The notes: generated by a model not told the origin, from the letters alone. A DNA stretch of 33,707 nucleotides from a virus (IMGVR_UViG_3300048886_000287:1-33707); one strand, 5' to 3'; shown: positions 1 to 33,707, counted from the stretch's first letter. Translations and numbers: made by a program.

Positions 1-1
1 C

Positions 2-493
2 GCGGTGCAAAAATGCGAAATTGACCACCGCGCAATAATGACATTGAGTTATGCTATGACAAAAAATGGCGTAATGATTTGCGGCCTTTTATGGCCTCAA
101 CCACACAACGATAAATACACAATGACAAATCTTGTTGGAGTTGAAGACCCAAACAAACGAACATTAACTGATTTAGATTTGTCTTGGGCATCTCCGATAA
201 TGGAAAAGAAGTTCTACTCACACACTTTTGAACTCGCAAATATTGTTGATTATGAATCACCTTTAATGAAAAAGCATCACGCGAAAATTATTAAGCCGCA
301 AACCGCCGCGCGCAAAAAAGAATACAGCACGATATATGATATTGTGCCGGAAGGTAAAACTGGTGATCTGCATCAATGCCACGAATCAGATGATTGCGAT
401 TATTGTGAGGATGATTCCCCAGCCCCAAAATCTGGCAAAGTGGTTCAGATTAGGGATGATGCAACAGGCCAGATTTTTGATGTAGAAAATTAA
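2..493 (+). CDS. C-terminal part of a probable CI-like phage repressor (5' truncated by window edge)
   Basis: Frame is open from the window start. 'LTDLDLSWASPI' resembles the end of S24-type domains of alphaproteobacterial phage repressors. It lies just upstream of the recombination operon. The HTH is not visible. Confidence 0.45.
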   Translation, partial: AVQKCEIDHRAIMTLSYAMTKNGVMICGLLWPQPHNDKYTMTNLVGVEDPNKRTLTDLDLSWASPIMEKKFYSHTFELANIVDYESPLMKKHHAKIIKPQTAARKKEYSTIYDIVPEGKTGDLHQCHESDDCDYCEDDSPAPKSGKVVQIRDDATGQIFDVEN

Positions 494-517
494 ATATATC
501 GCCCTACATGCATGTGG

Positions 518-547
518 CTTGACATAGCAAGTCAAGACCTATAGAAC
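518..547 (+). promoter_or_regulatory. Sigma70-like early promoter overlapped by palindromic operator CTTGAC-N7-GTCAAG
   Basis: TTGACA at 519-524, 17 bp spacer, TAGAAC at 542-547; inverted repeat at 518-536. Confidence 0.6.
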
Positions 548-575
548 CGTTCCACACTTTGGGAGCGGTTCTTTG
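543..575 (+). terminator. Hairpin that could terminate the upstream gene and occlude the RBS of the exonuclease gene
   Basis: AGAACCGTTCC (543-553) pairs with GGAGCGGTTCT (562-572) with one G-U, followed by the TTG start. Confidence 0.5.
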
Positions 576-1580
576 TCATTTAAAAACTTTTCTAAACCAA
601 AAAAACAAGACTTTGTCAGGCAGTCAGCCCGGCACTCCTACTATCACCATTCAAGCCCTAGCAAGCCTGACGGTTTCACGTTTTTTGAGAAAGCTGTTGT
701 CAGACCAGAGCTGGAAAATGCCAAGGCAGTCATAGCTGGCGAGGCAAAAGGCGATAAGGCTGAAGCTCAACGCATCTTAAATTTGCACGGCGTATACATT
801 GACAGCCGGGGCAAACCACAAAACGGCGATAAGCCGCCATTGATCAGTGGCCGGGCTGTTGAGAACTATTGCACTGATGTGGTTGTAAGTGATGTAAGCC
901 CGGCTGATGCGTTTAAGAACGCCATCAATGAGCTGCATTGTTTTCATGGCGCTGAATGGCGTGACGCTGACAAAGACAAGCGCGAGTTAGAACACAAAAC
1001 CACAGTGCGGTATGGCGCTGATGGTTCTATTCCTAAAAAAGATATTATCCCAACACACACAGAATTTGAGCTGGTGTGCAGCAATGCATTAGACGGCTTG
1101 CGCGAGGCGTTTGCCGGTGCCAACCGCATCACCGGGCAAAAGAAAATTAAAGGCAATATTGATGATGTGCAGCTCCCCTATTTGGGTTATGCCGATTACC
1201 AAGAGGGCGGCGTTGAGCTAAAGACCAAGTGGGATACCAAAGCCCACACTGACAAGCCCAGCGCTGGCAGTTTGCCCAAAGAAATAACTTTTCCCCACCT
1301 CATGCAGATCGCTGGCTACTGGCACATCACGGGCATCTGGCCGACAATCGTCTACGCCAACAGACTTGGCTATCGCGTGTTTAAGCCAGAGCTGGATCAG
1401 CTTCATGCCGGGGTTGCCGCCATCAGGGAAGCTTGCATGCGGCGTGAACGCCTACTTGCCACCGCCAACACCACTGAAGAGCTGTTGAAGCTTTGTGACC
1501 CCCAGTGGGATCACATGTTTGTGTGGCGTGATCTGCCCCCGGAAATCATAGACCGCGCTCAAAAGATTTGGAGAACCTGA
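573..1580 (+). CDS. PD-(D/E)XK-family exonuclease (phage recombination)
   Basis: 'LGYADY...VELKT...HLMQIAGY' PD-(D/E)XK motifs; GGGAG RBS; lies upstream of the ERF gene. Confidence 0.8.
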   Translation: MSFKNFSKPKKQDFVRQSARHSYYHHSSPSKPDGFTFFEKAVVRPELENAKAVIAGEAKGDKAEAQRILNLHGVYIDSRGKPQNGDKPPLISGRAVENYCTDVVVSDVSPADAFKNAINELHCFHGAEWRDADKDKRELEHKTTVRYGADGSIPKKDIIPTHTEFELVCSNALDGLREAFAGANRITGQKKIKGNIDDVQLPYLGYADYQEGGVELKTKWDTKAHTDKPSAGSLPKEITFPHLMQIAGYWHITGIWPTIVYANRLGYRVFKPELDQLHAGVAAIREACMRRERLLATANTTEELLKLCDPQWDHMFVWRDLPPEIIDRAQKIWRT

Positions 1581-1753
1581 TGTTTGAAATTTTCACACGC
1601 AAAAGACTAACCGAATCAGAAATCGAACTACGCCGGATCCGGCACATTCTTGAGCAAATGCAGAACGATGCTATCGCGCGTGGCGTGTTGCTCAACGCAA
1701 TCAACTCAACCCTAAAAGAAAGTGACAACGATGATGATACAAGATCTGTTTGA
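1580..1753 (+). CDS. Small hypothetical protein (57 aa)
   Basis: TGATG coupling to the exonuclease stop; GGAG RBS. Confidence 0.65.
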   Translation: MFEIFTRKRLTESEIELRRIRHILEQMQNDAIARGVLLNAINSTLKESDNDDDTRSV

Positions 1754-2060
1754 CATTGAGCCGCCGCATCAGGCGCATAGCCCCACAAGCAGCGCGTCAG
1801 CCGCCAAGATCAAGCCTAAGTTCGGCAAGAATATGGTGAAGGTTCTTGAGGCGCTGCAAGCCCATGACAAGCGCGGCCTGACTGATGAAGAGGGCTGCGC
1901 TGCCACCGGCATGACCGGCAACAGCTATCGCCCGGCGCGCGTGAAGTTGGAACAGCTCAATCTGATCTTTAAGACTGAGGCCACGCGCAAAACAATAGCT
2001 GGCAGACCGGCTGCAATTTATTTGCTGACAATGCTTGGCATGATGGAGATGAGCCGATGA
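1731..2060 (+). CDS. Winged-helix DNA-binding protein
   Basis: 'GLTDEE...SYRPARVKLEQLNLI...RKTIAGRPAAIY' is a typical phage wHTH pattern. Confidence 0.7.
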   Translation: MMIQDLFDIEPPHQAHSPTSSASAAKIKPKFGKNMVKVLEALQAHDKRGLTDEEGCAATGMTGNSYRPARVKLEQLNLIFKTEATRKTIAGRPAAIYLLTMLGMMEMSR

Positions 2061-2644
2061 CTGCAATGCCAGAGGCCATAGCAACGGCACTGGTTGCATT
2101 CCAAGCAAACAACAGCGCAATGACGCTGGACAAAACTGGCAATAGATCACAGTACGCATCAATCGGCTCGATGATGACGCTTGTTAAAAAAGCAGCGGTT
2201 GAGTACGGCATTGGCATTACATTCCCGGTACGCCGCACAGAAAACAATGAGTATTTCATATCCCCGGTCATTGTTCATACCAGTGGCGTGAGCTGGTCAT
2301 CACCTGATTTGGCTTGGCCACTCATTGTCGATGACATGACACATTGCCAGAAGCTTGGCTCTGCAATGTCATATGGGCGGCGATATCTCTTGCAAGGCAT
2401 CCTTGGGCTTGCTGCCGGGATCGCTGAGCTAGAAGAAGATGATGATGACGATGGTGAGGCAAATTTTGATTGGAAAGGCTGGGCTGATGCAGCGCTTGCC
2501 ACAATCAAAACATGCAACAGAGCGCAGCTTCATCAGTGGGATAAAGAGAACACTGAAATAATTAAACAGGCTGAAACCGCAGCGCCTGAGATCTACAACA
2601 CTGTGGGCATTGAATACCATAAAAAATTGGAGAGCTTCAAATGA
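2057..2644 (+). CDS. erf: ERF-family single-strand annealing protein
   Basis: 'N..QYAS', 'QKLGSAMSYGRRYLLQGILGLA' and acidic 'EDDDDDG' are ERF signatures; ATGA overlap with upstream gene. Confidence 0.85.
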   Translation: MTAMPEAIATALVAFQANNSAMTLDKTGNRSQYASIGSMMTLVKKAAVEYGIGITFPVRRTENNEYFISPVIVHTSGVSWSSPDLAWPLIVDDMTHCQKLGSAMSYGRRYLLQGILGLAAGIAELEEDDDDDGEANFDWKGWADAALATIKTCNRAQLHQWDKENTEIIKQAETAAPEIYNTVGIEYHKKLESFK

Positions 2645-2994
2645 GTAACAAACCAACCTTCACAAACAATAACACTCAGTTGGAGTGTATCCGGGGTCAG
2701 GCCGGGGAACCCGCAAAGCTCAAGCTGGCTTGCTGGGTCAACCCGAAAAAAGCAGACAAGTTCGATGAACAAAAAATTGCTGCTTGTGACACGATCCGCG
2801 ATCTTGTGATCAAACATGATCTGCAATTCAATGTAAAATTTACCCAGCGCGTTGATGATGATTACAACAACGACAAGCTTCTAGGGTCTGTCAATATTTT
2901 TGCCAACAAGCCTTACGAGGAGCGGCAAGACAATAATGATGTGCCGTTTGAACCATCAGGTGGTGGCTTTGGTGGGGGTTTTAGCAATGCATAG
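2641..2994 (+). CDS. Probable single-stranded DNA-binding protein
   Basis: Follows erf; beta-rich body with acidic/Gly tail 'DNNDVPF'. Confidence 0.5.
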   Translation: MSNKPTFTNNNTQLECIRGQAGEPAKLKLACWVNPKKADKFDEQKIAACDTIRDLVIKHDLQFNVKFTQRVDDDYNNDKLLGSVNIFANKPYEERQDNNDVPFEPSGGGFGGGFSNA

Positions 2995-3217
2995 AAACCC
3001 CGGCCCAGCCCTGCTTGCTGTGCGCGAGGTAGCGACAGCGCTGTTCGGGCGCTACACAACAGGCACAAGGGATGCAACCTATCGCTTGTTGCAGAACGGC
3101 ACACTCGCATCAATAAGGGATGGCCGCAAATGGTGGATCCCGGCTGAAGAAATTGATCGCATTCGTAAAATGAAAGGGGCCGACGATGGGCAGAAAATGG
3201 ACAAAGAAACAGCGTGA
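2987..3217 (+). CDS. xis: Excisionase-like (Xis/MerR-type HTH) protein
   Basis: 'LLAVREVA...TYRLLQNGTLASIRDGRKWWIPAEEI' Xis-like wHTH, convergent on the integrase; ATG at 2987 preferred over the ORF-track start. Confidence 0.75.
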   Translation: MHRNPGPALLAVREVATALFGRYTTGTRDATYRLLQNGTLASIRDGRKWWIPAEEIDRIRKMKGADDGQKMDKETA

Positions 3218-3302
3218 GATTCAAAGCAAGCGGGTCAAAGCTTATTGGGCCGCAAAGAAAAAAGCAGCAAAGCCGTGGTGGCGTAGGCTGCTTGGATTAT
3301 AA
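3186..3302 (+). CDS. 38-aa basic peptide MGRKWTKKQREIQSKRVKAYWAAKKKAAKPWWRRLLGL
   Basis: Read by hand; AAGGGG upstream; fills the gap up to the terminator. Confidence 0.55.
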   Translation: MGRKWTKKQREIQSKRVKAYWAAKKKAAKPWWRRLLGL

Positions 3303-3328
3303 AACTGGGGGCAAGCGCCCCCTTTTTT
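3301..3328 (+). terminator. Intrinsic terminator between convergent xis and int transcripts (possibly bidirectional)
   Basis: GGGGGC-AAGC-GCCCCC followed by TTTTTT, with AAAA on the other side. Confidence 0.8.
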
Positions 3329-4496
3329 ATATGCCCATTGCGGCGGCTGTCGCGCTGGTCACTTGCTTTTGCTTCTCAGCGTTCTTCACATAGTGACCGT
3401 ATTGGCGATAGGTAAACGCGCTGTTAGCATGCCCCATCAATGCAGCTACCTCTGCAAAATCCTCACCCAATGAGCTGATTTGGACGCTGGCAAAGAAATG
3501 TCGAAAGTCACCCCAAAGCATCAGCGGCACCCCGGCACGATCACAGATACGATCCATAATTTTAGGAAAAGTTTTTTTGGTCTGGAAACCACCAGCATTG
3601 TTTGCAAAAACAAAATCGTCAGCGGCTGAATATTTGGATGACACTTTAAGCTGACGCAGAACAGCTATGACCTCTGCTGGGATTGGCACAGTACGATTGC
3701 CGCGCTTGGTTTTTGTTTTGCCCACACCTTTGCATTGATGCTTGATGGCACGATCAATTTTGATTGTGCATTCATCAAAGTTAACATTGCACCAAGGCAG
3801 TGCGCGCAGCTCACCTTGTCGGATGCCAGACGCTATGGCAGTAAGCACCATCGCCTTGACCAACAAGCTCTCACCACTGTTGTGGCCAAAACCAAATTTG
3901 ATTAAATCTTGAATGATCTCTGGCTGGATGCGTGGAGCGCGATCATCAGTCAAATCATCTTCTACAATCAGCGACATTTTGTCTAACGGATTGACCTGAC
4001 CCCAACCTTGCGTCACAGCATAATTAAACAGCATCTTAATCGCTTTAACGCGCTTCTCAGCAGTCGCTTTAGATTTTTGCTCAGCTTCTATGCCTGAGAT
4101 AATAGCGCGCCCTATAGCGCCCCTATTCTTTACTTGCATAAGGTCACATATGTTTTGCTTTGCCAATGCGAACCCATCAATGCGGATGCTTAAACAGAAC
4201 TTTACACCTCGCACAATCTCATCCTTGTGAGCTTTACTTATTTCCCTTGAATCAGATCTGCCTTTTTGCTCAGCAAAGAATTTGTCAGCGGCTGACTGCA
4301 CACTGGTTGGCTTTACCGGGGCAACGATTATGCCGTTATTAAAATTATTGACGGCCTCAACCATTGCGATGGTGGCCTCATCTTCAGATTTATAAGATGG
4401 TTTCTTGCCACCAATTGGCACAGCGTTAAATGTCCATGTGCCGGGTCTGTCGGTGCGCTCGTAAACTAGCAGACTTTTAACTACTTTTTTAGGCAT
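3327..4496 (-). CDS. int: Tyrosine recombinase / phage integrase (389 aa)
   Basis: GIRQGE (R), KTKTK (K), WGDFRH (R), MGH...YGH (H, Y); AAGGAGG RBS supports the start at 4496; adjacent to attP. Confidence 0.93.
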   Translation of the reverse strand: MPKKVVKSLLVYERTDRPGTWTFNAVPIGGKKPSYKSEDEATIAMVEAVNNFNNGIIVAPVKPTSVQSAADKFFAEQKGRSDSREISKAHKDEIVRGVKFCLSIRIDGFALAKQNICDLMQVKNRGAIGRAIISGIEAEQKSKATAEKRVKAIKMLFNYAVTQGWGQVNPLDKMSLIVEDDLTDDRAPRIQPEIIQDLIKFGFGHNSGESLLVKAMVLTAIASGIRQGELRALPWCNVNFDECTIKIDRAIKHQCKGVGKTKTKRGNRTVPIPAEVIAVLRQLKVSSKYSAADDFVFANNAGGFQTKKTFPKIMDRICDRAGVPLMLWGDFRHFFASVQISSLGEDFAEVAALMGHANSAFTYRQYGHYVKNAEKQKQVTSATAAAMGI

Positions 4497-4716
4497 TTGA
4501 TGCCTCCTTAATGACAGCTTTAACAGCATCAATGCCAGCTTTCCAGTTAAAGCCACGACCACCCATTGGCACTAAGCCAAGATCGCGACCATCATCAGTC
4601 GTAACACTGTAAAAATATTGCAAAACGCCAGCATTGATCGTGAACTTAACGCCCCCATGATCAACGACAGTGCCGCTAGCTATAATAGGCGTGTTTGGAT
4701 TTTTAAAATTAAACAT
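4489..4716 (-). CDS. Small hypothetical protein co-transcribed with int
   Basis: AAGGGAG RBS; overlaps the int start by 8 bp. Confidence 0.7.
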   Translation of the reverse strand: MFNFKNPNTPIIASGTVVDHGGVKFTINAGVLQYFYSVTTDDGRDLGLVPMGGRGFNWKAGIDAVKAVIKEASNA

Positions 4717-4751
4717 TTTATGCTCCCTTGTTTGATACTTTACGAATCAGT

Positions 4752-4780
4752 TATGACATATTGTGTCAAACAGCGCAACA
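4752..4780 (-). promoter_or_regulatory. Operator TATGAC-N7-GTCAAA in the probable promoter of the int operon
   Basis: Inverted repeat 4752-4770 nearly identical to 31652-31670; contains TTGACA on the minus strand. Confidence 0.6.
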
Positions 4781-4782
4781 AA

Positions 4783-4804
4783 ATCTTCCCCATAATCTTC
4801 CCCA
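4783..4804. repeat. Integrase arm-type sites, left pair (ATCTTCCCCA x2)
   Basis: Exact 10-mers at 4783-4792 and 4795-4804, about 70 bp from the att core. Confidence 0.75.
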
Positions 4805-4809
4805 AACGC

Positions 4810-4843
4810 AAAAAAAGCCCCCGGCCAGTTAAGGCCGAGGGCT
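4810..4843 (-). terminator. Intrinsic terminator downstream of the tRNA fragment
   Basis: Minus strand GCCCTCGGCC-TTAACT-GGCCGGGGGC-TTTTTTT. Confidence 0.8.
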
Positions 4844-4873
4844 GATAAGATACTGATGTTATTGAAAAATTAG

Positions 4874-4919
<46 letters not shown>

Positions 4920-5002
4920 GCGATATTTAGGGGTGTTTGGGTAGCTTTTCTACGGTTTTTAGGCAGTTATTACTTGCCCAATACGCTGCTATCCGCTGTA
5001 AA

Positions 5003-5023
5003 ATCTTCCCCAAATCTTCCCCA
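5003..5023. repeat. Integrase arm-type sites, right pair (ATCTTCCCCA x2)
   Basis: Exact 10-mers at 5003-5012 and 5014-5023, same orientation as the left pair. Confidence 0.75.
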
Positions 5024-5024
5024 A

Positions 5025-5174
5025 TTATCCGTATGATTTTTTCTTTTTCTTTTCTGCAAAGCCACCAACCTTGCGGCTCATTTTGCTATAGGTCTTTGGA
5101 TCGACTGTGCTGTCTTTTTTTGATCGGCTGGTTCCAGCTTTTTTACGCTTGTTCATGTTGTCATAAAGGCTCAT
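5025..5174 (-). CDS. 49-aa highly basic protein MSLYDNMNKRKKAGTSRSKK...
   Basis: Read by hand; AAAGGA RBS; last gene of the late operon. Confidence 0.7.
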   Translation of the reverse strand: MSLYDNMNKRKKAGTSRSKKDSTVDPKTYSKMSRKVGGFAEKKKKKSYG

Positions 5175-5186
5175 AGCTAATCCTTT

Positions 5187-5456
5187 CTAGCAATCCCATT
5201 TCCGCAATGCTTTGTTAATACGACTGTTTGGATCTCGCGCCGTCTTGGCGCTCGTGAGTTTCTTTTTCATGCCGCCCATTCTGCTGCAAAAACTATCCCG
5301 GCGTTTCTTCGCTTTGTCAGACTTTGCTGCCATCTTGCTGCTTACTGGTGGCTTTAGGTTATGCCCTTGCGCTTGCGCTGATTTGCGGCCCTTCTCGTTA
5401 AGCCCACCAGATTCGGACTTACCTTCTTTTCTTTGCCATGCGGGTGTCTTGCTCAA
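5187..5456 (-). CDS. Basic conserved phage protein (DUF6321-like)
   Basis: 'GGLNEKGRKS...RRDSFCSRM...DPNSRINKALRKWDC' pattern, recalled from marine phages. Confidence 0.7.
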   Translation of the reverse strand: MSKTPAWQRKEGKSESGGLNEKGRKSAQAQGHNLKPPVSSKMAAKSDKAKKRRDSFCSRMGGMKKKLTSAKTARDPNSRINKALRKWDC

Positions 5457-5902
5457 GCGATCAACCCTTTGCGGTAGCCATTCGTTCTGTCGTAGGTAAG
5501 TACATCAGCCCGGTTGTCTGTTGCTGCATAAGAGCAATGCACCCAGCCGCTGTTCGCCTCGCCGTTGTAGCATTCCAATATAAGCTGATCGAATACTAGA
5601 TTGTCTTGGATCCAGACACAAAGGTCATGGTTGTCATACCCGGCCACCTCAAAGTCTGCCGCCTCACCTCGCGCATGCTGGCTGGTAACTTTTGATCCAA
5701 TCGACAAACACAGTTCCGGGGATCTAAACCCTGATGAAACAATGAACGATCCAAACTCATCGCGAACTGGCTGCAATATGTTCTCACAAAGCATAACCAT
5801 TGATTCAATCTGTTCATCATTGGGCTGGTTTGGAATGCCTTTGCGCTCAGCGGTTTGTGACTTGCACATTTCAGCAAGTGTAAAGTTTCTAGAAAGCTGC
5901 AT
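5453..5902 (-). CDS. Endolysin, peptidase M15 family
   Basis: 'SSGFRS', 'SQHARGEAAD' (SxHxxGxAxD) and 'WVHCS' zinc-binding motifs. Confidence 0.9.
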   Translation of the reverse strand: MQLSRNFTLAEMCKSQTAERKGIPNQPNDEQIESMVMLCENILQPVRDEFGSFIVSSGFRSPELCLSIGSKVTSQHARGEAADFEVAGYDNHDLCVWIQDNLVFDQLILECYNGEANSGWVHCSYAATDNRADVLTYDRTNGYRKGLIA

Positions 5903-6291
5903 TATTTTTTCCCGAAAAATTTAGTGGCTGACCTTACGGCAAAGGTGCTTGAAACAATTACACCAAGCGTGTAGCTGTACCAGTCAGGCATAGTGGACAA
6001 AGCAGCAAAACCATCCTCAACAATTTTTCTGCCACCCTCACCGCAAAACGACAAAATCAATGGAATTGAGAAAAGTAAACAGAGCCACTCATCTTTGAGT
6101 GATTGCTGCGACCCTTTCGCCATCAGCTTTTCCCAATCGGCTGTCGATGTAGCGGCTGACACCATAACTTTTGCTTCAGCTTCAGCTTTCGCTTTTGCAA
6201 CGGCAGACTTGCCAGCTTGCTCCGCTGTTTTCTTTTCCATCCACGAACCGACTAGGCCACTGACAGGCCCGATCAAAGCTTGCAACATCAT
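5902..6291 (-). CDS. Holin-like membrane protein
   Basis: 'KDEWLCLLFSIPLIL...PDWYSYTLGVIVSSTFAVR' with 2 TM segments and a basic tail; directly upstream of the endolysin. Confidence 0.7.
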   Translation of the reverse strand: MMLQALIGPVSGLVGSWMEKKTAEQAGKSAVAKAKAEAEAKVMVSAATSTADWEKLMAKGSQQSLKDEWLCLLFSIPLILSFCGEGGRKIVEDGFAALSTMPDWYSYTLGVIVSSTFAVRSATKFFGKK

Positions 6292-6500
6292 TCCACTCCC
6301 AGAACTTTTGACAGGCCAAAAACCTCAAGCATGATAAAGGTAAAGAACAGCAACAAGATCGATCCAGCTATCAGCTTGCCGCTAAAGTTTGTTGAGCCAA
6401 TCTTGATGGCAACGAACTCATTGCCTAAAATTCTAAGCACAAGTTCAAAGCTGTTCTGCCCAACATTAACCTCAACCGGCTTTTTCTTTTCTTCAGTCAT
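6288..6500 (-). CDS. Small membrane protein (70 aa, C-terminal TM)
   Basis: Start MTEEKKK at 6500 is coupled (TGATG) to the upstream stop. Confidence 0.65.
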   Translation of the reverse strand: MTEEKKKPVEVNVGQNSFELVLRILGNEFVAIKIGSTNFSGKLIAGSILLLFFTFIMLEVFGLSKVLGVE

Positions 6501-6721
6501 CAGCAGCTTTCTTTGCCAGCACAATTTGACGGGAAGCAGTGCGCTCGTAGTTGATACCACTCGTTTTCGTAGGTGGTTTGCCACATCGCATCGTCAAGTA
6601 AATAAACGCACTGATCCTCTGTGAGTTCTTGCTGGAGCGCGATCTGGTTTCCTATATATTCCCACTCAGAACCCGTGTTGCCCCACATGCTTATGACCAA
6701 GATGAAAAAAGTTTCTTTCAT
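6500..6721 (-). CDS. Small Cys-containing protein with hydrophobic N-terminus
   Basis: ORF overlaps both neighbours; signal-like N-terminus. Confidence 0.65.
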   Translation of the reverse strand: MKETFFILVISMWGNTGSEWEYIGNQIALQQELTEDQCVYLLDDAMWQTTYENEWYQLRAHCFPSNCAGKESC

Positions 6722-6936
6722 TCCACAATTTTCACAATGTAGGTTGAGCCGTCATCGTTTTTCTCAATGACGACCGTCTTATTCTCACAGGCGTAGCGAA
6801 CTGCCGTTGATTTCTTGTAAAGGTTGCGCTCAATTTTGCGCTTGGTCTTGAGGCATTTGCTGATCTGCGGAAACGCAGTGTGTTCAGTAACCGCGCCCGA
6901 CATATACAAGATCAATGTGATTGTCTCAGTCACCAT
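6718..6936 (-). CDS. Small hypothetical protein with a Cys pair
   Basis: Tightly packed ORF in the late operon. Confidence 0.65.
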   Translation of the reverse strand: MVTETITLILYMSGAVTEHTAFPQISKCLKTKRKIERNLYKKSTAVRYACENKTVVIEKNDDGSTYIVKIVE

Positions 6937-7330
6937 CGCGTCCGTTCCTTAGTTTCTCTATCTGTTCCTCAATGTTGCTGATCCTCTTAGAAAGAAACGA
7001 TAGTGTCAGTGCTTGCTGTTGATCGTGCGGCAGCTTGCCTTGGTCTGCTTGGTCTTGCAGCTTTGCGAGTTGATCGCTCAAATGTTCAATCAGCATGAAC
7101 TGTTCATTATCGGCTGGTAGACTGCCCATCTCGCCGCGAGGCCACTTAATTCTGAACTCTGTGTTCTGCCCAAGATCGGCTTCCATCAAAATGATTTTGT
7201 TGTCGATGCTATTAAGGCGCTCAACCAATGAAAAATAAGCCCAAGTTCCTAGCGTCGCGGCAGTCACTAGCCCGATCAAATTTCTGATCGGCATTGCCAG
7301 TTCAGTGTTTTCACTAAGCTTGGTTGCCAT
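6926..7330 (-). CDS. N-terminally anchored coiled-coil membrane protein (possible spanin-like lysis accessory)
   Basis: TM segment 'LIGLVTAATLGTWAYFSLV' followed by heptad-rich helices. Confidence 0.6.
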   Translation of the reverse strand: MATKLSENTELAMPIRNLIGLVTAATLGTWAYFSLVERLNSIDNKIILMEADLGQNTEFRIKWPRGEMGSLPADNEQFMLIEHLSDQLAKLQDQADQGKLPHDQQQALTLSFLSKRISNIEEQIEKLRNGRDGD

Positions 7331-7333
7331 AAT

Positions 7334-7402
7334 TTAACCGAAATAAAAGCCGCCCAAAAATGCAAGGCACCACACAAGCGTTAAAACATTGAACATGATC
7401 AT
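7334..7402 (-). CDS. 22-aa single-TM micropeptide MIMFNVLTLVWCLAFLGGFYFG
   Basis: ATGA coupling with the upstream stop; ends 4 bp before the next start. Confidence 0.45.
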   Translation of the reverse strand: MIMFNVLTLVWCLAFLGGFYFG

Positions 7403-7731
7403 CGTGGCCGCTGTGCCTCTTTGGCCCGGCTGAATGCTGTAGCGCCCATGAACGCCGCTACAATGCCCATGTTCGCAACAACGTAGGTTGATAGCAATGA
7501 GGTGACTAGAGGCACCCTGTCGGCGCTTATAAAGGGAAACACGACTAATAGAATGCTGATTGCACTTGCACCGACACTCACCCAGCAAATGAGGCGCTGT
7601 TGATCTTGAAGTTTGTCGTTGTTCTCAATTTGTATTTGGCGTTCATGTCGATCCAGCTCATCATTAGTAATCTCGCCATCGTTGTCTAGATCAGCCGGGT
7701 TGAGCTTGCTGTCAGCGCTAAGTTTTTTCAT
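7399..7731 (-). CDS. Two-TM membrane protein with an N-terminal EF-hand loop (holin-like)
   Basis: DLDNDGEITNDE canonical EF loop; two hydrophobic segments. Confidence 0.7.
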   Translation of the reverse strand: MKKLSADSKLNPADLDNDGEITNDELDRHERQIQIENNDKLQDQQRLICWVSVGASAISILLVVFPFISADRVPLVTSLLSTYVVANMGIVAAFMGATAFSRAKEAQRPR

Positions 7732-8228
7732 AGGACTATTTCCTCTATCGCAGAGCGCGCTATGACGGCGAACATGAAAACAAAAAGGGCCACCACTACC
7801 ATGACCATAAAAGTGGCGACGAGTGCTGTCTTAACCGCTTCTTCAGTTTCTTGAGCCTTACGCAAAATCTCTTTGCGCGCTTGGGCCTCTTTCTCTTTAG
7901 CTTCGCGGATTGCTTTCGCGTGATCGTCAATGAAGCTTTGATATGTACCGGGGCCGAATCTAAGGTCAATTGCAAGTTTTGCGTCTGCAAGGCTTTCCCG
8001 AATTAGTCGTTTCTGAATACCGTGATCAATACTGCTTTTGAGGCTCAGCTCACCAACATTGCTGAATTTTGCTTGATCTGCATTGATTGCCTTTTCACAA
8101 TCCATTAGCCGGGACACATGGCCAAAAATCTCTTTTGCGTCTTGTGCATCAGAGATGCGTTCTTTCAAGAACTTTATGCTTGCAGACGCAATTGACACGG
8201 CTGCTAAAGCGCTGCTGATAGGCTCCAT
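7728..8228 (-). CDS. Hypothetical coiled-coil protein with a C-terminal TM anchor
   Basis: 166-aa ORF; 'MEPIS.AL' start; hydrophobic C-terminus. Confidence 0.75.
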   Translation of the reverse strand: MEPISSALAAVSIASASIKFLKERISDAQDAKEIFGHVSRLMDCEKAINADQAKFSNVGELSLKSSIDHGIQKRLIRESLADAKLAIDLRFGPGTYQSFIDDHAKAIREAKEKEAQARKEILRKAQETEEAVKTALVATFMVMVVVALFVFMFAVIARSAIEEIVL

Positions 8229-8243
8229 GATATGTCTCGATTT

Positions 8244-8408
8244 TTAGATGCGGTCAGCCACTAGCAACACAATTAATGTTGCAGCTTGACCAATAAGGAT
8301 ATGCTCCAGCCGCTTGATGCGTAAGATGGTTTCTTTCCAGCGCTCAGCGCAGACGGCTTCATGCGTGTCAATCTGGGATTGAACAGACATGACTGTGGGC
8401 TTTGCCAT
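8244..8408 (-). CDS. 54-aa membrane protein MAKPTVMSVQSQIDTHEAVCAERW... (XhlA-like size and topology)
   Basis: Read by hand; TGATG coupling; 'HEAVCAER' motif recalled from phage lysis regions; hydrophobic C-terminus. Confidence 0.7.
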   Translation of the reverse strand: MAKPTVMSVQSQIDTHEAVCAERWKETILRIKRLEHILIGQAATLIVLLVADRI

Positions 8409-8593
8409 CAGTCAGCATCTGCTATGGTTAGTTCGCCAGCGTCTACTTGGCTCATGATTTCTGCGTAGTGACGGTTGGATTCATCCATAGGAACCCACGA
8501 CTCAACCCCATCAATAGTTGCTTTAACGCTAGTGTTTTTATTATCTGGGTTGTCTAAGGGAGCCTTTATATATTTAGCATTTTCTATAATCAT
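8408..8593 (-). CDS. Small tail-fibre-associated protein (possible chaperone)
   Basis: 'VPMDESNRHYAEI' motif; ATAA overlap with the upstream fibre gene. Confidence 0.65.
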   Translation of the reverse strand: MIIENAKYIKAPLDNPDNKNTSVKATIDGVESWVPMDESNRHYAEIMSQVDAGELTIADAD

Positions 8594-9606
8594 AACTCTG
8601 CATCTCCCCTTACACCACCAATATGGTCATAATTTTCAGCCCCTTTATAAAAATATCCTCCGCTAGTATGTGTAACAAAAAGACCATGACTTCCAGCGTT
8701 ACTATCTGCCGTTATAGTCGGATCCGCCCGTTTTTGTTCCGTCCATAAGTAATTAGCTATGCTAGATGAAGTGCCGTATTTACTAGGATAAATATCGCTG
8801 TCCAAAATTTCATAATACCGTTTGCACTTGCGTAGCGTAGTTCCATAGTCTTCATTCTCAAACTCAGGTGTAGCTACTTCTCCAATTTCAAGCTGCACTT
8901 GAGATAGGTAAAAGTTATTGCTTGTACTATCCAGCCAGTTTACTTGATTGGATGTGGTATAATGCGCTGCATTAGAAGACCAAGTAGCATTTGTACCATT
9001 TCCATTTGAGCCAAACGCAAGATTAAACGCAAGCTGAAACCCTAATGTATTGTTATTAACGAATGCCCCTCCTGATGCTGTAATAAATGATGTGCTTCCA
9101 GCCGTAGGGCTTATAGTAATGGTTTTCTTTTCCCATGTATTTGCCGATGAAATTGTGTACTCATTAGGAATTATATATCCTGTGTTATGCGCTTTATATA
9201 AAGCCACTGTGTATGTTCCAGTTTTGTTAGACTTAACCCAAAACGAGAGCGTTATTGTTTTTGCGGATGATGTTCCATATTGAAGCGGTTGAAGATTTTG
9301 CGCCTCTATATTTTGGTAAATAACAGCATACTGAGCAGCCCCAATGCTCGTATCAGCCGTAGTGCATTTAGCAAGAAACGAATAACCTGTTCCTGTCGGT
9401 GTATCAGTTGACCGTTCAGAAGTAACCGCACCGTCATTACTCAATAACCAACCCCACCTATCAACTGTGCTAAACGTATTATTTGCACCCGCTGTAGCTG
9501 CGGTGGCTCTTTGCCAAACCTGCATATCGCCATTAATGATGAAATTCTTGTCACCCTGCGCCTGACCTGAACCAATCAGCGCGGCTAATTCTGCTGCTTT
9601 ACTCAT
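8590..9606 (-). CDS. Tail fibre / carbohydrate-binding receptor-binding protein (338 aa)
   Basis: 'KNFIINGDMQVWQR', 'TLSFWVKS', 'QVQLEIGEVATPEFE...CKRYY' pattern; GGAGTGGAG RBS supports the start at 9606. Confidence 0.75.
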   Translation of the reverse strand: MSKAAELAALIGSGQAQGDKNFIINGDMQVWQRATAATAGANNTFSTVDRWGWLLSNDGAVTSERSTDTPTGTGYSFLAKCTTADTSIGAAQYAVIYQNIEAQNLQPLQYGTSSAKTITLSFWVKSNKTGTYTVALYKAHNTGYIIPNEYTISSANTWEKKTITISPTAGSTSFITASGGAFVNNNTLGFQLAFNLAFGSNGNGTNATWSSNAAHYTTSNQVNWLDSTSNNFYLSQVQLEIGEVATPEFENEDYGTTLRKCKRYYEILDSDIYPSKYGTSSSIANYLWTEQKRADPTITADSNAGSHGLFVTHTSGGYFYKGAENYDHIGGVRGDAEL

Positions 9607-9662
9607 TAGCTCCACTCCTCTGTAGAGAGATTGCAATATACGGCATTTATTGTCTCCTAAAA

Positions 9663-10505
9663 TTATCCTACTAAATGCCCACTGAACCAACTGTCTGCAT
9701 CAATGTCAGTTTGACTTGAGCCTCCACTTTGATGGATTTGTATAAAAGCTGTTTGTCCAGCCGTTAGATAATATGTCAGACTGCTATTCATTGCGAAGAA
9801 AGTATTATCCTGTCCAAAGTCAGGGTCAAACAAATGCCCCTGTCTTTGAGTGCCACCTATTTGCCACATAAATAAATAATACCCAGCAGCAGAGTCTATA
9901 TTTTCTAATCTCAGATATGAACTGAAATGATAAAATCCGTTGACAGGAGCCGTAAAAGTATTACTTGCAAAGTTGCTGCCTTGGTCAAAAACTTCAGTTT
10001 CAAATGAAACTGTTACGGATGAATTTACGGCAATGTCAGTTTGTTTACCTGATTTATGAACATAAAACGCTGGCAATGCTGGTTTAGTAACAATACCACC
10101 ATCTGCAATGGCTATAGCATCATCACCATCAGTAAACTCAATTAATGGTGTTTGTATTGATGTGGTGCCACTGACTATTGGTGAAGATATATTTCCACTA
10201 AACGCACCACCATTGATCGCACTAACAGTGTCAGCCACGGCAAAGCTATCGTAGACAATCATCTCGACGACATCGCTAGTGCTTGCCCCTGTTGTTAGTA
10301 CAACGCTTGTGCCTGTCGTACTAGCGTAATCAGTGACTGGCTTGAGAAGCACACCGTTTTGATACACATCCATGTACAGCGTGTCTGAATAGGCAAGGGC
10401 TATGCCGTTGGCATCGTTGCCGCTGAATGTCGTTTGTCCAGAGGTGGCTGCGTAGATGTACCTTGCGCGAACTCCATCGCCAAGGCTGCGTCCTATGTAT
10501 GGCAT
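9663..10505 (-). CDS. Tail fibre/adhesin with a C-terminal C1q-like domain
   Basis: 'PAF...VSFETEVFDQGSNFASNTFTAPVNGFYHF...WFSGHLV' C1q signature; N-terminal 'YxATSGQTTF..DVYQNGVLL..DY' tail module. Confidence 0.8.
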   Translation of the reverse strand: MPYIGRSLGDGVRARYIYAATSGQTTFSGNDANGIALAYSDTLYMDVYQNGVLLKPVTDYASTTGTSVVLTTGASTSDVVEMIVYDSFAVADTVSAINGGAFSGNISSPIVSGTTSIQTPLIEFTDGDDAIAIADGGIVTKPALPAFYVHKSGKQTDIAVNSSVTVSFETEVFDQGSNFASNTFTAPVNGFYHFSSYLRLENIDSAAGYYLFMWQIGGTQRQGHLFDPDFGQDNTFFAMNSSLTYYLTAGQTAFIQIHQSGGSSQTDIDADSWFSGHLVG

Positions 10506-11337
10506 ATTAATTCCTATCCAATGCTTGAGGCATCATCTCTTGCTTTGCGGTTTTGGTAGTCGCTACGAGCAACGATGAGAGCAACAAAGTCAGCCTGATT
10601 ACTAGGGATAGCGTCAGTAAAGCTATCATCGTTCATTAGCTTTGTTGTCCACTCTGACTGCATCCGCTTCCAACAGTTGTTGATTTTGCCATCAACCGCT
10701 GCCTGTATCCAAGCATCAAGACCAGCATTGTCGCTGTCGTTGTATAAATCGTTGCTCAAGATTTTCTGTTGTAAGTCAGTCAGTACAACTGATTTAGTAT
10801 GATTTGCCATTTTGTGCCTCCTTTATGACAGGGCTATTTCACCCGATTAACAAATTAGTACGCCTGTAAAAAAACTTGCTGTTGAAACATCTAGCTGCGC
10901 TGTGCCACTTCCCTGATAAAACCGTACTTTTGCTGTATCATTCGCATCCATATCCGCTGTAATGCTTAAAACCCATGTCCAAGTTTCTGCGTCCATGTCA
11001 AAAGCATCGGGGTCAATAAGATTAAAATAATCTCTATTGGATGTATCAATTTCAAAAGTTATATAAGCGGCTGCTGAATCTATGGCTGCACAATAAAGTT
11101 GATAACTTAATTGATACTTACCAGTCACAGGCGCAGTGAATACATTTGATGCAAAGTTCCCACCCACATCATAAATTTCTGTTCCAAACGCAACATCAAC
11201 ATATCCGTCCTTAGCAAGATTAACTTGTTGTGAGGCTGGAACTACACAAAACGCTGGCTGTGCTGGCATTGTGACAAGGCCACCATCTGCTATGGCTATC
11301 GCATCATCACCATCAGTAAATTCAATCAGTGGTGTTT
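10096..11337. repeat. 58-bp direct repeat pair (10096-10153 and 11280-11337) encoding TPLIEFTDGDDAIAIADGG
   Basis: 53/58 identical by manual alignment; all differences are synonymous. Confidence 0.85.
10514..10810 (-). CDS. Hypothetical protein between the C1q adhesins
   Basis: 98-aa ORF; AAAGGAGG RBS. Confidence 0.75.
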   Translation of the reverse strand: MANHTKSVVLTDLQQKILSNDLYNDSDNAGLDAWIQAAVDGKINNCWKRMQSEWTTKLMNDDSFTDAIPSNQADFVALIVARSDYQNRKARDDASSIG

Positions 11338-11461
11338 TTAGTGATGTTGAACCAGTAAGACTTGTTGTACTGACTGCGCCAGAAAATGTGCCTGTGGTTG
11401 CGTTCAGCGCAGAGGTACTTGGATGTTCAACGCCAATAACTGATTTACCGATATAAGCCAT
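10847..11461 (-). CDS. Second C1q-like domain tail protein
   Basis: 'PAF...VAFGTEIYDVGGNFASNVFTAPVTGKYQL...FFTGVLI'. Confidence 0.8.
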   Translation of the reverse strand: MAYIGKSVIGVEHPSTSALNATTGTFSGAVSTTSLTGSTSLKTPLIEFTDGDDAIAIADGGLVTMPAQPAFCVVPASQQVNLAKDGYVDVAFGTEIYDVGGNFASNVFTAPVTGKYQLSYQLYCAAIDSAAAYITFEIDTSNRDYFNLIDPDAFDMDAETWTWVLSITADMDANDTAKVRFYQGSGTAQLDVSTASFFTGVLIC

Positions 11462-11820
11462 CAGGTAATCTCCATAATGCTCATCGTTACTGAAACTTTA
11501 TCTGCAACTGAGCAATCAATCTCAATGCCATCGCCAGTTTCAAGAACCACTTTGTTACCTGACAAGATTTCCAAACTGCCGCCAACAGGAATGGGTGCGT
11601 CTTTCAGCAGAAAAGTCGTTGTGTTTGTTGCCGCTCTGCCGCCGCCAGATGTTGTGCTTGTAAGCTCAACACTAGCTGTTACTTGGCTTGTGTGAACATT
11701 GGCTAAGACCATGCCCAATATAACAGCCGTTGTACTGCTTGGGGCGGTGTAAAGATCTTCTCCTGTTCCCGCTGATGCGGGCATAACATCGTGAGAAATC
11801 ACCCGAAAAGTATTAGCCAT
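11461..11820 (-). CDS. Small virion/tail structural protein
   Basis: 'DLYTAPSSTTAVI...KDAPIPVGGSLEILSGNKVVLETGD' beta-rich pattern; follows the tail fibre. Confidence 0.7.
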   Translation of the reverse strand: MANTFRVISHDVMPASAGTGEDLYTAPSSTTAVILGMVLANVHTSQVTASVELTSTTSGGGRAATNTTTFLLKDAPIPVGGSLEILSGNKVVLETGDGIEIDCSVADKVSVTMSIMEIT

Positions 11821-11829
11821 TTATATCTC

Positions 11830-13185
11830 CTATCCTAAAGCTATAGCTAGGGCTGTTGCTTCATCTACAGTTGCTTTGGTTCCAATTGTTCCAATGTTGC
11901 TTGCTACCGTGTTCACATTGGCTATCGATCCCGCAACAGTCGTTACATTGCTAGCAACGCCAGCCACTGTCGCAATATTGGCAACAACACCACTAGCGCC
12001 AAGTGTTGCCATGTTTGTGACATTTGCGCTCGTAGCCAGAATGTTTAGGTCAGTCACAATATCGCTTGTCGCAAGGGTGTTTAGATCTGAAACAATATCG
12101 CTTGTGGCTAGCGTGTTCATGTCACTAATAACATCAGATGTTGCAAGCAAGGCCATGTCAGCGATAACATCGCTGTCTGCTAAAAGCGCCATGTCAGCTA
12201 TAACTGCGCTTGCTGCCAGAGCCGCTATGTTACTGTTAGCCCCAGCAACAGTATTTATATTTGTTTGCTCTGAGCTTGTTGGCTTAACATCTTCCCATGC
12301 GCTCCCCGTGTAAACTTTCATTCCGCTTGATGTGTTAAAATAAAGATCCCCGGCATCTAAATTTGAAGATGGGTCAGAGCTTGCAGCGCCGTGGTATTGT
12401 TGCTGAAATGTTGTCAAACTGCTTGCCGCTGCCGTGGCACTGCTTGCGGCGGCTGTCTGGCTTGTTGCGGCTGATACAGCATCAACCAGTAATGCGAAAT
12501 GGTCTGTGTCTGTAAGAGCATCGCCAACAACGGAAGCTGCTACACAGATATAAACATTGTTGAGCTGGGCAGTCGTTGTTGATTTGATTATGTCCCTTAC
12601 GGCATAAGCTGCTGTTGTGACTGTTGCATCTGATCCTTTAAAGGTTCCCAGCTCTTGTGCCACGCTAAGCTCACCAGAGCTGTCAAACGCTAATATCTTT
12701 GATGCCCGGTCTGTTGCACTGTTTGTAAATTCAGTGCTTGTCATTGTGTTTGTACGCGACAGTTTGATAGAGCGGTTTAGCTCTTCATCGTGTTGTTGAA
12801 CCATCCGCACCAATCGATCCAGCGCTGTTTCAAAGCTAGATGCCGGGAATGGATCGTTAGCAACAAGATCTAGGGTTTGCGTGTTGCTTAGCTCTGACCT
12901 GATCACAACAGTCTCGCCAGAAGCCGGGCGATAATCTGTTGCAGAATAATGCGCGTCAGAGCTGGTGCCGGTATTGAATTTAAACAAAACATTGCCGCCA
13001 GAGGACGCACCAGCCCCAGTTACGATATAATGTGTGTTTAGGGTCTTTGTACTTTCAGCGCCTGTTGATGAGCGCACAATCACTGTTAAATCGGCATCAT
13101 CAAAGATTGGAAAGTCATAAGCAAATGAATGCGTAGACCCATTGCCATTATATGACTTGGTGATGTTTGTGGTGCTAATTGTCAT
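11830..13185 (-). CDS. Tail fibre protein with a T7 gp17-like N-terminal attachment domain
   Basis: 'YNGNGSTHSFAYDFPIFDDADLTV...FETALDRL' N-terminus; Ala/Thr-rich repeats; GGAG RBS. Confidence 0.85.
   Translation of the reverse strand: MTISTTNITKSYNGNGSTHSFAYDFPIFDDADLTVIVRSSTGAESTKTLNTHYIVTGAGASSGGNVLFKFNTGTSSDAHYSATDYRPASGETVVIRSELSNTQTLDLVANDPFPASSFETALDRLVRMVQQHDEELNRSIKLSRTNTMTSTEFTNSATDRASKILAFDSSGELSVAQELGTFKGSDATVTTAAYAVRDIIKSTTTAQLNNVYICVAASVVGDALTDTDHFALLVDAVSAATSQTAAASSATAAASSLTTFQQQYHGAASSDPSSNLDAGDLYFNTSSGMKVYTGSAWEDVKPTSSEQTNINTVAGANSNIAALAASAVIADMALLADSDVIADMALLATSDVISDMNTLATSDIVSDLNTLATSDIVTDLNILATSANVTNMATLGASGVVANIATVAGVASNVTTVAGSIANVNTVASNIGTIGTKATVDEATALAIALG
11968..12219 (-). 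repeat. Seven 36-bp (12-aa) tandem repeats in the tail fibre, consensus LATSDVIxDMxx
   Basis: LAASAVIADMAL/LADSDVIADMAL/LATSDVISDMNT/LATSDIVSDLNT/LATSDIVTDLNI/LATSANVTNMAT/LGASGVVANIAT. Confidence 0.85.
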
Positions 13186-13194
13186 CTATGGCTC

Positions 13195-16100
13195 CTACTC
13201 ATTTTCTGGATCTCTAAGCATTTGGATATCTTCAAACGCTTGCAATAACCGCTCATTGCCCGGCAACAGCAAAAGCTCTTGAAAAGCGGCATCCATAAAT
13301 TGTGTGTTCAATGACCGCACATCAGTGCGCTTTTTGCGTAATGGCTTTTGATCAAACTCAAAATCTTGAAGCAGCAATTCTTCCATTGCTTCATCAAAAC
13401 TCGCAAAATCAACAGAAACCGGCTCAACATTCATGCCCTTTAGATTTTCTGGCATGTCTTCCATCTTGCCTTTTGCAAGCCAAATTAGGTTTGATTTCTG
13501 CATTTCTGTTAGGGCAACCCTTGCTCCACGCAAAGAATATTTATTGCCTTGAATTGGAATAGGCCAATCTAGTTTTACCAGCTCTTCAACCCATTCTGGT
13601 TGTTTTATTGTTTCTGAAAAAACAATAGGGTTGACGCTGTTGTTTATTCGTAAATATGGGTTTTCTTCAAATGTCGGGCCTCTTGTTACCGGCCTACCAA
13701 GCGTGTCATAGACCGGGATATTAGCGTCCATGTTGTCAGAAAATAGATTGGTATCCATCATATCAAGAAAGCCGTCATAAACCGCGCGCTTGAATATATC
13801 GCCGGGTTCGCCTTTCGGTAATCCAATCAATCGATAATCAGGTTCACCATCAGGCATTTCATCAAGAATATCTTCAGCAGTAAGTCGTTGAACATCCTCT
13901 AAAGTATAAACCTCAAACGGCGCGCCTCTCCTGACCACAGCATTGTCAAGCGCCCTGTCAACGCCGCGCTGTAAAGAGCTGACCGGGTTTGGAACGCCCG
14001 GCACAAGGTTCATCGAACCAAGCGGCCCTTCTGTCATAAGGCTAAAGTCTTCCCGATCTAATGATGACAAAACTCTTGCCACGCCTTGCAACATTGGCAA
14101 TTCACGAAAATAATCAGTGGTGGCAAACACGGCTGCACCAGCCATTGATTGCCGTTCCTCTGCATTTCTTGACATTTCCATGCGTTGCACAGTGCCAGCG
14201 GAAATACCGATCATGCTGGCAACCGGGCCTAAACCAGAATAACCATAATATTCTAACGGCCCATTAGGGTTTCCCCATTTGTCATAAAGAGGCAATTCGT
14301 TACCAGCGTCATCTGTTGGGAAATTTTCTCCCCGAAACACAAGGCTATATGGTTGCCAATTTGGCGGCAATTTTTCGCGTACTTTTTTATCTTTTGGCGT
14401 TGGGCCGGTTATTCTGCCCTGCATCGTATACATAGCAACTTGGCTTGTAACAATTCCACCAAGCGCCATTCTTGCCAACGCTGTCTGCCGTTTTGCTCCA
14501 GTTTTGTAAACATCAGGATACAGAGCGCCAAGCGGAAACCCCATAATGTTTGACCGCTCAATAGTTCGCAAAACATCATTTGTTGGCGCTGTAGCAAATG
14601 GAACAACATACCGGCCAAAAGTTGTGCGCTGCAAAGCAGATGTTGCTTTACCAAAAGCGCCAAGATCACTCATCAATGTGTCGTGACGGCTTTTTAAATC
14701 TAATTCATCTCTGATTTGCCGGGGGCTTAACATTACCATCAAGGCTTCATCATTTGCTTGTTGTCGTGTCGCGCCAAGCTCCAAGGCAGCTTTAGCCTGA
14801 CGATTTGCTTTTACATACAGCTCCCCATTTTGCGACAAGGTTTGAAAAAACCCATCACCGGCAAGCAATCCTCTTGACGGCCAGCTTGTCATTGCATGCA
14901 AATACCGCAACGCCTGACCCGGCACTTTTACGCCAAGACCAAGGTCTAGATCACCGGCACCACCTGAGTAGGTGTTCATCTCAACTTTGTTTACAGCGTC
15001 ACCGGGCTGACCTTTTTTTGCTGCAAGCCCAGCGGCATATAAGGCATCGCCAAAAGTACGATAGAAAGCCATTAGCCGAAAGGCTACATCACTCATGTAA
15101 ACTTGGTCTGTGTAATCAATTTCAGATCCAACGGCGCGGCGTATTCCTCTTTCAGCGCCACCAATCATGCCAGCTATAAATTCCTCTGGCAGTTGAAACC
15201 CCATATATAAAACATTGCCTAAAATGTTTTTGAGCTGCGTTTTTGGGCCTGATAGCAAGCCATTGATATACATATGCTCTAAGCCATGCCGTACCCGGCT
15301 ACCAATTCCAGCTTGTGTTGCTTCGTTAAACGCTCTTGGGCCGTTCTCAGCGGCAACCACTAAACCCCTAGCAGCCGCCTTTAAAGCATCTGCACCACCA
15401 GATGCATCAATGGTTTGTGCGTTTAAAACTGCCGCTTCGGCTGGTGTCATGCCGCCGGTAACAGGAATGTTAAAGGATTGCAGCAATCTTGCTGATTCAG
15501 CTTGAGCGCCTTTAACTTGCAATAATATGCCATTGTGAATAGCAAGCTGCCGTCTGAATTGCAGCATTATAGCATCGTTGGCCCCTTCATTAACTTGCCG
15601 GGCTAGATCTGCCAACCTTGTTGCGCTTTCAGTCATAACAGCTCTTGCCGCTACAGCTTCAGCCGCATTCTCAAAAGCAGTGCCACGCTTTCTTCTCAAT
15701 ATGCTGCGAACCATGCCAAGATCGTCAGCCAATAACTCTTCAGCTTGCTCTAGTGTTTGCACATTGCTGACAACGCCCCTTGTGGCGGCGGTCTGTTCAG
15801 TCTTCTTGCTGGTTGATACAGCTTGGATAAGAGCCTTTACATCATCAGGCGAGTTGATGTTGTCAAAGTTAAAAGGAGCGCCCTCTTCAATGCTATCTTT
15901 AAAACCTTCAACTCTTGCTGTTTCTAGAACCTCTTCAGCTTGGCTTAGTGTTGCAACGCCAGATGAATCTTCGGTTAATCTAAATCCTTGATCCTCTGCC
16001 GTCACGCCTCGCTGACTAGCTGTAACAGTCTGACGCAATTGCTGTTCTGGCGAAAGCTCAGCCGCCTCATCAGCTTCGGCAAGCAAGGCGGCAGTGCGTC

Positions 16101-16488
16101 TGCCTTGTGGGCTTAGATCAGTAGCCCGGTTGCCTTGTTCCTTAAATTTAGCCTGACCCTCTGGTGACAGATTGCGCTGGGCCGATTGTGTCTGGGTGGC
16201 GCGATAATTAAGGTTATCAGGCTCTATATTCCCTTCAGCCGGTACGCGCGGTTTTTGATCAATTCCTTTATCTTGAAGAACGCCTTGTGCAAATTTTCCT
16301 TTGGGTTTGGTTTTTTCAACACCACCAAATAAGCGGAATAGATCTGCAACAATATTGCCTTTGCCAGCCACTTGTATGCCGGGATCAGACGCAAATTCTG
16401 TGACCCCACCTTGTGCAACATCACGCATAGCGTTTTCGTTGAGCTGAGCGAGTTGCTCAGTCTCAGATGGTGGCATCTGGATTGACAT
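13195..16488 (-). CDS. Large internal virion (ejection) protein, T7 gp16-like position (1097 aa)
   Basis: Size, helical Ala-rich composition and position just before the tail fibre. Confidence 0.7.
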   Translation of the reverse strand: MSIQMPPSETEQLAQLNENAMRDVAQGGVTEFASDPGIQVAGKGNIVADLFRLFGGVEKTKPKGKFAQGVLQDKGIDQKPRVPAEGNIEPDNLNYRATQTQSAQRNLSPEGQAKFKEQGNRATDLSPQGRRTAALLAEADEAAELSPEQQLRQTVTASQRGVTAEDQGFRLTEDSSGVATLSQAEEVLETARVEGFKDSIEEGAPFNFDNINSPDDVKALIQAVSTSKKTEQTAATRGVVSNVQTLEQAEELLADDLGMVRSILRRKRGTAFENAAEAVAARAVMTESATRLADLARQVNEGANDAIMLQFRRQLAIHNGILLQVKGAQAESARLLQSFNIPVTGGMTPAEAAVLNAQTIDASGGADALKAAARGLVVAAENGPRAFNEATQAGIGSRVRHGLEHMYINGLLSGPKTQLKNILGNVLYMGFQLPEEFIAGMIGGAERGIRRAVGSEIDYTDQVYMSDVAFRLMAFYRTFGDALYAAGLAAKKGQPGDAVNKVEMNTYSGGAGDLDLGLGVKVPGQALRYLHAMTSWPSRGLLAGDGFFQTLSQNGELYVKANRQAKAALELGATRQQANDEALMVMLSPRQIRDELDLKSRHDTLMSDLGAFGKATSALQRTTFGRYVVPFATAPTNDVLRTIERSNIMGFPLGALYPDVYKTGAKRQTALARMALGGIVTSQVAMYTMQGRITGPTPKDKKVREKLPPNWQPYSLVFRGENFPTDDAGNELPLYDKWGNPNGPLEYYGYSGLGPVASMIGISAGTVQRMEMSRNAEERQSMAGAAVFATTDYFRELPMLQGVARVLSSLDREDFSLMTEGPLGSMNLVPGVPNPVSSLQRGVDRALDNAVVRRGAPFEVYTLEDVQRLTAEDILDEMPDGEPDYRLIGLPKGEPGDIFKRAVYDGFLDMMDTNLFSDNMDANIPVYDTLGRPVTRGPTFEENPYLRINNSVNPIVFSETIKQPEWVEELVKLDWPIPIQGNKYSLRGARVALTEMQKSNLIWLAKGKMEDMPENLKGMNVEPVSVDFASFDEAMEELLLQDFEFDQKPLRKKRTDVRSLNTQFMDAAFQELLLLPGNERLLQAFEDIQMLRDPENE

Positions 16489-16501
16489 GAAAGTTACCCA
16501 T

Positions 16502-16524
16502 AAAAAAAGGGCGCTGATGCGCCC
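16502..16524 (-). terminator. Intrinsic terminator-like hairpin inside the late operon
   Basis: Minus strand GGGCGC-ATCA-GCGCCC-TTTTTTT. Confidence 0.7.
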
Positions 16525-16582
16525 ATGTTAGAAAAACCCTACACGATTTCGTTACATTCGTGAAGCTTATTATTTAATGTGA

Positions 16583-16786
16583 TTATTGTTGCCTAAATTC
16601 TTCTGGCAATTCTAACTCTTCTTCTGCGCTCAACTCTTCTGGAACTTCACCCATGTAAGCAACATTCAAATAATTTTCTCTAGTAAGAGGAATTTTGTTT
16701 TTTAACATCAAATCTAAAACTGGGTTACTGCCAGCTTGGGGGGTTGATGCCACCGGCTTGTTCTGTAACTGCTGATCTTGCTTCAT
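16583..16786 (-). CDS. Small acidic protein (candidate inhibitor/immunity partner)
   Basis: 67 aa; 'IPLTRENYL..AYMGEVPEELSAEEELELPEEF'; overlaps the 3' end of the upstream gene; start uncertain. Confidence 0.7.
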   Translation of the reverse strand: MKQDQQLQNKPVASTPQAGSNPVLDLMLKNKIPLTRENYLNVAYMGEVPEELSAEEELELPEEFRQQ

Positions 16787-19088
16787 CTAAAGATACCTTT
16801 CCAGACCTGTAATCGTACCAAATTTTATTGATATCGTCTACATTTTTAGCCTGTGCTTTAAATTTATCTGTGAACAAGCCGCGTACTGCTTCCCATGTTA
16901 TTGATTGCATTTCTCTTGGTAAAACGCCTCTTTCTGTTGCTGCCCGGCGATACGCCTCTGCATACAAGCCGTAATTACCTTGAACACCAGTTACAGCGCT
17001 GTTTTTAGTCGCGCCTTTCCAGTCAGGTTTTTGTTTTGCAATCATAGGCGAACTACCAAAATTGTGATGCACCTCAGTCGATTGCCCAGATAACGGCCTC
17101 AGTAGAGATGCCGCAACAGCATGTGTGTCGATAGTTACATCACCATTAGGGCCGTCTGGATCTAATATATTATTATAAAAACTGCGAACTTTGTGTTTTG
17201 TACCCATAAGCGGCGTTAAAACATCTTTGCCACCGCCGCTCTCAAAAGCTTCTACCGCTTTCGCTATTTCTGTGATCGAACCCCAGCCAGTACCTTTTGG
17301 TTTGCCGTCAGCATTTGTTGCTATTTCAAGAAAATCACCTTCTGGCGAAACTATGCGGTGGCTTCTGTCGTTGTATGTCTCATCATAAATACGCAACCAA
17401 ATAGCTTTTTCTGCTGGCAGTTCTAGCTCACCAAGAGTTTTGCCAACAATGCTGTCTAGCATAGATTCTTTTAGCCAGCCGCCTTTGTACTTCATCATCT
17501 CTTTTGTAAATTTTGTATTTTGCTGCGATGCTAAAATGTCTATTGTGCGCTCACCCAAGCTGACATTCATATACCAATCTTTTTGCGGTGACAGCGCAGC
17601 TAATACTCCAGCAACGCTGGAATCTGGTATCTTATATTTATCGGCTAGTCTGTTTGCGATAGCGTTAGCGCCTTTATACCAAAGCTTTGATCGTTGTCTT
17701 GTCTGTTCTGGCACTTGGTCAAACACAAACAACAGATTATTTTTTGCATGATTTATAAATGCTTCGCTGGCTTCCTCTGTTGGTAAAGCAGCTTCAGCCT
17801 CTGTCATATTTGGATAGGCTCTTACAATACCAACATTATGATCAAATATTTTTGGGTCAGTTTTTATTTCGTCTAAGCCAATTTGCAAAGGCTCATTGAC
17901 CGGGTCTTCTGTTGATTTCACCGCCGTTGGTAATCGTGTTGATATTCTATTAGGGTTTGCCGTTGTTCCGACAGCCCTGCCAGCCGCAGATATAGCCTCA
18001 TCGATCATTGGCATAGGATCAACGCCAGCCCCTAGCGTCACGCTATTGTCAGCTTGGCGCTCAGCAATCCGGGCATCAGCCGCATCACCAGCCCGGCCTA
18101 TGGCGCGCTTGGTTCCATCGATGATCTGGCCGAATGGTATTAGCCGGGCAGTCTTGATAGCGCCCTCAACTACGCCACCAATGATGCCGCCCTCTAGGGC
18201 TGTCTTGGCGCGCTTCGTTAGTTCGCCGTCAGTGTCGTATTTTTCTATCTGAGACAGAAACGCTTGCAATACAGCGTTGCGCTCTTCTGGCGGTGCCATC
18301 TCAAGATGCTCAGTGATAACATTGGCAAGCGTGGGGTCATCTGGGTTGAACGCTGTAAAATCAGCAATAGCGCCCCAGATCATGCCGCGCGCCACCGGGT
18401 TATATGTGGTCATAGCTCTGACCATCTTTGCAGCCGGTACAGCGGCAACGCTGAATTGTGTTATTGTCTCAGTAAGATTGCCAAGGGTTTCGTTGTCATA
18501 AGGCTGGCTTGCCCAATCAACTATAGCGTCAGGCATTGGGATCGCATCGTTCACAAAGCCTTTATAGCTATCCATCATGCCTTTCATTGAATCAATGTCA
18601 CCAAAGGCGTTTTTAACCGGCTCCATGCCAACAGCCTCTAACCCGACATTCATAACATTTTTGGCTAGTTCAACAGGCGCGCCAGCTATAAATGCCGCTG
18701 CATCAAGCATTTCACTAGCGCCCTTGTCAGCTCCAATAAACATGCCCTTTGATATGTCATTTGTAATGGAACTATCGACAGGCCCGGCTGACATGTTACC
18801 AAGTGTAACGCCCCTATCATCTGCATCTAGTGGGGGAAACGGCTCTAAGCCAATGGCTCTCATTTCGTCCGCTAGTTCGTATCGTTCAAATTCAACATCA
18901 CCATCAAAATCAATATCTGACATTGGCCGAAATGAATCTTGCAAAACATTGGTAACCGGCTCTGACCCGGTGACCATGCCCTCTTCATTAAACAATGGGG
19001 TTGGCTCAGTATCTGAAACCTTGCCCACTGGATCAATGATTTGCTCTGCGTCTAGTGAGGGTGAGGCTTTTGTCATATCCATTATCAA
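16725..19088 (-). CDS. Internal virion protein fused to a C-terminal HhH-GPD/EndoIII-like (DUF7178-like) domain
   Basis: N-terminal acidic and Gly/Ala helical ejection-protein-like region; C-terminal 'LWY', 'AALSPQKDW..N', 'HKVRSFYNNI', 'VTIDTHA', 'MQSITW'. Confidence 0.7.
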   Translation of the reverse strand: MIMDMTKASPSLDAEQIIDPVGKVSDTEPTPLFNEEGMVTGSEPVTNVLQDSFRPMSDIDFDGDVEFERYELADEMRAIGLEPFPPLDADDRGVTLGNMSAGPVDSSITNDISKGMFIGADKGASEMLDAAAFIAGAPVELAKNVMNVGLEAVGMEPVKNAFGDIDSMKGMMDSYKGFVNDAIPMPDAIVDWASQPYDNETLGNLTETITQFSVAAVPAAKMVRAMTTYNPVARGMIWGAIADFTAFNPDDPTLANVITEHLEMAPPEERNAVLQAFLSQIEKYDTDGELTKRAKTALEGGIIGGVVEGAIKTARLIPFGQIIDGTKRAIGRAGDAADARIAERQADNSVTLGAGVDPMPMIDEAISAAGRAVGTTANPNRISTRLPTAVKSTEDPVNEPLQIGLDEIKTDPKIFDHNVGIVRAYPNMTEAEAALPTEEASEAFINHAKNNLLFVFDQVPEQTRQRSKLWYKGANAIANRLADKYKIPDSSVAGVLAALSPQKDWYMNVSLGERTIDILASQQNTKFTKEMMKYKGGWLKESMLDSIVGKTLGELELPAEKAIWLRIYDETYNDRSHRIVSPEGDFLEIATNADGKPKGTGWGSITEIAKAVEAFESGGGKDVLTPLMGTKHKVRSFYNNILDPDGPNGDVTIDTHAVAASLLRPLSGQSTEVHHNFGSSPMIAKQKPDWKGATKNSAVTGVQGNYGLYAEAYRRAATERGVLPREMQSITWEAVRGLFTDKFKAQAKNVDDINKIWYDYRSGKVSLDEARSAVTEQAGGINPPSWQ

Positions 19089-20794
19089 TCCCCCAACAGA
19101 TCAATGTAATATCTTAATATTCTAAGCCGCTTTGTAATTGCATCCGCTTTTGCTGGATAGTCTTGCGCGACTTGGGTCAAATGGCTTATTGCCCTACCAA
19201 TGTCATATCTGCCGTCTGCCCCTCTAGGCATTTTTGGTATAGGTGAGCTTTCGCCACCTAAAGTTTTTCTGTCCAAATAATTCATCATTTTGGTTAATTG
19301 GACAGTCACAAGGTTATTCAAATTTTGCTTTTCATCTTTTATAAGCTCAAGCATTTGTTTTCGTAGTACAGCGTTAGATGGGTTTCTGCCGCCGTTAGCT
19401 ATGCGAAATTCGTTTTCAAATTCGTCAAGCTGCCCACTCACCTTATAAAAAGACGCTTTAGCTTGTTCTTCATAATCTTTGATAGGATCTCCAACATTGG
19501 CGTAATAATTAAATTTATTTCTGGCAACCTTTAAAATATCGCCTCTTTGTTCTTTGACTAAAACGCCAACCGCATCCATAAATGTTTTAAAAGATGCTTG
19601 AGTTAGCAAGTTTCGTCTTGAGGTGACATCGTCTGCAACTAATTTTCCCTCAATTTTTAAACCCTGCAACAGTGTAAAAGTCTCGCCGTCATCACCTTGG
19701 TCTGTTGTCCGAAAGACCGCATCACCATTTATTTCCAGATCTTCAATAGCGTTTTGGTCTGCCGCTGTTAGAAAATCAGCAGCTTGTAAAACTTTTTTTA
19801 TTTTAGCGCGCTCAGCCGGGGTTTTATTGCGCTCAAACAAATCGTTTCGCATCTTTGTTAATTTTGTTTTTTCTTCTTTTTCTCTTGCTGTTTTCTCTTT
19901 TTCTTCCCTGTCAGCGGCTTTGTAAGCAGCGTCTTCAAGCTTTTTTAGCAACTCAATTCTTGCTTGTTGATCTGGCATTGTCGCAAGCATGTGCATTCCA
20001 AACCCGGCATTCGGGTGTTCCCCTGCAAGGTCTTGTGCTTTTTGGCCGCCAGCTTTTAATTGTTTGAATGCTGCTACTGGGTTTTCTTGCTCATTAAAAA
20101 ACAGTGACATTGCAGCTTCAGCAATGCTGCTATGCGATTTATTCAATTTTGCTTGCAAATCGTCTGATGCCAATAAACCCTCTGCAACAAGTTGACGGCC
20201 AGTATTCAAGATATCAAATTTAGCGTTAGCATAATTGTTAAGCATTTGCTTTGCGTCAGGGTTGCTTTTGAAATTATTAATATTTCCATAACTCAATGTG
20301 AGGTTTTCCAGCTCTGTATCGAACAGCGCTAATCTTGATGCAACAACTCGCTTGTCAATTTCTACGCGCAATTTTGATCTATGTTCAGCCGCTTTGGCTG
20401 CAAATTTTGTGTTAAATCTTTTTTGCGCGTAAATGTTAAGGCCACTTGTGGAAGCGGCTCTGATATCATTTACATTACCCATCCAATTATTGGGGCCGGT
20501 GAGATCATCATTAAAGACAGATGTTGGGTCTGCAACACGGCTCAAACGGCTTACCTCTGATTCAAGTGCGGCATCAGCCCCAGCCAGAGCCATATCAGCC
20601 GCAAGATCACCTTCAGATCTAATTCGCTTATCTAGGAAATTAGATATTAGTGATGCCGCTGTTGATGCTGTTTGACCTTCAGCAAGTGCCGCTTGGATAT
20701 ATGGACGGCTGTCTTTTTGAGCGCGCGTGTAGCTAATCATCCCGGTATCTGTCGTGGGTGTAGCTTGGCTCTGATAAACCGGCACTCTAGGCAT
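19085..20794 (-). CDS. Internal virion protein (gp15-like position)
   Basis: 569-aa helical protein with an 'MPRVPVY' start; synteny. Confidence 0.65.
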   Translation of the reverse strand: MPRVPVYQSQATPTTDTGMISYTRAQKDSRPYIQAALAEGQTASTAASLISNFLDKRIRSEGDLAADMALAGADAALESEVSRLSRVADPTSVFNDDLTGPNNWMGNVNDIRAASTSGLNIYAQKRFNTKFAAKAAEHRSKLRVEIDKRVVASRLALFDTELENLTLSYGNINNFKSNPDAKQMLNNYANAKFDILNTGRQLVAEGLLASDDLQAKLNKSHSSIAEAAMSLFFNEQENPVAAFKQLKAGGQKAQDLAGEHPNAGFGMHMLATMPDQQARIELLKKLEDAAYKAADREEKEKTAREKEEKTKLTKMRNDLFERNKTPAERAKIKKVLQAADFLTAADQNAIEDLEINGDAVFRTTDQGDDGETFTLLQGLKIEGKLVADDVTSRRNLLTQASFKTFMDAVGVLVKEQRGDILKVARNKFNYYANVGDPIKDYEEQAKASFYKVSGQLDEFENEFRIANGGRNPSNAVLRKQMLELIKDEKQNLNNLVTVQLTKMMNYLDRKTLGGESSPIPKMPRGADGRYDIGRAISHLTQVAQDYPAKADAITKRLRILRYYIDLLGD

Positions 20795-20809
20795 TAAGCA
20801 ACTCCATAA

Positions 20810-21358
20810 TTAAACACTGAAATTATCCCAATAGGATTGTGAGAACATGCCATAGTCGCTGGCGTTACCAATAGTAGTGCCAAGCCCAGTGAGCAAAGCA
20901 GTTGTGCCTTGAGCCGCATAGGCTGATGCTTGGGCCTGACCGCCCATGCGGCTGACCTTGGCGCGCATCCCGGCCTCGACCTTGCGGTCTTCTTGCTCAA
21001 GAATTGCTATAGATGTGTTGTAAGCATCAATGGATAATTCATATTCAAACTCAGCGGCTGACGCTAATTCCGCTGTGACAGGCGCGCCCCGGCTAAGCTC
21101 TATGCCGCCACCACCAAATATTGCGGTGCCGGTTCCTCTAAACCTTCTAAATGCTTTGCCTTTGCGCTCGTTAGATATTTGAAGATTACGGCCAAGGATT
21201 TCAATCTGGCGGTCTGCAATATCAATGTCGCGCTCAATAATCTTGGCGTTTTCTTCGCCAATGGCCTTTGCAAACGCAGCCGCTTTATCACCAGCTTTCT
21301 TTTCTTGATACGCGCCATAGAGACTAAGGCCGACTGATGCTATTTGCCAAAAGCTCAT
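20810..21358 (-). CDS. Internal virion protein (gp14-like)
   Basis: 182 aa, Gly/Ala-rich ends and a coiled-coil middle; follows tail tube B. Confidence 0.7.
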   Translation of the reverse strand: MSFWQIASVGLSLYGAYQEKKAGDKAAAFAKAIGEENAKIIERDIDIADRQIEILGRNLQISNERKGKAFRRFRGTGTAIFGGGGIELSRGAPVTAELASAAEFEYELSIDAYNTSIAILEQEDRKVEAGMRAKVSRMGGQAQASAYAAQGTTALLTGLGTTIGNASDYGMFSQSYWDNFSV

Positions 21359-21366
21359 TACTTACC

Positions 21367-23622
21367 TCAACTATCAAAAGTGTTCATGCGTGGATAAACT
21401 GCCAGAACTGTTAGCGGCAGCGGCTGGGTTTGCTGAATAACGATCTGATCGTCTTCCTCAAAGCCGCCCCGGAACTCAATCTCTTTATCGCCGGTAAACA
21501 ACTCAACAGCGGCAGACATGGCCATAGAGCTGTCTCTAAAGGGTATGCGGTCAACTGTGGCTACAGAGCTGCCAACCTCAACACCGACAGTCTCATGGAG
21601 CCGCAAGGTTATGTCGTGAATGCGCTTAATCTTTCCCTGACTTGTCCCATCAACACTGCCGCTCTCAAGCCGTAGCGTTGTCAATCTGCTTGTGTATCCC
21701 AAACCAACCGCCGCTGTTGTTGCCGATACATCTAACGAAATGCCGCCAGAGGCCACAGTTTCATTTGTGTGCGTTGCACCATTCGCCAAAACACTGACGC
21801 TTTGACCAGTTAAGTGATACAGCCCGGACAAGGATGTAGCGGCTGATCCAGCATAAGCCAGACCGCTATCAACAAAGAATGCACCTGATGCTACAGATCC
21901 AAAATCAAACGGCTTCATGCGCTCGACATAGCGCTTGGTGACAGAATTGATTGTGCGCTTTACTATCATGTAAAGCTCATCCTCACTATCCTCTGTCGGC
22001 AGCGTGGCAATGCTTTCGACTAGCCCATAGTCATATGTGGCTGATGCGAGAGAACCATGTGTGCCGGTGTATGTGCCGCCAATCTTATGCTGGTGCCACG
22101 CAACCACCTCTTCTTCCCGGCGATATGTCATGCCGATAAGCTGGCCATCATTGCGAATCATCCAGACAATGCTGTCAGGCTCTTGTTGGTAGGCCATATC
22201 AGCCATGCCGCCTTGAGTAATATGTTCCGACAGGATTGTCATATCAGCCGCTGCATAGCCGCTGGCATTGATCTCGCCAGAATATTTAAACTCTCTCAGC
22301 TTGCGCTTGGCGCGTTGTAGAAAAAGCGTCACATCAGCGACTTGAACCGGCTCCAGCGCCGCTGTGCCATAGTTAGAATATTTGCGGATCTGGGCGTTTG
22401 TTGGCGTGATAGGCCCATCATTAGTGGTGGTCAAAACAAACTCACCACCAGATGTGCCGATAGTCAAAACTCGTGTCGCTGCTAAATAGCGTATGTTGTT
22501 CACTTGGTTCGATGCAATCTGGTAAATGATGGCATCATCGTCATTAGTGCCAGCCGTAAAGTTCTCATAATCGCCAGACTTTGACATGAATATTGATTGC
22601 GGCTCGTTGGTGGTTGCCGCAAAAATCAGACGCTGTTCAAAGAATGTGACGGCAGATGGATAGCCGGTTGTGCCGCTGAATGCACCTAGCGCCCAGTTAG
22701 TCGTTGCGCTTGACGCTGACAGAGTAGCGTTTATCGTTACCGCAACATTTTGCGCGTCAGTAAATGCCGTGATTGTGGCGTTGCCGCCGGGGAGGCTCAC
22801 CAGCCGCCCTACATCTGTAGCGGCAAAAAGGTTAGCTGATGCAACCAATGCCACCCCAGTGCCGCTTGTAGCGCCGGGATTAAGCGTTGTGGCCGTTGTG
22901 TTTGTATCCAGATAAGGGCCGTCAATAAGATCGCATTCTGTAAATGTCCAAGCGTCATGGTCAGTTCTTGTCAGTTTTCGTGGCGCATAATCTTGATGCA
23001 CAATAAACATGGTGTCGGCTGATTGTACAAATCTTAGATCTGGAAGGGCAGCTTCCGGGTATGGTGATGCAATCTTGGTAAGCTTATCGGCAGTGCCGCC
23101 AGAGGTATATGTGGTAAAATTAGTTGTATCGATAGCAACGCCAAACAAATCAGTCAGCGTGAATGTGTTGGTTGCAACATTGGCCACAAGATAGTTTCGG
23201 CCATTTAGCTCAGTCATGCCGCCGACTGATGAAATAAATATCTCATCACCATTGCTAAAGCCGTGACTGTTGCTAGTTAAAACACCCGGTGATGCTTTTG
23301 TTGCGGCAGTAATGTTTTTAGCTGTGTCGAGAACATAGCCGCCATTGCGGATAATCCGCATGGTGCTATTGCCAAACTCTAGGATGTAAGTATCAGTCGT
23401 TTTAAACTGAAAAGGTATAAGTCTGCCTTTTACAGCGCTGTTTTGGATTTCTCCAATATATTCTGTACCCGGACGGCGTGATGCACCGCCATGTGGGTGA
23501 ACCACCATATTTAGTAACTCAGCCGCGCCTTGCCGGTATTTATCAAGATCAACCCGGCCCTCTAGCCTTGGCGATAGCTCACCGGCAACAAAGCTCGTTA
23601 ATGATGGTGCAGAACGCGCCAC
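21367..23622 (-). CDS. Tail tubular protein B (nozzle, T7 gp12-like)
   Basis: 'SFVAGELSPRLEGRVDL..Y', 'GGASRRPGT', 'YPSAVTFFEQRLIFA', 'QEPDSIVW', 'AWHQH'; 751 aa. Confidence 0.88.
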   Translation of the reverse strand: MARSAPSLTSFVAGELSPRLEGRVDLDKYRQGAAELLNMVVHPHGGASRRPGTEYIGEIQNSAVKGRLIPFQFKTTDTYILEFGNSTMRIIRNGGYVLDTAKNITAATKASPGVLTSNSHGFSNGDEIFISSVGGMTELNGRNYLVANVATNTFTLTDLFGVAIDTTNFTTYTSGGTADKLTKIASPYPEAALPDLRFVQSADTMFIVHQDYAPRKLTRTDHDAWTFTECDLIDGPYLDTNTTATTLNPGATSGTGVALVASANLFAATDVGRLVSLPGGNATITAFTDAQNVAVTINATLSASSATTNWALGAFSGTTGYPSAVTFFEQRLIFAATTNEPQSIFMSKSGDYENFTAGTNDDDAIIYQIASNQVNNIRYLAATRVLTIGTSGGEFVLTTTNDGPITPTNAQIRKYSNYGTAALEPVQVADVTLFLQRAKRKLREFKYSGEINASGYAAADMTILSEHITQGGMADMAYQQEPDSIVWMIRNDGQLIGMTYRREEEVVAWHQHKIGGTYTGTHGSLASATYDYGLVESIATLPTEDSEDELYMIVKRTINSVTKRYVERMKPFDFGSVASGAFFVDSGLAYAGSAATSLSGLYHLTGQSVSVLANGATHTNETVASGGISLDVSATTAAVGLGYTSRLTTLRLESGSVDGTSQGKIKRIHDITLRLHETVGVEVGSSVATVDRIPFRDSSMAMSAAVELFTGDKEIEFRGGFEEDDQIVIQQTQPLPLTVLAVYPRMNTFDS

Positions 23623-23624
23623 TG

Positions 23625-24224
23625 TTAGAACCGGCTTTCAATAAGGTCAGAGGCTTCAAACTTAGCTGCCGCACCCTCTGTTGCATCCACAAACCGGGCT
23701 TCCTTAATTTTTTCATCATAAAGAGCTTTAGTTGTACTGATCATCGCATTACTGCCGGTGATGGCATAGCAGATCTCCATCGCCAGCCGGGCGGCAAGCG
23801 TATCGATTAACAGCGTGTCATATTGGTTTGGATCTTCAATGCGCGCTATATATTTAATTAGGACAGTTCCCTCATCGCTTAGCAGCTCCCTGCCCTCAAT
23901 GACATAGACCGGGCCACCATTGTTGCTGGTCATATTGTCTTGTGGATACATCAGGGTGCCATTGCTGAACTCTAGGACACGCAGACAGTCGGTTGGCAAG
24001 GTATATTGATGCAGATAGCCAAAAGCCGGTGCAACGGCGTTCTGAGCCAAATCAGCGCGTTTAATTAAACTGTTCCAGTTATGACTACGAAACACAGCAT
24101 CACGCACCAGCTCGTAACGCTGGTTGATCAAACGCCCAGCCTTTGAATCTTCAGTCAGGCTTGTGATGTTTGTCGCGCCAAGCGTGTTGAGCGCGGCATT
24201 AGAAATGTCCACGGCTGATGGCAT
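23625..24224 (-). CDS. Tail tubular protein A (adaptor, T7 gp11-like)
   Basis: 'VDISNAALNTLGA..ITSL.E', 'HNWN', 'YTLPTDCLRV'. Confidence 0.88.
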   Translation of the reverse strand: MPSAVDISNAALNTLGATNITSLTEDSKAGRLINQRYELVRDAVFRSHNWNSLIKRADLAQNAVAPAFGYLHQYTLPTDCLRVLEFSNGTLMYPQDNMTSNNGGPVYVIEGRELLSDEGTVLIKYIARIEDPNQYDTLLIDTLAARLAMEICYAITGSNAMISTTKALYDEKIKEARFVDATEGAAAKFEASDLIESRF

Positions 24225-24309
24225 AGCTATACCTCATTAAATAGAAGGGGGTTGGGTCAGACGCAACGTAAGGTACGAAAGGGAGTATGAATCGCCTGAC
24301 CCAAGCTTT

Positions 24310-24768
24310 TTAGTCTAGGACATATTCCATTGTGAGTTCGATCAGGCCAGTGCCGTTGGCACCAGCTAAACTCACAGTAATTGGAATGCCATCCTGATCA
24401 GCATCAACCACAGAATTTAGACCCAGTGCAGCGGTTAGGCATGCACCGACAGTGGTGATTGATGTTGAAGCGGCAGCGGCTTTGTACTCATCTACATCAG
24501 CGGCAACGGTTGTACCGGCTGCATTTTTGTACTCAGCATGCCCAACAGACAATGTTGTTGATGAACCAAGTGCCGCATGGACAAGCTGACCGCTAAGAAT
24601 GCGCGCTCCATTCGGCAAATTGAACATATGGATGTCTGATTGCTCAGCGGAAGCTGTGTAGCTTCCATAAGCAATACGAACACGCCCACCTTGCTCAATA
24701 GGCTTGATCTTTTCAGTCGGATCGTTTTGATCCCACTTGGTCTTCTGGTCAGAATAAACTGTACCCAT
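24310..24768 (-). CDS. Probable capsid decoration / minor virion protein
   Basis: 152 aa, beta-rich, directly after the capsid gene; strong AAGGAG RBS. Confidence 0.6.
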   Translation of the reverse strand: MGTVYSDQKTKWDQNDPTEKIKPIEQGGRVRIAYGSYTASAEQSDIHMFNLPNGARILSGQLVHAALGSSTTLSVGHAEYKNAAGTTVAADVDEYKAAAASTSITTVGACLTAALGLNSVVDADQDGIPITVSLAGANGTGLIELTMEYVLD

Positions 24769-24802
24769 TTTAGTCTCCTTTAACTAACTGTATTTAAACA
24801 GT

Positions 24803-25660
24803 TTACTCGTTACATAGCACCTGAATTACTTTGGCTTCTTCCATCCTCGTTGCACCAAATGAGGCACAATAATAGACTTGAGTTGCGTAAGATTTATCAG
24901 GACGCTGGGTGATCTCAGCCTTGATGTCTTTACCAATAGCCAGCTTCATTCCATCTTCAGCCCATGCATAGCACTGGCGTGATGTGCCATCGTCTTTCAA
25001 ACGATTGCTTACAATGAATTTGAACCCGACAAAGGAATCGACAGTTCCAGTTGCTAACGCTTTGACTGTGTTAAAGTCAGCGCTAGTGACACTTGTTGTG
25101 TTCAACAGATCTTCAATTTGCTCTGGTGAAACAACAATGTAACGATTGATCGATGGATCAACGCTACCAGCATCAAGTAGCTTTTTAGCTGTGATCAGCT
25201 TTGCAACAGTCAGTCCAGCGGAACCATGAGCAATAACATTGCCAGCCGGTAGCGCTGTTGATGTTGAGCCAGCCTTGCCTGTTTTGGCAGAGGCATTGAA
25301 CGCAGCAATGATAGAATCGTCCATCGCCCTTCCCAATGCGTTGGCGGCTGCCTTTGCATATGAGCTTTCGGGGCTGGCAAGCATTCTGATGCGGTCTTGA
25401 TCGTCAATCAGGTCAGCATATTCGTAGTCATTTAGCGTGACCATTCTGCGATCATGTGGTGTTTCCATTAACGGAGTATCCGCATGACGAGTGGTTCTAA
25501 GAGCTGCCGCTGCTGATCCGATTTGATCGAAAAAGGCTTTTTCGCCATTTACAGATTCGGAATCAACTGTATCACGCAACAAGCTACCTTGCTGCTGTGA
25601 AAGCATTGTCACATTTGCTGAAAACTGGTTCACAAATGCGGTTGTAATTTGAGTTGACAT
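24803..25660 (-). CDS. Major capsid protein (285 aa)
   Basis: 'MSTQITTAFVNQFS', 'DFNTVKALATG.VDSFVGFKFIVSNRL', 'FGATRMEE'; GGAGGG RBS supports the start at 25660. Confidence 0.9.
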   Translation of the reverse strand: MSTQITTAFVNQFSANVTMLSQQQGSLLRDTVDSESVNGEKAFFDQIGSAAAALRTTRHADTPLMETPHDRRMVTLNDYEYADLIDDQDRIRMLASPESSYAKAAANALGRAMDDSIIAAFNASAKTGKAGSTSTALPAGNVIAHGSAGLTVAKLITAKKLLDAGSVDPSINRYIVVSPEQIEDLLNTTSVTSADFNTVKALATGTVDSFVGFKFIVSNRLKDDGTSRQCYAWAEDGMKLAIGKDIKAEITQRPDKSYATQVYYCASFGATRMEEAKVIQVLCNE

Positions 25661-25769
25661 ATTGTCACCCTCCACATTTAAAGTTGAAATTTAAGTGAGT
25701 TTTCGTTCCAGTTATCCAGCTCAGCCGGGCTTGAACTATGGTAGGCGTAGGCGTAGGGGGCCGTAAGGC

Positions 25770-26585
25770 TTATCCCTCAACAGGCTCTGGGAATTGGAAC
25801 CCCCGGAGCCTTAAAACTTCTGCAACATCCTGTTCATGTGCTGGATGCTTTTTATCCCAATAGGGCATTCCTTGAGCGGTTAATTCATTAACTTTTCGCG
25901 CGGCCTCATCTGGTGTCATCACCAATTCGGTTGTCACGCCCTCAAGGGTATCTTCTCCAAGCTGGTCAGCCAGCCCGGCAAACAGTTTAATAATGAATGG
26001 GTGATCGCCAAGCGGCAGACCATTATCCAATTTTATTTGATCCCAAATATCTGGATCGATGCCCATCGCTCTACCGGCGGCGGCAGCGCGATCATGCTTT
26101 GCATCGTATCCAGCGCCAAATTCTTCACGCAACTCAGCATCCCATTGCTGTGATACTGCATCCATGTTGGCTTGCGCTGCCTCATTGCCAGCCAATGATT
26201 GCTTTTGCAAAAACTCAGCCGTTGCTTGTGCGTGTCGTGGCAACATGCCATTAGACGCTGCCATTTCTTTAAATGATTGCAGCATGTTTTCTTCCAACGC
26301 CACATTCTGTAATTCGTAGCCATCAGCATTGCTTGGCGCTCCAAGCTTTTGAAAGATCGGCATCCAATCATCATCATTAGACCCGGAGCCGGGTATTGCA
26401 ATTTTATCTGCACCAATCATGCGCTGTGCGTGGACATGGCTTTTTGCTAATTGTCCAACATCTGTAAAATTTTTAAGTGACGGCTCATGCCTCAGTTCTT
26501 CTGGCAAACTATCCAGAAAGCCAATCGGGGCCGCTTCCTGAGATCCGCTATCGTCAACCGGGGTTGTCTCAACTTGGTCATTCAT
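25770..26585 (-). CDS. Capsid scaffolding/assembly protein
   Basis: Acidic; 'LAKSHVHAQRMIG', 'LREEFG', 'PYWDKKHPAH'; sits between portal and capsid genes. Confidence 0.82.
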   Translation of the reverse strand: MNDQVETTPVDDSGSQEAAPIGFLDSLPEELRHEPSLKNFTDVGQLAKSHVHAQRMIGADKIAIPGSGSNDDDWMPIFQKLGAPSNADGYELQNVALEENMLQSFKEMAASNGMLPRHAQATAEFLQKQSLAGNEAAQANMDAVSQQWDAELREEFGAGYDAKHDRAAAAGRAMGIDPDIWDQIKLDNGLPLGDHPFIIKLFAGLADQLGEDTLEGVTTELVMTPDEAARKVNELTAQGMPYWDKKHPAHEQDVAEVLRLRGFQFPEPVEG

Positions 26586-26591
26586 TTTGGT

Positions 26592-26813
26592 TTAATCCTC
26601 TCGCTGTTGTTTCTCTTCCATGAAACGCATAATGGAAAGCACAACAGATCGCTGGCCCTCCAGATATGCTGAGTAATGTGGATCGCCGCGCTCAAATGTC
26701 GTGGCGTTAAGATTGAAGCGCTTTTTCAAATCATCTAACACAACCAAACCTTCGGCTGTGTTGAATGCTTGCCGGTAAAAAAGCTGGATTGTTTCTAGCT
26801 GTTTCTCGCTCAT
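26592..26813 (-). CDS. Bbp19-like small head protein
   Basis: 'F.TAEGLVVLDDL..RF...AYLEGQRSVV' pattern; follows the portal gene. Confidence 0.7.
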   Translation of the reverse strand: MSEKQLETIQLFYRQAFNTAEGLVVLDDLKKRFNLNATTFERGDPHYSAYLEGQRSVVLSIMRFMEEKQQRED

Positions 26814-28426
26814 ATCTCAGGCACCTCGCCGGTTGCTTTGATGTAAGGCGCTATCTGCCCGGCTTGCTCAGCGTTAGCGGCCTGTTGTTCAGCCGCTGCT
26901 TGGGCTTGTGCCTGTTGTTGTTGCTGGCGGCGAACCATCATCACCTCTTCGGATGAACGGATCACTCTTGCCGGGAGGCCAAGAACATCCACAAGATATT
27001 CAATCATCTTGTCGCTATCCAAATAATCCATGACCGGGGCCATCTCACCAAACTGCGATAGCACTTCGATGCCGCGCAGTGTCGATTGCAACTCAGCCAT
27101 TTTCTGTGACTTGGCCAATGGGCTGACATATTCAATATCAATATCAAGCCCCTGCAATTCCTCTGGCGCTGCTGGGAATGCACCCTGTCTTAATAATATA
27201 GCGAAAGCACGATTAATAAGTGGTTGTAATAACTCACTTTGCATGCGCCCCATAACCGGGCCAAGCAGCCTCATTTTCTCTTCGTTGCGCTGGAGAACCT
27301 CTGTTGCAGTCATGGTTTGACCTTGACCCATAAGCAACTGATCTACATAGAAAGCCTCGCGGATTGCTTGCCGCCTCTGTTCTTCCATGTTAAGGCCAAG
27401 CGAATTGTTGGCACCCATCTGTAGAGGCTCAAGCCGATCTCTTGTGCCGGTGCGGTAAAAGTTCAAGCTGCCGGGCGTTGTGCGAACTGGCAACAGAAAC
27501 CCATCGTCAGGCACCATTAGCGGTGGATCTAATTGCTTTTGAGCTGATCTAATCGTGATCTCGCTCATCTTATTAAGCATCTTAGTATCACTGAGGCATG
27601 TCATGCCGGGTGACCGGCCATAGACCGAAACGCTGTCTTTGTTAAACCTTGGGATCAGCATAGGCATTTCGTCAAAGCCGCCCTCACCCAATATCATTTT
27701 GGTTTCTTCACAATAATATATTGAGCCGATTGGCTTATCTAATTTTGCAAACAGATCTGACTTAATGCCGTCCTTTGGAAAAATGCAGTGGACAAGCGGA
27801 TGTTCTTTGAATGGATCTTCCGTTAGACTTTTTGCAATCTTTTGCGGTAAGTTCTTCTCACCAAATCTTGTGGCTATGGCTCTGGCCGTCAGCTCAAACT
27901 TGCGATAGACCGTGTCCACCTTGCCTTGTGCATTCTCTGAAATGTAGATTTCAGCAATGTGGCGGCAGCTAAACCGCAATCCTTCCTCATCGCCAGCCTC
28001 GACAAACATCGCCGCTGTGCCAAACACAACCAGATCATAGTAAAGCTCATGGATCTCTTGTTGAAAGTTAGACCGATTAAAGGCCATATACATCTGGTCA
28101 GTGGTTTCTTCCAACCACTCATTGGCTGCATCGTTGTCTTGCAGAATAGGATCTCTGAACCGCAAACTAAACCAAGGAGCTGATGCCCCGGTTAGCATGC
28201 CATGCAGACTAGCGGCCAGCAGCTCAACGGCATGAATAGCGGTGCCGTCATAGATCAGCTCTGTGCGCTTATCGCCTTGTGAGCGCTTTTTGGTTATATC
28301 GGCTTTGCGTGGCAGCATATAGTCAGCCAGATCTTGCCAGTGGCTTTCCCAGTTAGCGCGCGTGTTGTGTAGTGTCTTCAAACGCCGATCAAGCGCCGCC
28401 ACCTCTTTTTTAACAGGATCTGCCAT
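26810..28426 (-). CDS. Portal protein (head-tail connector, T7 gp8/BPP-1-like)
   Basis: 'WQDLADYMLP', 'YGRSPGM', 'MTATEVLQRNEEKMRLLGPV', 'EYVSPLAKSQ'. Confidence 0.93.
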   Translation of the reverse strand: MADPVKKEVAALDRRLKTLHNTRANWESHWQDLADYMLPRKADITKKRSQGDKRTELIYDGTAIHAVELLAASLHGMLTGASAPWFSLRFRDPILQDNDAANEWLEETTDQMYMAFNRSNFQQEIHELYYDLVVFGTAAMFVEAGDEEGLRFSCRHIAEIYISENAQGKVDTVYRKFELTARAIATRFGEKNLPQKIAKSLTEDPFKEHPLVHCIFPKDGIKSDLFAKLDKPIGSIYYCEETKMILGEGGFDEMPMLIPRFNKDSVSVYGRSPGMTCLSDTKMLNKMSEITIRSAQKQLDPPLMVPDDGFLLPVRTTPGSLNFYRTGTRDRLEPLQMGANNSLGLNMEEQRRQAIREAFYVDQLLMGQGQTMTATEVLQRNEEKMRLLGPVMGRMQSELLQPLINRAFAILLRQGAFPAAPEELQGLDIDIEYVSPLAKSQKMAELQSTLRGIEVLSQFGEMAPVMDYLDSDKMIEYLVDVLGLPARVIRSSEEVMMVRRQQQQQAQAQAAAEQQAANAEQAGQIAPYIKATGEVPEI

Positions 28427-28620
28427 TAATACATGCCCCCGGACATTTTGCTGGGTTTGTCTCGTTTGATGCCAGCAATTGATCTGCCTTGGCTTTTACC
28501 GGCAGCTTTTTGCAGCAAGCGCTCTAATGGGTTTACATTCATGGCAGCGCTAAAATTCATTGGTTGCGGTGCAGACATGCCCATACGGCCAGCAAGGTTT
28601 TTTTTGCCCTTCAGATCCAT
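28426..28620 (-). CDS. Small basic protein upstream of the portal gene
   Basis: TAATG coupling at both ends. Confidence 0.7.
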   Translation of the reverse strand: MDLKGKKNLAGRMGMSAPQPMNFSAAMNVNPLERLLQKAAGKSQGRSIAGIKRDKPSKMSGGMY

Positions 28621-29513
28621 TACGAAATAAGACCCGCCATTAATGAACGATTGCGCGTTTTTGCTGAGCCAAGCAAACCTTGCGCTGTGGTGCTTATGGT
28701 TGATTCCTTGCCCATCTTGGAACGGCGCGCTGCATCGTCTGTAGCGTCACCACCCTCACCGGCTTTAGGTGCATCAGGCAGTTTTCCATCAACTATTTCA
28801 ACTGGCAGCTTTTTCTTTTTAGCACCAGAGCGAACATCTCCAGAATCTGACCCTGTCGTGTCCCCAAAGTCTAGCACCACCTGATCTTTGAACTCAGCCG
28901 GGCCAGCATATTGGTCTGACGACATCGATTGACCAGAGTAAACCTTTAACCCAAGAAAGTTGTCGTGCATTACACCCACAACTTTCCCGCTTTTGTTTCT
29001 GATAGGAACGCTGCCCTTTTCGTTTAATTTTTCCTTTATCCGTCCAAAGCTTTTAACGCTTGCCTTAGAATGCAATCTATTTATGAAACTATTGTTTTCG
29101 TCTTGTCCGTATCTGTTTGCCCGATCCATCTGGTTATCAAGTTCTCTTTGCGCTCTTGTGCGATCATCAGGCGCTCTAGCTGGGTTTCTGCCCGGCAAAG
29201 GCGTAGAGACTGTTTTAGTGCTAGATTGCGCTTTTGCCATTTCAGCGGCTGTAGGCTGCTGATCTTCAATACCATCATTGAAACCGCCACCACCATAACC
29301 GTCGTCACCATAACCTTCGTCGCCAAGACTTGAACCACCACTATCAACCCCCATACCTTCGCTCAAAAAATATGTTGGCACACCACTTGGCCCCGGCTTG
29401 CCAGATCCACCGGCCTTTCTAAGCATCCGTTTTTCCTGATCATTAATGTAGGCAAGCGAATGCTTTTGCCCTCTGACATTTACAGTGCGTTTTGGTGACA
29501 TTTTTGAAGCCAT
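28620..29513 (-). CDS. Hypothetical, probably virion-associated protein (297 aa)
   Basis: GGAG RBS; 'HSLAYIN..E..ML...GGSG.PGP.GVP.Y' N-terminal motif; 'STISTTAQGLLG' C-terminus resembling pre-portal proteins. Confidence 0.65.
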   Translation of the reverse strand: MASKMSPKRTVNVRGQKHSLAYINDQEKRMLRKAGGSGKPGPSGVPTYFLSEGMGVDSGGSSLGDEGYGDDGYGGGGFNDGIEDQQPTAAEMAKAQSSTKTVSTPLPGRNPARAPDDRTRAQRELDNQMDRANRYGQDENNSFINRLHSKASVKSFGRIKEKLNEKGSVPIRNKSGKVVGVMHDNFLGLKVYSGQSMSSDQYAGPAEFKDQVVLDFGDTTGSDSGDVRSGAKKKKLPVEIVDGKLPDAPKAGEGGDATDDAARRSKMGKESTISTTAQGLLGSAKTRNRSLMAGLIS

Positions 29514-29524
29514 ATCTCTACTCC

Positions 29525-30814
29525 TTACATTGCAGCCGCAAATGGATCATATGCGGTCATCGCAACCTGTTGTGGTGGCCGGGCGTTCACACGGCTTTCC
29601 TTCACACCAATTGACATATACCGAAAGCTGTCAGCCGCATGGCTCGACCAATCGTGAACAGGCGTTAATCTAAATGTTCTACTTTTCTCATTGTAGGCCC
29701 GGTGGTATTGCCGTAGCGCCTCTAGGCCAGCCTTGCATCGATCCCGGTCAAAGTAACACCGGGGGATCAGCATTTGCGCTGCGTGGATGCCGTCTTCTAG
29801 CGGTAGCTTCGGAAGCACTCTGAAATTAAGCCCCAGATCCCACGCAATCTCTCTGCGACTTTTGCCGCTACCAAGTTCCCTAACCTCAACATCGTGAGGC
29901 GCAAAGTGATCCCCATACAGATAACCTTTACGCGCAAGGACTGCACAGTAGTGCGGTAAGCCCTCACCGCGCGCCTCATAATAATCAATGACATGAATGC
30001 CCTTCCCGGCACTGCCGCCTGTCTGTGCAAACCAAATGCTTGTCGCATCGCCCATGCCCAGATCCCAGAATGTCTGTACCTTCATCGCCGGGTCATACGG
30101 CACATTCGTAATGCGGCCATCTTCTAAAGCGGTCTGCATCTCTTTGCCGTAAATGCTGCCGGGTACATTCGCCACCCAGCTACACTCAAATTCCTGTTCA
30201 TACTGGTCAGGTGACATCATCACCTTTGCAGCCTCCAGCTCTTCCTCTGGCAATATGCCTGTCTCGCTGGCCTTATAAACAGCAGCAACCCAATCATCAT
30301 TCGATGCCGCCAGCTCATAATAATCGTAAAACATGTTGGTTCCGCGCGGCGTGCCTACGAATACACACCAACCAGCCCGGTCTGATAAAGCTGGCCTCAA
30401 GATCTCAGGGAACACGCTCTCAGGCATGTCTGCGACCTCATCCATAATACAGCCGTCTAGATAGATCCCTCGCAAGCTATCAGGGTTCTCAGCCCCTAAC
30501 AGGCTAATCCTAGCCCCTGTTGGTAGATCACAACGCAGCTCAGTCTCGTGAAACCGCACACCGGGGATCTTGCCAGCAAACTGCTTTAAATAATCCCAAG
30601 CCACATTCTTGGCTTGCCGATAAGTGGGAGCCATGTACGCATAGCGTGGGTTGGGCTTGTCGTTCATTATCGCATCGCGCAACAAATGGTTGACCGCCAT
30701 GACTGTCTTGCCAAATCGTCTGTGACAGACAACTACGCCCCAGCGCTTCTCAGAGAGCTGATCATGCAGCTTTGCTTGTAGAGGCCGGGGAGCATAGGGG
30801 ATGACAATCTGCAT
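29525..30814 (-). CDS. terL: Terminase large subunit
   Basis: Walker A 'HRRFGKT', Walker B 'CIMDE', 'GTPRG', nuclease 'WDLG' and 'HDWSSHAADSFRY'. Confidence 0.95.
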   Translation of the reverse strand: MQIVIPYAPRPLQAKLHDQLSEKRWGVVVCHRRFGKTVMAVNHLLRDAIMNDKPNPRYAYMAPTYRQAKNVAWDYLKQFAGKIPGVRFHETELRCDLPTGARISLLGAENPDSLRGIYLDGCIMDEVADMPESVFPEILRPALSDRAGWCVFVGTPRGTNMFYDYYELAASNDDWVAAVYKASETGILPEEELEAAKVMMSPDQYEQEFECSWVANVPGSIYGKEMQTALEDGRITNVPYDPAMKVQTFWDLGMGDATSIWFAQTGGSAGKGIHVIDYYEARGEGLPHYCAVLARKGYLYGDHFAPHDVEVRELGSGKSRREIAWDLGLNFRVLPKLPLEDGIHAAQMLIPRCYFDRDRCKAGLEALRQYHRAYNEKSRTFRLTPVHDWSSHAADSFRYMSIGVKESRVNARPPQQVAMTAYDPFAAAM

Positions 30815-30923
30815 GGATGTATGGCTCCATTAGTCGGGAAGATTATTGATGTATGAGGGCGCGGTAAAATTTTGGAGGGTGGGGTCAGGCATATCTCAAA
30901 AACCTGATCAATATTCTAGAGAG

Positions 30924-30944
30924 ATCTTCCCCATATCTTCCCCA
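30924..30944. repeat. Third ATCTTCCCCA tandem pair, in the terS-terL intergenic region
   Basis: Exact copies at 30924-30933 and 30935-30944, same 11-bp period as 5003-5023. Confidence 0.85.
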
Positions 30945-31092
30945 CAATATAAGGCATGCCCTTCTTTCCCCAGCAATTCTGCGGGACACAGCATCAAAGG
31001 TTACCGCTCTACTCAGGCGGTGCATCGATGGTCAGCCCGGTCTGCCTCACGCGCGTAGCTGGGTCAGACACAGCACTGATATATAGTGACCC

Positions 31093-31515
31093 TTACCCCT
31101 GTCCTTCCTCTGCTGTTACCTCATTACCCTGCCAGCTAATCGTGATGCTTTGCTGTGCCGGTGCATCTTCCTTCTTATCTCTCAAGCCCCAAGGCTGTAG
31201 CTTAGCCATCGTGAACTTCAATGTATCAACCTCAAGCCTACGGCGCTGCACTTCAGCATTCAGCATGCGTGGATCCAGATCAGCCGGTAACGGTGACATG
31301 GCAAGATCATTGATATGATCCGCATAATACTCAGCTTGCATCACCCTGCCTCTACGATAGATCTCAAACAGCTCATCATCCTTCAGCACTGACCTTGTGA
31401 CGGTTCGGTAGCTTGGCATGCCAGCATCATTGCAAATGCTAAGCAATGTTTCACCAGATCCAAGCCTGTCAGCAATGTCTGTCATCAATGTTTTATTGAT
31501 CTTACGAGGTGCCAT
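31093..31515 (-). CDS. terS: Terminase small subunit (Sf6 gp1-like)
   Basis: 'IADRLGSGETLLSIC...MPSYRTV', 'RRRLEVDTLKFTMAKLQP'; upstream of terL. Confidence 0.85.
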   Translation of the reverse strand: MAPRKINKTLMTDIADRLGSGETLLSICNDAGMPSYRTVTRSVLKDDELFEIYRRGRVMQAEYYADHINDLAMSPLPADLDPRMLNAEVQRRRLEVDTLKFTMAKLQPWGLRDKKEDAPAQQSITISWQGNEVTAEEGQG

Positions 31516-31523
31516 GATGATCC

Positions 31524-31592
31524 AAATAAAAAGGCTGGAACTGCATTGACAGAACCAGCCAGTTAGGGAGGAGCGGTTGTGAACCGCACGAT
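31524..31592 (-). ncRNA. Candidate late-leader small RNA: hairpin, CUCCUCCC motif, terminator
   Basis: Minus strand GCGGTT-CAC-AACCGC, CTCCTCCCT, then GGCTGG...CCAGCC-TTTTT; TTGCAA-16-CATAGT upstream. Confidence 0.5.
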
Positions 31593-31651
31593 AGAATGAC
31601 TATGCAGATTTTGACGACATTTGCAACACCCTTTATTTCTTATGCATAGTC

Positions 31652-31681
31652 CTTGACATCTTGTGTCAAGATACCCATATT
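31652..31681 (+). promoter_or_regulatory. Sigma70-like promoter overlapped by operator CTTGAC-N7-GTCAAG
   Basis: TTGACA (31653-31658), 17 bp, CATATT (31676-31681); drives the plus-strand four-gene cluster. Confidence 0.7.
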
Positions 31682-31713
31682 AGTTGTGTAAGGTAATTCA
31701 ACCAAGGGAGGCT

Positions 31714-31926
31714 ATGATGATCAAGTTGAAAAAAATTACTAACCGCACTCAGTTCAACAGCGCAATCTGGGCTGTTGTGGGGCATGAGGACATCCGTGTA
31801 CATCAGATCGGTGCAACTCGCTGGTTGGCTGATCATTATGATGAAGATGGTAATTATGTAAAAAACATTATGAAATTTTCAGACAAGTCAGCCCTGTTAG
31901 AAGCTCTTGGATTGGTGGTACTGTAA
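31714..31926 (+). CDS. Small hypothetical protein (70 aa)
   Basis: AAGGGAGG RBS before ATGATG. Confidence 0.7.
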   Translation: MMIKLKKITNRTQFNSAIWAVVGHEDIRVHQIGATRWLADHYDEDGNYVKNIMKFSDKSALLEALGLVVL

Positions 31927-32030
31927 TGTCCATCATCCGCTTCATCTTTGAACTAGCCGGGCTTGCAGCATTCTTTGCCAGCCTTTACCTCACAGCCATA
32001 TTGCTACATGCTTTGGCTGGCACACTGTAA
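31926..32030 (+). CDS. 34-aa single-TM peptide MSIIRFIFELAGLAAFFASLYLTAILLHALAGTL
   Basis: Read by hand; TAATG coupling; fills the gap to the next RBS exactly. Confidence 0.6.
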   Translation: MSIIRFIFELAGLAAFFASLYLTAILLHALAGTL

Positions 32031-32042
32031 GGGAGAGTGACC

Positions 32043-32207
32043 GTGAAAATTCGTATACCATCACAAACTGTCGAGGTAGATGCTGAAGCTTGGGCAACTG
32101 AGTACGGCATTGATGTCAGCGAGGTCAGGCAGAATGTCCTAGATTATTTTGCCCATTTAGCACAAACCAAAATCGATTTGCTTGGCCTCGCGCCAGAGGG
32201 AGAGTGA
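32043..32207 (+). CDS. 54-aa hypothetical protein MKIRIPSQTVEVDAEAWATEYGID...
   Basis: Read by hand; AGGGAG RBS; GTG start. Confidence 0.65.
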   Translation: MKIRIPSQTVEVDAEAWATEYGIDVSEVRQNVLDYFAHLAQTKIDLLGLAPEGE

Positions 32208-32209
32208 CC

Positions 32210-32656
32210 ATGAGCAAATCATTTGAAAAAGCCAAGGCGCTTGCAGCTAAGCATGGCATTGATGTCACCGGCTACCAACAGATAGATCATGGTTGGACGA
32301 TCTACGTTGATGCACCGCTTAATTTTGTTTTTGGTGATTGTGATGGATCGACTGCCATGTTTCATGGGCCTATTGTGTCACTGCCACCTTTTGTTAAACA
32401 TTGCATAAAAATGCTGATGGTTGATGAAAGGTCTTATCAAGACATTATAAATATCAGTGGCTGTGACGATGAACATGCTGATCGTGTCTATCTGGTTAGG
32501 GCTATTGCCAATAGCGGTTTGGACAAAAGCCAATTCGCTAACAAATGTGAAATCACACCAGAAACATTAGCTAGATTTATAAATGGCACTTATCCAATTA
32601 CCAGCAAAGTTAAAGCGGCAATCAAAGAATTTACTGATTACCCCGATACGAAATAG
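32210..32656 (+). CDS. Protein with a C-terminal XRE-type HTH
   Basis: 'SGLDKSQFANKCEITPETLARFING..PI' Cro/CI-like HTH; AGGGAG RBS. Confidence 0.7.
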   Translation: MSKSFEKAKALAAKHGIDVTGYQQIDHGWTIYVDAPLNFVFGDCDGSTAMFHGPIVSLPPFVKHCIKMLMVDERSYQDIINISGCDDEHADRVYLVRAIANSGLDKSQFANKCEITPETLARFINGTYPITSKVKAAIKEFTDYPDTK

Positions 32657-33032
32657 ATCGATAGTACATCCTTGTCAGCGCATCCCGGTAGTTGCGCTTG
32701 ACGATCCTTGGATCATTCAGCCCTAGTATGTGAGCCAGCTTTGTCCATCTAGGGCCGCGATCCCTTCCCACTGCACTATGTGCCACTGCCATGATCAAAC
32801 GCCTTGTGTCCTGATCCATAGCCATCAGCATGCCATGTGCCATATCCATCTTATCGATCTGTTCATTGCTTGGCCTTATCCTGATGACACCTTTCTGCGT
32901 CCATCCATAGCCATGCCAATCCAACGGATAGTCTGGCCATGATGCCTGTTTCTGCACCCGGATAGCCTTGGGCAATCTACGCTCAGTCACAGCCATGTCC
33001 AGAAACATCGTGTGCAGCTCGTTAATGTCCAT
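32631..33032 (-). CDS. DUF6362-like HTH protein, candidate late transcription regulator/antiterminator
   Basis: 'ERRLP...SWPDY...RPSNEQIDKMD...RWTKLAHILG...YRDAL'; last minus-strand gene before the terS region, the Q-like position. Confidence 0.6.
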   Translation of the reverse strand: MDINELHTMFLDMAVTERRLPKAIRVQKQASWPDYPLDWHGYGWTQKGVIRIRPSNEQIDKMDMAHGMLMAMDQDTRRLIMAVAHSAVGRDRGPRWTKLAHILGLNDPRIVKRNYRDALTRMYYRSISYRGNQ

Positions 33033-33471
33033 GCCTGACCCTTTCCAGATGCCGCTCTGCCTCAATCACCCAATCAAGCACTTGTGTGGCATCCATCCTT
33101 GCAATTGCTTTGAGTGTGTCTGCGAATCTATCGGCTGACATTGTTGGCCTTAATTGCCGCAACGCCCGGTCTTTACGAAACAGCAATGGATCATTCTTTG
33201 CTTTGGAAACGGCTGAGACATAGTTCTGGTTTGTCCTTTTCGTGATCGTACTCAACATGTCGCGTATTTCACTTGATCTGTCCTGTTGACAATCAAGATT
33301 TGATGATTTACTGGTTTCAGTATAATCGAGCGAAGCGAGTTGAGGCTTATCCTTATCGGTTATATCAATAAATTGGTTCGGCTGATCCTTAACAGGCTGA
33401 TCCTTAACAGGATTATCCTTATAAGGATTATCCTTATGTGTTTTCACCAATTTAAAATTCTTAAAACTCAT
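33022..33471 (-). CDS. Hypothetical protein with KD(N/Q)P repeats
   Basis: 149-aa ORF, ATGA-coupled to the upstream gene. Confidence 0.65.
   Translation of the reverse strand: MSFKNFKLVKTHKDNPYKDNPVKDQPVKDQPNQFIDITDKDKPQLASLDYTETSKSSNLDCQQDRSSEIRDMLSTITKRTNQNYVSAVSKAKNDPLLFRKDRALRQLRPTMSADRFADTLKAIARMDATQVLDWVIEAERHLERVRHGH
33344..33439. repeat. Four tandem 15-bp repeats plus one outlier, core GG(C/A)T(G/T)ATCCTTA
   Basis: Copies start at 33344, 33380, 33395, 33410 and 33425. Confidence 0.8.
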
Positions 33472-33707
33472 TCTGATTCGCTTTCCAATGCCGCTGCTAT
33501 GAAACTATAGTTGGCCGCATCAATTGCGTGATCCTCATCAAACCCGGCGTTCCATCTTGCCAGCTTCATCTCAACAAGCATTCTGGCTGTCTGAGCTGGC
33601 GTGACCTCAACGCCAAGCACCAGTGACCACCTAATCGCCAGTTCCTTGTACAGCGGCTGATACGGCCCCAGCTTCTTTGCCCGGCTTGTCAGTATCTTTG
33701 ATGCGCT
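33468..33707 (-). CDS. DUF6378-like protein (5' truncated by window edge)
   Basis: Manual translation '..ILTSRAKKLGP...LAIRWSLVLGVEVTPAQTARMLVEMKLAR...DHAIDAANY..IA'. Confidence 0.7.
   Translation of the reverse strand, partial: SASKILTSRAKKLGPYQPLYKELAIRWSLVLGVEVTPAQTARMLVEMKLARWNAGFDEDHAIDAANYSFIAAALESESE

Follow-up and report, generated by a model that had tools for sequence, protein, structure and literature searches.

A 787-aa gene in the internal-virion block of the phage record IMGVR_UViG_3300048886_000287 ends in a domain with the predicted fold of the HhH superfamily, and a 67-aa ORF that overlaps its end in the +1 frame is, on the evidence of sequence conservation, a real gene. We weigh at about even chances the reading in which the two form a putative virion-delivered base-excision effector and its +1-frame cognate inhibitor. 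The window, by which we mean the whole stretch of DNA analysed (a 33.7-kb phage record, 33,707 nt, 93% complete), encodes integrase, terminase, portal, capsid and tail genes according to Pfam and PHROG profile searches.

The locus and its virion context

Both ORFs lie where a first-pass annotation, made from the sequence alone, had put them, and the motifs that it quoted (AALSPQKDW..N, HKVRSF, VTIDTHA and MQSITW) are all present, with a Lys-Asp spacing of 21. Below, P0003 denotes residues 377-787 with their own numbering, A3 the alignment of 146 long-form homologues and A5 that of the short form.

16725-19088, minus strand: 787-aa ORF, carrier plus C-terminal DUF7178 domain
18036..19088, minus strand: N-terminal carrier, residues 1-351; carriers 60-79% identical occupy the same slot of L482-L488 with other C-terminal domains
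17979..18035, minus strand: carrier-effector junction, residues 352-370, LGAGVDPMPMIDEAISAAG, where carrier similarity stops and a new cassette starts
16725..17960, minus strand: long-form DUF7178 domain, residues 377-787 (P0003), from Pfam, AlphaFold, fold searches and a profile match to the short form
17271..17525, minus strand: insertion of ~85 aa, residues ~522-606, without counterpart in short standalone DUF7178 (hhalign of A3 against A5, probability 99.7)
17190..17192, minus strand: K633 (K257 of P0003), predicted catalytic lysine at the start of helix 256-266; 146/146 in A3, invariant in A1 and A5 (conservation partly selected by the search patterns)
17127..17129, minus strand: D654 (D278 of P0003), predicted catalytic aspartate after a Pro/Gly-rich loop and before helix 279-286; 146/146
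16893..16907, minus strand: Q728-x3-W732, predicted guanine-reading and stacking pair; 145 and 144 of 146 (partly selected likewise)
16795..16799, minus strand: Shine-Dalgarno-like AAGGT, 8 nt 5' of the partner ATG and within the domain's last helix
16583-16786, minus strand: 67-aa acidic partner ORF in the +1 frame, conserved core at residues ~20-65, net charge -6
16502..16524, minus strand: terminator-like hairpin with U-tract, 3' of the partner gene; weak, with one found against 0.9 expected in shuffles

The two ORFs overlap by 62 nt. Judged from the sequence, the true start of the larger is likely the ATG at 19082 (785 aa) and not the TTG at 19088. The gene follows the tail genes, adjoins a 569-aa ORF and is flanked by matches to the internal-virion families phrog_418 (20810-21358, E 4e-4) and phrog_6651 (13195-16488, E 7e-14), so that its placement in the internal-virion block by the first-pass annotation holds. 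Residues 1-376 have a net charge of -33, and the N-terminal carrier is likely an ejection or core moiety. Across 48 loci (78 neighbours scanned, 23 matched), PHROG-matched neighbours are head, connector or tail genes in 13 of 23 cases, the others being lysis (3), DNA metabolism (2) and unknown (5), and ART-PolyVal or LPD domains occur in 10 of 20 long hosts of the domain. By analogy with T7-type biology, and from gene position and neighbours, packaging of the 787-aa protein in the virion is likely. The junction motif is local, being present in 22 of 208 long hosts, and terminator-like hairpins are found at 9 of 75 end-of-gene loci against 1 of 119 controls, a weak signal.

Elsewhere in the window, the gp16-like downstream gene (13195-16488) varies among near-identical cassettes, with several unrelated N-termini in L001-L013; two neighbouring C1q/BclA-like tail fibre domains lie at 9663-11461, and a 335-aa ORF with a weak Cas4-like match (573-1580; phrog_1706, E 0.004) is close to an ERF recombinase.

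A predicted glycosylase fold nearest to OGG2 and AGOG

Residues 377-787 match Pfam DUF7178 (PF23802) with 99.2 bits (E 3.6e-28), exceeding the family's curated threshold of 27 bits, and this is the only Pfam domain found in the 787-aa protein. The family is common (by estimate, ~1,200 IMG/VR stretches contain our search patterns); 1,325 homologues were recognised among 7,999 scored candidates, and a text search of the literature for DUF7178 found no paper. Fifteen columns are invariant across 146 homologues, which is beyond chance; the conservation of K257, R259, F261, N264, Q352 and W356 (P0003 numbering) is in part a product of the search patterns, and that of W94, Y95, S124, P125, W129, N132, T276, D278, T279 and H280 is independent of them. 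The domain ends in PPSWQ or runs on in polyproteins. There is also a short standalone form of ~200 aa, annotated in GenBank as N-glycosylase/DNA lyase in phage S-CRES3 (gp63), which aligns to the window family with an hhalign probability of 99.7; a separate search for ‘shorter’ homologues returned fragments only. In the assembly of an uncultured archaeon the domain and partner occur twice (L189, L203).

AlphaFold modelled residues 377-787 from the 146-sequence alignment with a pLDDT of 97.6. With this model Foldseek placed Pa-AGOG first but weakly (E 0.11, TM 0.26/0.36), and VIA re-alignment of 790 chains gave T. maritima OGG2 (Tm1821) as the best match (Z 9.1, rmsd 3.9, 186 residues aligned), with further Z scores of 8.6 for DUF2419, 8.2 for Pa-AGOG, 7.7 for D. 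radiodurans EndoIII-3 and 4.3 for PUGT. The first 29 rows are of HhH type, counting DUF2419 and PUGT, which we take to belong there, and the next row falls to Z 3.4. With a model of the short form, the top eight Foldseek matches are all OGG or AGOG and EndoIII ranks 34-35; VIA over 48,161 chains returns HhH-type proteins in all of the top 22 places, with a best Z of 12.5 (OGG2), and 9.3 for EndoIII, 7.2 for DUF2419 and 4.8 for PUGT. In the ESM Atlas the long form falls into DUF7178 clusters, and the short form yields no more than leads (0.78-0.81) to Ogg-HhH and AGOG. The models thus predict a two-domain helical fold of the HhH superfamily, nearest to OGG2/AGOG rather than EndoIII. Of the first-pass claim of an EndoIII-like glycosylase, the superfamily and the conserved Lys and Asp stand, and the likeness to EndoIII in particular does not. 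Among BFVD matches (rows 17-49) there are many remoter structural relatives, 12-18% identical, in giant proteins of uncultured phages, which suggests further glycosylase-like clades.

Sequence comparison was silent on this relationship. Searches of the PDB with P0003, A1, A3 and A5 gave nothing meaningful; no PF00730 or PF00633 match to a canonical hairpin was found in the domain by Pfam; hhalign against shallow HhH alignments of EndoIII and MutY (8, 7 and 3 sequences) reached a best probability of 1.3, below block-shuffled scores; and NCBIfam and PADLOC held no relevant match. A search of 61 archaeal genomes retrieved no AGOG genes, with the positive control also silent, so that no AGOG profile was obtained.

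By motif order, rather than by superposition, K633 and D654 would be equivalent to the Lys and Asp of HhH-GPD enzymes, and in the model they sit at the expected helix ends. Together with Q728 and W732 they make the domain a predicted Lys/Asp glycosylase with a guanine-type pocket: Q728-x3-W732 matches the pattern of Q315/F319 in OGG1, D194/W198 in OGG2 and D218/W222 in AGOG, and AGOG, whose hairpin is also atypical, has the same order of K140, D172 and D218-x3-W222 (available portion of PMC3397491). With OGG2/AGOG (Tm1821 3N0U, MjOgg 3FHF/3KNT, Pa-AGOG 1XQO/1XQP) the domain shares the two-domain HhH fold, the Lys, the Asp after a Pro/Gly loop and the polar-x3-Trp; it differs in being only 8-16% identical, in its ~85-aa insertion, in having neither a canonical hairpin nor a C-terminal lysine, and in being fused into phage virion-block proteins with a partner gene. 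It has no match to the AGOG family (PF09171; Gln31, Trp69) at E 10, despite the structural Z of 8.2. Endonuclease III carries a C-terminal four-cysteine [4Fe-4S] motif. Endonuclease III (2ABK; PF00730) has its superfamily and the LS-x-Q and D-T-H motifs in common with the domain, in which, however, residues 377-787 contain no cysteine, and hence no such cluster, and do not match PF00730. Lacking both the cysteines and the terminal lysine, the domain is neither EndoIII nor OGG2.

An overprinted partner gene and exchangeable cassettes

Linkage of the small gene was assessed in 293 loci plus the window, with domains covering >300 profile positions; clustering at 90% gave 148 clusters, and dropping five with <300 nt downstream left 143. 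A partner HMM match adjoins the domain end in 121 of these. It is in the +1 frame in 115 loci, in +2 in five and, in one, in frame 0 past the stop; it lies wholly inside the host ORF in 72 of 121 and is fused to the host in none. In 38 loci the host ORF runs at least 150 aa beyond the partner, in proteins of up to 3,800 aa. Conversely, a search with the partner as sole query gave 62 loci, 39 of them distinct, with the domain upstream in 38 and the remaining one cut off, so that the pairing proposed in the first-pass annotation is borne out from both sides; the query P0002, used alone, retrieved no viral loci. A start codon preceded by a Shine-Dalgarno match of at least 4 nt is found before the partner in 106/121 loci, as against 167/1487 control windows. 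Since same-strand phage overlaps favour the +1 phase, that preference by itself is unsurprising. More telling are the substitutions in 29 non-overlapping nested pairs, which over the partner number 305, 103 and 107 at +1-frame positions 3, 2 and 1, and just upstream 388 at host-frame position 3 versus 39 and 72. By this pattern the partner is under selection in its own +1 frame. Across it the host frame encodes 20% Gly, 11% Ser, 11% Ala, 9% Pro and 9% Arg.

The partner is conserved across 120 aligned homologues and its net charge is negative in 111 of them; it matches no family in Pfam, PHROG, NCBIfam or PADLOC. Inter-protein mutual information over 120 pairs (Meff 70) has a top Z of 7.2, against up to 6.5 with random pairing. 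No promoter enrichment was detected upstream (7/121 vs 11/242), so a separate promoter is not supported, and nothing points to the partner being expressed on its own in lysogens. An in-frame fusion in L026-type loci was ruled out, the partner being nested in +1 there as well. In the cultured-collection record LS06-2018-MD07 (L082 / OP947163, L481) the giant CDS is annotated, a 3,100-aa reading frame named methyltransferase, and the partner nested in it is missing from the annotation. At L077:7163-8419 it forms the N-terminus of a 416-aa protein, and in L025, L034, L035, L050 and L057 it is lengthened to ~90 aa and still nested. Directly downstream of the domain, L193, L194, L197, L182, L185 and L190 carry acidic +1 ORFs that do not resemble the main family and may belong to additional partner families.

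Twenty-two of the 143 clusters have no nearby partner match, although one has a partner at +447 nt and eight carry diverged +1 ORFs (by eye), leaving ~13 without partner. All 21 partner-less rows of A3 keep K257 and D278. In the complete genomes CRP-738 and G067 no partner was found genome-wide, and one of five records searched has one; among the short-form loci examined it is absent throughout (0/81).

The carrier, used as query, gave 12 loci with the same gene order. In the 11 whose C-terminus is visible, none is of window type; instead, they carry types B (2), C (3), D (4) and E (2). In L214, a 95% identical domain sits on a 56% identical carrier. Types E and C match DUF7178 weakly (E 2e-8 and 2e-4), types C, D and E have K-x3-F, an Asp at +18 and Q/H-x3-W in common, and type B, by eye, has a like motif order with longer spacing; for types B and D the likeness to glycosylases lies in motif order alone, hhalign of D against A3 giving E 0.13. 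Own small genes, always in +1, follow type C cassettes in 36 of 40 distinct cases (the four misses are truncated loci) and type D cassettes in 12 of 12, counts that speak for conservation and frame and not for independent discovery, because these very loci supplied the seeds for the partner HMMs. Four type C loci and one type D locus have the gene nested with at least 100 more host codons. The C and D partner HMMs had no cross-matches at the partner site of DUF7178 loci, and the window-type HMM gave one weak off-site match in type D, so that three cassette types (window, C and D) have their own unrelated partners; no partner was seen at type E loci. In types B and C (L482-L486) the glycosylase-like part is followed by another C-terminal domain, ~270-300 aa long and unmatched in Pfam. 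In type C the partner gene lies beyond this domain (~270 aa there), and it may serve that domain rather than the glycosylase-like part. Net charges of the C and D partner examples are 0 and +5; the first-pass idea of a Ugi-like DNA mimic thus suits the window-type partner by charge and fails for the slot in general, where partners are neutral or basic.

A proposed injected effector or a specialist enzyme

A conserved carrier with a variable C-terminus and a small gene that changes with the cassette are the marks of polymorphic toxin systems, and both are found here, the second in three cassette types. This layout, of a carrier with exchangeable C-terminal enzymes that each have their own small gene, favours an injected glycosylase/lyase with an inhibitor. 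The 787-aa protein would, as T7-type ejection proteins do, become part of the core and pass into the cell along with the DNA; there K633 and D654 would cut out a guanine-type base, whether ordinary or modified, and leave a nick in DNA belonging to the host or to a competing element. The partner would be translated from the same late transcript via its own ribosome-binding site and would bind the domain, which would thereby stay inactive both in the producing cell and in the surroundings of the packaged genome; the newly infected cell would hold no excess partner. Over the partner, the host frame could be read as a Gly/Ser/Ala/Pro/Arg linker, so that an effector-immunity pair would fit into the interior of a polyvalent protein of 3,000 aa. 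With the partner start located within the last helix of the effector, recombination would not easily separate the two.

Nested +1 genes for binding partners are familiar from the Rz/Rz1 spanins, which are lysis proteins, and Ugi is a small acidic DNA-mimic inhibitor of a host UDG-fold enzyme; the present layout is like the former with a different function, and the candidate target, as opposed to that of Ugi, is the phage's own HhH enzyme. The MuF polymorphic toxins of temperate phages, as described in the available text of PMC12226406, likewise join a carrier, a variable C-terminal effector and a cognate immunity gene to virion genes. The 787-aa protein, however, has no MuF match in Pfam or PHROG, its effector is of predicted glycosylase fold and possibly internal, and its partner is an overlapping or nested +1 gene. 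The phage polyvalent proteins (Iyer et al., 2017; PMC5512222) are a further parallel: relatives of the domain lie within giant proteins that also bear ART-PolyVal, LPD3/22/38 and methylase domains, whereas the window protein has only DUF7178 and not several LPD/ART-PolyVal domains. Neither ‘glycosylase’ nor ‘overlap’ occurs in the main text of that paper, and no such system is described in the available portions of Iyer 2017 (PMC5512222), Iyer 2021 (PMC7824862) and PMC5336643, nor are swapped cognate partners in the openly accessible main texts and listings searched.

Among other readings, one that we hold unlikely, at perhaps one chance in every few, is that the injected glycosylase is specialised for the 7-deazaguanines of competing phages or for host-defence adducts on phage DNA and is harmless to ordinary DNA, with the partner a chaperone, activator or packaging adaptor. 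The HhH glycosylases Dag1 and Dag2 are weapons of this sort; according to the accessible part of the report, Dag1 uses K118, D132, D184 and W188 (D184-x3-W188), and its cutting is confined to phage DNA with modified guanine (10.1101/2025.10.29.685425). The K...D...x-x3-W order of the present domain is alike, a likeness of residue order, although the Dags are host defence proteins and this domain is phage-encoded among virion genes. Intact domains without partner exist, the partner is tied to the insertion-bearing long form only, and no base-modification gene was seen among the 46 window ORFs scanned, all of which would suit such an enzyme. Three unrelated partner families, each fixed to its own cassette, are nevertheless the usual pattern of cognate inhibitors, and the window-type partner is acidic.

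It is improbable that the domain is an 8-oxoG glycosylase packaged to repair oxidative damage in the phage DNA once this has been injected, its partner just keeping the enzyme quiet in the capsid, even though the top structural matches are 8-oxoG glycosylases, the short homologue S-CRES3 gp63 is annotated N-glycosylase/DNA lyase and many loci are aquatic. Five divergent cassettes alternating in one slot of close relatives fit conflict better than housekeeping, and this swapping also weakens the repair of light damage, an option raised in the first-pass annotation. Moreover, the C-terminal lysine through which OGG2 senses 8-oxoG (available portion of PMC3397491) is missing.

Another chemistry on the same fold, either a DUF2419-like nucleotide N-glycosylase or a base-modifying transferase of the gp46/PUGT kind, acting on host nucleotides or protecting injected DNA, has little in its favour beyond the window model, in which DUF2419 (Z 8.6) ties with OGG2 (9.1) and PUGT reaches 4.3; with the short model OGG2 (12.5) stands clear of DUF2419 (7.2) and PUGT (4.8), and the Lys and Asp are kept, so we hold it a slim prospect. 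We reject as very improbable an alternative C-terminus made by programmed +1 frameshifting, with which the +1 phase in 115/121 loci and the constant position at the domain end would agree, given an own start with Shine-Dalgarno sequence in 106/121 at many differing offsets, six loci in another frame at or beyond the host end, no in-frame fusion, and a +1 frame open as few as 5 codons upstream.

The reading of an injected effector with its inhibitor leads to a wider proposal, which we put forward tentatively and at somewhat less than an even chance: that tailed phages possess a widespread polymorphic arsenal of virion-injected glycosylase toxins with overprinted cognate inhibitor genes, insertable anywhere in polyvalent virion genes. 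DNA glycosylase toxins injected by virions are an effector class not found in the literature searched. If the proposal is true, base excision joins the weapons injected by phages, mirroring the Dag and Brig1 glycosylases of their hosts, and a nested +1 partner becomes a general sign, invisible to annotation, that a polyvalent protein carries a toxic module. Low-complexity ‘linkers’ that follow an effector module may conceal cognate partner genes missed by annotation, as in OP947163. The partners should render otherwise unclonable effectors testable and may themselves be new glycosylase inhibitors.
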